From positions 64,001 to 128,000 of the forward strand of contig JBCBZT010000003.1 of NCBI GenBank assembly GCA_039815185.1: 64,000 nucleotides of DNA, read 5' to 3'. Source of the DNA: Cyanobacteria bacterium P01_A01_bin.123 (GTDB lineage Bacteria; Cyanobacteriota; Cyanobacteriia; Phormidesmidales; Phormidesmidaceae). Below, piece after piece: positions 1 to 64,000 of this stretch. A program made the position numbers and the translations under genes. Below the pieces are notes generated by a model. It worked only from the letters and a program-made list of their open reading frames with translations, did no database searches and was not told where the DNA came from. Each line of letters opens with the position of its first letter. The stretch's first letter is position 1.

Positions 1-490
1 CACTGTGATCACCTGTTGGATTGCCCTCAGTGACGCTACTGCCGCAGCTGGCACCCTCGAAATTGCCCCAGGATCTCACCAATGGAAGTGCTCGGATACT
101 GTTCGTTTCCTGCATGCTCCTCAAAATGATTACCGCGCCCCTCTCTGGCAAGCGGCGACTGAAGCAGGCGTTGAAAGTCCCCAAATTGTCCCTATTGAGC
201 TTCCGCTTGGCAGTGCCGTTTTCTTCCATGGCAACCTCTGGCACGGGTCAGGCCGTAATCGCACTGCTGACCAAACTCGCCGTAGCCTTTCCATCACTGC
301 GCTGCCTGCTGCTACTCAATTTCAGCCGCTTGACATCGGCACGGGCTACATCTTCAGCCGTTATCGCCGTATCGGAGATTTGTCCATGGACGATAGCTTC
401 TTTCCAATACTTTGGCAAAAAGACGGCGATCGCACCCCGTTTTTACAAGAGTATTGTCAAGATGCCTTATTGCCTGAGCTCAAGCCGTAG
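1..490 (+). CDS. Phytanoyl-CoA dioxygenase (PhyH) family Fe(II)/2-oxoglutarate dioxygenase, 5'-truncated by the window edge
   Basis: ORF contains TCWIALSD..GTLEIAPGSH and the distal FFHGNLWHGSGRN..RRSLS motifs typical of the PhyH family. Confidence 0.8.
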   Translation, partial: TVITCWIALSDATAAAGTLEIAPGSHQWKCSDTVRFLHAPQNDYRAPLWQAATEAGVESPQIVPIELPLGSAVFFHGNLWHGSGRNRTADQTRRSLSITALPAATQFQPLDIGTGYIFSRYRRIGDLSMDDSFFPILWQKDGDRTPFLQEYCQDALLPELKP

Positions 491-561
491 CTGAGATGGG
501 TGAATGATTCTGAGTTAATCGCAACGAGTGCCGACAATTAACAACTCCCCCTCCTCAAACT

Positions 562-1374
562 ATGTCTTCCAAAACCCTCCGCTTGGCCAGCTTTGATGTC
601 GGTACCGATGACCTTAAATGGTGGGCTCCGGAAATTATCGAACGCTATCCGGGTGGCTTTTACGACATGCACCAACAGCTCTTCCAGCAGGTCTGTCGCG
701 AAAGCCAACCCAGTGACCTCGGAGGGGTTGAATTAACCGACGTCGACCTGATTAAGTTTGAACCCCGCCAAGGACAATACCCCAGCAACGAAGATCTGGA
801 TAATCTCGACGGCATCGTGATTTCGGGTTCTGCCAGTGGTGCATACGATCAGGATGACTGGTTGCTTCGCTTACAGGAAGTGCTGCGTGACTACCATCGG
901 CAACAGATCAAAATGTCGGGGTTTTCCTTCGCCCCTCAGATTGTGGCTCAGGCGCTCGGTGGCAAAGTCGAGCCCAACCCCCCTGGGACGGAGCTGTCTG
1001 TGGTGACAATTCGCCTTAGCACTGCTGCCCAAGCCTATTTCGGTACTGAGCGTGAATCCTATGCCATTCAGGTACACCATAACGATGGGGTTACCCAGCT
1101 TCCTCCTGGCGCAGTGTCCCTGGGCACTAGCGGTGTCACCGAATACTTGGGCTGGATGCTGGGGGGCCACATCTTAGTTTTTTCTGGCCATCCCGAATAT
1201 TCCCGCGACCCTTGGATTTTGGAGCGCATGATGTTAGTAGAGCGCAAGGATCGTCTCGTCCCGGCTCAGCTAATTGATTTTGGCTTGCGGGAGCTATGGA
1301 ACCCCACAGATTATGTCTGGCAGACCCAACAGCAGTTTAGATTTTTCCTAGGGCAATTCAACGTAAACGACTAA
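562..1374 (+). CDS. Class I glutamine amidotransferase-like protein with Ser at the nucleophile position
   Basis: DGIVISGS, HNDGV..LPPGA and GHPE motifs; canonical GICFGHQ reads GFSFAPQ. Confidence 0.75.
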   Translation: MSSKTLRLASFDVGTDDLKWWAPEIIERYPGGFYDMHQQLFQQVCRESQPSDLGGVELTDVDLIKFEPRQGQYPSNEDLDNLDGIVISGSASGAYDQDDWLLRLQEVLRDYHRQQIKMSGFSFAPQIVAQALGGKVEPNPPGTELSVVTIRLSTAAQAYFGTERESYAIQVHHNDGVTQLPPGAVSLGTSGVTEYLGWMLGGHILVFSGHPEYSRDPWILERMMLVERKDRLVPAQLIDFGLRELWNPTDYVWQTQQQFRFFLGQFNVND

Positions 1375-2166
1375 TCATGCCGTTAGTTCTAAGACAACGG
1401 GGGCGTGATCACTGGGTTTTTCCAGCTTGCGGGGGGCGACATCGATCGTACAGTTGATCGCACGGTCATACAGGGGGGGAGATAAATAGTGGTGATCAAT
1501 CCGCCAGCCCAAGTTACGGCGAAAGGAGGCAGCGCGATAGTCCCACCAACTGTAGTGGCCGCCGTCTGGGGTGAATTTGCGAAAGGCATCGGCCAGTCCC
1601 AAAGACAGCAAGTCTCTCAGGGTTTCTCGTTCTTTTGGGGAAGCCATGATGTGAGTGTCCTTGCCCTCTGGATTGTGGATATCGAGGTCATCTAGGGCAA
1701 TGTTAAAGTCGCCGCAGACATGAAGCGCTGGATCTTCCTGAAGTAAAGTTGCCAGGTAAGTTTTCAATAACCCTAGCCAGCGGAGTTTGTAAGCATACTT
1801 ATCGCTGCCTATAGAAGACCCGTTGGGGACATAGAGATTTACGACGCGGGTGCCTTGGCAAATGCCTGAAATCACCCGTTTCTGGTCGTCTAAATCGCCC
1901 ACCGCTTCAGCCCCTAGAATACCCGTGAAACCATAGCTAACTGATGCTAGCGGGGCTTGGGCAATCAACGCTACGCCGTTGTAAGCCTTTTGGCCAAAGA
2001 CATAGGGATGATAGCCCAAGTCTTTAAAAGCTGCGCTTGGGAAATCAGCATCAACGACCTTGGTTTCTTGCAGGCAGAGCACATCCACTGGGTTTTCTGT
2101 GAGCCAGTCAGTGACGTGCTGCAACCGAGTGCGGATGGAATTGACGTTCCAGGTCGCGAGTTTCAT
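1375..2166 (-). CDS. xth: Exodeoxyribonuclease III
   Basis: MKLATWNVNSIR, LCLQETK, GDFNIA, WWDYR, GWRIDH and PSDHAPV motifs. Confidence 0.95.
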   Translation of the reverse strand: MKLATWNVNSIRTRLQHVTDWLTENPVDVLCLQETKVVDADFPSAAFKDLGYHPYVFGQKAYNGVALIAQAPLASVSYGFTGILGAEAVGDLDDQKRVISGICQGTRVVNLYVPNGSSIGSDKYAYKLRWLGLLKTYLATLLQEDPALHVCGDFNIALDDLDIHNPEGKDTHIMASPKERETLRDLLSLGLADAFRKFTPDGGHYSWWDYRAASFRRNLGWRIDHHYLSPPLYDRAINCTIDVAPRKLEKPSDHAPVVLELTA

Positions 2167-2175
2167 AGGAAGAAT

Positions 2176-2682
2176 TTAGGTTTCTAGGCGGCAGCGATCG
2201 CCTGAATCACAGGCTTCGCTAACCAGTTGCTGAGTCTGACGCCGAGCGACTAGGGTTGCCAAATCAGGACGACCCGTCAGCTTTAAGCGCCAATTGGCCC
2301 ACAGATCATAGAGCGTATCAATGATAAAGCCAATGACAGGCCATCGGGTTGGCGCATAAATCCAGCCGATGCCTAAGACGTTATAGACCTGGCGAAAGAC
2401 TTCCACATTCTGAATCACTGTGCCATCGGGATATACCGCGTGGATGCGGCCCATGGCCGTTTCAAAATCAATCCCCCCGTGCTCGGCTGGGTTGTAGTCT
2501 GCTGCTGCAATATCTACAAAGGCCACGAGCGCACGACCAGCGTCTTTCTTTTGCAAAAAATCGACCTCTCTCAGACATAGGGGACACTCGCCGTCGTACA
2601 GCAGCTTAATTTTCCAGGCTGCTTCTGATTTCCCTTGGAAATGAATCTGATTGGCCAACTGTGGATTTTTAATCGAGCCCAT
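2176..2682 (-). CDS. DCC/DUF393 family thiol-disulfide oxidoreductase
   Basis: LLYDGECPLC (DxxCxxC) motif; start placed at ATG 2682. Confidence 0.85.
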   Translation of the reverse strand: MGSIKNPQLANQIHFQGKSEAAWKIKLLYDGECPLCLREVDFLQKKDAGRALVAFVDIAAADYNPAEHGGIDFETAMGRIHAVYPDGTVIQNVEVFRQVYNVLGIGWIYAPTRWPVIGFIIDTLYDLWANWRLKLTGRPDLATLVARRQTQQLVSEACDSGDRCRLET

Positions 2683-2934
2683 GACATCAAAAAAATTGAA
2701 CGATACTGTGAAACTAAAAACTGTGGGATTCAGAAAAGTAATCGCGTCTACTTTTTTATTTTCTCGGAAAAGTTGGATCACTGCATGAAAAAAGATTTAT
2801 TCCCCTTGGACGAGGATGCATTACCCGTATTTTTACGGATTAATGATGTTAATTCCGTGAAATGGCTTGCCTATTGAGCAGATAGGCAGTATCTCTACTA
2901 AAATCATTAATCTCAAATCAGGTTCACATCGTTT

Positions 2935-2940
2935 TACAAT
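2935..2940 (+). promoter_or_regulatory. Putative -10 box (TACAAT) for the downstream structured RNA
   Basis: TACAAT lies about 7 nt before the 5' end of a long rod-like structure; no good -35 seen. Confidence 0.4.
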
Positions 2941-2946
2941 TGGGGT

Positions 2947-3120
2947 CGGCGAATTTAGACTCAGCGATAGCTCATGGCTGACTCATGATGGGGATGTATT
3001 ACTGTCTGGAGGTTGGGCATAATGCGGATGGCAAAAAGGCTATGCCGTTAATAGCGGTGGGCCGCAATTTCGCCGAGTTGCCAGAGCCTGAGTCGCTGGG
3101 AAGGGTCTAGATTTGTTTGG
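2947..3120 (+). ncRNA. ssrS: Probable 6S (SsrS/SsaA-like) RNA
   Basis: Intergenic ~175-nt rod: 2948-2960 pairs with 3105-3117, 2961-2968 with 3092-3099, 2970-2984 with 3075-3087; central bubble and inner stem GGCATA/TATGCC; G-U pairs favour the + strand. Confidence 0.5.
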
Positions 3121-3204
3121 CAATCTACTCAAGCCACTTTTGCTTGGAAAAATCTGTTTTGTCTGAGCTGCTTCGCTTTTTTATCTGTTGGGTTAGTCGG
3201 TTTT

Positions 3205-5544
3205 ATGTTCCATTTTCGTTCGAGTTCAATTCAATTGGCGATCGCGTTGGCCAGTTCTCTCGTCGGTAGTGTTTTTCTTACCCTGGAACAAGCCGTCTTA
3301 GCCGCACCCCAAATTCAATCCTCAGATGCAGCTGATGCAGCCCAGCCTGGAGGATCTAGCGATAGGGCTATGTCCCTGGCCCTTGCAGTTGAGGGACAAC
3401 ACACTGCTTTGCTGGCGATGAAACCTGATGGGGAAGAATCGGGTGAGGAATCCAGGCCAAGTACTGAAGCCAACGGGGCACCGATTCAGTTAGAAATTTC
3501 TCCGGAATCGGGTCTGTTGCGACCCAATGGCGTTACCTCCGTTGCCCCCTTGACAACGCCTGAAGCGGAGACGCCTCAAACTACCTCATCGGGAACAAAT
3601 GCTTCTGGCGGGGTTAACACTGCCCAAAGACAGCCGCTAACCTCTGAACAGCGATCGCGGCTGTTACGTCAAATGCAGCTCAACAGTGAAGATCCAGCCG
3701 ATCAAGCAGAACCACCCGGTTTAAATGTGCAGCCCGGCAACCAGCCGATTGCGCCGTTCATGGCGCTAGCCATGCGCCAAGAAATGGATAACTTGATGGG
3801 GCGCTTTGAAAGTGCTTATTTGCTCGCAGCGTCAGCCGATCAACCCAGCCAGTTGCAATTAGCTGCAGCCGCCCCAATCTTGACGGCCAGCAGCGAACCA
3901 GTAGAAGTGGCTTCTGGCCCAACCACAGCCTTGCATCCTGTGTTACTCGAAGCTCAACAACTGATGCAAGACTGGCCTAGTTTGATGGAACGGCGGGAAT
4001 ATGCAGAAGCCCGCGATCGCTGGTTAGCCATTCGGCGATCGCTGTGGGAAAACTTCCCCCTCGATCAACGCATAGCTCAACCTGAAATCCGTGCTATGTG
4101 GCTAGACCGGGGCACCATTGTAGAAGCAGGTTCAAAGCAGAGATTAGCTGAGTTGTTTGATCGCCTCCAAGCCGCTGGCATCAACACCGTCTTCTTTGAA
4201 ACTATCAATGCGGGTTATCCCATTTACCCTAGCCAGATTGCCCCCTCTCAAAATCCCCTCACTCGCCACTGGGATCCCCTTGAGGCGGCCGTTGAGTTGG
4301 CCCACGAACGGGACATGCAACTCCATGCCTGGATATGGACCTTTGCAGCGGGCAATCAACTGCACAATAGCCTGCTGAACCTGCCAACCGATTATCCTGG
4401 CCCGATTCTTAACTCTCATCCCGATTGGGCGGCCTACGATAACCAGGGCAGCATGATCCCCATTGGTCAAACCAAGCCTTTCCTAGACCCAGCCAATCCT
4501 GAAGTCCGCAGCTATCTTACCCGGTTGATTACAGAAATCGTCACCACCTACGATGTAGACGGTCTGCAACTCGACTATATTCGCTACCCGTTTCAAGATC
4601 CCAGCGCGGATCGCACCTATGGCTATGGTATTGCAGCTCGACGAGAATTCCATCGTCTAACGGGTGTAGACCCCATTAACCTATCGCCTCGTGATCGGGC
4701 TGGCGCAACTCAAGCAGAACGGGAACGGGAACGGTATTTGTGGAATCGCTGGACTGAATTTCGGATTCAGCAGGTCAGTTCTTTTGTGGCTGATGCGGCT
4801 CAGATAGCTCGGCGTCACAATCCTGATATTGTTATTTCCACCGCTGTGTTCTCAAATCCAACCCACGAACGCTTACAAAAAATTCAGCAAGACTGGGAAA
4901 CCTGGGCCGTCAATGGCAACGTCGATTGGATTGTGCTGATGAGCTATGCCCTGGACACCGCCCGCCTCGAACAACTCGCTAGTCCTTGGCTGGTGAACAG
5001 CGATTTTAACACCACGCTGGTGATTCCAGGCATTCGGCTGTTGAACCTATCAGAACCCGCTGCCATCGACCAGATTCAGGCACTGCGAGATCTGCCCACC
5101 AACGGTTATGCCCTATTTGCAACCGCTAACCTCAACCAGGCGTTTGAAACCATTCTTAACCGCACCCAAGGGCCGGCTGACTCAGATATTGCAGAACCCT
5201 TACCTCAACAGAACCCTTACCAAGCTGCCCTGTCCCGCTATCAGGCCCTCCAGCGAGAGTGGAACCTACTGCTCGCCAACCAGCAAATTATCATGGATGA
5301 AAGTAGCCTCAATCGCTGGATTACCGACGCTAATCTGCTTGAAGAAGCCTTGCAAGACCTGGCTGAAAATCCTTCAGATCGCCAACTGCGTCAAGTCCAG
5401 TCGGGCATTAACCAATTGCAGATAGATTTGCTCAGTAGTGGTATTACCCTGCGATCTGCCAGCAGCACCTATCGCCTCGAAACCTGGCAAAACCGTCTGA
5501 CCGCTTTAGAACGCCTAATTGCTTACGGCGAACAACGACAATAG
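3205..5544 (+). CDS. Exported glycoside hydrolase GHL10 (YddW/DigH-like) family protein
   Basis: Signal peptide, EIRAMWLDR, GINTVFFET, LHAWIW, FLDPANPEVR and DGLQLDYIRYP motifs. Confidence 0.85.
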   Translation: MFHFRSSSIQLAIALASSLVGSVFLTLEQAVLAAPQIQSSDAADAAQPGGSSDRAMSLALAVEGQHTALLAMKPDGEESGEESRPSTEANGAPIQLEISPESGLLRPNGVTSVAPLTTPEAETPQTTSSGTNASGGVNTAQRQPLTSEQRSRLLRQMQLNSEDPADQAEPPGLNVQPGNQPIAPFMALAMRQEMDNLMGRFESAYLLAASADQPSQLQLAAAAPILTASSEPVEVASGPTTALHPVLLEAQQLMQDWPSLMERREYAEARDRWLAIRRSLWENFPLDQRIAQPEIRAMWLDRGTIVEAGSKQRLAELFDRLQAAGINTVFFETINAGYPIYPSQIAPSQNPLTRHWDPLEAAVELAHERDMQLHAWIWTFAAGNQLHNSLLNLPTDYPGPILNSHPDWAAYDNQGSMIPIGQTKPFLDPANPEVRSYLTRLITEIVTTYDVDGLQLDYIRYPFQDPSADRTYGYGIAARREFHRLTGVDPINLSPRDRAGATQAERERERYLWNRWTEFRIQQVSSFVADAAQIARRHNPDIVISTAVFSNPTHERLQKIQQDWETWAVNGNVDWIVLMSYALDTARLEQLASPWLVNSDFNTTLVIPGIRLLNLSEPAAIDQIQALRDLPTNGYALFATANLNQAFETILNRTQGPADSDIAEPLPQQNPYQAALSRYQALQREWNLLLANQQIIMDESSLNRWITDANLLEEALQDLAENPSDRQLRQVQSGINQLQIDLLSSGITLRSASSTYRLETWQNRLTALERLIAYGEQRQ

Positions 5545-5618
5545 TAATGCTTTGAGCCAATCATGGGCATGATAGATACTGCATCCCCTTGAATGTGTCA
5601 TGGGTCGACCCCTAACCT

Positions 5619-6947
5619 ATGCAACCCAACTGGCTTCGGTATCTCCCTCCCTTCATTCGCGCTAAGCTCAGCAGCTCAGACGTGCAAAAAGTTGTCGGCA
5701 ATACTGGCTGGCTGTTTGCCGATAAATTTATCAAAGCCGGAGGCGAACTCACTATCGGCCTCTGGATGGCGCGTTATTTGGGGCCTCAGAACTTTGGGCT
5801 ACTTAATTATGCGATCGCATTTATTAGTGTCTTTAGCGCGCCAGCATCATTAGGTTTACACAAGATAGCTGTGAGGGATATGGTTCAGCAGCCAACTTGT
5901 CGGGATGAAATATTAGGAACTGCTCTAATTCTAAGACTTTCAACAGGCCTACTGCTCGGTATCGCTGCACTGATCAGCATTGTTTATCTCAGACCTAATG
6001 ATAAAGTCGTTCATTGGATCGTAGGGGTCTCAGCAGCCGGCTTGCTTTTTCAATCTGCAGACGTCATCAGCTATTGGTTTCAATCTCAAATGCAGGCACG
6101 CTCAGATGTAATGGCTCGGAGCTCGGCTTATATGATCACAAATATAGCTAGAATCAGTCTTATATTAGGCAAAGCGAAAGTACTTTCATTTGGCTTATTG
6201 CCCTTTTTAGAAATAGTTCTACGCTGTGTTAACCTTACGGTTATATATCGTCGATTAGGATGCTCTTTGAATCAATGGAAATTCAGTTTTGATCGAGCTA
6301 GAGTTCTCTCAAAAGCTAGCTGGCCGTTGGTTTTATCTGGGATTGCGGTCACGATATACATGCGAATTGATCAGGTAATGATTGGGCAAATGCTAAGCGA
6401 TGATGCAGTAGGCATTTACTCCGCTGCCGTCAAACTTTCCGAGGCTTGGTATTTTATGCCAATGGCAATTGCAAGCTCTAGTTTTCCCATGCTATTGCGT
6501 TCCAAGGAATATGATAGCGAGCGATACAAAAAACAATTACATGACTTATTTAGAATCACACTTAGGCTCACTTATTTCATTGTAATTCCAACCTCACTAT
6601 TAGCAAATCCAATCATGACGTTATTGCTCGGGCAAGGTTACTCACTTGCTGGGAGTGTGTTGTCAATCCATATCTGGTCGGGATTATTTGTTTCACTTGG
6701 AGCAATTCGGGAATTATGGATGGCAGCAGAGGGGCTTACTCAATTCTCTTTTTTGACAACTACATCTGGTGCAATTATAAATATCCTAATAAACTATTTT
6801 CTGATACCTATAAGTGGGATAAATGGTGCAGCGATCGCAACACTTATCTCCTATGGATTCGCTATATTCTTAGCTTGTTTCATACACCCCAAAACTCGTT
6901 ATATTGCGAAAGTCATGGCATCCTCTCTAATTCTAATTAAGGTATAG
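5619..6947 (+). CDS. wzx: Wzx-type oligosaccharide flippase
   Basis: NTGWLF..ARYLGP..FG, multiple TM segments, IYMRIDQVMIG..GIYSAA motif. Confidence 0.85.
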   Translation: MQPNWLRYLPPFIRAKLSSSDVQKVVGNTGWLFADKFIKAGGELTIGLWMARYLGPQNFGLLNYAIAFISVFSAPASLGLHKIAVRDMVQQPTCRDEILGTALILRLSTGLLLGIAALISIVYLRPNDKVVHWIVGVSAAGLLFQSADVISYWFQSQMQARSDVMARSSAYMITNIARISLILGKAKVLSFGLLPFLEIVLRCVNLTVIYRRLGCSLNQWKFSFDRARVLSKASWPLVLSGIAVTIYMRIDQVMIGQMLSDDAVGIYSAAVKLSEAWYFMPMAIASSSFPMLLRSKEYDSERYKKQLHDLFRITLRLTYFIVIPTSLLANPIMTLLLGQGYSLAGSVLSIHIWSGLFVSLGAIRELWMAAEGLTQFSFLTTTSGAIINILINYFLIPISGINGAAIATLISYGFAIFLACFIHPKTRYIAKVMASSLILIKV

Positions 6948-7044
6948 AGTGAAAATATAGAAAGGGCGATCTCATTAATTATCTTAAGATGCTTTAGCAA
7001 AATGTTGGGAGAATTTCAGTGCGAATATGTCAATCTTATGAACG

Positions 7045-7107
7045 CTTATCCAAGTCCAGGCCTGGAGTTTTATCGGTAGGAGAACTCCAGGCCTGGACTT
7101 GGATAAG
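7045..7107. repeat. Perfect 25-bp inverted repeat (CCAAGTCCAG hairpin family)
   Basis: CTTATCCAAGTCCAGGCCTGGAGTT (7045-7069) is the exact reverse complement of 7083-7107, with a 13-nt spacer. Confidence 0.9.
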
Positions 7108-7212
7108 GTTTAAATCTCCTGAAAAGAGCAAAGATATAAAGTCAAGATAGATATATGTCTAGCAGCATATAAATTGAATTGGCAGGTAAATAGATATTCA
7201 GTGAGGTGCAAA

Positions 7213-7893
7213 ATGGGTATGGGGAGAATGATTAAGTATGGGAGATGTCTCCAGCGAGATGCGTTTATACTGGCGAAATGTAAGGACAAGAAAATTTTAC
7301 ATGTAGGGTGTACTGACCATCCATTCTTCGAAATAAATTTACTTGAAGGGAATTTACTTCATCAAAAGGTCGCCAGTATTGATACTCAGAAATTGGTCGG
7401 TATAGACGTTGCTGGAGATGACGTATATCGTATGCAAAGCCTAAATTATGATGTACGCCTCGTCAACGCAGAGTCAATGGCTAGCGACCTCCGGTCGGAA
7501 AGATTTGATATTGTGCTTTTAGCAGATGTGATTGAGCATATTCAAAACCCCGGTATTGTTATTCGTGAATCGATGCAGCTTCTAGAGCAAGATGGAAAAA
7601 TAATCATCAGTGTTCCAAATGCTTTTGGGATAATACGATTTCTGAAAAGCTTTTTCCGCTACGAACAAGTTCACCCTGACCATATTTGTTATTATAGTTT
7701 TGCTACTCTCGAAACCTTGGCAGACAGAATGGGACTGGAGGTAATAGAAATAAACTGGTATCAGTTTGAAGCAAGAGACAAAAGGTTGATTGTCAAAATA
7801 AGTGCTTCCCTGGAACGAGTTTTTACAAGATTTTTCCCTTGGCAAGCAGAAGGCTGTATTGCATTGCTCAAAAAGAAAAACGATCTCAACTAA
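7213..7893 (+). CDS. Class I SAM-dependent methyltransferase
   Basis: ILHVGC motif I, FDIVLLADVIEHI, IIISVPN; start uncertain (7213-7228). Confidence 0.8.
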   Translation: MGMGRMIKYGRCLQRDAFILAKCKDKKILHVGCTDHPFFEINLLEGNLLHQKVASIDTQKLVGIDVAGDDVYRMQSLNYDVRLVNAESMASDLRSERFDIVLLADVIEHIQNPGIVIRESMQLLEQDGKIIISVPNAFGIIRFLKSFFRYEQVHPDHICYYSFATLETLADRMGLEVIEINWYQFEARDKRLIVKISASLERVFTRFFPWQAEGCIALLKKKNDLN

Positions 7894-7925
7894 ATGCTCG
7901 GATACTTATAAATTAGAAGTAGGCG

Positions 7926-9098
7926 ATGAAAATCCTGATGGTTCACAACACTCACCTGGTACCTGGAGGCGAGGACGAGTCCTTTGCTCAAGAGAGCCAG
8001 CTGTTGAGGGAGTATGGTCATCACGTAGTGCCTTATCTGCGTAATAACGAGACGATAGCGCAACTTCCTCTTTGGAAGGTTAGCCTCCGTACCCTATGGA
8101 GTGGTGAAGATTATCAAGCTGTGCGTCAGGTAATTCGGGAGCATTGCCCAGATGTGTTGCACGTTCAAAATACCTTTCCGTTGATTTCCCCTGCTATTTT
8201 CTATGCGGCTCAGAAAGAAAGCATTCCTACGGTGATGAGCCTTCGTAACTATCGTCTGTACTGTCTGAATGCTTATTTTTTCCGAGATGGCCAGGTGTGT
8301 GAAAAATGCATTGATCAACCAGTCCCAATTTCGGGCATCCACCACAAGTGCTATCGTGATAGCCTACCTGGCTCAGTGGTCACTGCCAGCATGGTTAGCC
8401 TGCACCGACTGCTGCGCACCTATCAGCGACAGGTTGATATGTTCATTGCCTTAACGGAATTTGCTCGAAACAAATTCGCCAGCCATGGTATCCCAGGCCA
8501 CAAGCTACGAGTAAAGCCCAACTTTGTACATCCCGATCCACATGCAGGGACTGGACTAGATCAGTCAGTTCTTTATGTAGGCCGACTGTCACCAGAAAAA
8601 GGGATAGATACTTTACTAAAGGCTTGGCAGCAGATAGGCGATCGCATCCAACTCAAAATTGCGGGTTCCGGGCCACTCCAGGCTCAGGTTCAGGCTGCGG
8701 CAAACGAGAATCCTGGGATCGAGTACCTGGGACAACAGCCGATGGAGCAGATATACAATTTGCTAGGACAGGCGCAGGCGTTAATTTTTCCTTCCCTGTG
8801 GTACGAAGGTATGCCACGAACCATTGTTGAAGCTTTTGCCAAAGGCACTCCCGTAATTTCATCTTGTTTGGGTGCTATGGAAACAATGATTGAGTCGGAA
8901 CGAACAGGATTACTTTTTCGAGCGGGTGATGCGCAAGATTTAACCGCTAAAATTACCTGGATGTTGGCAAATCCAAAAAAGTGGCAAGCTATGCGTCATG
9001 AAGCACGACAAGAGTTTGAGGCATGTTATACAGCTGAGCAAAATTACCACCAACTCGTGTCGATCTATGAACAGGCACGGATTAATGCCGGAATGTAA
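7926..9098 (+). CDS. GT4 family glycosyltransferase
   Basis: MKILMVHN..GGE, VGRLSPEKG, PSLWYEGMPRTIVEAFAKGTPVI (EX7E). Confidence 0.9.
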   Translation: MKILMVHNTHLVPGGEDESFAQESQLLREYGHHVVPYLRNNETIAQLPLWKVSLRTLWSGEDYQAVRQVIREHCPDVLHVQNTFPLISPAIFYAAQKESIPTVMSLRNYRLYCLNAYFFRDGQVCEKCIDQPVPISGIHHKCYRDSLPGSVVTASMVSLHRLLRTYQRQVDMFIALTEFARNKFASHGIPGHKLRVKPNFVHPDPHAGTGLDQSVLYVGRLSPEKGIDTLLKAWQQIGDRIQLKIAGSGPLQAQVQAAANENPGIEYLGQQPMEQIYNLLGQAQALIFPSLWYEGMPRTIVEAFAKGTPVISSCLGAMETMIESERTGLLFRAGDAQDLTAKITWMLANPKKWQAMRHEARQEFEACYTAEQNYHQLVSIYEQARINAGM

Positions 9099-9871
9099 TG
9101 GAATCACGAAACATTTTAGGTAGTCGAGTAGATGGGACGAGTTATCGCGATGCTTGCGATCGCATCCAGTCTTTTGCTGAATCTAGCCAATCCAGCTATG
9201 TCATTGCAGCTAACGTTCATGTTGTGATGACCGCCTACTGGGATTTACTCTATCGCGCTATTGTCAATCAGGCGATGCTGGTAACTCCAGACGGAATGCC
9301 TTTAGTGTGGGGGCTACGATGGTTAGGCATAAAAGGGCAAACCCGAGTTTATGGGCCGGACCTAATGTTAGCTTGGTGCGGTCGTGCGACACAGTACCAA
9401 ATTCCCATCTATCTCTACGGCGGTAGTCAAGTCACTCTAGATAAGCTTGTGGCTGAACTTTTGCAGAGATTTCCTGGGTTACCTATCGTAGGCACATACT
9501 CTCCGCCATTTCGGGATTTAAGCCCCGCCGAAGAATCGGCTGACATTGACTCTATTCACCAATCGGGGGCAAGGATTGTGTTTGTGGGGTTAGGCTGTCC
9601 CAAACAAGAATTGTGGATGTCCCGACAACAAGGCAAACTAAAGGCTGTGATGATTGGGGTAGGGGCAGCTTTTGCTTTCCACAGTGGTGAAACGTCTCAG
9701 GCTCCACGCTGGATGATGCGCTTGGGCTGTGAGTGGCTTTATCGCTTTAGTCAGGAGCCGAAACGATTGTGGCAACGATATCTAATCAACAACCCAGCAT
9801 TTCTAGTCTTGTTTGCAGGGCAGTTACTGCAGACCTTCCTAAGGAGATTTCAGACCGCTTCCAAAAAATAA
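9098..9871 (+). CDS. WecB/TagA/CpsF (GT26) glycosyltransferase
   Basis: ANVH, TPDGMP, RVYGPDL, VGLGCPKQE, GVGAAF, EWLYR..EPKRLWQRY. Confidence 0.9.
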   Translation: MESRNILGSRVDGTSYRDACDRIQSFAESSQSSYVIAANVHVVMTAYWDLLYRAIVNQAMLVTPDGMPLVWGLRWLGIKGQTRVYGPDLMLAWCGRATQYQIPIYLYGGSQVTLDKLVAELLQRFPGLPIVGTYSPPFRDLSPAEESADIDSIHQSGARIVFVGLGCPKQELWMSRQQGKLKAVMIGVGAAFAFHSGETSQAPRWMMRLGCEWLYRFSQEPKRLWQRYLINNPAFLVLFAGQLLQTFLRRFQTASKK

Positions 9872-10014
9872 ACTTAGGGTTTGAGGCGATTTGGAGACTC
9901 ATAAGTCAGACTAAACGTCTGACTATTAATAGATTTGACAAAAAATCAATCATAAAAGTTCTCATTCAGCAAAGATAATAACGATCAATTTGAATATTAT
10001 TCAAGGTAGAAACA

Positions 10015-10848
10015 ATGAGACGGTTAAAGCTAACAATAGCAAGAACACCATTTTTGGGCTATGCAATTCTCTTGGTTTTTAGAGCAAATCTAGCAATTGG
10101 ATATTTTAAGAAGCCGATTTTAAATTTGCTCAGATGGTTATTGAAGTCCAAAGAAACTACCAATTTCACATTTGATTTAGAAGATCGTAACAAGCGTCAT
10201 CTAGCTTCATTGATTGCAGATGTGGCGAATATTGAATTTGATGTTGTCACTCAATACCTTGAAGAAGTTGAACAAGACGAAATATTAAAAAAACATATTT
10301 CAGATGCAACCGCTAAGAGCGATTGGCAGTTTATCGCAGACAAAGAAGCTCGATTTGGCAGAAGAGTTGGGTGGTATGCATTTGTCAGGGCTTTAAAGCC
10401 CCGAGTTGTAGTTGAAACTGGAGTAGATAAAGGCTTAGGTGCATGTGTTCTAGCATCAGCTCTGAAAAGAAATAAGGAAGAAGGTTATGAAGGTAAATAT
10501 TATGGAACGGATATAAAACCAAAAGCTGGATATCTATTGTCTGGAGACTACGCTGGTTTCGGAACCATTCTATATGGAGATTCGATTGAGTCTTTGAAAG
10601 AACTTGATTGTATGATTGATCTTTTTATTAATGATAGCGATCATTCAGCCGACTATGAAGCTATGGAGTATGAAGTAGTTGCAAATAAGTTATCTGAGCA
10701 TGCGATTATACTTGGGGATAATGCTGATTTTACAGATGCGCTTCTAAACTTTTCGTTGAAAATGAGTAGGCATTTTGTGTTTTTTAAGGAAAAGCCCTTT
10801 GAACATTGGCATCCAGGTGCTGGCATAGGCATCTCTTTTAATAGATGA
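10015..10848 (+). CDS. Class I SAM-dependent methyltransferase (Methyltransf_24-like)
   Basis: KPRVVVETGVDKG, GDS, IDLFINDSDH motifs; AT-rich DNA. Confidence 0.8.
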   Translation: MRRLKLTIARTPFLGYAILLVFRANLAIGYFKKPILNLLRWLLKSKETTNFTFDLEDRNKRHLASLIADVANIEFDVVTQYLEEVEQDEILKKHISDATAKSDWQFIADKEARFGRRVGWYAFVRALKPRVVVETGVDKGLGACVLASALKRNKEEGYEGKYYGTDIKPKAGYLLSGDYAGFGTILYGDSIESLKELDCMIDLFINDSDHSADYEAMEYEVVANKLSEHAIILGDNADFTDALLNFSLKMSRHFVFFKEKPFEHWHPGAGIGISFNR

Positions 10849-11171
10849 AGTACTCCGCAGTGCGCTGTGCCAAAGCTGTTTCATAAAGCACTATCGAGAG
10901 TGGATAAGTTTGCTTCTGGGAGATGTACTCTTATTGATTTTTAGTTAGATCTAGATTCTGAAGCGATTATTTTAGATTAAAGATTGCTCACCAGGCGAGA
11001 GTCATTCTCAAACGTTCTACTTATGGAGAAGGGTATACAAGATGAAAAAAACTAAACTGAAAGATTCTTGTTAATGGGTGGAATACTGAAGATAGGTTCA
11101 CCTTTTAGGTTTTATCTCAAACATTGTTCACAGTTGTGCAATGGCGCTTTCTCCCTCAGCTCCCCTTCACC

Positions 11172-12632
11172 ATGACAAATCAACAGCATTCTCGATCTAC
11201 TATTGAACCCTCTCGGAGGTGGCTGTCAGATATTCGTGCCCCTCGCCGTCTTCGCTTAGATCATTTCCTTTCTTGGCGCTGGCAGCGAGTACTAGTACTA
11301 CTGCTGGGGGATGTGTTAGCGCTGGCAATCGCATGGCAGGTTGCCCGTTACCTTAATCAATTTTATTCGCCTATTCCGGCCCAGCTCGTTTGGTGGGTTT
11401 GGTTGGGTTTACCCAGTCTATTTTGGGTTTTAGCTGTAGCAACGCTAGCCTTATTTGCCCAAAATGGTCTCTATGGTACTAGCATTCAGGTTAAAAATTA
11501 CCTGGCTGCAGGACAAGGGGTAAGCATAGTCTACTTATCCTCCTTGGTGTTGGCCTATTTTTATGACCCCAAGCTTGATCCACCGCGATCGCTTTTCTTT
11601 ACGGCCTGGTTTGGCAGTGTGGCTCTCGTTATCTTGATGCGATTATTGCTCAATGCTGTACTCAAGCAAATTGAACAGACCCACAATCAAGCCAGCGTGT
11701 TTCTGATTGCCCCAGCTCATCGCTTAAAACTTCTCGCAAATACCCTACAGCAACGGGCAAACTACAAAATTGTCGGAGCTGCACTGGCTGCCGCTGCCCA
11801 TACGTCAACTACCCTGCAGGCAATCTTGGACTCTAAGGCTAAAACTGTACTGATCGAAGATTTTCCCGATGCCGATTTAGCCTCCAGCTTTTACTGGAAC
11901 CTAAAACGGGCAGGCATTGCCCTCAACCTGATTCCATCGAGTCGAGAAATGCTGTATCGCCGCGGTGCGCCAGAAGTTTTTGCAGGTATTCCTATTCTTA
12001 GCCTAGAAGCGCCTTTACTCGATGGGCTTGATTATCATGTAAAGCGCTGGATTGATGTGGTGTGTGCAGCTCTGGGTCTACTTCTACTAGCTCCCCTATT
12101 CATGGTGACAGCGATCGCGATTAGGCTATCTTCCCCTGGGCCTGCTTTCTTTCGCCAAGAACGAATTGGTCTACACGGCAAAGTCTTTCAAGTTTGGAAG
12201 TTTCGTACGATGTGTGCTGATGCACCTCAGCTCCAGGCCGCCCTAGAAAAACAAAATCAAACCCAGGATGGGGTGTTGTTTAAAATCAAGACCGACCCAC
12301 GCGTAACTCGCGTAGGTCGGTTGCTAAGGCGCACTAGTCTTGACGAACTGCCCCAACTGTTTAATGTGGTGATGGGGCAAATGAGTTTAGTGGGGCCACG
12401 CCCCTTACCCTTGCGAGATGTAGCGCAGTTTGATCCATGGCACCATACTCGTCATCAGGTCTTGCCTGGAATTACAGGGCTTTGGCAAATCTCCGGCCGC
12501 TCAGATATTGAGAGCTTTGACGATGCGGCTCGACTTGATCTGCACTATATCGACAATTGGTCACTTAACCTAGATTTAGAAATCTTGATGGAAACCATTC
12601 GGATTGTTTTATTTGGCAAGGGGGCATACTAG
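11172..12632 (+). CDS. Initiating undecaprenyl-phosphate sugar phosphotransferase (WcaJ/WbaP-like)
   Basis: N-terminal TM helices, [49 protein letters not shown]. Confidence 0.92.
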
Positions 12633-12692
12633 CTCTCTTCCTGCCTGAAGTTCTTCCTTTTTCTGCTGATGCCTGTTGGGCAGTGAGTCTCT

Positions 12693-15290
12693 ATGAAACT
12701 ACAGCCGCTTGCTTGGTTTTCTTCGCTCCGCAAAATTGCTGCCGACAGTGCTGAAGGCACTGCCTGGAAAGGCCAATGGTTGATTGGAATTTGCCTTATT
12801 TTCTTGGTTGTCTTTACCTGGCTTCCCATGAGCTATTTTCGCATGGTGGGATGGCCCTGGATTATCCTATGGCAGCTTGGTTTTTTGTGCGCGGGGGGTA
12901 GCCTGGTCTGGATGCTGCGCCAGTTTAAGTTACCGTTTCGAGGGCTGGGGTATGGTCTGGATTGGTTGATCCTATTTACCAGTTCAGGGCTCTTGTTATC
13001 GGCTGCCCTGTCGAGCTTTCCAACCTTAGCTGCTTGGAATCTAGTGTTAGTGGCTTGCTATGCTCTGGTGTTTTACAGCATTCGGAACTTACTGATTGCC
13101 GCACCGTGCAAAGCCTACGGCTTATGGGCCGGACTAGCCATTAGCATCTCGATTACGGCTGTTATTAGTTTGTCGTACTGGCGACCTGACCCCAGTATGT
13201 GGGTATCGGGTGATTTTGGAGCTGCAATTCGGAATGCTATGCCATTGGGGCATCACAACTTTGTTGGCGGGTACTTCGCGTTGACGCTACCGTTAGTGTT
13301 TTGCTTTGCGATGGCCCAGAAGAACTGGCTAAAGCTACTTTTCACAATAGGCAGTGTCACTGTTCTATTTGCCCTTTATGTGAGTGGTTCACGCGGAGCC
13401 TATTTGGGATTTTTAGTCTATGCATTAGTGGCTATGGCGGTTGCCCTTTTGCGTAGTCGGGGGAGTCAGCGCAAGCGTCTCATGATTGCTTGTTTAGCCG
13501 GGTTGATCATTATTGTGGCTGGCATTGGCACTAATCCCAGGGTTCGAGATTTGATTGGTGGTATTCAAATTAGTCAAGAGACTACAGCAACGGTACAAGT
13601 CGGGGATGGGCCAGCTCGCGATCGTTGGTTTATGCTCAGAACGGCTGCCAATATTTTGCGCGATCGCCCATTACTGGGTGTTGGCCCTGGCAATATGGCT
13701 CGGGTTTCAAACCTTTACAGACCAATCGAAACCGGTACGGGGTTAGATCATGTTCAACAGTTGCATAATACGCCAGCCCAGTTTGTGGGAGAACTCGGAC
13801 TGTGGGGGATCGCAATTTATTTCGGCTGGATTGTGATGTGCGGTCGGTTGTGGTTGCGCGTCCATCAGAAAGACTTGACTACGCGCGATCGCTGGATGCT
13901 CTATGGCATCGGCGGTAGCGTCCTGGCCTATGGCGCGTCAAGTTTGACGGACTATCAGCTCGAAAACATTGGCATTGCGACTGTTTTAACCTTAAACACT
14001 GCCTTGCTGATTTATCTTGCCGATCAATATTTGTCAGATAAACCACAACCTACACCGTCAAAGCGACTACGCCGCATCTATAGCTTGGCAATCTTTGCCT
14101 TCCTAGCGGTTGCCCTCCGTTTTTGGTTGCCAATGGATACGGCTCTTTATTTAGGACATTTGGGTAATCAACAAGAGCGCGCCGATAATTACGTTACTGC
14201 GGATCAACGATGGACAGCTGCGGCAAACTTAATTCCTTGGGATCCAACCTATGATGCGTTAGCTGGAGGCATGCTCTATCAACTGGAAGAATTTGCTGAA
14301 GATGATAAGAGCAAAGAATCGATTCAAGCAGGCATTATTGAGCACTTTCAATATGTCCTCAAAGCAGCGCCTAATGACGTTTGGTTTAACCAAAACTTAG
14401 CGATCGCCTATATGAATATAGGTGATTTAAACAATGCCGAAATCTATGCGGGTCGAACAGCTCAATTACTGACTCGAAATCGAGGATATACTTACTTTTT
14501 GCTAGGGCGAATATATCTCGATCAAGGGAATCTGGAAGCAGCAATCACTGCATTTGCACTGCAAGCCCTAATCGATCCTTCAGTGATCACAATGCCACTT
14601 TGGACGGAATCCCCTTTTTCAGAGATTCATGCCCAAGTGATTTCAAAAACCCAAGCTCTCAACACTGAATTACTCTCATCAATAGGAGAGACAACACCTG
14701 GGTACAGTCGTATCTATGAAAACTGGCTGCTGATAAACTGGTGGTTTAACCAGGAGCTACCATCTAAATTAAAAACTGAACAACTGCGCCCCGTTGTCCA
14801 TGCCTTACTTAAGACAGATTCAGCACCTCAAGAAGCATTAGATATTGTGCAATCGGCGTTAACAGAAACTCCTGATGATGAAGCACTTTTACTCCTTCAA
14901 GCTTGGCTTAGACCTGAGCAATATTTAGATGACTTCTTCAGTGTTGAGGAAGTTAGCCCACAAGAGCAACAGTCTGCAGAAAATCATATTCGAGATTATC
15001 GTAATGCTAAAGCTTGGATTCAGTCTCTTTGGGAAGATAAAGGCAAGCATAATCGTCAGCAGCTTGCTTTAGCCTATCGTAACCAAGATGCACAGAAAAT
15101 TGGCACCTTGCTCTATCCCGATGGGTTACAGGCAAATTCTATCGCGACTCTAATTGACTTATTTCCTGATTACATCCGAGAATTTCCTGAACTTGATCAT
15201 TTATTAGAGCGCGCCAAAATTTCAGACCTTGGACTGCCCCACGTAACTAACAGCAACTTTCAATCAGGAAAGTTAAATTTCTCCAATTAA
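12693..15290 (+). CDS. O-antigen ligase / O-oligosaccharyltransferase (Wzy_C) family protein with a TPR-like C-terminus, copy 1
   Basis: PLGHHNFVGGY, SGSRGAYL, GVGPG, QLHNTPAQ..GELG, LTDYQL; helical-repeat C-terminus. Confidence 0.85.
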   Translation: MKLQPLAWFSSLRKIAADSAEGTAWKGQWLIGICLIFLVVFTWLPMSYFRMVGWPWIILWQLGFLCAGGSLVWMLRQFKLPFRGLGYGLDWLILFTSSGLLLSAALSSFPTLAAWNLVLVACYALVFYSIRNLLIAAPCKAYGLWAGLAISISITAVISLSYWRPDPSMWVSGDFGAAIRNAMPLGHHNFVGGYFALTLPLVFCFAMAQKNWLKLLFTIGSVTVLFALYVSGSRGAYLGFLVYALVAMAVALLRSRGSQRKRLMIACLAGLIIIVAGIGTNPRVRDLIGGIQISQETTATVQVGDGPARDRWFMLRTAANILRDRPLLGVGPGNMARVSNLYRPIETGTGLDHVQQLHNTPAQFVGELGLWGIAIYFGWIVMCGRLWLRVHQKDLTTRDRWMLYGIGGSVLAYGASSLTDYQLENIGIATVLTLNTALLIYLADQYLSDKPQPTPSKRLRRIYSLAIFAFLAVALRFWLPMDTALYLGHLGNQQERADNYVTADQRWTAAANLIPWDPTYDALAGGMLYQLEEFAEDDKSKESIQAGIIEHFQYVLKAAPNDVWFNQNLAIAYMNIGDLNNAEIYAGRTAQLLTRNRGYTYFLLGRIYLDQGNLEAAITAFALQALIDPSVITMPLWTESPFSEIHAQVISKTQALNTELLSSIGETTPGYSRIYENWLLINWWFNQELPSKLKTEQLRPVVHALLKTDSAPQEALDIVQSALTETPDDEALLLLQAWLRPEQYLDDFFSVEEVSPQEQQSAENHIRDYRNAKAWIQSLWEDKGKHNRQQLALAYRNQDAQKIGTLLYPDGLQANSIATLIDLFPDYIREFPELDHLLERAKISDLGLPHVTNSNFQSGKLNFSN

Positions 15291-15320
15291 ACCTTCTTGT
15301 AAGTAAACGTCGATGTTTTC

Positions 15321-17885
15321 ATGTCAACCTCTCCGAAGATATTAGATCAATCTGACGGTAAGCTGCTGGCCATAATTACTGCGATCGCCTATATCTGGCT
15401 AACCTTGATGCCTGGCAGTAACACAATGGTGCTGTTATGGCCTTGGGTTTTTGTTTGGCAAATCAGCTTAGTAATGCCTGTCATTTGGTTACTCTGGCAG
15501 ATTTGGTATCAAAGACCGATATCAGCGTTGAAACTAGGTCATCATTTAGATATATTAGCTGGCCTATTAGGGATTGGAATCATTATTTCGAGTCTGTGCT
15601 CAAAATTTCCTCAATATTCTATTTGGTATGGCTGGGCGACGCTTTGTATGTTGGCCGCACTCTATGCTGTTAAAGGATGGCTAAACTCCCCTGCTCGACG
15701 TCAGTGGATTTTAATGTTTCAAGGTTATCTTGCAGTTTGCTTTATTGTTCTAAGCCTTGTGCTTTGGTTAACCCAAACCTATTTCCCAGAGTTGGATCGC
15801 TTACAAGCATTACAAATAGTAGGCGTTGAGGCAAGATTTGACTTCAGTACTAATAGTCTACGAAATTGGCATCCTCTAGGTCATCCTAATTATGTAGCGG
15901 GTTACTTAGTTTTAGTTCTACCTTTACTTGTTGGATTAGGGATACAGCAGCAAAAGCGGCATCGATGGTTTTGGTTTGTTGCTACTAGTCTGGGAAGCTT
16001 ATGTCTTTATACCACTAGTTCTCGGGGAGCTTGGCTAGCGCTTTTAGTTTTAGGTTTGGTAGGGGCTATCATTGTTGCAATCTACAGTAAAATGCCACGT
16101 CATTTACTAGCAGTACTAAGCCTTAGCAGCGTCATTGTGATGATTACAATGGCTTTAGCAAATAGCCGATTTCGCCCTCTTATCCTTAACCTCATTCAGG
16201 GTAAAGGCAGCGGTGAATTAGGTTATCGAATCATCACAAATGTTGCAGGTTGGCAGATGGGAATCATTTATCCTCTATCTGGTTTGGGGCTAGGGTCAGT
16301 GCCTCAGAGTTATCAGCAATACAGGCCTTTTTGGGCTGGGCGAGAAGCAGAAATGGTATATCAACTCCACAGCACACCAGCTCAACTTTGGGCAGAATTG
16401 GGGGTTTGGGGCGTGTTTATTCCTCTAATGGGAACTTTTCTGATCGGCAGGTTGAGTATTCAATGGATTCAAGAACAACGGGGCGTTAATCAGGACAATA
16501 TATTGATCTGGAGTATTTTAGCAGGGCTATTTTCTTACCTTATCTTTAGTCTTACAGATTATCAGCTCGATAATATTTGTATTAGTGGAATACTCTTAAT
16601 TTACATTGCCGTATTAGCTGATGAATTCAAAGCGCAACAGTTCTCTCAATCTATGCAATTTCCCCATCATTTATACTTCCCTACGGGGCATCGCTATCTG
16701 GTAGGCATAGGTGCTGGTATTACGATCGCAGTCGGGATTTGGCTAATTCCGATTCATCGGGCTTGGGCCTTATCAAATTACGGTTTTTTCGAACTTAGGG
16801 AAGGGAGCACTGAGGCTTTTGTACAGGTCTTATCAAAAGTCCATAGTCTTGTACCTTGGGAGGTTTACTATCCTTATCAACTTGGTTGGAATCTTGGTGA
16901 TTTGAGTTATCAGACTCAAGATCTTGAAGAACAAGAAGATTTGAGAAGGAAAGCAGTAGAGTGGCTTGATATTGCTAATAAAATCTCTCCTTCCCATGAG
17001 TTTGGGCATTCTAACTTAGGTTGGCTATTAATCAATTCAAACCCTAAGGCCGCCACCGAAGAATTTATCAAATCTACTCGGCTTGTGTCAGCTAAGCAAG
17101 GAGTTTTCTTTGGTTTGGGCTTTAGCTTGCTTCAACAGGGGAAAACTGAATTGGCAGTTGAGGCTATGGCGCTTGAGTTAATGCGACATCCCCTGACCTT
17201 AACCAGTCCAATATGGCAGTTGCGGCAATTTAGACCTATTTATAGCGAAATCTTAACTAAATTGGAAGCAAACTATGATGATTTGCTAACTCAGGTATCT
17301 GACTTAGAAACAGATCAATTGATTTATCAACTTAGGGGTGGCCTCTACTGGTGGCAAGGTGATTTTGAGAAGGCGGATGAGGATTGGCAGATGGAAAACA
17401 ACGATTTTTGCCAAATTTTATTAGCGATTTCTCAAGGGCAAGATATTAATCAAGAAATAGATGACTTGCCTGTGAGTCCTGGGACGCTAGCGCTGCAGGC
17501 TTGGCTTATGCCTGAGAATCGGGAACAGCTACTGCGTCAAGCCTGGTTGAGTCGCCCAGAAGCGATTCCGCAACTTGGAGTTGAGTCTCCTACCGGCGAT
17601 GTGGTCGACCAGTTAACTCAAACAATGAGCAGCGCTGAAACGTTTTTTCAATGGCTCAAGATGCTAGCGCCAAACTGGCAACCTCGGAGTCAACGGCTCG
17701 GCTTTGGCGTTCTCATGCGTCATATTGATGGTTCTCTGCCCTCAGACTTTCTACCCAGAATTGAAAATATTCCCATGACAGAGTTTTTTGACATAGTTTT
17801 ACCGTCACCGAACTATTTACCTTCTTGGGATATAGCCTTGCAACCATTAAGGCAAAATCTAATTGATCGCGTCAGCTTTGACTAG
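15321..17885 (+). CDS. O-antigen ligase / O-oligosaccharyltransferase (Wzy_C) family protein with a TPR-like C-terminus, copy 2
   Basis: PLGHPNYVAGY, TSSRGAWL, GLGLG, QLHSTPAQ..AELG, LTDYQL; paralog of the upstream gene. Confidence 0.85.
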   Translation: MSTSPKILDQSDGKLLAIITAIAYIWLTLMPGSNTMVLLWPWVFVWQISLVMPVIWLLWQIWYQRPISALKLGHHLDILAGLLGIGIIISSLCSKFPQYSIWYGWATLCMLAALYAVKGWLNSPARRQWILMFQGYLAVCFIVLSLVLWLTQTYFPELDRLQALQIVGVEARFDFSTNSLRNWHPLGHPNYVAGYLVLVLPLLVGLGIQQQKRHRWFWFVATSLGSLCLYTTSSRGAWLALLVLGLVGAIIVAIYSKMPRHLLAVLSLSSVIVMITMALANSRFRPLILNLIQGKGSGELGYRIITNVAGWQMGIIYPLSGLGLGSVPQSYQQYRPFWAGREAEMVYQLHSTPAQLWAELGVWGVFIPLMGTFLIGRLSIQWIQEQRGVNQDNILIWSILAGLFSYLIFSLTDYQLDNICISGILLIYIAVLADEFKAQQFSQSMQFPHHLYFPTGHRYLVGIGAGITIAVGIWLIPIHRAWALSNYGFFELREGSTEAFVQVLSKVHSLVPWEVYYPYQLGWNLGDLSYQTQDLEEQEDLRRKAVEWLDIANKISPSHEFGHSNLGWLLINSNPKAATEEFIKSTRLVSAKQGVFFGLGFSLLQQGKTELAVEAMALELMRHPLTLTSPIWQLRQFRPIYSEILTKLEANYDDLLTQVSDLETDQLIYQLRGGLYWWQGDFEKADEDWQMENNDFCQILLAISQGQDINQEIDDLPVSPGTLALQAWLMPENREQLLRQAWLSRPEAIPQLGVESPTGDVVDQLTQTMSSAETFFQWLKMLAPNWQPRSQRLGFGVLMRHIDGSLPSDFLPRIENIPMTEFFDIVLPSPNYLPSWDIALQPLRQNLIDRVSFD

Positions 17886-18744
17886 GCGTTTCAGGACTAT
17901 CTAAGTCGGGTTCATCATTGTCGATCTTATATTGCACGGTCGCTCGCCCATTTTGATCAACAATAATTGTGCCGCCCAACTCCTCAATATTTAATACTGC
18001 AATCTGACGGGCTTCATCATCGACAGCACCTGCTAATACTTGAGCCCATGCGGCGATTTGTGCAGGTTTGCTATTAATATCTTGGGCTAGAAATTGAGCA
18101 GTGTTGAGAGAGCGTTCTGCAACTATTTTACCTTCTGGATCTGATGACAAACTTGCCCATTCTGCAGCTTTAAGATGAGATCTTCTAGCTGCTTCACCGT
18201 TACCTAAGAATAACAACTCGTCCACGGCTTTATAGCGCCAAATATAGTAGGAATCAGGCGGTACATCGGGTGCCATTGACTTTAAACCCTGCTCCATTAG
18301 GGTCACAGAAATATCGGGGCGACCTGAGTAAAGTGATACGCTGGTCGACAAAAATAAATAGATTTCGCTGAAAAATGGATCTCGGGCTACAATGTTCTCA
18401 AAAAATAGTGGGCTAGCCAAATAACCTATGCTTCCTCGGGTTTCTCGATCACCAAAATATTGTAAAAAACTCAGATACAAGAAATCGCTAATAACATTTC
18501 TATAACCAAAGCTTGGAGACTGCTTGAGTACTGTAAGATTTGACTTGAGCGCTTGATCTTGAAGCGCGATCCTCGATTTTGAGGAACTATCTACTGACGA
18601 ATTACCTGTCAGGATAGTATCAAGCTTGGCTTTTTGGAATCCCAAGACCCCGAATACGCTAACAATAATAAACAGAGAATAGAGTTTTCGTCTCAAGGGA
18701 AACAACGTTTTCATAAGGTCAGTTTCTAAAAGAGATTTAGACAC
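17872..18744 (-). CDS. Pilin-associated conserved cyanobacterial membrane-anchored protein (sll1696-like)
   Basis: Single N-terminal TM, PSFGYRN...FLQYFGD...DPFF, YYIWRYK motifs; lies directly downstream of pilA. Confidence 0.6.
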   Translation of the reverse strand: MSKSLLETDLMKTLFPLRRKLYSLFIIVSVFGVLGFQKAKLDTILTGNSSVDSSSKSRIALQDQALKSNLTVLKQSPSFGYRNVISDFLYLSFLQYFGDRETRGSIGYLASPLFFENIVARDPFFSEIYLFLSTSVSLYSGRPDISVTLMEQGLKSMAPDVPPDSYYIWRYKAVDELLFLGNGEAARRSHLKAAEWASLSSDPEGKIVAERSLNTAQFLAQDINSKPAQIAAWAQVLAGAVDDEARQIAVLNIEELGGTIIVDQNGRATVQYKIDNDEPDLDSPETPSQS

Positions 18745-19016
18745 CTCATCACTGAGGACTTCATCACTGCTTTAATGAAATAAATGTTTAAGTCCTAACA
18801 CAATGAAGCCCTACAACTTTTGTCAAAATCGTAAGAGAAATCAGTAGCACCAGAGAGACAAAAAACTGTGAAAACTGATTGTGTCATCTCAGTAACTGCT
18901 TTTGGTATGGTTTCAGTCTTGAACAAGCTTCCTGTGTAGACACTACTTTAGTATATTGCAACTCGCTAACAACCCAGAGCATAACTTTTGTGAGTCGCGT
19001 TAAATACTTTGAACAC

Positions 19017-19056
19017 AAAATAAATTAAGGGCAGCTAAGACTAGCTGCCCTTAATT
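19017..19056 (-). terminator. Intrinsic terminator of pilA
   Basis: Perfect 15-bp stem AATTAAGGGCAGCTA/TAGCTGCCCTTAATT (19023-19056), 4-nt loop, followed by TATTTT on the minus strand. Confidence 0.8.
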
Positions 19057-19179
19057 AGAGAGTGCCTGCGTAATGTTTCTGAATCTCCTGAGGCGTATGC
19101 TAGCCTTGGTTTCCAAAGGCTTTACATCTAGACATATGCCTCACATTCACAAAGCACTACATTAACTCAGCCCTTGGCG

Positions 19180-19749
<570 letters not shown>

Positions 19750-19972
19750 TTTAAATGTTGTCTCCTTCAGAGGGATGCGGATAACGGGTGTCTAGCTCCA
19801 TGGTTCTAGGCTACCCACCTGTTTTCCGATCCATATCATTTTGGTTGAAGATCCTTCTAAGCCCCTTCTGATAAGGGCTTAAGTCCTTTTAGGCTGCATT
19901 TGGGATATCCGTATTTTTACGGAAAAATTAGGGATCTCGAACTTTTTCCGCACAGTTTGTCACTTTCTAAAG

Positions 19973-21949
19973 TTAGAGAGGATTCCGCGATCGCCAACCG
20001 GATTCTCGATTAGGAATGGTGGCGAGGTTGGGAAAAGCAGATTTAATGGCGTCGAGACGAGCGTCGGCGGGTTCATCGTTGTAGTTGAACAGGCTTTCAA
20101 AGAAGAAGAAAGAAACGCCAGCATAGGCGCGATCGCGGACAGCATCAATTTGCTGCTGCACAGTTTCAATTGGCATGGGGCTGGTGCGCAACCCCGTGAG
20201 GATGCCCAGGCTGGTGGGGATGCGGCGACGCGCACTTTGGGCCCAAGGCTTGTTCATCTCCCAAATGAAGCGTTCCATGTCACGGCGATAAACCTGGATG
20301 ATCAGCTCGTCGACATAGCCCCGGTTGACCCAAGTCGGCCAGTCTTGCAGGTAGTTGTCGTAGGCGAAGGGATGGGGGTTGGGCGATACGGACAAAATGG
20401 CGTCAGGGCGTCGATTTTTGATCAATTGAGCAATCTCGCCCATAAAGTCGCTGATTTTGTCGGCCCGCCAGCGTACCCACTCGCGGTTGTTGGGGTTGAC
20501 CGGAGGAGACTGACCATCGTGCTCTTGTTGGTAAAGTGCGATGGTGACGGGGTCGTAGCCAAACTCAACCGGGATGCCCATGTGGTCATCGACCTGGAAG
20601 CCATCGATGTCGTAGTTGCGCAGCAACTCATCCACCATGAGTAAGAAGAAGCGCTGCACCTGGGGATGGAAAGGGTTGAGCCAGGCGCGGTTGAAATCTC
20701 CGGCTGGGGTGACATAGGTGCCATCGGCTTTGTGGGTAAGCCAGTCGGGGTGGCGCTCAACCAGGCTGGAGTTTGAGGGGGTCATGTAGCCAAATTCAAA
20801 CCAGGGAATTACCTTGAGTCCTTGGCCATGGCCGATTTCAATCAGCTCTTCAAGCATGTCGCGATCGCCTTGGGTGGCTTCTAACTCGCGATCGCGTTGA
20901 GATCTTTCCGGGTAAGGATACAGTCCTTGTTTGACGCCGATAGTGCGTTCGGCAGCAGCACTGGGGTAAAGGGTGGTGCCCCAGTTCCAAACGGTGGGGT
21001 AGACCGTATTGAAGTTTGCCTCCTTCAGGGTAGCTATCCCCTGTTCTAGGTTTTCACGAGAAAACAATACTTCGCTATCAATGTTAGTTAGCCAAACGCC
21101 GCGCAGTTCTTGGTCGGGAATGGCGGGTGCACCAGCCGTTTGGGGAATGCGAACCGCTTCACTGGGGAGGGAATTGGTCAGGGCCGCGATGGGGGTTGCC
21201 TGACACACCATCGCGGCAACTTCCCCACGGGTGGCAATTTGATTAGGGTCTAAGCGATCTGAAGGGGGGTAGAGCACCAGCGCTGATTGGGCCAGGGTCG
21301 CCGCGACCCCTTCACGGGCAAATTCTGGAATTACAGTGGCATCTGCAAAGTTAGCTTTTAGGGCCGCGATCGCGTTGTTTACATAGGGAAAATCGCGCTT
21401 GGCGGCGATCGCCATCATCACCTCAACCCGACTTAAGGCTTGGTTCAGTTCAAAATAGTTGGCGGGATAATGGGAGAGAAAATTACTGGGGTTGGTAATC
21501 CCTAAGGCATTCGCAGCAGAGTTGGCCAAGGACAAACTATCTGGGTTGAGCCAGGTGATTAAATCTTGCCAGGTGGTTGGGTCATCGGGACGAAATTGGC
21601 CATCGGGGTAGGTATTGGGATTGCCCAAGCGGTTTTGATCCACTAGACCTTGGATGCAGTCTTTGGCCCAGTGGTTGTCAATGTCACGGAGTCGCGGGGG
21701 TGGAAGCAGTTCAAATAGAGACGGATCCAGGTTAGGCGACTCACTGGGTGATGGTTGGTTGGGCTGTAGAATCGGGGGGCTATCTTCGTCAAAGTGAACA
21801 TCCCCTGGGATAGTCGGTGTTTCCTCGGTTTGGGCAATGACGGGCCAGTGGAGGTTACTGCCAATTGCGATCGCAAACGTTAACAAAAACAGGACGAAAC
21901 TCCGTATCCAAAGCTGCCTTAACCCCGCCTTTTGATGCCCCTTAACCAT
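19973..21949 (-). CDS. S-layer homology domain plus GHL10 family glycoside hydrolase
   Basis: DIDNHWAKDCI..YPDGQFRP and ATRGEVAAMV SLH motifs; ELRGVWLTNID, IPWFEFG, DGFQVDDH. Confidence 0.85.
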   Translation of the reverse strand: MVKGHQKAGLRQLWIRSFVLFLLTFAIAIGSNLHWPVIAQTEETPTIPGDVHFDEDSPPILQPNQPSPSESPNLDPSLFELLPPPRLRDIDNHWAKDCIQGLVDQNRLGNPNTYPDGQFRPDDPTTWQDLITWLNPDSLSLANSAANALGITNPSNFLSHYPANYFELNQALSRVEVMMAIAAKRDFPYVNNAIAALKANFADATVIPEFAREGVAATLAQSALVLYPPSDRLDPNQIATRGEVAAMVCQATPIAALTNSLPSEAVRIPQTAGAPAIPDQELRGVWLTNIDSEVLFSRENLEQGIATLKEANFNTVYPTVWNWGTTLYPSAAAERTIGVKQGLYPYPERSQRDRELEATQGDRDMLEELIEIGHGQGLKVIPWFEFGYMTPSNSSLVERHPDWLTHKADGTYVTPAGDFNRAWLNPFHPQVQRFFLLMVDELLRNYDIDGFQVDDHMGIPVEFGYDPVTIALYQQEHDGQSPPVNPNNREWVRWRADKISDFMGEIAQLIKNRRPDAILSVSPNPHPFAYDNYLQDWPTWVNRGYVDELIIQVYRRDMERFIWEMNKPWAQSARRRIPTSLGILTGLRTSPMPIETVQQQIDAVRDRAYAGVSFFFFESLFNYNDEPADARLDAIKSAFPNLATIPNRESGWRSRNPL

Positions 21950-21959
21950 ACCGATTGTC

Positions 21960-22316
21960 TTATCCTCCGCTAATTTTGACCTGGTAGCCCTTCCCCTTCA
22001 GCAGCGTCACCAATTTGTCCCGGTGGTCGCCTTGAATTTCTAGGGTGTTATCTTTCACCGTGCCGCCACTGCCGCATTGGGCTTTTAGGTCTTTCGCTAG
22101 GTTAGTGAGGGTTTCCGGTTTATGTTGAAATCCGCTGACGATAGTTACAGTTTTGCCTTTTCGCCCTTTGCGGCTGGCCTCTACTTTGATGGACTGCTGA
22201 TTGGGTGGCAGGTCGGGTACCCCTCGGGCAAAGGCACTCGCTTGGGATTGGCCAAACTCCTGGTAAGCGACGCGATCGCGGTTGGGATCCGATGATTTTT
22301 TCTTGCGGCTCGACAT
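21960..22316 (-). CDS. yciH: SUI1-family translation initiation factor
   Basis: RKGRKGKTVT, CGSGGTVK, IQGDHR motifs. Confidence 0.92.
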   Translation of the reverse strand: MSSRKKKSSDPNRDRVAYQEFGQSQASAFARGVPDLPPNQQSIKVEASRKGRKGKTVTIVSGFQHKPETLTNLAKDLKAQCGSGGTVKDNTLEIQGDHRDKLVTLLKGKGYQVKISGG

Positions 22317-22486
22317 AGGCTACCGAATTGTGGATTTTGGATTTACGGTTTGGGATTGCGGATGTCTTGCATTAAGAGGCATCTGATTCTAAACCAAGTT
22401 AGGGGTTTCGTTCTATCTTGTGCCTTTCGATTCTTCATTGCGGCTCTCCTAGTTGCGTCCTAGCCAGATGAAGACTGAGGTTCTAG

Positions 22487-22551
22487 AAACCGAATTTCTG
22501 GCCAGAGAATCACCGCCATGATGACGCTTGATCAAAGCAACCCGGTTTCTG
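22487..22551. repeat. Degenerate AGAAACCGGGTTTCT-type palindromic repeat pair
   Basis: AGAAACCGAATTTCT at 22487 and GCAACCCGGTTTCTG at about 22537. Confidence 0.4.
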
Positions 22552-22669
22552 ACTTATAGCGCTGGCCAGCTTGCTTAAGGCACCGAGTATCGCTGGGATG
22601 CTGAATCTACAGGCAATCTGGCTCGCAGCCGCGTCCTATCCGGACTGGCGACTGCTATAGCGTTGCTGT

Positions 22670-23530
22670 TTAGGCGGCGGCTAACTTGTGGGCTATCGGT
22701 TGGGCTGTGGGAATTTGACGACCCACGGCGATCGCGATCGCGCTTAATTCCCCAATTAGGCCTGTCATAGTTTCTAGTGACAGGGCTTGGCGGGCATCAG
22801 ACACGGAAGCTTCTGGTACGGGGTGACATTCGATGATTAGGCCGTCTGCCCCAGCCGCGATCGCGGCTTTGGCTAAATTAGGGACTAATTCCCGCTTGCC
22901 TGCGGCGTGGCTGGGGTCGACGATCACGGGCAAGTGAGTCAAGTGTTTCAGGGCGACGACAGCACCCAGATCAAGCACGTTGCGGGTGTAGGTATCGAAG
23001 CTGCGGATACCCCGTTCACAGAGGATAACGTTGGGATTACCGTGAGCCATGACGTATTCGGCTGCCATGACAAACTCTTCCACCGTGGCGGCGAGTCCGC
23101 GCTTTAGCAGAATGGGTTTCTGGACGGTTCCCAGGGCTTTGAGCAGATCAAAGTTTTGCATATTGCGGCTGCCTACTTGTAAGACATCTGCATGGGCCGC
23201 GATCGCCTTAATTTGGTCGACTGCCATCACTTCTGTCACGACCGGAACCGAGTAGCGGCGACGCATGTGATCTAAAACTTCAAGTCCTGCTTGCCCCATG
23301 CCCTGAAAAGAGTAGGGTGAGGTACGCGGCTTGAACGCCCCGCCTCGAATGCCCTGCACTGGGGCTACGGTCAAGTGTTCGGCCACGGTTTCCATCTGTG
23401 CGAGGCTTTCCACCGTGCAGGGGCCACCCACAATCCAAAGATCTTTGCCGCCCACAGTAATGCCATAGGGGAGTTCGATCACGCTTTGGGGCTGGGCCTC
23501 AGATTTGAGCGTGAGTTTTGCGTCTTTCAT
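22670..23530 (-). CDS. aroF: 3-deoxy-7-phosphoheptulonate (DAHP) synthase, type I-beta, lacking an N-terminal regulatory domain
   Basis: [47 protein letters not shown]; 286 aa; AGGAGA RBS. Confidence 0.93.
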
Positions 23531-23591
23531 GGAAATCTCCTGAATATTGTGCTGGAGCTGAACTCAAAACAAGCAGTCAAAATCAATCAAT

Positions 23592-23624
23592 AAAAAAAGC
23601 CCGGAGCCTAGGGCTCCGGGCTTT
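23592..23624 (-). terminator. Attenuator terminator 2
   Basis: AAAGCCCGGAGCC-CTA-GGCTCCGGGCTTT followed by TTTTA, about 60 nt before the aroF start. Confidence 0.9.
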
Positions 23625-23645
23625 GGCAAACCATAGGTCAGCCGA

Positions 23646-23708
23646 TCACCCAGAGCCTATCAGGGTGTAAAAGTAAAAATCAAAAAGCCAAGGGTTAGAG
23701 AGGGGCAT
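23646..23708 (-). CDS. Aromatic amino acid leader peptide 2: MPLSNPWLFDFYFYTLIGSG
   Basis: Hand-translated ATG..TGA; 6 aromatic codons within 8; the last codons GGCTCTGGG can pair with the 5' arm of terminator 2. Confidence 0.8.
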   Translation of the reverse strand: MPLSNPWLFDFYFYTLIGSG

Positions 23709-23739
23709 GGGGTTAAAACTAGATTGGGTTACAGGGATT

Positions 23740-23776
23740 AAAAAAACAAAAACCGCAGTGCCTTTGGCCTGCGGTT
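23740..23776 (-). terminator. Attenuator terminator 1
   Basis: AACCGCAG-GCCAAAGGC-A-CTGCGGTT followed by TTTGTTTTTTT. Confidence 0.88.
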
Positions 23777-23804
23777 CACTCAAGGTGCCATGCGAAAGCT
23801 GGAC

Positions 23805-23864
23805 TCACCCCCAGTGAACCGGAATAAAGTGCCAAAAATAAAACTTGTGGGCGATCGCGCTCAT
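23805..23864 (-). CDS. Aromatic amino acid leader peptide 1: MSAIAHKFYFWHFIPVHWG
   Basis: Hand-translated ATG..TGA; FYFWHF core; CGGTTCACT in the late codons is complementary to AGTGAACCG overlapping terminator 1. Confidence 0.8.
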   Translation of the reverse strand: MSAIAHKFYFWHFIPVHWG

Positions 23865-23904
23865 GGCAAAAATTCTTGCGAGGAAAATTCCTAACCTGTC
23901 TCGA

Positions 23905-23933
23905 ATCCTAGCAGGGCAAATTGGTAGCGTCAA
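23905..23933 (-). promoter_or_regulatory. Sigma70-type promoter of the leader-aroF transcript
   Basis: TTGACG - 17 nt - TAGGAT, with an extended -10 (TGn). Confidence 0.75.
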
Positions 23934-24019
23934 CAACTGGTTTGTTCCGGAGTGCGATCACTTAATAACCCCTCAGCAGATTGAGTTTTTCTTTGCCTTA
24001 GCTTTCGAGTAACCGTCCC

Positions 24020-24124
24020 CTGAGCGGAGTCGTTGGCTTTGCCGCCCCAAAGGGGCTAGGGGACATTCTGGTTGAGTTTTGGCTTTCTCCCTTTGGGAGA
24101 CCCTTCGCGAACGACTTCGCTCAG
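24020..24124. repeat. Composite REP/small dispersed repeat-like element
   Basis: Terminal inverted repeat CTGAGCGGAGTCGTT / AACGACTTCGCTCAG enclosing mini-hairpins GCCCCAAAGGGGC and TCTCCCTTTGGGAGA. Confidence 0.6.
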
Positions 24125-24356
24125 CCAGCCCAGTTTCTAGGACGGTTACGCTTTCGAGGGGTGAAATTTTTATATTTAGCTTCACTGTCAGTCATAATTG
24201 AGACCTACGACCTTAGTCCCACTAGAGGATATTTACTTTCTCCAAGAAGGCTTAAGATTGTTTTGTTTTCAAATCAATCTACCTCTTTAATCGAAGAACT
24301 CACCATAGAATGGAAGCACTACGCAGATGTGCCCATTTCTTAATGAGGTCTATCTT

Positions 24357-24509
24357 ATGAAACCGATGATTTGGCATCCTGAAGAGGATGATCACAAAGC
24401 TAACCAATACCTAGAGAGTATTAACCATGCACCCTATGAAATCATTGCTGGAATAATATTGGGTGTATTTTGTCTGTTTACACTGATGGTTATTGTCGGT
24501 ATTTTCTAG
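24357..24509 (+). CDS. Small single-TM protein (50 aa)
   Basis: GAGG RBS about 8 nt upstream; C-terminal hydrophobic helix IIAGIILGVFCLFTLMVIVGIF. Confidence 0.5.
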   Translation: MKPMIWHPEEDDHKANQYLESINHAPYEIIAGIILGVFCLFTLMVIVGIF

Positions 24510-24631
24510 CATTGATGAGTTCGCTTGCTGAACCCCCCGTTCCCTTTTTTAATCAGCTTTATAATCTGAATAAAGGGAACTTTTCTATATCAAAAGTTAT
24601 TCAAAATTTGAATGGTTATTTTTACACTGTC

Positions 24632-24946
24632 CTAGCTAACCGTCTTCGCACGGGAATTGGTGACAACCAACTCAAAATCCCAGTTGGGAATCTGGTTCAC
24701 CCGCTCTGCTATTCGTCGTAAATCTTCAGAACCGTTGAGGGTAAGATTCTCCCGTGTTCGTACTTCAACAGCAACGGTTCGCCCTTCGGCCTTTGCGACT
24801 AGATCAAGCGGGTGTTTCGATAACACTAGGGGTAGATCTTCAGCACCTGGATAAACCGTAACGTCGTACCCATGGCGACGATATTCGCGGGCCAATCGCA
24901 TGACACGACGGTGCTCTAGGGGAGTTTGGTGCGCTCTATAACTCAT
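24632..24946 (-). CDS. Small PD-(D/E)XK nuclease-like protein (archaeal Holliday junction resolvase-like)
   Basis: E..V..LAREYRRHGYDV...LDLVAK....VAVEVR pattern. Confidence 0.6.
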   Translation of the reverse strand: MSYRAHQTPLEHRRVMRLAREYRRHGYDVTVYPGAEDLPLVLSKHPLDLVAKAEGRTVAVEVRTRENLTLNGSEDLRRIAERVNQIPNWDFELVVTNSRAKTVS

Positions 24947-24965
24947 GGATAACCTAACCAGGAAC

Positions 24966-25382
24966 TCAAGCTAGCTCAGCCGGATCAGGAGCTCCCTCTA
25001 CCTTAACATAGAGAAATTCGTCTCCCTTACAGAACCCTTCTGCAAGCACCAGAGACATGCCCTTAATGCGGAAAGACCCATTCAGATTCCGGCGACGACT
25101 GACGAAATCTGTGATCTGATAATCATCTACATATACAACGCCATTGAGCGCATCCCGGACTGGCTTGACAATATTGTCGCTGTCGGGGACTGTCTCTTCG
25201 CCGTGCGGAGCGTCGTAGTAGTGGGTAATCGTGACTTTAACAGCCTCCCCCAAGGGCTGACTGCTAGGCCAGTTGACTTCGGCAGTGTGGCGCACTTTAC
25301 TTTTCCAATCCCGTAAACGTTTTTTATCTTTCGTTTGATGGGAAATGGGTTTGCCAATAACAATAAACTCGAAAGGAAGCAC
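24966..25382 (-). CDS. rusA: RusA-family crossover junction endodeoxyribonuclease
   Basis: GKPIS, PDSDNIVKPVRDALNGVVYVDDYQI (DxDNxxK..D...DD) motif. Confidence 0.85.
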   Translation of the reverse strand: MLPFEFIVIGKPISHQTKDKKRLRDWKSKVRHTAEVNWPSSQPLGEAVKVTITHYYDAPHGEETVPDSDNIVKPVRDALNGVVYVDDYQITDFVSRRRNLNGSFRIKGMSLVLAEGFCKGDEFLYVKVEGAPDPAELA

Positions 25383-25492
25383 GACAGACAGCGTTGAAGA
25401 GGTTAGTAGAGGGCAGAAGACGCGATCGCATGCCTGGGATGCCCAGTTCCAGGGTAAACGACTTTAGTAGCTTTGTCCTATCCTCACTTCAG

Positions 25493-25553
25493 CCACATCA
25501 CGAGGGAAAAACTTGAGCGCTAGCCTAGAGAAAAATCTTGATTTTGGACGTGG
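25493..25553 (+). repeat. Degenerate copy of the ~58-bp CACATCC...GGATGTG element
   Basis: CCACATC...AAAACTTGAG..TAGC..GAAAAA...GGACGTGG aligns by eye with the copies at 25708 and 62263. Confidence 0.5.
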
Positions 25554-25707
25554 CCTATATTTATTTACATCTGACGCAAGTATATTTACGAAAGTTGCCT
25601 TAAAGGTTCCCCACCACACTCCTGGTTCATCTAAAAAACAGATTTCTCCGGACAAAAAATAAGCTTTCCCAAGGGTGTTGCTTTGGCCACTTGATTGAAG
25701 ACAAAAA

Positions 25708-25764
25708 CACATCCGATTTGAAACCTGGAGTTTTGCTCAAGGAAAAACTATGGATCTGGATGTG
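25708..25764 (+). repeat. ~58-bp dispersed element with CACATCC/GGATGTG termini
   Basis: Near-identical to 62263-62320 (shared CACATCCGATTTGAAA and GGAAAAACTATGGATCTGGATGTG). Confidence 0.9.
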
Positions 25765-25810
25765 GACGCGGGTAAGGTTTAATAACAGTGGTACTTCACA
25801 CTTCTTTACC

Positions 25811-27322
25811 ATGGCAAGAGACCTCCAGGGATTTCTAACCCTACTTGAACAGCGTGGCCAATTGCGGCGGATCAAAGCTCCCGTTGATTCAGAGTTAGAA
25901 ATTGCCGAAATTGCTAACCGCATGCTCTATGCAGGCGGCCCTGCTTTGCTGTTTGAAAATGTTAAAGGGGCCTCTTACCCAATCGCGATCAACGTCATGG
26001 GCACGGTTGAGCGAGTTTGTTGGGCACTGAATATGAATGAGCCCCAGGAACTTGAAGCCTTGGGCAATAAATTGGCGTTGCTCTACCAACCCCGCCCGCC
26101 GAAGAAAATTTCTCAAGCCATTGACCTGGGTAAAGCCCTATTTGATGTGGTGAAGGCTAAGCCAGGGCGCGATTTTTTGCCCCAGTGTCAGCAGGTGGTG
26201 CTCAAAGACGAGCGGGTAGATTTGAATCAATTGCCCTTGTTGCGGGTCTATCCCGGTGATGCGGGCAAGGTGGTGACTTTGGGGTTGATGATCACTAAAG
26301 ATCCTGAAAACGGCACCCCAAATGTAGGGGTCTATCGGCTGCAACTGCAAAGCAAAAACACCATGACGGTGCAGTGGCTCTCGGTGCGTGGCGCGACCCG
26401 CCACCTGCGTAAAGCCGCTGAGCGGGGTCAAAAATTAGAGGTCGCTATCGCCCTTGGGGTTGACCCGCTCCTGATTCTTGCGGCTGCTACCCCCCTGCCT
26501 CTAGATCTTTCCGAATGGCTGTTTGCTGGCCTCTACGCGGGCGAAGGGGTGAAGTTGGCTAATTGTAAAACCGTTGATTTGGAAGTCCCGGCCCAGTCAG
26601 AATTTGTGCTAGAAGGCACGATTACCCCAGGTGAAGTGGCGGTGGATGGCCCCGCTGGAGACCACATCGGCTACTACGGCCCGGTGCGCGAAAATGCGCC
26701 ACTGATTCGCTTCCACTGCATGACCCATCGCAAAAATCCGGTGTATCTCACGACGTTTAGCGGTCGCCCCCCCAAAGAAGATGCCATGATGGCCCTAGCG
26801 CTCAACCGTATCTACACGCCAATTTTGCGTCAGCAGGTGCCTGAAATCATCGACTTCTTCTTGCCGATGGAGGGATTGAGCTATAAGGCCGCAATTCTCT
26901 CCATTGATAAAGCCTATCCGGGGCAAGCGCGGCGGGCGGCATTGGCTTTTTGGAGTGCCCTACCCCAGTTCAGCTACACCAAGTTTGTGATTGTGGTGGA
27001 TAAAGACATTAACATCCGCGACCCGCGCGCAGTAATGTGGGCGGTTACCTCCAAGATGGATCCGGCACGGGACGTATTTATCTTGCCCGATAGTCCCTTC
27101 GACAGCCTGGACTTTGCAACGGAAAAACCGGGGCTGGGTAGCCGCATGGGGATTGACGCCACGACAAAAATTTATCCCGAAAGCGATCGCCCCTGGAGTG
27201 AACCGCTCAAACCTGACCCAGAAACGGCGGCTAAAGTCGATCGGCGCTGGGCTGAATATGGCCTAGCTGATCTAGAAATGAACGAGGTCGACCCCAATTT
27301 GTTTGGTTACGATATGGCATAG
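25811..27322 (+). CDS. ubiD: UbiD-family decarboxylase (plastoquinone pathway in cyanobacteria)
   Basis: MARDLQGFL, PALLFENV, NVGVYRLQ, EFVLEG, GRPPKED, KFVIVVD, GIDAT motifs. Confidence 0.92.
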   Translation: MARDLQGFLTLLEQRGQLRRIKAPVDSELEIAEIANRMLYAGGPALLFENVKGASYPIAINVMGTVERVCWALNMNEPQELEALGNKLALLYQPRPPKKISQAIDLGKALFDVVKAKPGRDFLPQCQQVVLKDERVDLNQLPLLRVYPGDAGKVVTLGLMITKDPENGTPNVGVYRLQLQSKNTMTVQWLSVRGATRHLRKAAERGQKLEVAIALGVDPLLILAAATPLPLDLSEWLFAGLYAGEGVKLANCKTVDLEVPAQSEFVLEGTITPGEVAVDGPAGDHIGYYGPVRENAPLIRFHCMTHRKNPVYLTTFSGRPPKEDAMMALALNRIYTPILRQQVPEIIDFFLPMEGLSYKAAILSIDKAYPGQARRAALAFWSALPQFSYTKFVIVVDKDINIRDPRAVMWAVTSKMDPARDVFILPDSPFDSLDFATEKPGLGSRMGIDATTKIYPESDRPWSEPLKPDPETAAKVDRRWAEYGLADLEMNEVDPNLFGYDMA

Positions 27323-27378
27323 CGGTGTATGGGGTTAACCCCATTGGTAGCTCGAACCCTAACCTAGCAAAGTCGGTG

Positions 27379-28371
27379 ATGAAAAATCAGACTGTTACCC
27401 GTCGCCCCCATCGTTCCACCGTCGATGTGATTCAAACTGAAACAACTGCGATCGCCCGACATAAGCAAGACCATTGGTTTCGCGTCTTATTTCGGGTGCA
27501 GGGGTCGGTGCTGGTATCCGTCATCCCACGGGTGTTGGTGTGTGTTGTCTTTGCCTGCCTAATCACCGGGTTGGATGAGTTGGGCCTGGGGGTAGCGCTA
27601 CCAATTTTAGGGAGTTTGGTGCCTAGCATTGTGCTGGGGCTGTTGCTGGTCTTTCGCACCAATACGGCCTACGAACGGTTTTGGGAAGGGCGCAAACTTT
27701 GGGGCACCTTGGTCAATACGGTACGCAATTTGGCGCGGCAAATCTGGGTATCGATTGGGGAATCTTCTGTCGCCGATCAAAAAGCCAAGGTCGAAACCTT
27801 GAAGTTGTTGGTCGCCTTCGCGATCGCCATCAAACTCCACCTCCGCTCTGAACCCCTGGATGCTGAAATCGCCACATTGCTGACTGCTGAGCAGATCGAC
27901 AAGCTGCGATCGATGAACCACCCGCCCTTGGAAATTGCCTTTTGGATTGCCGACTATCTGCAAGATCAGCACGACAAAGATAACCTCAACACCTATCAGT
28001 TAGCCGCCATGATGGGTTTGCTAGATCTAATGGTAGATGTGCTCGGCGGTTGCGAACGAATTTTGAAAACGCCCATTCCGCTGGCCTATTCCATTCATCT
28101 CAAGCAGCTTGTCTTTATTTACTGTCTGGCCCTGCCATTTCAATTGGTTGGTAGCTTAGGTTGGTTCACCCCATTGATTGCAGGCCTAATCAGCTTCACC
28201 ATATTTGGCATCGAAGAAATCGGCATCGAAATTGAAAATCCCTTTGGCAATGATCCCAACGATCTGCCGCTGGATGATGTCTGCCGCACGATGTATCGCA
28301 ATATTCAGGATTTGATTACGCTGGCCCCGAGTTGTTGCCAATGGCGATCGCAGGTAGAGTCTCGCCCTTGA
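27379..28371 (+). CDS. Bestrophin-family anion channel
   Basis: LLLVFRTNTAYERFWEGRKLWG, CERILKTPIP, EIENPFGNDPNDLPLD. Confidence 0.92.
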   Translation: MKNQTVTRRPHRSTVDVIQTETTAIARHKQDHWFRVLFRVQGSVLVSVIPRVLVCVVFACLITGLDELGLGVALPILGSLVPSIVLGLLLVFRTNTAYERFWEGRKLWGTLVNTVRNLARQIWVSIGESSVADQKAKVETLKLLVAFAIAIKLHLRSEPLDAEIATLLTAEQIDKLRSMNHPPLEIAFWIADYLQDQHDKDNLNTYQLAAMMGLLDLMVDVLGGCERILKTPIPLAYSIHLKQLVFIYCLALPFQLVGSLGWFTPLIAGLISFTIFGIEEIGIEIENPFGNDPNDLPLDDVCRTMYRNIQDLITLAPSCCQWRSQVESRP

Positions 28372-28812
28372 GACAATCATTAATTTGGTGCCATAGCGTT
28401 TTGAATTTATACCCCTAATCAAGATCCTTCTGGGTTGTCCGAAATTTTAACCTCTACAGCAACTTTGTTTGCAGGGGTGACAAGGAAGTTCAGCAGGTAC
28501 TCGAGCGATCGCTGACCTATGCTTCTGATCTCCGGTTCATTTTGGTGGATAGGCAGAAGCGCATCTTTCAGACGCAGCGCTATTGCTATTTGGGGCGTAT
28601 CGACGATTGGATTGAGATTGGCCGAGTCGATCAATTAGCACCACTGGTCAAGACCTACGTGAAACATCTTGGGCAAGAATCTTTGTTCGATTTACACTGA
28701 AATCTGAGTACTGAACTGTTGGCAACGCTTTAAGGATCACAAAGTTGGTCTGGATCAGCAGTCCAATCAACCCAAAACTAGAGATAGGCCCTTTCCCGCT
28801 ATAGGCATCCCC

Positions 28813-29445
28813 ATGACCGCTACCCTGATTCAAAGTCCCGACCGGGTTATCTTGCAGAATATTAGCTGGCAAACCTATCAGTCGCTGGTTCACGATTTTG
28901 AACAGGAGCCTGCGATTCGCGTGACCTATGATGGCGGCACACTTGAAATTCGGATGCCCCTTGACCCCCACGAAAGTTACAAAAAGCTCTTGGGTCGTTT
29001 AATTGAGGCGGCAACGGAGGAATTGGATTTAGAAATTCGCAGTTTGGGCTCACGCACCTGCGATCGCGAAGATTTGGCTAAAGGACTGGAACCAGACCAG
29101 TGCTACTACATTCAGAATGAAGCATCGGTTCGGGGTATTGCTCAAATTGATTTAATCCAATTTCCACCGCCTGATTTGGCCGTGGAGGTCGATATTACCA
29201 GCAGCTCACTGGATCGCTTTACTATCTACAAAGATCTTGGCATTCCAGAGATCTGGCGATACGATGGGCGATCGCTAAATATCTATAGTTTGCAAGCGGG
29301 TAAGTATGTGATCAGTCCACATAGTCTCGCATTACCCTTGGTTCAAGCAGAAGCCATTCAGCGGTTTCTGCAATTGCAACCGACTACGGGTGAAAACAGT
29401 TTGGTGAAACAGTTCCGCCAGTGGTTGAAGAATCACTCACCATAG
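28813..29445 (+). CDS. Uma2 (DUF820) family endonuclease
   Basis: ISWQTY, LEPDQCYY, PPDLAVEVDITS, LGIPEIWRYD. Confidence 0.92.
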   Translation: MTATLIQSPDRVILQNISWQTYQSLVHDFEQEPAIRVTYDGGTLEIRMPLDPHESYKKLLGRLIEAATEELDLEIRSLGSRTCDREDLAKGLEPDQCYYIQNEASVRGIAQIDLIQFPPPDLAVEVDITSSSLDRFTIYKDLGIPEIWRYDGRSLNIYSLQAGKYVISPHSLALPLVQAEAIQRFLQLQPTTGENSLVKQFRQWLKNHSP

Positions 29446-29505
29446 CGCCAAATCCTTAGCAGAGCTACAATGCGGCCATAGCTTCTCGCTTCAAAGGAGC
29501 GCACT

Positions 29506-29829
29506 ATGAATTATCTTCAAAAACTCTTGTGGAAACTGCTGGCCGCGATCGCCTGCTGCCTAATCATCCTGTGGCCACCAATCGCCCTGGCCCAAACGAA
29601 TCAACCCAACCCTACGGCTGAGTCAACTCCCACCGTTCAAACTAACCAACCCGCTTCGGCTCAAACCAATCAACGCCCCAACCAAACTAACCAGCGGGTT
29701 AAACAGTCGTCAAAACAAAATGCACCCGCACAATCCCGTCGAGGCAAAACCTACGAGCAAGCACCCAATCCCTACAACATGGACGCTATTGAAACCTACG
29801 ACCAAGAACTCTATGGTGAGGGACGTTGA
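29506..29829 (+). CDS. Small secreted Q/N-rich hypothetical protein
   Basis: AAGGAG RBS, signal peptide ending ALA, QTNQ repeats, tail PYNMDAIETYDQELYG. Confidence 0.7.
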   Translation: MNYLQKLLWKLLAAIACCLIILWPPIALAQTNQPNPTAESTPTVQTNQPASAQTNQRPNQTNQRVKQSSKQNAPAQSRRGKTYEQAPNPYNMDAIETYDQELYGEGR

Positions 29830-29840
29830 GTAAATCTCGA

Positions 29841-29899
29841 CCCCATTCAAACCACAGTTTTCCCTAAGCCGAGATTTTCAGTTTTGAAATCGGATATGG
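29841..29899 (-). repeat. Reverse-oriented copy of the ~58-bp element
   Basis: Reverse complement reads CCATATCCGATTTCAAAACT...AGGGAAAACTGTGGTTTGAATGGGG. Confidence 0.65.
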
Positions 29900-29900
29900 C

Positions 29901-31478
29901 TTAAAGCGATCGCATCTCTGAAATCGGCTGGGCCGGAGCCGACATTGGGTCGCTACCACCCATACCGACTTCAAAGATCGTCATCATCGAGTGATCTTCG
30001 TGCACCAGGTTGTGACAGTGCATCATGAACTTGCCATTGATGTACGCCCCATCGCGGGTGCCAAACTTACCGATAATCCGCACCGTCTCAAACTCACCCA
30101 CATGGAATACATCCTTCCAACCCCGTTCATAGGGACGGGGAGATAAGCCATTGCGGCTCAACATTTGCATATCGATCAGATGAATGTGAATCGGATGAAA
30201 CCAACCACTGCCTGGATTGACCAATTCCCAAATTTCCACATCCCCAGGCTCTGGATTAGCCATGACAAAGTTGGGATTCCATTCGTGGTTATTGATTACC
30301 CAACGGTTAAAGTTACGGGCAAACCGGAAATTTCGAGTGCGTACGGCATTTTCAGGCGATAAGCGTTCCACAGGACGTAAGGTATCTGGCAGTTGACTAT
30401 CGTCTGGTTCCTCACGTACGACGTCGAACCGCATCAGCGTATGGATCCGGTCGTCGGTATCAATGCTGCCCGTAAAGCCAATATTCTTCAGATAGATCGA
30501 GCTGCCCACGGGGTATCGAGCAAAGTCGATCATGACCTCGTAACGCTCGGCCATGCCAATTTCGAGCACCTGGTAGGGCGTCTTAACCTCAACAGGCTCC
30601 CCCAGCAATCCACCGTCAGAGCCAATCACGATCAGCGTTTCTCCCAGAGTCAAGCGCCGTTCATCTTGACTGAGAGCCAGGTTATATCCCCGTGACCCAG
30701 AGGCATTCAAAATCCGGAATCGATACTTGCGATTCGCCACGGCCATGCGCGGCCAGGGAACGCCATTCACTAAAGCGACATCCCCATAGAGGCTTCTTTC
30801 GCCGCGATCGTCAAACACCATCCGACCCTTGGTGTCAAAGAAAGCATCCTGAAGAATCAACGGTACATCGTAGGCCCCTTTCGGTAGAGACAAACCTTGC
30901 TCCACCTGATCCTCAACGATGTACATCCCTGCTAGCCCCCGATAGACATTACGAGAGGTCTTGTCGATGGCGTGATCGTGGTACCAAATTGTCGCGGCCC
31001 GATCGTTGGGATAAATATAGTCTTTGAAATAGCCAGGGGGAATCAAGTCTTCGGCAAAGCCATCATATTGAGGCAGTGAAGCCATGCCATGCAGATGGGT
31101 CACCGTGCTGATATCTTCACCCTGTTCATCTTGCCCCAGTTGATTAATAAACCGGACGACAGATTGACGACCCCCTTCACTACGCTTGCCCCCCTGCTGT
31201 CGAATCGTTGGCCCAGGATACAGCCCGTTATAGCCCCAAATTTCGGTTTGATTCCCTGGGACAACATTGGCCAGGGCTTTTTGAACCTGAATCTCGTAGT
31301 AATCAGTGGTGGCATCACTACGAACTGGTTTCAATTCAGGCGGTACCTGAAACGGCAACTGAAACCTGGGCATTTGTGGACTTAACGCCCAAGCAGGGCG
31401 TGGAACACTGAACGGAGCGGTCAACAGCGTGCCACCCAGCATTCCCCATCTCAGAAAATCACGTCGATTTAAAGACAT
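29901..31478 (-). CDS. Tat-exported multicopper oxidase (CotA/bilirubin oxidase-like)
   Basis: NRRDFL Tat motif; HLHG, WYHDH, HPIHIH and HCHNLVHEDHSMM copper motifs. Confidence 0.92.
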   Translation of the reverse strand: MSLNRRDFLRWGMLGGTLLTAPFSVPRPAWALSPQMPRFQLPFQVPPELKPVRSDATTDYYEIQVQKALANVVPGNQTEIWGYNGLYPGPTIRQQGGKRSEGGRQSVVRFINQLGQDEQGEDISTVTHLHGMASLPQYDGFAEDLIPPGYFKDYIYPNDRAATIWYHDHAIDKTSRNVYRGLAGMYIVEDQVEQGLSLPKGAYDVPLILQDAFFDTKGRMVFDDRGERSLYGDVALVNGVPWPRMAVANRKYRFRILNASGSRGYNLALSQDERRLTLGETLIVIGSDGGLLGEPVEVKTPYQVLEIGMAERYEVMIDFARYPVGSSIYLKNIGFTGSIDTDDRIHTLMRFDVVREEPDDSQLPDTLRPVERLSPENAVRTRNFRFARNFNRWVINNHEWNPNFVMANPEPGDVEIWELVNPGSGWFHPIHIHLIDMQMLSRNGLSPRPYERGWKDVFHVGEFETVRIIGKFGTRDGAYINGKFMMHCHNLVHEDHSMMTIFEVGMGGSDPMSAPAQPISEMRSL

Positions 31479-31674
31479 TGGTATGGCCAGACTCTTCCAA
31501 CTAGCATGGCCTTTGAGATTGAACCAACGCTCCGAATATTGCAAAGACGTTAGAAATTGGAATTTAAGTTAAGCCGTTTCAGAAATCTCCGCGTCTCAAT
31601 CCAGATGGATTAGGGTATCCTTGCGAAGGCAGAATGGCAAACTGCTGTACTGATAGGCGTTTGGTGCAAAACCT

Positions 31675-33030
31675 ATGGGACAGATTTTCATTTCAGCAGG
31701 ACACGGTGGGTTAGAAAACGGTGTGGTAGATCCGGGGGTAACCGCTAGCGGGACGACCGAAGCCCAGGAAATGATTCGTCTGCGCGATTTTATTGTGCCG
31801 GAGCTGCGATCGCGTAACTTTACCGTGTTCTCTGTGCCTGATGATCTGAGCGCAAACGGCACCATAGATTGGATTAACGCCCGCTGTCAACAAGGAGATG
31901 TAGCCCTTGAAATTCATGCCGGAGCATCAGGCGATACGGCGGCGCGGGGGGCAACGGCCTATCACATTGCCAATAATGAAGCTCGCAAAGCCCATGCGGA
32001 GTTGTTGCTGTTGGCACTGCTAAGGCGGGTACCTCAATTGCCCAGTCGAGGAACAAAACCTGATACCAGTTCAGGGCTAGGGAGTTTGGCATTTTGCCGC
32101 CAGCTACAGTGTCCATCACTGTTAATGGAGGTGGCTTACCTTACCAATCCCCAAGATTGGGATTTACTGCAAAATCGCATTCGTGAATTTGCCCTGGGTA
32201 TTGCTGATGGTACGGCGTCTTGGAGTCGTGCCATTGAAAATCAGGTCACTGATGTTTCAGGTACCCTTCCAGAAATCAGCATCAGTGTCAATGGTGGCGT
32301 CTACGATGAGCGTGGCCTAATTATTAACGACAATGCCTACGTGCCCATTGACTTGGTTGATCAGTTAGGGGTGGACTTAGCTACCAATAGCCAGGTGCGC
32401 CGGATACGCTATCGCAATGTGGTTTATGTCAAAGCAGTGGATCTTCGAAGTTTTAATATTTCTGTGGGTTGGAACGCTGAAACTCGCACAGTACTGCTCA
32501 AATCTATGAGCGTGCTGCAGCTATGCCCAGGGTTGATTGACAGCATCATGGGCCATGGCAAAACCTCAGAGGTGCAGTTGAGTCTGTTCCTGAAATCTAA
32601 CAACGATACAGCGCTTGAACAGTTTCCTGACCTGCCCAAACTGTATCGCGAAGAAGGGGCGATCGAGGGAATTAACTACGACATTGCCTTTGCCCAAATG
32701 TGTGTCGAAACCAATTTTTTGCGATTTGGCGGCATCATTATTCCGGCCCAAAATAACTTTGCTGGATTGGGAGATGCCGATGGTGGCCCAGAGGGTGCAA
32801 CCTTTGCCAGTGCCCGGATTGGTGTGCGGGCCCAGATCCAGCACTTGAAAGCCTATGCCAGCGTTGAACCCCTAGTGCAGGAATTGGTTGATCCGCGATT
32901 CCGATTTATTAGTCGCGGTGTGGCACCGTTAGTCAATCAACTCAGCGGACGTTGGGCTGCAGATCCCCAATATGGCCAAAAAATCATGTCGCAGGTGCGG
33001 CGGCTCTATGAGTCAGCGGGCTTGCTTTGA
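31675..33030 (+). CDS. N-acetylmuramoyl-L-alanine amidase plus glucosaminidase (TftA-like)
   Basis: IFISAGHGG..DPG, EIHA and LLMEV amidase_3 motifs; AFAQMCVETNFL..QNNFAGLG..WAADPQYG glucosaminidase-like domain. Confidence 0.85.
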   Translation: MGQIFISAGHGGLENGVVDPGVTASGTTEAQEMIRLRDFIVPELRSRNFTVFSVPDDLSANGTIDWINARCQQGDVALEIHAGASGDTAARGATAYHIANNEARKAHAELLLLALLRRVPQLPSRGTKPDTSSGLGSLAFCRQLQCPSLLMEVAYLTNPQDWDLLQNRIREFALGIADGTASWSRAIENQVTDVSGTLPEISISVNGGVYDERGLIINDNAYVPIDLVDQLGVDLATNSQVRRIRYRNVVYVKAVDLRSFNISVGWNAETRTVLLKSMSVLQLCPGLIDSIMGHGKTSEVQLSLFLKSNNDTALEQFPDLPKLYREEGAIEGINYDIAFAQMCVETNFLRFGGIIIPAQNNFAGLGDADGGPEGATFASARIGVRAQIQHLKAYASVEPLVQELVDPRFRFISRGVAPLVNQLSGRWAADPQYGQKIMSQVRRLYESAGLL

Positions 33031-33261
33031 TGGTCGACTAAGCTGAATCGACAGATGCCTAGCGAGTAACCCTCATATATTTTCTGGATTGACTCAGGAT
33101 AAATGTTGATGAAAAAATTCTTGGCCATAGAACCTGAGCGTAATAAATGCGTCCTGTAGAAAGAACAGATTAAGACTGCTGATACCGTGTAAAAACGATC
33201 TCGATTCTAATTATGATGCTATGTTAATTGCTCAAAATTTTTGACTTCATGGGTGCTTCTG

Positions 33262-33321
33262 CCAAGTCCAGTTTGCGGTCAGGTGTGCTGCCTTGAGAAA
33301 AGCTGATCGGACTGGACTCGG
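33262..33321. repeat. Degenerate CCAAGTCCAG...CTGGACT hairpin element
   Basis: CCAAGTCCAGTT ... GACTGGACTCGG termini resemble those of 7045-7107. Confidence 0.55.
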
Positions 33322-33379
33322 ACAAGATCGAGTTTGTTGATAGTGTCTACCTTGCTCGTTGTTTCAACGTTTTGAAGCT

Positions 33380-34537
33380 ATGGCTTTGACTTCATCTACC
33401 TGGTCTAATCGGTGCTTTAAGCTGTCCCACTGGGTTGGGCTGAAAACCGCACCATGGTTGTTGGCGCTGCTGACTTGGGGCGCGATCGCGCTACCCGCTA
33501 AAGCTGACTTAGAACTCAGGGTTGCAGTTCGCAGTGGCGTGAGTCAGTTAATTCTCGGCAGCTCTACGCCAGCTGCTATTCGTGATGGCTCAGGCCGGAC
33601 CCTAAACCAAATCCAAGGCGGGCAGGCTCTAGAAGCATCCCTTTCGAACGGACGTATTATCCTGGGCGAATGGCAAGGCTCAGGCTTTTGGGTAGAACCG
33701 ACAAATGGGGGATACGTCTACATTGGCGATCGCTGGTATCGCGGTCGCGTCTTCGCCACCCTTGGTGAAGGGGGCATTATTGCAGTTAATTACGTGGATT
33801 TAGAGCATTACCTCTACAGTGTGTTGGGGGGTGAAATGCCGACCAACTGGCCCCTGGATGCCCTGCAAGCTCAGGCCGTTGCTGCCCGTTCCTATGCTTT
33901 GCACCAGCGTCAATCTTCTGGCAATGCACTGTATGACGTTGGTGCTACGACCACTTGGCAAGTTTATCGGGGCCTGATCGAAGAAACTGATACAACCCGG
34001 GCTGCTGTTACAGCAACGGAAGGCCAAGTGTTGACCTACAATGGCCAGATTATTGAAGCCGTCTTTCACTCCTCTTCAGGGGGCCACACCGAAAATGTTG
34101 AAGACGTTTGGATGCAGCCCCTACCCTATTTGCGAGGCGTTAGCGACTACGACGAAGGGGCGCCCGTCTATCAATGGACTGTAGATTTTTCCAATGCGCA
34201 ATTTCAGGCAAGAATTCCAGGAATCGGCGACTTAATTGCGGCTGTCCCAGACCGCACAACCCCCCGAGGCCGCGTGGTTAGCATGCGTCTTGAGGGCAGT
34301 TCAGGCACTCGGACACTAAGCGGTAACGAAATTCGGCAAGCCCTAGGGTTACGCAGTACCCTATTTGCGATTACGCCCATGGCAGGAGGTGTTCAGGTAT
34401 CGGGTCGCGGGTTTGGCCATGGCATTGGCATGAGCCAGTGGGGAGCCCACAACCTGGCTGCCAGTGGTGCAACCTATGATCAGATTTTGGCTCACTACTA
34501 CCAGGGTGCATCTTTAGCCCTAATTCAAGTCGAATAG
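33380..34537 (+). CDS. SpoIID/LytB-domain lytic transglycosylase
   Basis: VNYVDLEHYL..EMP..W..ALQAQAVAARSYA, QVYRG, GFGHGIGMSQWGA, ILAHYYQG. Confidence 0.92.
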   Translation: MALTSSTWSNRCFKLSHWVGLKTAPWLLALLTWGAIALPAKADLELRVAVRSGVSQLILGSSTPAAIRDGSGRTLNQIQGGQALEASLSNGRIILGEWQGSGFWVEPTNGGYVYIGDRWYRGRVFATLGEGGIIAVNYVDLEHYLYSVLGGEMPTNWPLDALQAQAVAARSYALHQRQSSGNALYDVGATTTWQVYRGLIEETDTTRAAVTATEGQVLTYNGQIIEAVFHSSSGGHTENVEDVWMQPLPYLRGVSDYDEGAPVYQWTVDFSNAQFQARIPGIGDLIAAVPDRTTPRGRVVSMRLEGSSGTRTLSGNEIRQALGLRSTLFAITPMAGGVQVSGRGFGHGIGMSQWGAHNLAASGATYDQILAHYYQGASLALIQVE

Positions 34538-34546
34538 GGGCTTCAT

Positions 34547-35257
34547 TCAATCAACCCAGCCGATTTCTTCGTCGGTAAGCATCGTCGGTTTTGGGCCAGA
34601 CTGGATGACATAGGCCGGTAAAGGGGGAATGCGGCTAGCATTGGGATGCCTGTTATCTGCAGGACGTGTAATGCTGAGGGGTTGCTTGGTGGGTTTTGAT
34701 TCGGCAGGTGCCTTAGCTAGCGTTGATGGCGTCTTTGCCTGCTGATTGAGCTGGCGGATGGTTTGCTTAGCCGTTTCCAGTTCTTCAGAAAGTTTCGTGA
34801 ACGCTTGGGCCTTGCTTTTAGCTTCAGTTTGGGCCGATTCTAAATTCTCCTTAAGCTGAAAAATTAGAGCTTGCTGCTTTTCTAAATCAGCTTTGAGCCC
34901 AGTGACCTGTTTTTGCAGCGGATTTTCCTGTCCTTCGACAGCGGCTAACTGTTTTTTGAGATCAGCCACTTGCTTCTCTAAGTCAGCTTTGGTTGGGGCT
35001 CGACTGCTGCGACTGGTTGTGGTTTTTGCTTGGCTGGTAGATCTGCTGGCTGAGCGGCGTCGCGCTGGCGTTCGTTTGGAAGTATTGGCGTCTGGCATGG
35101 CGTTCGTCGAGGCGGTAGCCTCGGATGAGTCTACGGGGTTAACAGGATCGCGTTGGTCTGCAGCAGCGGGTTGATCAGCGAGCGGGGGCATTATGGACTG
35201 CTCGGTGGGTTTATCCACCTCTTCGCGGAGCAAATCAGATAAGCGTTTTTTAGGCAT
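34547..35257 (-). CDS. mcdB: McdB-like carboxysome positioning protein
   Basis: Charged N-terminus [13 protein letters not shown], central coiled coil, C-terminal IGWVD with Trp; start overlaps the ParA-like gene stop. Confidence 0.7.
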
Positions 35258-35909
35258 ATTTCCAGTCTCGCTGTATTTCATCGGCAACGCGGCAGTAGTC
35301 AGCTTTGGCTTCTTGGGCGTTTTTGCCGCGCCACTGGGCAATTGCGACGCCTTCTAAAGCCGCCCGCTCATGGGCTTTGTAGGTGCGGACAAAAGCATGG
35401 CAAGCCGGGATATTGAGTTCCATCAAGGTATTTTGAGCATCCAGGGCTTCTCCGAGGCTGCGGGAATCTACTTTGGTGAGTAATACCCGGTGGGCTACCC
35501 CAGCAGGGGTTACCGCTTCTCGAACAGTGGTCACCAGGGCGGCTAAATCCATTGGGGCAGGTGGGGTGGGTAGCAGCAGATAATCCGCGATCGGCACGAC
35601 AGTGGCCAAGGTTTTGGAATTAAGTGCAGGGGGCGTGTCTACGACAACCAGTTCATAGTCTTGAAGTGCTTTGAGTTTGCCTAACAGCTTGGGATTGGTC
35701 TCTTTAGATGTATCAAAGGTTGGTGCTGTTTTACCCCGTTCAACCCACCAAGAGGCCGAACCTTGGGGATCCGCATCGACAAGCAGTACCGACATGGTTT
35801 CTGAAAAAATTGCCGCCAGGTTAACTGCGGTGGTAGTTTTACCGACGCCACCCTTGCCGTTTAAGATGACTAAGACCTTTGTGGGCACCTTGGCAGGCGA
35901 TCGCGTCAC
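35250..35909 (-). CDS. mcdA: ParA/MinD-family ATPase, McdA-like
   Basis: Deviant Walker [20 protein letters not shown] double-Trp, VVDTPP; coupled to the coiled-coil partner. Confidence 0.75.
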
Positions 35910-36079
35910 TCCCTCTCTCCTTGGCAGTCATTCGGTACTGACAGGTTGACTATAGCGCGACATCTCGATCAAAATTCACTGGCCATAAAGAAACGCTAAT
36001 ATTTGTAGCATCGATTACCCTACCTTCGGCGGATCGAGGACACTGCGTCGGTAAGATATAAGTAATTTAAGCTTTGTCT

Positions 36080-36132
36080 TAAGTCCAGACTTGGAGTGTA
36101 GTAGGGAAATTTTAGATTCTGAGCTGGACTTA
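36080..36132. repeat. Degenerate AAGTCCAG...CTGGACTT hairpin element
   Basis: TAAGTCCAG..TGGAGT ... CTGGACTTA resembles 7045-7107. Confidence 0.5.
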
Positions 36133-36175
36133 GTTTAAGCAAAAACGTTGCCTCAGCCTATTTATAAAAAAGACT

Positions 36176-37735
36176 ATGCAATTCAATCGCCCGATCTTAA
36201 TTGGTGGACTTGGCCTCTCAGCCAGTCTGTGGCTCTTAGACGTCGTGAACCATTCGATTATGGACGGTTCTACGCTAATGGGCGCGATCGCAGTTGGGTC
36301 GGGCGTTTGGTGGTGGCGCAAACGATTTGGCCAGGACACAGCCGCGATCGCTGCCGCTCCGCTAGTTGATCGGGCTTTGGTAGAGCAACGGTTACAGCGG
36401 GTTGAGCAAATTTTAGCAACTTGGACTGAAGAAATTGACACCTTAGAAGCGGCAAAGCAAGCATCCCTGCGCCAACAAATCGACCATGCTGAAGCTCAAC
36501 GCCAACAGCTTGGAGATGACCTCGATCGCCAGCAATTAGCCTTCACCATTGCAGGGGAAAAGGCTGTGGGCAAAACGGCGCTAATGAGTCATTTGAATCA
36601 ACAATGGCAAGCGCCTGCCCCCTATCAAGTGGATGTGAAAGAACAAGTGCTTCCAGACGCGGCTAAAGGTGACGATGCCGAGCCTCTCTCAGCTAAAGCT
36701 GCGATCCCCTCAGCCGACCTAGTGATTTTTTTGACGGCGGGCGACCTGACCGATTCAGAATTTCAACAGCTTCAAAGCTTTGTACAGCAGGGACAACGAT
36801 TCTTAATTGGCCTGAATAAACAGGACAGCCTGCCCCCCCTTGACCGGGCCGTGGTGCAACAGCAGTTACAAACCCGCCTGGCCCAACTCCAGGTTGAATC
36901 CCCTGTGATGACCTTAGCCGCAGCCCCCAAACCGATGAAACTGCGACGCCATCAGACTGACGGTACTGTCGAAGAAACGCTGACTCAACCGGAACCCGAC
37001 ACTGCCGACCTGCAGCAATACCTAAGCCAGCTGGTGCGGCAAGACGCGGCCCAGCTTGTGCTCGAAACCACCCTACGTCAAGCAGAGGCCCTACGGCGTA
37101 AAGTCCAAACTCAGATCAATGCACTGAAACGCGATCGCGCTTTGCCCATCATTACCCAGTTCCAATGGTTGTCGGGGGCAGCAGCCTTTGCCAATCCAGT
37201 CCCCACCTTAGACCTAGTAGCTACCGCTGCGATCACGGCTCAGTTGATCGTGGATTTAGGCGAGGTCTACGACCGGAAATTTTCCCTTGAGCAAGCCAAA
37301 ACTGCTGCGGGTACTCTGGCGAGTCTCGTGATTAAGTTGGGCTTGGTAGAACTTTCCACCGAAGCGCTGGCAGGGCTGCTAAAAAGCAACAGCGCCACTT
37401 ACTTGGCTGGGGGATTAATCCAGGGAGTCAGTGCCGCCTACCTTACCCGGTTGGCAGGGCTAGGGCTGGTGGAATGGTTCGAAGTCCAAACCCTGGAAGA
37501 TGCGCCGCAAAAAGATCTAAACTTTGCACTAGAGAATTTAGGCGAACGGTTGCGTACGCTGTTTGAGCAAACCAAAGGTAGCTTGCTCCCCACGCTGATG
37601 CAGCAGGGGTTAACTCGATGGATGGGGGCAGCGCGATCGCTACCAGCGGGAAATCCACCCTTATCACTCGAAGCGACAGGCGCTACGCTGACGACACAAG
37701 CTGATTCGTCCACAGTGGAATTTTCTGCCCCTTGA
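36176..37735 (+). CDS. DUF697/YcjF-domain protein with a degenerate GTPase domain
   Basis: GEKAVGKT, DLVIFLTAGDLT..E, LNKQD, ANPVPTLDL. Confidence 0.75.
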   Translation: MQFNRPILIGGLGLSASLWLLDVVNHSIMDGSTLMGAIAVGSGVWWWRKRFGQDTAAIAAAPLVDRALVEQRLQRVEQILATWTEEIDTLEAAKQASLRQQIDHAEAQRQQLGDDLDRQQLAFTIAGEKAVGKTALMSHLNQQWQAPAPYQVDVKEQVLPDAAKGDDAEPLSAKAAIPSADLVIFLTAGDLTDSEFQQLQSFVQQGQRFLIGLNKQDSLPPLDRAVVQQQLQTRLAQLQVESPVMTLAAAPKPMKLRRHQTDGTVEETLTQPEPDTADLQQYLSQLVRQDAAQLVLETTLRQAEALRRKVQTQINALKRDRALPIITQFQWLSGAAAFANPVPTLDLVATAAITAQLIVDLGEVYDRKFSLEQAKTAAGTLASLVIKLGLVELSTEALAGLLKSNSATYLAGGLIQGVSAAYLTRLAGLGLVEWFEVQTLEDAPQKDLNFALENLGERLRTLFEQTKGSLLPTLMQQGLTRWMGAARSLPAGNPPLSLEATGATLTTQADSSTVEFSAP

Positions 37736-39195
37736 GTGCGCCCTCCTCAAATTTTGACCCAAGCTCGTCCGCTGCACAAACGCCTCGCGGGCAAGTCAGT
37801 GATGGCCCGCTCCCAGCCTATCTAGAACAGTCTCGGGCTAGCTTGAAGCGGGCGATCGCGCGATTTAGCCCCAATCTACATCTGGCGCGCTCGGGTAACG
37901 ATAGCTTGCAGCATCAAGCCGCGATTAAACAGGGCATAGAGCAGCTTACTGCTCTAACTCACAAGCTTGACAGTGCGGTATTGCGGGTCGCCGTCTTTGG
38001 CTTAGTCAGTCGAGGCAAATCGGCGGTGATCAATGCCCTCATGGGTGAAAAACTGCTGCAAACCGGGCCGCTCAATGGCGTCACCCAGTGGCCCCGCTCA
38101 GTTTACTGGTCGCCCCCAGTAGAAGCACCCTACGATCGCGATCGCCCGCTGCAACTTGAACTGATTGACACCCCAGGGTTGAATGAAATTGCGGGCCAAA
38201 GCCGAGCCGCCATGGCCCAGGAGATTGTGCAACAGGCCGATCTGATCTTATTTGTGGTGGCGGGAGACATTACCCGCACCGAATATCAAGCCCTGGCTGA
38301 ACTCAAACGCAGTCAAAAACCGCTACTGCTGGTTTTCAACAAGGTTGATCTCTACCCCGACACCGACCGCACCGCGATTGAACGCAACCTGCAAGCCCTA
38401 TGGGAACAGTCTGACACTGTGGACACCAAAACCGTGTTGTCGATAGATGACATTGTTTGCGTCGCCGCCGATCCAGCCCCATTGCCTGTGCAAATAGAGT
38501 GGCCCGATGGCCGCACCAGCCAAGAATGGGAAACCCCAGCCCCAGACATTGAAGCGCTCAAGTCAGCGCTATTGGCCATCGTGCGACAGGACGGCAAAAT
38601 TTTGCTCGCGCTCAACGCCCTGTATCAGGCCAGCCATGTCGAATCAAAGCTAGCTACTGAAGCGATCGCACTGCATCAATCAGATGCCGATACCCTAATC
38701 TGGCAGTTTGCCAAATACAAAGCGATCGCAGTAGCGCTAAACCCCATCGTCGGCCTAGATATGGTAGGCGGCATCGCCACCGATTTGGCAATGATTCGCG
38801 CTTTAGCCAAACTCTACAGCTTGCCAATGACAGGCTACGAAGCCGGAAAACTTTGGCAATCGATCCTCCGCAGTTCTGGGGCAACGCTTTTGAGTGAGTT
38901 GGGTAGCGGCCTACTACTTGGGTTTGGCAAAAGTGCTGCCGCCGTCACCAGCTTATTTGACGGCACCGTCGGCGCTACAGCGTTATTGGGGGCGATGACT
39001 GCCCAAGCCGGCGCCGCAGGTTACGGCACCTACACTGTGGGCTACGCAGCAAAACGCTATCTAGAACAGGGCTGCACTTGGGGTCGCGAAGGCGTCAACA
39101 CAGTCATGCAAGACATTCTAACCCAAATCGAACCCGACTCCACCCTGCAACGACTCCAGCGCGAAATAAATCAACTGATCGAAAATAACCCATAA
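37732..39195 (+). CDS. Era-like GTP-binding protein with DUF697
   Basis: GLVSRGKS (G1), DTPG (G3), NKVD (G4), LNPIVGLD. Confidence 0.85.
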   Translation: MSAPSSNFDPSSSAAQTPRGQVSDGPLPAYLEQSRASLKRAIARFSPNLHLARSGNDSLQHQAAIKQGIEQLTALTHKLDSAVLRVAVFGLVSRGKSAVINALMGEKLLQTGPLNGVTQWPRSVYWSPPVEAPYDRDRPLQLELIDTPGLNEIAGQSRAAMAQEIVQQADLILFVVAGDITRTEYQALAELKRSQKPLLLVFNKVDLYPDTDRTAIERNLQALWEQSDTVDTKTVLSIDDIVCVAADPAPLPVQIEWPDGRTSQEWETPAPDIEALKSALLAIVRQDGKILLALNALYQASHVESKLATEAIALHQSDADTLIWQFAKYKAIAVALNPIVGLDMVGGIATDLAMIRALAKLYSLPMTGYEAGKLWQSILRSSGATLLSELGSGLLLGFGKSAAAVTSLFDGTVGATALLGAMTAQAGAAGYGTYTVGYAAKRYLEQGCTWGREGVNTVMQDILTQIEPDSTLQRLQREINQLIENNP

Positions 39196-39241
39196 CTCAT
39201 CCTCCCCTATTTCCCCATCACCTCCTTAACTTCCAACCGCC

Positions 39242-39496
39242 ATGTCCAACCAACCAACCCCTTCCCAAAAATCCATTTGGCAATACAAACCCTGGTGGTG
39301 TCAGCCCTGGTCAATTTTGCTCACGGGTAACGGATTGATTGCTGCCAGTTGGTTGGGGTTCCATCGGTACTGGTTTACAGGTGTTGTTGCCCTGCCACTG
39401 TTAGTCTGGATGGGATTTTTTCTTTTGGTTTATCCCAAAGCGATCGCAGAGAGTGGTTTACTCGATGAATTGGCCCAACAGAAAATCCAAAACTGA
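39242..39496 (+). CDS. Small conserved cyanobacterial membrane protein
   Basis: WQYKPWWCQPWSILLTG motif and two TM segments. Confidence 0.75.
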   Translation: MSNQPTPSQKSIWQYKPWWCQPWSILLTGNGLIAASWLGFHRYWFTGVVALPLLVWMGFFLLVYPKAIAESGLLDELAQQKIQN

Positions 39497-39694
39497 TTGA
39501 CCCAACGAGATTGACCCAACAATACGGGCCGTTAACCGTAGACTTAACAGCGGATTTGGGAAAAATTGATTTAACTCAAGTAGTTGGAACGCCAACTTGA
39601 TGGGTTCTTAAAGCTGGCAACCACGGCGGAAACAATTCGGGTTCAATTGGGCGTCATGGAAACTGTAGCCAGGCTAACAAGTAGGATTGGGATT

Positions 39695-40336
39695 ATGGGT
39701 TGGATGACGCGGATACAATGGGGACTACTGAGTGCGATCGCTTCAATAGGCATCCTCACCGGGGCCAAACCAGCGGCGGCGGCAGAAACAATTACGCTGA
39801 AATACGGGTTTTTGACCCTGGGGTTTCCCGTTGAAGATTTGTCGACCCTAGCCGAAACGGGGCGCGCTTCATTACCCCTCCAGTTTTATTTGAGTGCAGC
39901 AGGCACCTCTCCTGATGAATTTCGCCAAGTGCTTAACCGGGGCATCAACGTTAGTCCCGTCTCCAGTCAAACTGTTCGCGACATCCTGCCCGATGCAGAA
40001 ATGCTAGACGCACTGCCGTTCGCCGACGTATTGCTGAGCCAGTTACCGTTAGAGGGCTTACTTGAGCAATCCCTACTTAGCATCTTTACTAGCAGCTTAG
40101 GCGAAGCCGCCCTAGCCCAACTCGATGGTGCCCTCTATTCCGCCGAGGGTGGTGAGAACCTGCAAAATATAAGTACAGCCTTGATCACAGCAGCTGTTGA
40201 TGATGGCAATATCACGCTGATGGAAGTGATCGAAGACTACCCCGAAGATGAAATTGTCCTCGACGGCGACCTCATCCTAGAGGCTTACGGTCAACTAGGC
40301 GAACTACTAGAGCAATTTGGCACCGCCTCGTTATAG
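39695..40336 (+). CDS. DUF1400-like (alpha/beta-hydrolase-associated) exported protein
   Basis: Signal peptide ending AAA-AETITLKYG, VEDLSTLAETG, ITLMEVIEDYP; start uncertain. Confidence 0.65.
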   Translation: MGWMTRIQWGLLSAIASIGILTGAKPAAAAETITLKYGFLTLGFPVEDLSTLAETGRASLPLQFYLSAAGTSPDEFRQVLNRGINVSPVSSQTVRDILPDAEMLDALPFADVLLSQLPLEGLLEQSLLSIFTSSLGEAALAQLDGALYSAEGGENLQNISTALITAAVDDGNITLMEVIEDYPEDEIVLDGDLILEAYGQLGELLEQFGTASL

Positions 40337-40348
40337 GTAGACCGCGTA

Positions 40349-40740
40349 TTACTCAAACCAATTGTCTAACTGTAATCCCTGGAAGCTTTCATAACCTGAA
40401 GAGACGTTGTCGGCGGTAACCAGGCTCAGCTGATTATGGCGGTGATCGCGGCAATTCGTCCATCAATATAGGGTGGTGTTCTACCCTGTTTACTGAGCCT
40501 TTCGCTTTCAATCGCATGCCAGTTTGCCGCTGCATCGTCGTAGAGAAGAATAGGAAGCATGCTTTCAATCTTTTGTCGGAGATAGGCTGCGCCGCTTTTT
40601 TGTAAGACTCTGGCATGGTTAAGTAACCAAATTTCAACTCGTGATAAGTTGCCGACGTGGTTGTGAGTGCTTTTCCGTTCTGGATTAATAACTTGTGAGT
40701 TAGCGGTTGCTATCAGTTGGACTGTCCTTGAAGACAATCT
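40349..40740 (-). pseudogene. vapC: Frameshifted VapC/PIN toxin remnant
   Basis: Fragments in different frames: HELKFG..MPES; ILLYDDAAA..DGRIAA; LVTADN..FQGLQLDNWFE*. Confidence 0.7.
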
Positions 40741-40861
40741 ATTGGGATACCCCCATTAGGAGCAACTTAATCGACTAATCCTATGAGTCATTGATTAAGG
40801 GGACGAAGCTTTTGGAGCGGGTTATCCTTTAAAAAGCGTTCTGCCTACATTGCTGCTCAAT

Positions 40862-43800
40862 ATGCCGCAACAGATATACGACTGGAAAAGGTTCTGGTGC
40901 CCTCGGACAGGCAGCATAAACTTAGCTGACGGCGGCTATTTATCGAATCCAGAGGCAGAAGGGGCCAAAGCTTACAACCCAGACCTGGTAGCTCTAGAAG
41001 AGATCTTGGATGGTTCATGTTTGGTTCTATTAGGGGAACCAGGTATTGGTAAGTCTCGTGAACTGGAAAAGCTAAGAAACTACACGGAAGAAGTCGTTGA
41101 CGAAGATGACCAAATCCTCTCACTCGATCTTGAAGACTGTAGTGAGAATAAGCTATACGCTAATTTGTTCAACTCTCAGACTTTCATTGACTGGATTGAC
41201 GGTACACACAGACTCTACCTATTTCTAGATAGCTTAGATCAAGGTTGGCTGACAATTCAAAGACTACCAACTTTGCTAGTGGAGGAATTTAGACAACTTG
41301 ATAAGGTTCCCGAAAAGGAAAATCTGAAGCCTAGCCTTCTTCTCTTTTTAGCTCTCAAAACTGGATTTTTTGGAAAAGGCGCAAAGATCAAAGATCGCCC
41401 TAACTTAAGTCGCCTTTATCTTCGATTAGTTTGTAGGGTGTTTCCTTTCTCGCAGGCTGAAAGTGATTTTAAGGATCTTTGGAGTAATCATTACAGCAGT
41501 TACTACTTGACCCCACTCAGTGAACGTGACATAAGGACTGCGTTTAATGAGAATGGATTAGATGCTGATCAGTGCTGGCAAGAAATTATAGATAAAGAAC
41601 TTTTGCCATTTGCAACCAAGCCTATATCACTACAATTTCTTATAAAGAGACTTCAACGAAACAATGGACAACTTCCGAAGAATCAAAATCTAGTTGATAT
41701 TTACATTGACGGATATAAAGAACTTTGTCGGGAATTAAAAGATGAAACCCGTCATCCCCTTAAACCAGTAAGTAGTCTTGATGTTGACCAACGTCTATCC
41801 ATAGCAGCTCGTATTGCGGCTATCATGACTTTTTGTCTACGACCCACTATCTGGGCTGGACAGAGTTTTGGAGATTATGCTCTTGAAATAGATGTTCAAC
41901 CTGGAGAACTATGCGGACAGTGTGAAAGCACTAATACTGAAAGAGGTTTAAAGGTTACCAGTAATTTTATTCAAGAAGTTTTGGACACTGCATTATTCTC
42001 AGACCGTGAAGTTAACCGAATGGGATGGGCACACCAAACCTATGCTGGATTTCTAGCTGCTTGGTATTTGACACAGCATAAGGTCTCTATAGAGCAAATT
42101 AAAAAATTGATTTTCTCCTCTGAGAATACAGGCTACAGGTTAGTTCCCCAGCTGTATGAGACAGCAGCATGGCTAGCTAGCATGAGGCATGATGTTCTTC
42201 AGATAATTACGAAAACAGATCCAGATGTGCTGCTGCAGAGCGATTTGTCAGGCATTGATCAAACAGTCAAAGCATTATTAATAGATTCGTTATTAAAACT
42301 ACACGATTCAGGAAAACTGGTATATCAGTATGATGGATTTAGGGAATTTCAGCACTTAACGCATCCAGACATCTTGAGACAGCTAGAATTATGTATTTCT
42401 GACTCAACAAAAAATATTCAAGCTCGCTATGTAGCTATTGATATTGCTGAGAGTTGTAATCTACAAAGTGCTTCACCAAGCTTAGTTGAGATAGCTTTGT
42501 CTTCTGAACATCCATATGCGATCAGAACAAGAGCTGCGAATTTTGTAGTAAAAATCGGCAGAGAATCAGACAAAGCAAGGTTGAGAGACTTGTATATCAT
42601 TCCTCAGGATGACCCAGAAGATGATCTGAAGGGATATGGATTAAGAGCAACTTATCCAAAGGATATAACTACAGAAGAAGTTCTAAGCCACCTAACGCAA
42701 CCCCAAGTAAATTATTTTGGTGGTTGCTATCAAAAGTTTCTGGCAGAAGATTTCGGTCAACGTCTTCCAGAAAGTGATTTAAATTTGGCTCTTGCATGGG
42801 TTAGAAAACAGCCTGTTAGACATAAGTCGCATTATCCTTTTGATGCTCTTGCTGACAGTATTATGCTACGGGCATGGGAAAAACTTGACGATCCAGCAAT
42901 ACTGTCGGTCTTTGCGGAAGTAATTGTATCAAAACAAAGTCAGTACGCCAAAGTAATTGGTAACTATGACAATATCTCATTTAAGGAGATGTTGCAGGAG
43001 GATGATATTAAACGAAGAGCTTTGATAGAGAAATGTGTTTCAGTAATTCAAGATTCCGACAGAGATCCTTATTGGTTATCTGGCAACAGTCAGTATAGTT
43101 CCCTAACTCCATTAGAACGAGATTTTGCATGGTTGATAGAGAAGCTAGAAACATCCAATTCAGAGCAGATTCAGAGAGTTTATGCCAAGCTGATTAACTG
43201 GGAACTCGATTGGAAAAGTGCTGGGCAAATCAGTTTAGTCATTACTGCAAGCCAAATCAACTCTGTCTTGAAAGCAGAATTTGCACCTTACTTAGAGTTG
43301 ATTCCTCTTAATTCTCAAAGAGCAGATGAGTTAAAATTGCAGTATCTTGAAAGACAACGACATTTAACTCTAGGGGAACAGCAGAAATTAGAACCTCCAC
43401 CTAAGACTCGAATTTTGCAATGTCTGGATAGATTGGAGTCTGGTCAAGTGGATGCTTGGTGGTACTTATGCCAAGAAATGACATTGCTGCCAACTAGTAC
43501 TCATTACAATCAGACTTGGAAAGTTGATATTACGACTATGCCAGGTTGGCAAGAAGCAAATGAAACAGTAAGACGCAGAATCATTGAAGCTGCTAAACAG
43601 TATATTTATAAAGGAAATTCCAATACAGATAGCTGGTTAGGTACTAGATCTTTCCCTCAATATGTATTAAGCGGCTATCAAGCACTTAGGCTTGTCTCAT
43701 TTAACGAGCCTGAGTTTATTTCCATTCTCCCTGCAGAAATATGGAAAAAATGGACAGCTATTATTCTCGATTATCCTAACGCCAGAGAAGACAAGAGTGG

Positions 43801-44932
43801 AGAAATAAGAGAAGAGCTTTTGAAGGGAGCATATCACAATGCTTCTGATGAATTTTTCAGGGTTTTAGACATCTTAATCACTCAAGAGAATTCTCAGCGT
43901 AGTTCTATTTCCATACATAGAGAAGTGGAGTGCTGCTGGGATGAAACCTTGAAAAGTTTTTTGCTTGCTAAAGTGCAAGATGAGACGATGACCGCTGGAG
44001 GTTTAGGTGACCTGCTAGAAATGCTTTTAGCTCATCAAGTTTCTGAAGCTATATCCTTTGCTGAGTCTCTAATTGTTTTTCCTCTCCCTGAAATTGATAA
44101 GGAAAGATCAAAAGTTGCTGTTGTAGCTCAGAAACTAATTCTTTATTCAGCTGATACTGCATGGCCAAATATATGGAGAATAATTCAAGCTTGTCCAGAA
44201 TTTGGGAAGGAAGTCCTTGAAGCAATTTCCTATGCTCTCAAATATGAAGGATCTCTGGAGACACAAATTAAAGAGGAGTACACAGCAGATCTATATATAT
44301 TTCTTACTAAGCACTATTCCGATTTGGATGGTGAAAATCGAGACAATCCTCAAGAGGAAGAACTTGCCGGATTGGAAGCCTATATTGTAGGGCCAGCAGA
44401 TAGTATTAGACTTTGGAGAGATCGCATTCCGCAGCGACTACAAGAATTGGGTACTCCTGAAGCATGTCAGGCCCTTCAGAAAATAATTGGTGAGCTTCCC
44501 GAGTTGAAAGAAGAATTGCAGTGGCGACTTCCACAAGCTGAAGCTTTAACCCGACGCAAAGCTTGGCAACCGCCAACACCAGAAGAATTGCTTCAACTCG
44601 TGATTATCCAAGAGCCGTCAAACTCAGAAGTAGTAGATCGGATAACAAAGAAAATGGAAGATGAACCCAAAATCAAAAATGAAATTAACATCTCAAATTC
44701 GCCAAACTCACCCATCAATGCTCCTGTCGGAACAAGCGGTAAAACTGATAGCCATGTGACTATTTCTAGTTCTGATGAAAAGAGAGGAATTAATTGGGGT
44801 AACTGGCTTGCCGTAATTGGTATTTTAGCTGGCATGCTTGTTAGTGGAGCATTTAACGAAGAATTTAGGGAAGGGCTCAATCGGATGTTCTCTCCTCAAG
44901 TTGAGAAGGAATCCACACCACAAGCAGATTAG
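40862..44932 (+). CDS. Large NACHT/STAND-like P-loop NTPase with helical repeats and a C-terminal TM helix
   Basis: Walker A LVLLGEPGIGKS, Walker B LYLFLDSLD, KPISL, WAHQTYAGFLAA winged-helix motif; C-terminal WLAVIGILAGMLVSGAF; AT-rich. Confidence 0.75.
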   Translation: MPQQIYDWKRFWCPRTGSINLADGGYLSNPEAEGAKAYNPDLVALEEILDGSCLVLLGEPGIGKSRELEKLRNYTEEVVDEDDQILSLDLEDCSENKLYANLFNSQTFIDWIDGTHRLYLFLDSLDQGWLTIQRLPTLLVEEFRQLDKVPEKENLKPSLLLFLALKTGFFGKGAKIKDRPNLSRLYLRLVCRVFPFSQAESDFKDLWSNHYSSYYLTPLSERDIRTAFNENGLDADQCWQEIIDKELLPFATKPISLQFLIKRLQRNNGQLPKNQNLVDIYIDGYKELCRELKDETRHPLKPVSSLDVDQRLSIAARIAAIMTFCLRPTIWAGQSFGDYALEIDVQPGELCGQCESTNTERGLKVTSNFIQEVLDTALFSDREVNRMGWAHQTYAGFLAAWYLTQHKVSIEQIKKLIFSSENTGYRLVPQLYETAAWLASMRHDVLQIITKTDPDVLLQSDLSGIDQTVKALLIDSLLKLHDSGKLVYQYDGFREFQHLTHPDILRQLELCISDSTKNIQARYVAIDIAESCNLQSASPSLVEIALSSEHPYAIRTRAANFVVKIGRESDKARLRDLYIIPQDDPEDDLKGYGLRATYPKDITTEEVLSHLTQPQVNYFGGCYQKFLAEDFGQRLPESDLNLALAWVRKQPVRHKSHYPFDALADSIMLRAWEKLDDPAILSVFAEVIVSKQSQYAKVIGNYDNISFKEMLQEDDIKRRALIEKCVSVIQDSDRDPYWLSGNSQYSSLTPLERDFAWLIEKLETSNSEQIQRVYAKLINWELDWKSAGQISLVITASQINSVLKAEFAPYLELIPLNSQRADELKLQYLERQRHLTLGEQQKLEPPPKTRILQCLDRLESGQVDAWWYLCQEMTLLPTSTHYNQTWKVDITTMPGWQEANETVRRRIIEAAKQYIYKGNSNTDSWLGTRSFPQYVLSGYQALRLVSFNEPEFISILPAEIWKKWTAIILDYPNAREDKSGEIREELLKGAYHNASDEFFRVLDILITQENSQRSSISIHREVECCWDETLKSFLLAKVQDETMTAGGLGDLLEMLLAHQVSEAISFAESLIVFPLPEIDKERSKVAVVAQKLILYSADTAWPNIWRIIQACPEFGKEVLEAISYALKYEGSLETQIKEEYTADLYIFLTKHYSDLDGENRDNPQEEELAGLEAYIVGPADSIRLWRDRIPQRLQELGTPEACQALQKIIGELPELKEELQWRLPQAEALTRRKAWQPPTPEELLQLVIIQEPSNSEVVDRITKKMEDEPKIKNEINISNSPNSPINAPVGTSGKTDSHVTISSSDEKRGINWGNWLAVIGILAGMLVSGAFNEEFREGLNRMFSPQVEKESTPQAD

Positions 44933-44955
44933 ATAATCCCTGGGAAAACGAAGTT

Positions 44956-45198
44956 ATGCAAGTTACGATCAATCTCCCCCCTGACCTAGAGCAAGACTTG
45001 ATTCGTCAAGCGGCTCAATCTAACGTTCCGCTTCAAACCCTGATTTTGCAAGCCTTGCGCCAGGTAGCTCAATCAACTGATGCGGCTACTTCGCAGTGGT
45101 CAGAGATAGTCTTATCTTACGAAGGCATCCCTGACTTTCCCGCATTTGAATCCTACCGCGACGAACTTCTTCCGCCCCGTGAACCAGAGCTATTTTGA
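44956..45198 (+). CDS. Putative VapB-type antitoxin
   Basis: MQVTINLPPDLEQ RHH-like start, acidic tail, TGATG overlap with the PIN gene. Confidence 0.7.
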   Translation: MQVTINLPPDLEQDLIRQAAQSNVPLQTLILQALRQVAQSTDAATSQWSEIVLSYEGIPDFPAFESYRDELLPPREPELF

Positions 45199-45601
45199 TG
45201 CGCTATCTCCTCGATACCTGCGTCATCAGCGACTTCATCAAAGGCGAAGCTGGAACTATTGCGAGATTCAAGCAAACGCTGCCTGTTGATGTAGCCATCT
45301 CAGCAATTACCGTCATGGAATTGCGCTATGGTTAGCACTCAATCCGCAACGGGCTCAAAAAATTGAACCTGCGGTCGTCAGCATTTTATCTTCTGTCAAC
45401 ATCCTGCCTTTCAGCAATGCAGAAGCTGAACAAGCTGCTCAAATCCGGGCTACGCTCAAATCTCAAGGACAACCTATCGGTGCATACGATGTCTTAATTG
45501 CATCTACCGCGCTTCAGCATGACTTGATTATGGTTACAGCAAACCAGCGAGAGTTCGAGCGGGTTCCCGATTTACAGATCGAAAATTGGCGGCAAACCTA
45601 G
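45198..45601 (+). pseudogene. vapC: VapC/PIN toxin with a single -1 frameshift
   Basis: MRYLLDTCVISD...MELRYG* stops at 45335; the shifted frame continues LALNP...IGAYDVLIA...VTANQREFERVPDLQIENW to TAG 45601. Confidence 0.85.
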
Positions 45602-45701
45602 ACGCGCAGCAATTGCCGATAGCCGAGATTAACACTCCGTGGCAGCGGACGGATGCAAATCATCGATTAAAATAAAGCGGTTGTATTCTGCGACACGAGC
45701 C

Positions 45702-46997
45702 TTGATTGAACGCTATACCCTGCCCGAGATGGGCGATCTCTGGACCGAAACTCACAAACTACAAACCTGGCTGCGGGTTGAGATCGCGGTCTGTGAAGCC
45801 CAGGCTGAATTAGGATACATTCCCGCTGAAGCGGTTGAAGAAATCAAGGCTAAGGCCCAATTTGATCCGCAGCGGGTGCTTGAGATTGAAGCTGAAGTCC
45901 GGCACGACGTGATCGCTTTTTTAACCAACGTGAATGAATATGTAGGCGATGTCGGGCGCTACATTCACTTAGGGATGACCAGTTCTGACATGCTCGACAC
46001 GGCGCTATCTTTACAGCTTGTCGATAGCCTCGATCTAATTTTGAACCATGTGGAAAATGTCGTTCAAGCCATTCGCTACAAGGCTCAAGAACATCGCAAC
46101 ACCGTCATGATTGGCCGCTCCCACGGGATTCATGCCGAACCGATTACCTTTGGCTTTAAGCTGGCGGGTTGGTTGGCTGAAATGCTGCGCCACCGCGATC
46201 GCTTATGTCGCCTCCATGACCAGATTGCCGTGGGCAAGATTTCAGGTGCCGTGGGGACCTATGCCAATGTGGATCCCAAAGTCGAAGCGATCGCCTGCCA
46301 AAACCTCGGCCTTAGACCTGATACTGCTTCTACCCAAGTAATTTCCCGGGATATTCACGCTGAGTTTGTCCAGGCCATGGCGTTGTTGACCGCTTCAATT
46401 GAGCGCTTTGCTGTGGAAATTCGTAACCTCCAGCGCACTGATGTCTTAGAAGTAGAGGAATTTTTCTCAAAGGGGCAAAAGGGGTCTTCGGCCATGCCCC
46501 ACAAGCGCAACCCAATTCGCTCAGAACGATTGAGCGGCATGGCTCGCATTATTCGTGGCTATGCTATCGGAGCGCTCGAAAATGTTGCCCTGTGGCACGA
46601 ACGCGACATTTCCCATAGTTCTGTTGAGCGGGTGATGCTGCCTGATACGTGCATCTTGACCCACTTCATGTTGGTAGAAACCACGGATCTCGTAAAAAAT
46701 TTATTGGTTTACCCCGATAACATGAAGCGCAATATGAACCTATACGGCGGTGTCGTCTTTAGCCAACGTGTATTGTTAACCCTGGTTAACAAAGGGCTCA
46801 ACCGTGAAGATGCTTATGCCATCGTGCAAACTTGTGCTCACACCGCTTGGAACCAATTAGGGGGTGATTTCCGAGCGCTGATTGAAGCGGATGATCGAGT
46901 TAACCAGCATCTCTCTCCAGAAGAAATCGCAGCCTGCTTTGAACCCCGGCATCATCTCGAGCATTTAGACGAAGTTTATCAGCGCCTGGGAATATAA
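45702..46997 (+). CDS. purB: Adenylosuccinate lyase
   Basis: TTG start IERYTLPEM, HDVIAF, HLGMTSSD, GRSHG, GSSAMPHKRNP. Confidence 0.96.
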   Translation: MIERYTLPEMGDLWTETHKLQTWLRVEIAVCEAQAELGYIPAEAVEEIKAKAQFDPQRVLEIEAEVRHDVIAFLTNVNEYVGDVGRYIHLGMTSSDMLDTALSLQLVDSLDLILNHVENVVQAIRYKAQEHRNTVMIGRSHGIHAEPITFGFKLAGWLAEMLRHRDRLCRLHDQIAVGKISGAVGTYANVDPKVEAIACQNLGLRPDTASTQVISRDIHAEFVQAMALLTASIERFAVEIRNLQRTDVLEVEEFFSKGQKGSSAMPHKRNPIRSERLSGMARIIRGYAIGALENVALWHERDISHSSVERVMLPDTCILTHFMLVETTDLVKNLLVYPDNMKRNMNLYGGVVFSQRVLLTLVNKGLNREDAYAIVQTCAHTAWNQLGGDFRALIEADDRVNQHLSPEEIAACFEPRHHLEHLDEVYQRLGI

Positions 46998-47017
46998 CTC
47001 TTATAGATGTTGTGCTG

Positions 47018-47833
47018 CTAAGCCCTTGCTCTTTTTGCCTTACGGGCCTTTTTCCCTTGGGTGGGTGATGTTGAAGGCGGCATCCGACGAGCGCTGCTAC
47101 GGAAAGTCACGTTCACGCCGTCACCGGATTGTTCTAGAACCAGTAGCGGTGTTGGTTTGGCTTTTTGATCCCAACTCATTTGTGCAAGACGGCCTTGAAT
47201 GGTCGGTTGCCAGTTCTTTTCCTCAGCGTCTGGGCTCAAGAAGTTTTCAATACACTCAATAATTTGGGCAATGGTTGCAGAGGTCGTCTGGGTAGGCAAT
47301 TTTGCAAGCTTAAACTGGATGCGGAACAAGACCCGTTTTTTAGCACGGGGGTCATCACTGGACGAATATTCGACGTCAAAGATTTCATCCACCTGACGGG
47401 GTTTACAGGGAATGCCCACGAGCCCAATCTCTGCTTGCCGGGGTCGCAGCGCAACGGTGATTTTTTGCTTCACTTTGACCTTGAGCTGATTCAAAATTGA
47501 AAAGTGAAACAACTCTTCATCCATCCGCATCCGCAAGTAATCGAGGTTAAAGTCGCGAGAGTGGATCAAATCAGGATTTCGCTCCATCTTGGTGATGGTG
47601 CCTAGGGCCATTTTGACTTTCCGATTCAGTTCACGGTTTTTGTATTCCTCAAACTTGAGCCGTTTTCGCAGCTTATCGAACTGGACTTTAGAGATAATCC
47701 CGAGCCCAACGATCAACAGGACTAGCCCCCCCGAGGTCATCATCCAAAGCTGTTCTGGGCCTGCTTCAGTAGGCGGTTGGGGGGGTGCTTGGGCAACCCA
47801 TTGGGGAGAAATCTCGATAATGGGGTTCGACAT
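47018..47833 (-). CDS. Conserved cyanobacterial membrane-anchored hypothetical protein
   Basis: Single TM, coiled coil, NPDLIHSRDFNLDYLRMRM, WDQKAKPTPLLVLEQ. Confidence 0.7.
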   Translation of the reverse strand: MSNPIIEISPQWVAQAPPQPPTEAGPEQLWMMTSGGLVLLIVGLGIISKVQFDKLRKRLKFEEYKNRELNRKVKMALGTITKMERNPDLIHSRDFNLDYLRMRMDEELFHFSILNQLKVKVKQKITVALRPRQAEIGLVGIPCKPRQVDEIFDVEYSSSDDPRAKKRVLFRIQFKLAKLPTQTTSATIAQIIECIENFLSPDAEEKNWQPTIQGRLAQMSWDQKAKPTPLLVLEQSGDGVNVTFRSSARRMPPSTSPTQGKKARKAKRARA

Positions 47834-48036
47834 GGCGTTAGTGAGAATACTTCCATTGCTTATAGATTCAGCATGCCCATGTCTAATCAGGAGTAGACTC
47901 CGTAAAATCCGAGAATTAGGGAAAATTTATCGAATTTTTATACTGTGTTTAAAGATTGACTGAATGCGAGAAATGGTTGCTGTGACAAAATCAGGGGACA
48001 AACGTCAAGATCAGGGGAAACTTGATTGGATGGAAT

Positions 48037-49698
48037 TTAGTGTGACCATCGCGCCCGAGAACCTCTGGCATCTAAATGACTCAAGGCTGGATAGCGAGTG
48101 TAGCGCCCTAAACCACCGGGCCACCAGGGATCTAGAGCCCAGTAAATTTGATTACCTGTTAGTCCTTCGCAGTAAAAGTCGATGGCGTCACCAACGATGT
48201 GACGACTAAAGGCGGCCCCACCGACTTGGCGGTTGATTTCTGGCGGACGGTACCAACTGGTAATGATAAAAGGACGACCAATGCGATCGCGGGCCTGCTG
48301 GGCTAACTTAGCAATGCGCACAATAGCATCTACCGTGGTTTGATTAGACGGCATCCGTGCTCCGCCTCGCGTGGCTTCAGCCCAGGTAAAGTTGCCGTTA
48401 GGAATAATCGAGGCATGAAGCTGAAGATTAGAAAGAGTCCAGCGATCGGGTTGGGGGGAACGAAGAATCGGGGTTGGGCGGGGCGGGGCGTCTTGGGAGT
48501 CGCGGTTGGCTTGGGCCATGCGCCGCAAATCTTCAAATAAGGACTGAACCGCTTGGGTACGGCTTTCTAGTTTTCGCCAAAGCTGCACTAGCCGAATCAG
48601 GGCTTCTCGTTGTTCCTCCTGTTCTTGGTAGCCGGTGGGGACTTGGTTGAAAAATGCCAGCAAGGCGCGATCGACTTGAGTGGCTGCTTCCGCTAAGACA
48701 TTAGGATTCTTGGCACTGGCTGTGAGAGATTGAGCGCTGATGCCCAGTTTCTCAAGAGCACGGGTTCGTGACTCCAGATCTTGCCAAAGGCGAAATCCCT
48801 CCGTTAGGGCGAACCGCTGATCACCACGCCCCCGATAATATTCAGGCAGTCGTTCGACAAAGGCTATCAGTGCTGGGTCAACGATTTGCAGGTTAGTTTC
48901 GGCGGCAGTAGGGTCGCTCTGTTCGAGTAGGGTGATGGTCTCTTCACGGGAGTCAAGCTGTCGCCAGAGCTGTATCAGTCGCAGTAGGGATTCTCGCTGA
49001 TGGGGATAGCCAGAATAAAACTGGGACACTTGGCGAACGAATTGCACTAAGGCATTGTCTAACTCCCCCCAATCTGGAGCGTCAGCTTTGAGGGAGACCT
49101 CTAGAGACTTGATCGCTACGGCTTGAGTATCAAGTTTGCGCCACAATCGCACCATTTCTAGCAGGGCGGTTCGCTGGTGTTCGAGACGGCCATAATTGGG
49201 GCCAACCCTTTCAACAAAGGCTAACAAGGCTTGATCGAGGTCTGCTAAGTTATGGGGCAGTTGGTCGGCGCGGTAATCGAAGCTGATATCAGCGATGTAA
49301 GCTTTGAGTAGGGCTTCGTTATCACAGGCTTCTAATCGGGCTGCACTAGCGTCGCTGCTGGGTGGCATGTAGCCTTCGGAAATAGTCTGAATCAAGCGAT
49401 CGCTATAGCGCCCTGCTTCTGCATTCCAAAGATCTTGACCGCGCCAGCCCTCGGCTGTGAGAGTATCGGTAATGCTGCGGATAGTGTTGGCTGCATACTG
49501 CACCTGCTCGGGAAAGGTGTTGACTTGGTCTACGGCAACTCGATTGGCTGGGGCAATGCCCAACCCGGTTTCACCATCCAGCAGCCGTGGACTTTGGTGT
49601 ACGGTATGCAAGGCTGCCAGCACGGGCTTATGAATGCCAGTGCGGGCTGCTTCGATGAGGTAATAATAATTTCGTTGATCGCTTGCCAGTGGTGCCAT
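48037..49698 (-). CDS. Peptidase M15A domain protein with internal helical repeats
   Basis: C-terminal NFTWAEAT..ITSWYRPPEIN..GGA..SRHIVGDAID..HLDAR; repeated LxxFV..Y.G..QR.AL..L..LWR units. Confidence 0.85.
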   Translation of the reverse strand: MAPLASDQRNYYYLIEAARTGIHKPVLAALHTVHQSPRLLDGETGLGIAPANRVAVDQVNTFPEQVQYAANTIRSITDTLTAEGWRGQDLWNAEAGRYSDRLIQTISEGYMPPSSDASAARLEACDNEALLKAYIADISFDYRADQLPHNLADLDQALLAFVERVGPNYGRLEHQRTALLEMVRLWRKLDTQAVAIKSLEVSLKADAPDWGELDNALVQFVRQVSQFYSGYPHQRESLLRLIQLWRQLDSREETITLLEQSDPTAAETNLQIVDPALIAFVERLPEYYRGRGDQRFALTEGFRLWQDLESRTRALEKLGISAQSLTASAKNPNVLAEAATQVDRALLAFFNQVPTGYQEQEEQREALIRLVQLWRKLESRTQAVQSLFEDLRRMAQANRDSQDAPPRPTPILRSPQPDRWTLSNLQLHASIIPNGNFTWAEATRGGARMPSNQTTVDAIVRIAKLAQQARDRIGRPFIITSWYRPPEINRQVGGAAFSRHIVGDAIDFYCEGLTGNQIYWALDPWWPGGLGRYTRYPALSHLDARGSRARWSH

Positions 49699-49753
49699 AG
49701 TTGCGCGACAGTTGCACTCCCAAACTTGGTGATAGACGTTAGTCACAAAGATT

Positions 49754-50548
49754 ATGCCGCTTATGCCCGATTCCCAGGCACTTGAATCCGATTCGTTTGC
49801 AAATCTTTTGCCACAGATCCGCCTAATTGCGACGGATATGGACGGTACCTTGACGTCCGAAGAGAGATTTACACCCCGTTTAGTGCAGATGTTAGAGCAG
49901 CTTGCCCAGAGAGAAATCCCCGTGATAATTGTGACTGGGCGCTCGGCAGGTTGGGTTAGCGCAGTGGTGCACTATTTGCCTGTAGTGGGTGCGATCGCAG
50001 AAAATGGCGGACTCTTCTTTAAAGGTGCCCAAGCAGCGCCAGTTCCACTGGTACCCATTAACGACTTTGCCATCCATCGCCAGCGGTTGGCCGATTTTTT
50101 TCGCCAGTTGCAGAAAAGCTTACCCCAGATTCACGAATCCACTGACAATCGCTATCGTCTGACGGACTGGACGTTTGATGTGGCAGGCTTGAGTCAAGGG
50201 CAATTGGATGGGCTGCAGGCTACCTGCGATACAGCCGGATGGGGTTTTACCTACAGTACGGTGCAGTGCCACATTAAGCTGCAATCACAGGAAAAATCTG
50301 CGGGTTTGCAGCAGGTTATGCAGCAATATTTTTCAACGTTGGCCCCCGACCAAGTGGTAACTGTCGGCGACAGTCCTAATGACGAAAGTTTATTCAACGC
50401 GGCAAAGTTTCCGATTTCTGTAGGGGTAGCCAATATCACTCGCTATCTCGATCGGTTTCAGCACCGCCCAGCCTATCTCACCCAAGCCACTGAGGTCGAT
50501 GGCTTTTGTGAGTTGGCGCAGCGAATTTTGGAGCAGAATGATGGCTGA
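49754..50548 (+). CDS. HAD-IIB family hydrolase
   Basis: DMDGTLT, VTGRS, AENGG, GDSPND. Confidence 0.88.
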   Translation: MPLMPDSQALESDSFANLLPQIRLIATDMDGTLTSEERFTPRLVQMLEQLAQREIPVIIVTGRSAGWVSAVVHYLPVVGAIAENGGLFFKGAQAAPVPLVPINDFAIHRQRLADFFRQLQKSLPQIHESTDNRYRLTDWTFDVAGLSQGQLDGLQATCDTAGWGFTYSTVQCHIKLQSQEKSAGLQQVMQQYFSTLAPDQVVTVGDSPNDESLFNAAKFPISVGVANITRYLDRFQHRPAYLTQATEVDGFCELAQRILEQNDG

Positions 50549-51305
50549 ACTCAAAGCGCTAATTTTTGATGTGGATGGCACCCTGGCCGATACAGAGCGC
50601 GACGGACACCGGATAGCCTTTAATCGAGCCTTTGCGGCGGCAGGTCTGAGCTGGCATTGGTCGGTGGGGCTTTATGGCAATCTCTTGAAGATCTCTGGGG
50701 GAAAAGAACGGATCCGTTACTTCATTCATGCCTACCAGGCTAAGGTTGAGCCCCAGCATTATTCAGACGCCTTGATTGCCAAGCTCCATCTCGCTAAAAC
50801 CGAGCATTATCGCGACTTATTAGCCGAAGCCGTCATTCCCCTTAGACCAGGGGTAGAAAGACTCCTACGCCAAGCGCGACAGGTCGGGATACGTTTGGCG
50901 ATCGCGACCACCAGCCGATTTGAAAACGCCATCGCTCTACTCGAAACCACGCTAGGCCCAGACAGCCCGAACTGGTTTGAGGTGATTGCTGCCGGTGACA
51001 TCGTACCCCACAAAAAGCCTGCCCCTGATATCTACGACTACGTGCTTGAGAAGTTAGACCTTGCTGCGAAACACTGTCTCGTATTTGAAGATACTGAACA
51101 TGGGTTGATGGCAGCGACCCAGTCGGGTTTGAAAACCGTTGTTACCGTCAATGACTACACTCAGCATCAAGATTTTTCAGCAGCGACCCTGGTGTTGAGC
51201 CATTTGGGAGAACCGAATCAGCCGTTTACTTTGATTGCGGGTAATCCAGGCTACTGCCCTTACTCCTTCGATATTTCTTTTGCTCAAGCCTTGCTGAAGG
51301 CTTAA
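50538..51305 (+). CDS. HAD-IA family hydrolase (CbbY-like)
   Basis: FDVDGTLADTERDGHRIAFN, GGKER, KKPAPDIY, FEDT. Confidence 0.88.
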   Translation: MMAELKALIFDVDGTLADTERDGHRIAFNRAFAAAGLSWHWSVGLYGNLLKISGGKERIRYFIHAYQAKVEPQHYSDALIAKLHLAKTEHYRDLLAEAVIPLRPGVERLLRQARQVGIRLAIATTSRFENAIALLETTLGPDSPNWFEVIAAGDIVPHKKPAPDIYDYVLEKLDLAAKHCLVFEDTEHGLMAATQSGLKTVVTVNDYTQHQDFSAATLVLSHLGEPNQPFTLIAGNPGYCPYSFDISFAQALLKA

Positions 51306-51473
51306 ATCACGTCTAGCTCAAGATATGGCGTGTTCCCACAAGCAAAACTCATTTCTGGATGTGGAAACAGTTTAGTGGCGCGAAGATTCTCATTGTTTGG
51401 GAGGATACGTAATTTCCTAAAATACCCTTGTAGAGGGTCTAAGTTACCATTCGTTTCTTCTTCAAGGTCAGGT

Positions 51474-52307
51474 ATGAGTACTACCAACCCAGATACGCCC
51501 CCTCCAGCTGCTAACGCCAAGCGTTACGCTCTCAAAGAACTCAAAGCCTTCGAGCGATCGCCCTTCCAAGGGGTATGGCCCCACCTTGATAAGCAAGAAA
51601 TTTTAGAAGACATGCGATCGCGATTGCACAATCCCTTCAATGTCAATCAAGGGCAACAGCCGTTTTGTGGCCCCGCATCGATTTTGTTTGAGTTGGTGCG
51701 GAAACAGCCCCTGCGTTACGTGCAAATGTGCCGCAAACTGTTTGAGATGGGTGGGTTTCAAGCCAAAACTGAGTGGATTCAAACCTCGGAAGCCCTGCGC
51801 CAAGCTAGCCAGGGCAATCTACGCATGGGGCAAGCTGACTGGATGGTGCTCTCAACCCTGCGAGAATCAGAAAACCGCATTTTCCCAGTGGAGCCCAACG
51901 CCCCAGAGGTGGTGCGCAACTTGGCAGGCATGACTAAATCTTGGGAAATGAAAGGTTGGATACGGGAAATTTTAGGGTACGACAATGTGACCTATCGCCA
52001 TACCTATCTACTAGGCGATCTTTCGGCGATGAAACAAGCCCAAGCCGCCATTGACGCTGGCGGTGTTGCCTTTGGGTTGATTACGGCTGAGGGCATGCTC
52101 AACGATACCCAGAAGCCTTCCTTGGCTTTGCCCAATCACTGGATTGTGCTGCTGGGTGATGTTGAGATTACCAAGGGCACTTTCGGTCGCCACGATAGCG
52201 GCAGCATTAGCTTTGACCTCTACACCTGGGCACAAAAGCGGCATATTGAGATGGCCGAAGGCCCCTTTGAAGATAACTTCTGGGGCGTTGTCATCGGCCA
52301 ACCCTAG
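51474..52307 (+). CDS. Hypothetical protein, possible papain-like (C39-like) cysteine peptidase
   Basis: NQGQQPFCGPAS and NHWIVLLG followed by YTW. Confidence 0.5.
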   Translation: MSTTNPDTPPPAANAKRYALKELKAFERSPFQGVWPHLDKQEILEDMRSRLHNPFNVNQGQQPFCGPASILFELVRKQPLRYVQMCRKLFEMGGFQAKTEWIQTSEALRQASQGNLRMGQADWMVLSTLRESENRIFPVEPNAPEVVRNLAGMTKSWEMKGWIREILGYDNVTYRHTYLLGDLSAMKQAQAAIDAGGVAFGLITAEGMLNDTQKPSLALPNHWIVLLGDVEITKGTFGRHDSGSISFDLYTWAQKRHIEMAEGPFEDNFWGVVIGQP

Positions 52308-53641
52308 CGTCTGGTTAGCGACCCCCAGAGTTGTTGCCACCAAGGGATTGGGTCGCCCTCAACATTGGGAAGCTTGTCGCGGATGTCGTTGATATCCCAG
52401 CCGGTGAGTCGGGCCAGGGTTTGGGCTTCCTGCTCAAAGCGATCGGGGAGCGACTGTTTGTAGTCTTCGGCAACGGGGCAAGTGGCTTCCCCCTCATAGG
52501 GATGGCGTAGGATATAGCGCCCTTGAAACAGTTGGTTATTGGCCGTTTCTTGAAACATTAGATCTTCAGGAAATTTGTCGCGGGTATAGCGCACATGCAG
52601 ACGGGTGATGAAGACGTTGGTGTTAAACTGATTCGGATTCACCCAAAAGACGCCCGCTTTTCGCAGTTCTTCTGGAGATAGGGGATCAGCTGAACAGGGG
52701 TCGCAGCCAGCCATATTCCAGGCATATTCCAAAAAGGCAACATTGCGACCTTCGCGGTCGTAGCTGGTTTGGAACATGTCGCGGTAGAAGTCGCTAAACT
52801 CGTTTTTGACAAAAACTGGAATTTCCGCATCAGAGGGAATATTCACCTCGCGGTAGTTCGTTAGCTCTGCTTGACCGCCGGGCGTCATTAAATATACCAC
52901 TAGGTCTTGAGCGTCCTGAGCGTTGATCATCCCCAGGCGAATCGGCAGCATGAACCGGGAAGATTCGTAGGCGATTTGCAGGGGACGCAGCTTTTGAGTG
53001 TTGCCTTGATCAAATTCTTCGAGATTCACCTTGGCGACGAAAAATTTCATGCCCTGGCGAATGTAGGGGCGCAGCAGTTCACTGGCCCCATCGGGAATGC
53101 GATAGTTGTTTTCGCGCAGCCAGGTTTCTAACCCGTCGGACTCTCGTGCACTGAGAATCAAAATATCGTATTCTCCAACGGAAAACTGCGATTCCACAGT
53201 CACGCCTAGCGCTGCGTCACGTCTCCCACGGGACTGATTCACCGCACCATCTTCGAGCGTGCTGGTAGGCAGAGGTGCGTAAACCACCGGGGGTTGGCAG
53301 GGGTCGGGGTCGAAATATTCCACCAGGCGGGGGGCGCTAAAACTGTCGAGTCGTTCAATGATGGCTGGATCGCCCACATTCACTTGGTCTTCTTGAATCA
53401 CCGTGGGCACGGGCACTACCATGGCAAAGTCGGCCACCTCACCCTGATAATCGTTGGCCATGGTCAATACAGTGCGATTGCCATTACGCGCGATCGCCAC
53501 CTGAGAGGCTTGGTTATACAAGCTGGTGTCGGCTCTAGCTACATAAAAGCCGCAGAAGGCCCAAGCTGCCGGAGCGAGGCAAAAGAGTGCGATCGCGCCC
53601 ACAAGTCCAATTACAAGTAATTTCAAACGAGTCATAATCAA
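52304..53641 (-). CDS. DUF2330 domain protein, copy 2
   Basis: AWA|FCGFYV, YNQASQV, LTMANDYQG, LEYAWN..CDPC, TRLHVRY. Confidence 0.85.
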   Translation of the reverse strand: MIMTRLKLLVIGLVGAIALFCLAPAAWAFCGFYVARADTSLYNQASQVAIARNGNRTVLTMANDYQGEVADFAMVVPVPTVIQEDQVNVGDPAIIERLDSFSAPRLVEYFDPDPCQPPVVYAPLPTSTLEDGAVNQSRGRRDAALGVTVESQFSVGEYDILILSARESDGLETWLRENNYRIPDGASELLRPYIRQGMKFFVAKVNLEEFDQGNTQKLRPLQIAYESSRFMLPIRLGMINAQDAQDLVVYLMTPGGQAELTNYREVNIPSDAEIPVFVKNEFSDFYRDMFQTSYDREGRNVAFLEYAWNMAGCDPCSADPLSPEELRKAGVFWVNPNQFNTNVFITRLHVRYTRDKFPEDLMFQETANNQLFQGRYILRHPYEGEATCPVAEDYKQSLPDRFEQEAQTLARLTGWDINDIRDKLPNVEGDPIPWWQQLWGSLTRR

Positions 53642-53695
53642 TCTTTGAATTCAGTCAATTGAAACGTTCTCAAGTCCGCGTTGGATAGCATCGGT

Positions 53696-55141
53696 TTAAT
53701 TCCGCGCTGGATACCGCGATCTCCAGAAAGAGATGTGAGGCTGGGGTACCTCTTCGGTAATCCGGTAGCGAATATCGTTGATATCCCATCCGGTGAGTCG
53801 AGCCAGATTTTGAGATTCTTGTTCAAACCGATTGGGTAAGACTTCTTCGACGTAGTGGAAATATTCGTCACGAATTAATTGCCGCAAGTTGTCATTTGCC
53901 CACTGCTCTTCTAGATACTCAATGTTGGCCGCAGACGGTTCACCATAACCCGCGTTGCCTATGATTTCTTCAAACCGCTCATTGCATTTTGCATTACCCG
54001 TAAACGGATGATTTAAGACATAGCGACCCTGGAAAAAGCGGCGATTATTGGTGGTCTGAAAGATCAAATCTTCGGGAAATTTGTCACGGGTATAGCGCAC
54101 GTGCAGTCGCGTGACAAACACATTGGTGTCCGTTTGGGGTGAGATCCAAAACACGCCAGCCTGACGCAGTTCGTCGTAATTAAGCGGGTCAGCCGCGCAG
54201 GGATCACACCCGCGCATATCCCAGGCATACTCTAAAAAAGCGACATTGCGACCCGCTTGCTCGTAGCTGCGCTGGAACATGGTGTTGTAAAAATTGCCGA
54301 ACTCATCTTTGATAAACAGGGGAATTTGTTCATTGGAGGGAACTTCTACCGTGCGATAGTTGGTCAATTCTGCTTCACCGTTGGGGGTCATCAAATACAC
54401 AATCAAATCTTGCTCTGTCTCGGCATTCACCATGCCCAAACGAATTGGCAGCATAAATCGAGGTGACTCGTAGGCAATCTGGATCGGACGCAAATTTTGA
54501 AATCCGCTGCGATCAAATTCCCCTAGGTTCACTCGGGCTACAAAGAACTTCATGCCTTGGCGAATATAGGGTTGTAGTACTTCATTTGCCCCCATGGGAA
54601 TGCGATAGTCATTTTGCCTAAGCCAGGTTTCGAGGCCACTAGACTCTTCGGCACTGAGAATAACAATGTCGTACTCACCGACAGTAAATTGGGCCTCAAT
54701 GGCAACCCCTAAGGCATCATCACCTCGGTTTACGCCTGCTTCTGCTCGGTCTTCTGAAACGATTCCAGCACTGCCCCGCGACTCATATAAATACAAGTAC
54801 CTACAAGGATCTTCGTCAAAATATTCCACCAGCCGGGGGGCACTAAATCCATCCAACCGTTCCATAATCCCAGGGTTGGCCACATTCACCTGATCGGCTT
54901 GAATTACTGTTGGTACAGGGATCACCATGGCAAAGTCGGCCACCTCACCCTGGTAGTCATTAGCCATGGTTAATACAGTGCGGTTACCATCTCGGGCGAT
55001 CGCGACTTGAGAAGCCCGATTGTACAAACTGGTGTCTGCTCGCGCGACATAAAAGCCGCAAAAGGCCCAAGCGTTTGGAGCAAACCAAAACAGAGTCACC
55101 ACAGCGGTGAACAGGATACAAAGATTGCGGAGTGGTTTCAT
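53696..55141 (-). CDS. DUF2330 domain protein, copy 1
   Basis: Same motifs as the downstream paralog plus a C-terminal insertion; start placed at MKPLRN. Confidence 0.85.
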   Translation of the reverse strand: MKPLRNLCILFTAVVTLFWFAPNAWAFCGFYVARADTSLYNRASQVAIARDGNRTVLTMANDYQGEVADFAMVIPVPTVIQADQVNVANPGIMERLDGFSAPRLVEYFDEDPCRYLYLYESRGSAGIVSEDRAEAGVNRGDDALGVAIEAQFTVGEYDIVILSAEESSGLETWLRQNDYRIPMGANEVLQPYIRQGMKFFVARVNLGEFDRSGFQNLRPIQIAYESPRFMLPIRLGMVNAETEQDLIVYLMTPNGEAELTNYRTVEVPSNEQIPLFIKDEFGNFYNTMFQRSYEQAGRNVAFLEYAWDMRGCDPCAADPLNYDELRQAGVFWISPQTDTNVFVTRLHVRYTRDKFPEDLIFQTTNNRRFFQGRYVLNHPFTGNAKCNERFEEIIGNAGYGEPSAANIEYLEEQWANDNLRQLIRDEYFHYVEEVLPNRFEQESQNLARLTGWDINDIRYRITEEVPQPHISFWRSRYPARN

Positions 55142-55358
55142 CTGAAGAGTTCTGAACTTGAAAAGGCAGGGGAATAGGGGCAGGGAGAGCAAGGGTTAGA
55201 GGGAGCCAAGGACAGCTCATCCCACAGCCCAATCCCCGTTTGCAAATTGAAGAGGAAAGGAACTCAAGATAGCCCCAGGGAAAGTGGAACGCTCAAGGAT
55301 CTGCTGTCATGATCCCAGGTGTGCAATTGGAGCCTTTCCCATACCTTGAGTTCCAAAC

Positions 55359-56294
55359 TTAATTCACAGCTGCTGTCTGTGATCCAGCTAGTAAAGGCGG
55401 CTGTACTGCAACTGGTTTGCGCCAGAAGAAGCGCTGCTCAACCCAAAGTTTGTCTAACACGATGGTCAATGGGGCGAGCAAGAACAGCGCCCAAAAGACG
55501 GCTGTAGACAAGTAGAAATAGTTGCGCAAGATAAAGGTGAGGAGCGCGATCGCGCTGGACCAAATCAACCGCGCCGGGCGGGCATTGGGAATCGACCGGG
55601 GGTCGGTGACCATGAATAGGGCAAACATCAGCAGCGAACCGCTCATCATCCGGTGTGCCCAAACATCCCAAGTCCAGCCTAGCCAGAGGTTACGGGCAGC
55701 TTCCATGGCAGCGTAGGTAGCCAGGAACATCACGGTTGTATCCCAACGGCCTACGCGCTTCAGCACAACGCCCCCTGCACCCAGGAAAATCAGGCCATAC
55801 CAAACTTCTTCACCCCACTGCCCTGGCGATACCCAAGCATCTTGGGTGAGCAGCAGCACAGCGATGATGCCAAAGTTGGCCGGGTTAAAGAAATGCTTGT
55901 CGTGGGTTTTAAGAAAAAACTTACTGGCGATCGCGAGAGAAGCAGCTAGTGCCATGGTGGGTATGTGATCAACACGCAGCAGCAGGCTGAGGCCGAGGGC
56001 GGTGATTAAGGGGCTGCGCCAGTTGAGAGTCTTTAGAGGGGAGGAGAGAGGCGGCGATGGGGGGATGGGGGGATAGGGAGATGGGGAGGTGAGGTTTTCA
56101 CCTCTGTCCCCTAACGCCTGACGCTTGACGCTTTGCCAATGCATGGCCAGGGTTAAAACGGTTTGGGTCAATAAACAGGTGGCGATCGCGACGCCGACGA
56201 CTTCAGGGCGTAGTGACCAGTCTCGTAAGGCTATCCCCAAGACTAAAAACAGCCCTAGGGCTAAAATCTGATAATCTCTCGCATCTCTCAACAC
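55359..56294 (-). CDS. RnfD/NqrB-like integral membrane protein
   Basis: DARDYQI, SKF....KHFFNPANFG, WVSPGQWG, FMVTDP. Confidence 0.75.
   Translation of the reverse strand: MLRDARDYQILALGLFLVLGIALRDWSLRPEVVGVAIATCLLTQTVLTLAMHWQSVKRQALGDRGENLTSPSPYPPIPPSPPLSSPLKTLNWRSPLITALGLSLLLRVDHIPTMALAASLAIASKFFLKTHDKHFFNPANFGIIAVLLLTQDAWVSPGQWGEEVWYGLIFLGAGGVVLKRVGRWDTTVMFLATYAAMEAARNLWLGWTWDVWAHRMMSGSLLMFALFMVTDPRSIPNARPARLIWSSAIALLTFILRNYFYLSTAVFWALFLLAPLTIVLDKLWVEQRFFWRKPVAVQPPLLAGSQTAAVN
56056..56095. repeat. Short tandem repeat (8-bp GATRGGGR x4-5) inside a coding sequence
   Basis: GATGGGGG GATGGGGG GATAGGGA GATGGGGA GGTGAGGT encodes a Pro-rich loop. Confidence 0.75.
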
Positions 56295-56520
56295 AGCGCA
56301 TCTCCTTTAACCAACACTTGAACAACACAGGTTGCCGTCAGTATGGCGTTTCTACGGAGGCGATCGCAGTTGGTTTCAGGTTCTGTAACGCGCGTCGTCA
56401 AGAAGTTTACATTTCCCGATTTCCGGTGCTCAGACTTGCTTCTTAGTGCCCAGGTCTGCCTATGGAAAGGCTTTGGCTTCTGAGCTGCCATACTTGTTAA
56501 TCAAATCGATACTCAACATT

Positions 56521-56556
56521 GCCCATGACTCCGCCCATGACTCCGCCCATGACTCC
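56521..56556 (+). repeat. Perfect 12-bp tandem repeat x3 spanning the start codon
   Basis: GCCCATGACTCC three times. Confidence 0.9.
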
Positions 56557-57745
56557 GTTGGATCTCCTCATTACCCACGCCACTTTACCTACTGGAGAAA
56601 TTGCTGCGGTTGGCATTAGAAATGGGAAAATTGCGCTGATTGAAACAGGCGATCGCACCCTGCCCCCTGCTGCAGAAACCTTAGACATCAATCAACAACT
56701 GCTGTGCCCAGGGTTCATAGACGGACACATTCACCTCGACAAAACCCTGATGGGGGCTGAGTGGATTCCCCATATTGCTGGCGATACGGTGCGCGAACGG
56801 ATTGCGATTGAGAAAAAAGTCCTCAGCCAAGTTGCTGTGCCAATGGAACAGCGAGCAGCAGCGTTGATCGAACAGGTCATTCGCCAAGGCTCGACTACGG
56901 TGAGAACCCATGTGGATGTTGATCCTGAACTAGGGTTGCGTCGTTTGCATACTTTGCTGAAGCTCAGGGAGCACTATGCTGACAGACTGTCGATACAAAT
57001 TGTGGCCTTTCCCCAAAGCGGTGTGATGACTTGCCCAGGCACATTGGATTTACTAGATCAAGCCATTCAAGCTGGGGCAGATTTGGTCGGTGGCCTAGAC
57101 CCAGCAGGGATTGATAATGACATTACAGGCCAATTAGACGGTTTGTTTACCATTGCCCACCGCCATGGTGTGGGAATTGATATTCACCTGCATGACCCAG
57201 CAGAGCTAGGCATCTATCAGCTCCAGCAGATTGCCCAACGGACTAAGGCGCTAGCTCTATCAGGACGGGTGACTGTGAGCCATGCCTATGCGTTGGGTAT
57301 GGTTAATGCTGATTTAGCCAAAAACACTGCCGAAACCCTGGCCGATGCCGGGGTGTCCATTTTAACCAATGCCCCTGGGAATCAAGCATTTCCGCCCATT
57401 CAAATCCTGCGGGATGCAGGCGTGACTGTGTTCGCAGGCTCAGACAATATTCGCGATGCTTGGTGGCCTTTTGGCGATGGTGACATGTTGGAGCGAGCCA
57501 TGATTATTGCCTATCGATCGAGCTTTTGCACCGATAAGCTGCTGCGGATACCGTTTGAGATGGCAACTCAGGCTGGTGCGGAGGCGTTAGGCATGCAGAA
57601 TTATGGCTTGCAGGTAGAGGCTCCGGCTGATTTCGTCGTGCTCAAGGCAATGACTGTCGCCGAAGCTGTTGTGAGTCGGCCACAACGGAGTTTTGTGATT
57701 AAGCGAGGGCATATTGTTGCCCAGGCAAACTCAATGGGGGGGTGA
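56525..57745 (+). CDS. Cytosine deaminase-like metal-dependent amidohydrolase
   Basis: PGFIDGHIHLDK, RTHVD, VAFPQ, DIHLH, VSHAY, GSDNIRDAWWPFGDGDML. Confidence 0.88.
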   Translation: MTPPMTPPMTPLDLLITHATLPTGEIAAVGIRNGKIALIETGDRTLPPAAETLDINQQLLCPGFIDGHIHLDKTLMGAEWIPHIAGDTVRERIAIEKKVLSQVAVPMEQRAAALIEQVIRQGSTTVRTHVDVDPELGLRRLHTLLKLREHYADRLSIQIVAFPQSGVMTCPGTLDLLDQAIQAGADLVGGLDPAGIDNDITGQLDGLFTIAHRHGVGIDIHLHDPAELGIYQLQQIAQRTKALALSGRVTVSHAYALGMVNADLAKNTAETLADAGVSILTNAPGNQAFPPIQILRDAGVTVFAGSDNIRDAWWPFGDGDMLERAMIIAYRSSFCTDKLLRIPFEMATQAGAEALGMQNYGLQVEAPADFVVLKAMTVAEAVVSRPQRSFVIKRGHIVAQANSMGG

Positions 57746-57793
57746 GCAGCGTGACCTAACTTGATGTGATAAACGCGCTTAGAGTAACAGAGA

Positions 57794-58237
57794 TTAGGCA
57801 CTTTGAACGCTGAGTATGGGTAGCAATAATCGTGCTCTTTCTTGTCCGATCTTGGCTGAAGGAGAAGGTGACTGGCGAACAGGATGCACCGACCACTGGG
57901 CTGGGTTCCAGCTACTTTCCAGCCAGGTATGACCATCAAACACCACGGCTTCTTGTCCTCGACAACTTAGACTGAACAGGGCGGCTGATTCACTGCTAGA
58001 ACCGGAGAATAAGGCTCCGGTGAAGTCAAGGCTGCATTGTCCGTAGACTTGATCGAACGCTAAGATTTTGTTCGTCGTGTGGCTCACGTACTGCGCGTTT
58101 AAGTTCTTCAGGTTGAACACGACATCAGGTTTTTGGGTGCAATATTCCCCCTCTACAGAGCCTGAAATGATACCGAATTGAAACGTGTAGGAAAATTCGA
58201 GGCGTTCTGTGCGAAGTCGTTTGGACAGGTTAATCAT
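57794..58237 (-). CDS. Hypothetical protein
   Basis: 147-aa ATG ORF filling the intergenic gap; no motif recognised. Confidence 0.5.
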   Translation of the reverse strand: MINLSKRLRTERLEFSYTFQFGIISGSVEGEYCTQKPDVVFNLKNLNAQYVSHTTNKILAFDQVYGQCSLDFTGALFSGSSSESAALFSLSCRGQEAVVFDGHTWLESSWNPAQWSVHPVRQSPSPSAKIGQERARLLLPILSVQSA

Positions 58238-58419
58238 GGGGCAAAAGGGGGAACACTAAGGCACTCAAGGGGACATACACTCCTGATGCTACTCATCGGT
58301 GATGTCAGCAGAAGGTAATCGTGCGCACTCTTCATTCCCCCTTGATTGCTCCAGGGGTTAGTTAATAGGAAGTTAATGAAAATCGGCGGAAGATGTAACG
58401 AACCGCTTAATATACTGCC

Positions 58420-59244
58420 CTATAAGGTTTCAAACAACTGCGGCCAATTCACCTCGGCAGGTCGCTGCCCTTGATTCACGATTTCAAAGGTCTGGTTAAT
58501 CGTTTGGAGGCAAGTCAAGCATTCGACACAAGCAGCGGCTACATCGATCCGGCTGGTTTGGCCGTTGAGGGTGTCGCCCGTGCCCAGGGTGATACCCAGT
58601 TGCCCGTCGGTTTTAGATTTCAGCAGAGTATTCAAGTCGTAAGACGTGTAGGGGCCATCAATCAACCGCGCCGGACGAATGATTGTATGGGGTAGGCCGG
58701 ATTCGCGAATCGCCTTTTCTCCTTGAGCTTTAGCATTAAGAACCCCAAAGCTATTGAGCAGATTGAAAGGGAATTGATCTTTGCGCAAGATGCCACAAGA
58801 AGACACAAACACGAAGCGAGTTAAGGTTTTTGGAGCCGCATTGACCAGATTGCGAATGCCGTCCGCATCGACAATTTGTGGGCTGTTTTGAGCCATGCGA
58901 TCGCGATAGTCACCATCGGATAAGAGTTTGAGCCATTCAAATGCACCAAATACACCTTGATGTTCTGGGGCACTTTGAAACTGCCAGCGGCTTGAGGGAA
59001 AAGCCGTGGTACCAGTGGCCGCGATAATGGTGCTGATCCCGTCTACTGCTGAGGTCAACGTCTCCGGTTGACGAATATCCCCCAGGGCAATCTCAATGCG
59101 ATCGCCAAAGCACTCCCTCGCCTTAGCCCCATCCCTTACCAAGACGCGGACTGGATAATTTGCGCTCAAGAGTTTGGCAACCACCAATTGGCCAACGCCA
59201 CCTGTAGCGCCAGCAACCAAAATACGTATCGTTTCAGGATTCAT
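58420..59244 (-). CDS. Atypical SDR / NAD(P)H-binding protein
   Basis: ILVAGATGGVG, FVFVSS, HTIIRPARL, SRIDVA. Confidence 0.85.
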   Translation of the reverse strand: MNPETIRILVAGATGGVGQLVVAKLLSANYPVRVLVRDGAKARECFGDRIEIALGDIRQPETLTSAVDGISTIIAATGTTAFPSSRWQFQSAPEHQGVFGAFEWLKLLSDGDYRDRMAQNSPQIVDADGIRNLVNAAPKTLTRFVFVSSCGILRKDQFPFNLLNSFGVLNAKAQGEKAIRESGLPHTIIRPARLIDGPYTSYDLNTLLKSKTDGQLGITLGTGDTLNGQTSRIDVAAACVECLTCLQTINQTFEIVNQGQRPAEVNWPQLFETL

Positions 59245-59277
59245 CTTGTGTGATTTGCGGCTAATGATCAAAGCGTG

Positions 59278-59305
59278 TTCAGACTCCTGAATTCAGGAGT
59301 CTGAA
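59278..59305. repeat. Perfect 28-bp palindrome
   Basis: TTCAGACTCCTGAATTCAGGAGTCTGAA equals its own reverse complement. Confidence 0.9.
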
Positions 59306-59383
59306 TATTCTGCGAGTAAGGCATGCCTAACCCTAGAATAATCTTCTCCTAACTCCTCCTTGCCAAACTCTCCCATTCGGAGC

Positions 59384-59572
59384 TCAGGAAACCGTAGAAC
59401 TCGGGATTGCGATCTGCGTGGTCAAAATATGCAATTGCATCCGGGGTTGCCAATCTCGCTGACGCACCCAACAGCGATCGCCGCTGCAATGTACGACCAA
59501 AAAATCGGGCCAATCCTCTGGCTGTCCCTTCAGCCGCACGAAGGCCCCCGGACGGATCACTAGCGATGGCAT
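59384..59572 (-). CDS. Small hypothetical protein (62 aa)
   Basis: GAGAGG RBS; PGAFVRLKGQP..PDF.V....DRCWVRQ..W beta-rich pattern. Confidence 0.6.
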   Translation of the reverse strand: MPSLVIRPGAFVRLKGQPEDWPDFLVVHCSGDRCWVRQRDWQPRMQLHILTTQIAIPSSTVS

Positions 59573-59590
59573 GACCACACCTCTCAAGAG

Positions 59591-59635
59591 AAGAAAAAGT
59601 GTTCGCAGCCCAAACCGGGCTTAAACTGCGAACAC
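59591..59635 (-). terminator. Intrinsic terminator (of lepA or of a short sRNA)
   Basis: GTGTTCGCAG/CTGCGAACAC 10-bp stem followed by TTTTTCTT. Confidence 0.7.
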
Positions 59636-59688
59636 CCCGTGTGTTTAGGACAACTTGTCTCGATCTTAGTACATTTGAACCAAAATTT

Positions 59689-59742
59689 GCCCAGTTTGAA
59701 GCTTTGAGTTTTTAGCTCAAGGCAAAACTATGGGAATGTTGG
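59689..59742 (+). repeat. Degenerate copy of the ~58-bp element
   Basis: TTTGAA..TTGAGTTTTTAGCTCAAGG.AAAACTATGG core is shared with 25708 and 62263. Confidence 0.7.
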
Positions 59743-59753
59743 AGGTTTAACGG

Positions 59754-61556
59754 CTACAGCTTGAGCACAGCCATAAAGGCCTCTTGGGGGACGTCCACTG
59801 TCCCTAGGGCCTTCATTCGCTTTTTACCTTTTGCCTGTTTTTGCAGCAGTTTCTTCTTGCGCGAAATGTCGCCACCGTAGCACTTTGACAAGACATCTTT
59901 GCGCAGGGCTGGAATACTTTCGCTAGCAATGATGCGGCTGCCGATGGCCGCCTGGAGGGGAATTTTGAACTGATGCCGGGGAATCAGCTCCTTGAGTTTT
60001 TCAACCAAGCCTCGACCGACGTTGTAGGCTTTGTCTCGATGAACGATGGTGGCCAAAGGATCGACGGGGTCGCTGTTGATCATCACGTCGAGACGAACCA
60101 GATGATTGGTGCGATAGCCGATGAGTTGATATTCCATGCTGGCGTAGCCCCGCGATCGCGACTTCATTTGGTCAAAGAAGTCGGTGACGACTTCTGCCAG
60201 GGGAATTTCATAGGTCAGAGTCGTACGGCCTTGGGTCAGATAGCGCATATCCTTAAACTCGCCGCGTCGACTTTGACTCAACTCCATCAGCGGCCCCACA
60301 AACTCCTCAGGTAAAATCATTTCGACTTTGACATAGGGCTCTTCAATTTTCTCCCGCTCTTGGGGCGAGGGCAGCATGCTGGGGTTGTCAATTTCCAACA
60401 CTTCTCCTGAAATTGTCGTGACCCGATAAATCACCGAGGGCGCGGTGGTGATTAGATCGAGGTTATATTCACGCTCCAAGCGTTCCTGCACAATCTCCAT
60501 GTGCAACAACCCTAAAAAGCCACAGCGGAAGCCAAATCCCATAGCGCTGGAGGTTTCTGGCTCGTAGCTCAAAGCCGCATCATTAAGCCGTAGTTTATCG
60601 AGGGCTTCCCGCAAATCTTCAAACTGATCGGAGTCAGTGGGAAACAAACCACAGAACACCATTGGCTTGGCTTCTACATAGCCTGGCAAAGGTTTGGGGG
60701 CAGAGGATTTAACCAGGGTGATCGTGTCGCCAACCCGTGCATCTTCAACGGCTTTGATGGCGGCAGCAAAATAGCCCACTTCCCCGGCATGGAGCTCGTC
60801 TACCTCAACTTGGGTGGGAGAAAGGACGCCCAGTTCGTCAATGACGTATTCTTTTTTAGAGGCCATCAATTTGACGCGATCGCCCTTGCGCACGGCACCA
60901 TCCATCACCCGGAAATACACGATCACCCCCCGATAAGGATCGTAATAGCTGTCAAAAATCAAGGCTCGCAGCGGGTCTTGCAGCGTATCTTGGGGCGGTG
61001 GTACCAAGAAGACAATGGATTCCAAAATCTCGTCAATGCCGATTCCCTCTTTGGCTGACGCTAAAATGGCGTTGCTGCAATCTAGGCCAATGATTTCTTC
61101 TATTTCAGCCTTAATCCGCTCAGGATCAGCACCGGGTAAATCAATCTTGTTGAGTACTGGAATAATTTCTAAATCGTGCTCTAAAGCCAAATAGACATTG
61201 GCTAGGGTTTGGGCTTCAACCCCCTGGGATGCGTCGACGACCAGCAATGCCCCTTCACAGGCTGCTAAGGAACGAGAGACCTCATAGGAAAAATCAACGT
61301 GGCCGGGGGTGTCAATCAGATTAAGGACATAATCTTCACCGTCCCGGGCAGTGTAGTTCATGCGGGCGGCTTGCAGTTTAATGGTGATGCCCCGTTCGCG
61401 TTCGATATCCATGCTGTCCAGGAACTGGGCTTTCATGTCGCGATCGCTGACCGTGCCTGTGGTTTGCAGCAGACGATCGGCCAGGGTGGACTTACCGTGG
61501 TCAATGTGGGCAATAATTGAGAAGTTGCGGATACGGGAAATCGGAGCGTCAGTCAT
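59754..61556 (-). CDS. lepA: Translation elongation factor 4
   Basis: [50 protein letters not shown]. Confidence 0.98.
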
Positions 61557-61715
61557 TAGACAGCCTATGGCTAATCAGGTTTCTTACTTAAGGTATTGTA
61601 ATCCTTTGGTTGAATGAGGTGCGGGAATGACGCGGCCTGAGCAGAATCCTTTGCCTAACTTCCAGTATCATTCGTGAGCGCATAGACAGAAATTTTTAGG
61701 ATTTCGATCAATATT

Positions 61716-61961
61716 ATGGATGAACAAAACGCTGCAGCAGAGACATCTAAACCCAGCCCAGCTTCAGATAAAGTTGAAATTGCTATTGAACTGGATGCTA
61801 AGTTACTGGATCAAATCAACCATCTCACCAGTAATCCGAGTAAGGTGATTGAGGTTGCCGTGCGTCAATGGTTAAGGGGCGGAACACGACGTGATGACGA
61901 CCTCTCTCGAACAATGCACCGAAATCCTCCGGTACCGCCTCGGGGCGAATGGAATGACTAA
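61716..61961 (+). CDS. Small conserved RHH-like protein
   Basis: KVEIAIELDAKLL..I..LT.NPSKVIE.A.RQWL, C-terminal VPPRGEWND. Confidence 0.65.
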   Translation: MDEQNAAAETSKPSPASDKVEIAIELDAKLLDQINHLTSNPSKVIEVAVRQWLRGGTRRDDDLSRTMHRNPPVPPRGEWND

Positions 61962-62262
61962 TTGGACTTCTAGGCAGCAACATTGTATTTGCGGGTTTTA
62001 CCTCAGGTTAATCAGCTTTGTGGCAAGAAATGTACGAGCATCTGTTACTGAAGTGCTGTTTTGGGTCACTTTAGAATAAGTAACAGCAGGGTTTGTACTC
62101 AGTCATGTTTTTACGATGACGTTTGGATTGGGGTGCGATGGTTAAAGGTTATTGCGAGAGTGCCATTGTGGGATCTAGCGCGTCCTCACCTTGGCAACTG
62201 TGGACATCCCCTGACCCCTATGCCCTAATTCCCTTAAGCCGGATACCATGGGCGTGATAAAC

Positions 62263-62320
62263 CACATCCGATTTGAAAACTTGAGTTTTTAGTTTGGGAA
62301 AAACTATGGATCTGGATGTG
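62263..62320 (+). repeat. ~58-bp dispersed element with CACATCC/GGATGTG termini
   Basis: Near-identical to 25708-25764. Confidence 0.9.
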
Positions 62321-62381
62321 ACCAAGGTTTACTTCTCTATGCATCTGACCTACTACGGCGACATTTCCGGTTCTTAGACGC

Positions 62382-64000
62382 ATGACACAGTCAGCCAGTG
62401 CTCAAACTTCCCGAAGCAATTTATCGTCCGCTGCTGCATCCTCCCATGCCATGACTGGGGCGATGACGTCTTACCCCGATAAATGGGGCAAGCTTTTGCT
62501 TCTCCACAGCGTAACGGGCGAAGTCTCACTGATTCAATGGCCCGGTGCCGAAGCCTTCCGGCTCAACTTGGCTGCAACGGGTAGTGCAATGGTCAATACC
62601 TTGATTGCAAACAAGGCTTTTCCTCGTTATTGGGAGAGTGTACAGCAAGTGTTAACCCAAGGGCGCATCCTGCAAGCAACGGTTCCCTTCCAGTTTGGCC
62701 CAACGCTGTTGACGTTTGACCTGTCGTTGCATCCTGTTTTGGGAGAATCTGGACAGCCAGAGCAGGTAATGGCAATCGGCCAACTGATTGCTTCAACTGA
62801 AAAGCCAGCTGGGTTACCCGAGATTGCTACACCCCTCAGCGTCTCAGCGGCTCCAGAGACCGCAGAAACTCTGGATGCCTCAAGCGAGGACATTTACCAT
62901 GACCAGTTGACTCAGATCACCTGGAATATCCGCCGTACTTTGGATTTAGACACTATTTGGCAACAGACCGCTACTGGTTTGGGTGCCATGCTTGGGGTGA
63001 GTCGCTGTTTGATCTGTTCCTATCGCGAGGAAACGGCTGCTGTAAAAGTAGAGGCAGAGTATAGCCAAACGGAAGCTGAACCGTTTTGGCTAGGGCAGCT
63101 ACTGCATACGACCCAACTTCCCTGTCTAGACCGCGCGATCGCCTGTTTGCAGCCCATTGCCGAAGACTTTGCCTCATTCTCTAAGGACGGCAACCCCGAC
63201 CTTGGCACAGCTTTAGCTATTGCCACTTGTTATCAAGACATGCCCAACGGGCTGATTGTACTTTATTCCGAGCAGCCCCATGAATGGACACCGTTAGAAA
63301 TTGATGCCATTGGCGAACTTGCGGATCAAGTCGGTACGGCGATCGCGCATGCCACTCTCTTTAGTGAAGGTCAGGCTCTAGCGGTTGAACTGCAACGAGC
63401 CAACGATAGCCTGATCCAAAAACACCGAGAACTCGAAGACGCTCGTCGACAAGCGGAAGATGCCCGTACCCAAGCCGAAGAAGCCTCTCGCCTCAAAAGC
63501 GAATTTCTGGCAAATACCTCCCATGAGTTGCGGACACCGCTCAACGGCATGATCGGCTTTCTAAAGCTGGTGCTTGACGGTATGGCTGATGATCCGGAAG
63601 AACAAGAGGATTTTATTCGAGAGGCCCATCAGTCGGCTCTGCATCTGCTCAATTTAATTAATGATGTGTTGGACATCGCCAAAATTGAAGCCGGTAAGAT
63701 GCAGATCGATATGGGGACTGTAGAACTCAAAGAGCTGTTTAGCAATGTTGAGAACTTTAGCCGTCCCCAGGCTGAGCAAAAGGGACTCGGCTACGAGATT
63801 TTGATGCCTGCAACGCGAGACGCGATTTTGCTTCAGGGTAATTATCAGCGCTTGCTTCAGGTGATGCTTAACCTCGTGGGCAATGGGATCAAATTCACCC
63901 ATGAGGGGGGGATCTCGATTAGTGCTGAGGTTAAACACCAAAAAGTGACTTTTCAAGGGCAAGAGTGGCCGGGCACAGTCAAAATCAGTGTGGCTGATAC
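62382..64000 (+). CDS. GAF-domain sensor histidine kinase, 3'-truncated by the window edge (missing from the ORF track)
   Basis: Frame from ATG 62382 is in phase with IRRTLDLDTIW (GAF), KSEFLANTSHELRTPLNG (H-box) and QVMLNLVGNGIKFT (N-box). Confidence 0.9.
   Translation, partial: MTQSASAQTSRSNLSSAAASSHAMTGAMTSYPDKWGKLLLLHSVTGEVSLIQWPGAEAFRLNLAATGSAMVNTLIANKAFPRYWESVQQVLTQGRILQATVPFQFGPTLLTFDLSLHPVLGESGQPEQVMAIGQLIASTEKPAGLPEIATPLSVSAAPETAETLDASSEDIYHDQLTQITWNIRRTLDLDTIWQQTATGLGAMLGVSRCLICSYREETAAVKVEAEYSQTEAEPFWLGQLLHTTQLPCLDRAIACLQPIAEDFASFSKDGNPDLGTALAIATCYQDMPNGLIVLYSEQPHEWTPLEIDAIGELADQVGTAIAHATLFSEGQALAVELQRANDSLIQKHRELEDARRQAEDARTQAEEASRLKSEFLANTSHELRTPLNGMIGFLKLVLDGMADDPEEQEDFIREAHQSALHLLNLINDVLDIAKIEAGKMQIDMGTVELKELFSNVENFSRPQAEQKGLGYEILMPATRDAILLQGNYQRLLQVMLNLVGNGIKFTHEGGISISAEVKHQKVTFQGQEWPGTVKISVAD

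Follow-up and report, generated by a model that had tools for sequence, protein, structure and literature searches.

How is a short DAHP synthase gene controlled when two small reading frames rich in aromatic codons, each followed by an intrinsic terminator, lie between its promoter and its start codon? This arrangement occurs in a 64,000-nucleotide stretch of DNA from Cyanobacteria bacterium P01_A01_bin.123 (hereafter the window), where an earlier note, made from the sequence alone, had proposed tandem ribosome-dependent attenuation. That proposal is supported by conservation, by frame-specific codons, by covariation and by an RNA of terminator-1 size in a relative. We assign a probability of about 0.83 to the reading that doubled classical leader-peptide transcription attenuation controls an accessory DAHP synthase that lacks an allosteric domain.

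Two leader modules before a short DAHP synthase gene

The promoter, both leaders, both pairings and the gene start were confirmed base for base at the coordinates and with the sequences originally given for them, and the promoter was also picked up by a promoter scan (Table 1). Intrinsic terminators lie between promoter and gene, and each is mutually exclusive with an antiterminator whose 5ʹ arm resides inside a short, conserved leader ORF enriched in codons for the end products of the pathway. A simple terminator scan detected terminator 2 and missed terminator 1, which has a bulge in its upper stem. Leader 1 of this locus has no Shine-Dalgarno site.

Table 1. Features of the tandem leader region and its presumed target gene, in order of transcription (window positions)
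Feature	Position	Strand	Evidence
Promoter, sigma70-type, extended -10 TG	23905..23933	-	Promoter scan and sequence reading
Leader peptide 1, 19 aa, predicted; control codons F8-Y9-F10-W11, F13	23805..23864	-	Sequence; conserved aromatic cluster
Antiterminator 1, Val-His codons paired to 5ʹ foot of terminator 1, long stem	23771..23822	-	-28.9 kcal/mol and covariation
Small alternative hairpin across leader-1 stop codon	23800..23821	-	-7.0 kcal/mol
Intrinsic terminator 1 and U-tract	23740..23776	-	-18.2 kcal/mol, covariation, size-matched Nostoc PCC 7120 RNA
Leader peptide 2, 20 aa, predicted; control codons W7, F9, F11, Y12, F13, Y14	23646..23708	-	Sequence, conservation
Antiterminator 2, spanning entire 5ʹ arm of terminator 2	23611..23658	-	-29.4 kcal/mol and covariation
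Intrinsic terminator 2 and U-tract	23592..23624	-	-24.9 kcal/mol, terminator scan, covariation
DAHP synthase gene, presumed target, 286 aa	22670..23530	-	TIGR01361, 344 bits; start codon 23530 after AGGAG site

The trpL and pheL attenuators of Escherichia coli are built on a four-segment layout, and the geometry of the present locus had been equated with theirs. The succession of leader, antiterminator and terminator holds, but the likeness is incomplete. The antiterminator of module 2 overlaps its terminator fully, which is the usual layout, whereas that of module 1 takes only the terminator foot beside the U-tract (the bottom 4-5 pairs) and leaves the top intact. A 1:2 protector hairpin in module 2 is a candidate without covariation support. 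The GGG-TGA ending common to both leaders, to which the earlier note had also drawn attention, is not conserved for leader 1 across loci.

The 8.1-Mb genome contains 53,653 ATG frames of 12-30 codons, 290 of which carry 4 aromatic residues in 6; with filter criteria chosen after the two leaders were known, a hairpin and U-tract follow only two of the 290, namely leaders 1 and 2. No further copies of either module were found elsewhere in the same genome. No Rfam family, the Trp, Phe, His, Thr and Leu leaders and T-box included, scored above its gathering threshold, and the best score (19 bits for Thr_leader, threshold 55) aligned the terminator part alone.

The gene product is a type I-beta DAHP synthase, scoring above the TIGR01361 cut-off. 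It aligns to positions 69-336 only of model PRK08673, and the nearest PDB chain (1vs1) is 276 aa long. As expected for a member of this class without a regulatory domain, the catalytic barrel is present and the N-terminal ferredoxin-like domain (PF18152) is absent; this domain is present in a long paralogue of 352 aa (L028). A different contig of the genome encodes another DAHP synthase (355 aa), which by its likeness we take to be type I-alpha, and therefore the 286-aa gene is an extra copy. No class II DAHP synthase was found in the genome. Judged from its domain content, the 286-aa protein is an accessory enzyme without a feedback domain, which would imply loss of feedback inhibition. Four long-form paralogues have no such leader upstream.

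Two features of the surrounding DNA were also recorded. Upstream (24632-25382, minus strand) lies a small nuclease-fold gene pair encoding a RusA family protein (138 aa) and an REase AHJR-like protein (104 aa), whose conservation alongside the attenuator was not evident in the loci looked at. A YciH/SUI1-like translation factor gene (21960-22316, minus strand) begins 354 nt 3ʹ of the DAHP synthase gene, and neither this gene nor any other common downstream operon was found among the GTDB-derived loci compared.

Conservation of the modules in cis to the gene

Short-form loci were collected from relatives (26 loci) and from GTDB genomes (the best 80 of 514), the latter spanning Nostoc, Tolypothrix, Fischerella, Mastigocoleus, Coleofasciculus, Leptolyngbya and two Obscuribacterales bins. 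After leaving out four duplicates and four loci with too little upstream DNA, 98 distinct assessable loci were available. Both leaders are intact upstream of the short-form gene in 95 of these, the exceptions being two loci with module 2 only (L039, L092) and one with a frameshift in the T-run of leader 1 (L065). The check on orthologous genes that the earlier note had recommended thus found the aromatic-rich upstream ORFs retained and their stems covarying. With L065 dropped, a promoter resembling that of the window precedes leader 1 in 83/97 loci, compared with 2/70 control windows further upstream and 2/97 intervals between leader 1 and the gene. Shine-Dalgarno-like sites precede leader 1 in 3/97 loci, leader 2 in 24/94 and the DAHP synthase gene in 84/97. 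The element is widespread among large-genome cyanobacteria.

Covariance models of each module, built from kin of the genomes searched, were applied to 151 genomes from the phylum, with part of the runs scoring just 26-27 candidates per genome. The short gene is present in 26 of these genomes; model 1 matched in 25, model 2 matched strongly in 25, and both matched in 24. One genome (G077, locus L117) has module 1 only and another (G126, L116) module 2 only. Among the 125 genomes without the short gene, a single strong match was recovered (G089), upstream of a decayed gene copy. Seven weak matches to the module-2 model were rejected as ordinary terminators.

To avoid circularity, metagenome contigs were also scanned with a pattern that holds the pairing segments of module 1 and no codon information. 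This structure-only scan yielded 106 matches, of which 97 are distinct and 96 have upstream DNA. An ATG frame with at least four aromatic residues is present in 91/96, and the six codons upstream have an aromatic share of 0.93 when read in frame, against 0.32 and 0.22 when read in the two other frames. A DAHP synthase gene follows in 66 of the 67 matches with enough DNA, and a second leader could be parsed in 83/93, most of the misses inspected being leaders with another ending. One of the 97 distinct matches (L132) was judged a chance match. In the genome runs and the structure-only scan alike, both modules were found only in cis to the short-form DAHP synthase gene.

Several loci depart from the common architecture. 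In G089 (L115:2300-2750), module 1 is still present upstream of a deleted DAHP synthase remnant. In G182 (L118:500-2130), an IS605-family TnpB element lies inside the 5ʹ part of leader 2, such that the modules are 1.6 kb apart, and in L160 and L183 a repeat has inserted at about the same site. The second hairpin of L179, L207, L212 and L218 has no U-tract and lies near the start codon, and therefore module 2 is possibly degenerate or translational there. L184:1790-3061 encodes a 423-aa DAHP synthase with a C-terminal chorismate mutase domain and retains both leaders. On metagenome contig L127 (1400-1800), both leaders carry Tyr codons only, in runs of five and four, and a chorismate mutase gene is situated 3ʹ of the DAHP synthase gene; by their codon content, these Tyr-only leaders would represent a natural change of specificity. 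In a bin labelled Actinomycetota (L086), a copy of typical cyanobacterial type is present together with both leaders, which reflects either contamination or transfer. For the two Obscuribacterales copies (L073, L105), inheritance and transfer were not separated by a tree of 68 rows from 167 (a quick, unfinished search in which five metagenome rows were assigned to Obscuribacterales by guess).

Codons, RNA structures and the proposed switch

The coding signal of each leader is confined to one frame. An in-frame ATG with an open frame is present for leader 1 in 50/51 loci, compared with 0/50 for each other frame. For leader 2 the count is 61/66, the remainder starting with GTG or TTG, and none for the other frames, although this count is partly circular because leader-2 loci were selected with a start. 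Leader 1 has a conserved aromatic cluster 3-8 codons upstream of Val-His, and leader substitutions stay within Phe, Tyr and Trp. Of the 58 cluster codons of leader 1 that are one change away from TTT, 53 encode Phe or Tyr, which argues for selection on meaning and not on U content alone. The interval between Trp and Val changes in length in 3-nt steps.

Pairing was evaluated in alignments of 51 diverse loci for module 1 and 66 for module 2, using 500 shuffles. For each of the four stems, paired cells and cells with two-sided changes are both more numerous than in any of the 500 shuffles, and the stems also exceed slid controls. Antiterminator 1 has 88% of cells paired and two-sided changes in 7/12 pairs, and terminator 1 has 93% paired and changes in 6/10 pairs, with 0/500 shuffles as high in either case. 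Terminator 2 (90% paired) shows two-sided changes in 5/10 pairs. Antiterminator 2 (91% paired) has 30 cells with two-sided changes versus 11.5 in shuffles, but all come from 2/9 pairs, a number of covarying pairs not above shuffles. Few sequences supply the core of the covariation signal, and kinship among the loci, which shuffles ignore, inflates such tests. In L026 and L020 the antiterminator and terminator partners are altered together, and in L053 and L072 the C-terminal His of the leader is replaced by Arg with a compensatory change in pairing.

Other elements were sought in the same alignments. The hairpin across the leader-1 stop codon is 90% paired with covariation not beyond shuffles, and is a candidate that might serve as a pause or anti-antiterminator element. 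The YG of a pause signature peaks at offset 14 in 28/50 loci of module 1 and at offset 12 in 29/66 of module 2, both being broad peaks without covariation support. The motif TTNTTT, which we take to be a NusG-type pause motif, occurs in 36/50 and 50/66, respectively, and is confounded with Phe and Tyr codons.

Leader translation, ribosome stalling, an amino acid response and multiplicative logic are the steps that we infer for this element. When charged tRNA-Phe, tRNA-Tyr and tRNA-Trp are ample, the ribosome would traverse leader 1 and mask the 5ʹ arm of the antiterminator, such that terminator 1 forms and the transcript ends after about 160 nt. Polymerases that pass terminator 1 would face the same test at leader 2. 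If even a single one of these charged tRNAs is scarce, the ribosome would stall in the aromatic cluster just before the antiterminator arm, the antiterminator would fold first, and transcription would continue into the DAHP synthase gene.

In a footprint model with a ribosome cover reaching 6 nt beyond the A site, the antiterminator has a probability of 0.94-0.97 of forming before the terminator is complete while the ribosome occupies aromatic codons, and the aromatic cluster ends where the antiterminator window ends, the zero values beyond that point being built into the model. Extending the cover to 9 nt puts the consensus Trp of leader 1 beyond the switch window; in the model, the control codons are thus placed as such a switch would need, subject to the ribosome cover assumed. 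An equilibrium model with the 6-nt cover gives terminator 1 a probability of 0.42-0.58 with a ribosome in the cluster versus 0.99 with a ribosome past it. Terminator 2 is still dominant at equilibrium under a stalled ribosome (mean 0.62-0.69; 0.90-1.0 at this locus), and therefore module 2 would need kinetic trapping or an order of folding.

Control described originally as ‘AND-like or multiplied’ can be narrowed by codon content. Within the switch window, both leaders carry Phe and Trp codons in 89/89 loci and Tyr codons in 85 each, and all three types are present in both leaders in 83/89. The genome has one tRNA type each for Phe, Tyr and Trp. Because both modules contain the same three amino acids, an AND function across different amino acids is disfavoured, and a series that multiplies one signal fits better. 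Such a series would be expected to square the leak and to make the response steeper.

Rho was looked for and not found. Strong terminators within 12 nt of a stop codon number 1/61 in this genome (by a crude scan that had no control genome), a rarity compatible with transcription-translation coupling. The terminator signature of runaway transcription, as described in PMC7858274, differs from this pattern.

Published data for Nostoc PCC 7120 bear on the first terminator. RNA 3692672f (150 nt) has a start site mapped by dRNA-seq, was validated by Northern analysis in 2016 and is catalogued as an sRNA without function (PMC4734099 Table S3). Its sequence corresponds to module 1 with a GTG-started leader and, compared by eye, differs once from L101 over about 90 nt. 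According to the text of that report, all 14 RNAs tested were of the predicted size, the blot being ‘not shown’, and its main text makes no mention of attenuation or leaders. The DAHP synthase gene probably lies 3ʹ of 3692672f in this strain, given the likeness to L101. This RNA matches in size the premature 3ʹ end anticipated at terminator 1 and is in vivo support for the placement of the promoter and for transcripts ending at terminator 1; it is silent on regulation and on terminator 2. The next entry of the same table (row 174) is a low-level antisense RNA (118 reads; chromosome 3692999-3692803) over module 2, whose end coincides with terminator 1 in reverse orientation; this segment is flagged as ‘putative peptide according to RNAcode’, with the strand not stated. 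Nine RNA runs were listed for comparison, all as Logan contigs, and none contained half of the sequence words. Contigs from RNA runs of relatives (four runs compared with L084) span leader and gene, and such contigs cannot show ends, strand or level.

Alternative readings and significance

Chance association of short frames with ordinary terminators is refuted by conservation. Short frames and hairpins are indeed common, the weak model matches proved to be ordinary terminators, and one structure-only match arose by chance. Nevertheless, the genome-wide frame count, covariation, the runs on 151 genomes, the in-frame coding signal and the structure-only scan all speak against coincidence. Control without ribosomes is very improbable. 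In this case the frames would be incidental, and either U-rich elements would bind proteins or cause pausing, or module 1 would give rise to a trans-acting sRNA and module 2 would be controlled by antisense RNA. The leaders mostly lack Shine-Dalgarno sites, the module 1 RNA of Nostoc PCC 7120 is a stable and abundant entry in an sRNA catalogue, and module 2 is overlapped by a low-level antisense RNA. However, open frames that begin with ATG in only one of three frames, length steps of 3 nt and the occurrence of modules only in cis to the gene would be difficult to reconcile with incidental frames. We also consider it improbable, albeit less so, that the same switches respond to stalling by the nascent aromatic peptide (an arrest peptide that senses a free metabolite or stress) or to a general slowing of translation rather than to uncharged tRNA. 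Both leaders keep a strongly conserved FYFW core, Phe is encoded by TTT in 271/298 leader-1 codons versus 70% genome-wide (an unexplained bias), and reads from the 3692672f start site rise from 285 to 1402 upon nitrogen step-down in Nostoc (PMC4734099 Table S3). Against an arrest peptide, Phe, Tyr and Trp interchange freely and can be replaced by Tyr throughout (L127), C-terminal residues track RNA pairing, as in the His-to-Arg changes with compensation, and the target gene makes exactly Phe, Tyr and Trp.

A further possibility retains the attenuation mechanism, and thus overlaps the preferred reading, but differs in logic: each module would answer a different amino acid to form a true AND gate. 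Two non-identical units that differ in spacing and geometry are kept in nearly all loci, with Trp at the margin of window 1. Moreover, in the part of PMC11802643 available, the Corynebacterium glutamicum aroR leader (Phe-Tyr-Phe) is described as responding to Phe only and ignoring its Tyr codon, and therefore codon content can overstate input. The presence of all three codon types in both windows makes such a division of labour unlikely, as does the observation that a single module occurs alone before the gene in some representatives (module 1 in G077; module 2 in G126 and L039). Doubled attenuation by one shared input thus remains the preferred reading.

The closest functional likeness appears to be the aroR-aroF system of C. 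glutamicum, and the element would also work like trpL and pheL. As far as the consulted portion of PMC11802643 extends, aroR-aroF shares an aromatic-codon leader before a DAHP synthase gene and an increase in transcription upon stalling. It differs in that it has a single leader, belongs to another phylum and controls a feedback-inhibited enzyme, whereas here two leaders with 5-9 aromatic codons each, including Trp, precede an enzyme without a feedback domain; this comparison is of descriptions and not of sequences. The E. coli attenuators share a short leader, control codons before the antiterminator arm and an intrinsic terminator, but are described in the sections consulted (PMC11802643, PMC3641672) as single, specific for one amino acid, located before branch-pathway genes and equipped with a 1:2 protector hairpin. 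Salmonella mgtCBR likewise has two short frames in one leader (mgtM and mgtP), each controlling elongation, and its authors present these tandem attenuators as a singular example (PMC3641672, part consulted). However, mgtCBR integrates two signals (ATP and proline) without intrinsic terminators, whereas the present element has two terminators and apparently one input. A predicted upstream ORF with Phe codons and a terminator also precedes aroF in Acholeplasma (uORFC-13-1), but according to the available part of PMC8632094 this is a single element with 24 representatives, known by prediction only and from another phylum.

For cyanobacteria, a 2016 survey states in the part consulted that reliable data on attenuation are lacking (PMC4833913), and no cyanobacterial attenuator appears in the rows of PMC1173090 examined. 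Term searches found nothing relevant in PMC13323073, PMC11109978, PMC11848123, PMC10895346 and the main text of PMC5737381, whose supplement might list the motif. At 34 of the 35 places where the PMC2965389 supplement names DAHP synthase, none of the entries is from Nostoc, Anabaena or Trichodesmium, and the portion consulted includes a single row, without annotation, for an aroF from a different family in Synechococcus. No published description of a tandem leader-peptide attenuator before a cyanobacterial DAHP synthase gene was found in the literature searched, which was largely open access. On balance, we consider it rather probable that this element is the first amino acid leader-peptide attenuator from cyanobacteria, and that it has a new serial layout in which each module reads three aromatic tRNAs and which replaces the missing allosteric domain. 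New here are the scan by structure alone and the connection with a validated Nostoc RNA.

Attenuation by amino acids requires a ribosome close behind RNA polymerase, and such coupling is not universal (PMC7858274). If the preferred reading is correct, transcription and translation would be functionally coupled in a lineage that lacks Rho and in which initiation is mostly independent of Shine-Dalgarno sites, and the validated sRNA 3692672f would be explained as an attenuated transcript. Nostoc PCC 7120 offers a direct test of coupling, since both the transcription start and the short RNA have already been located there, and the element allows examination of what is gained in leak and steepness by serial duplication of one sensor. 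It may also find use as a native biosensor of aromatic amino acids for cyanobacterial engineering. The element would further represent allosteric control given up in favour of transcriptional control at the entry step of the shikimate pathway.
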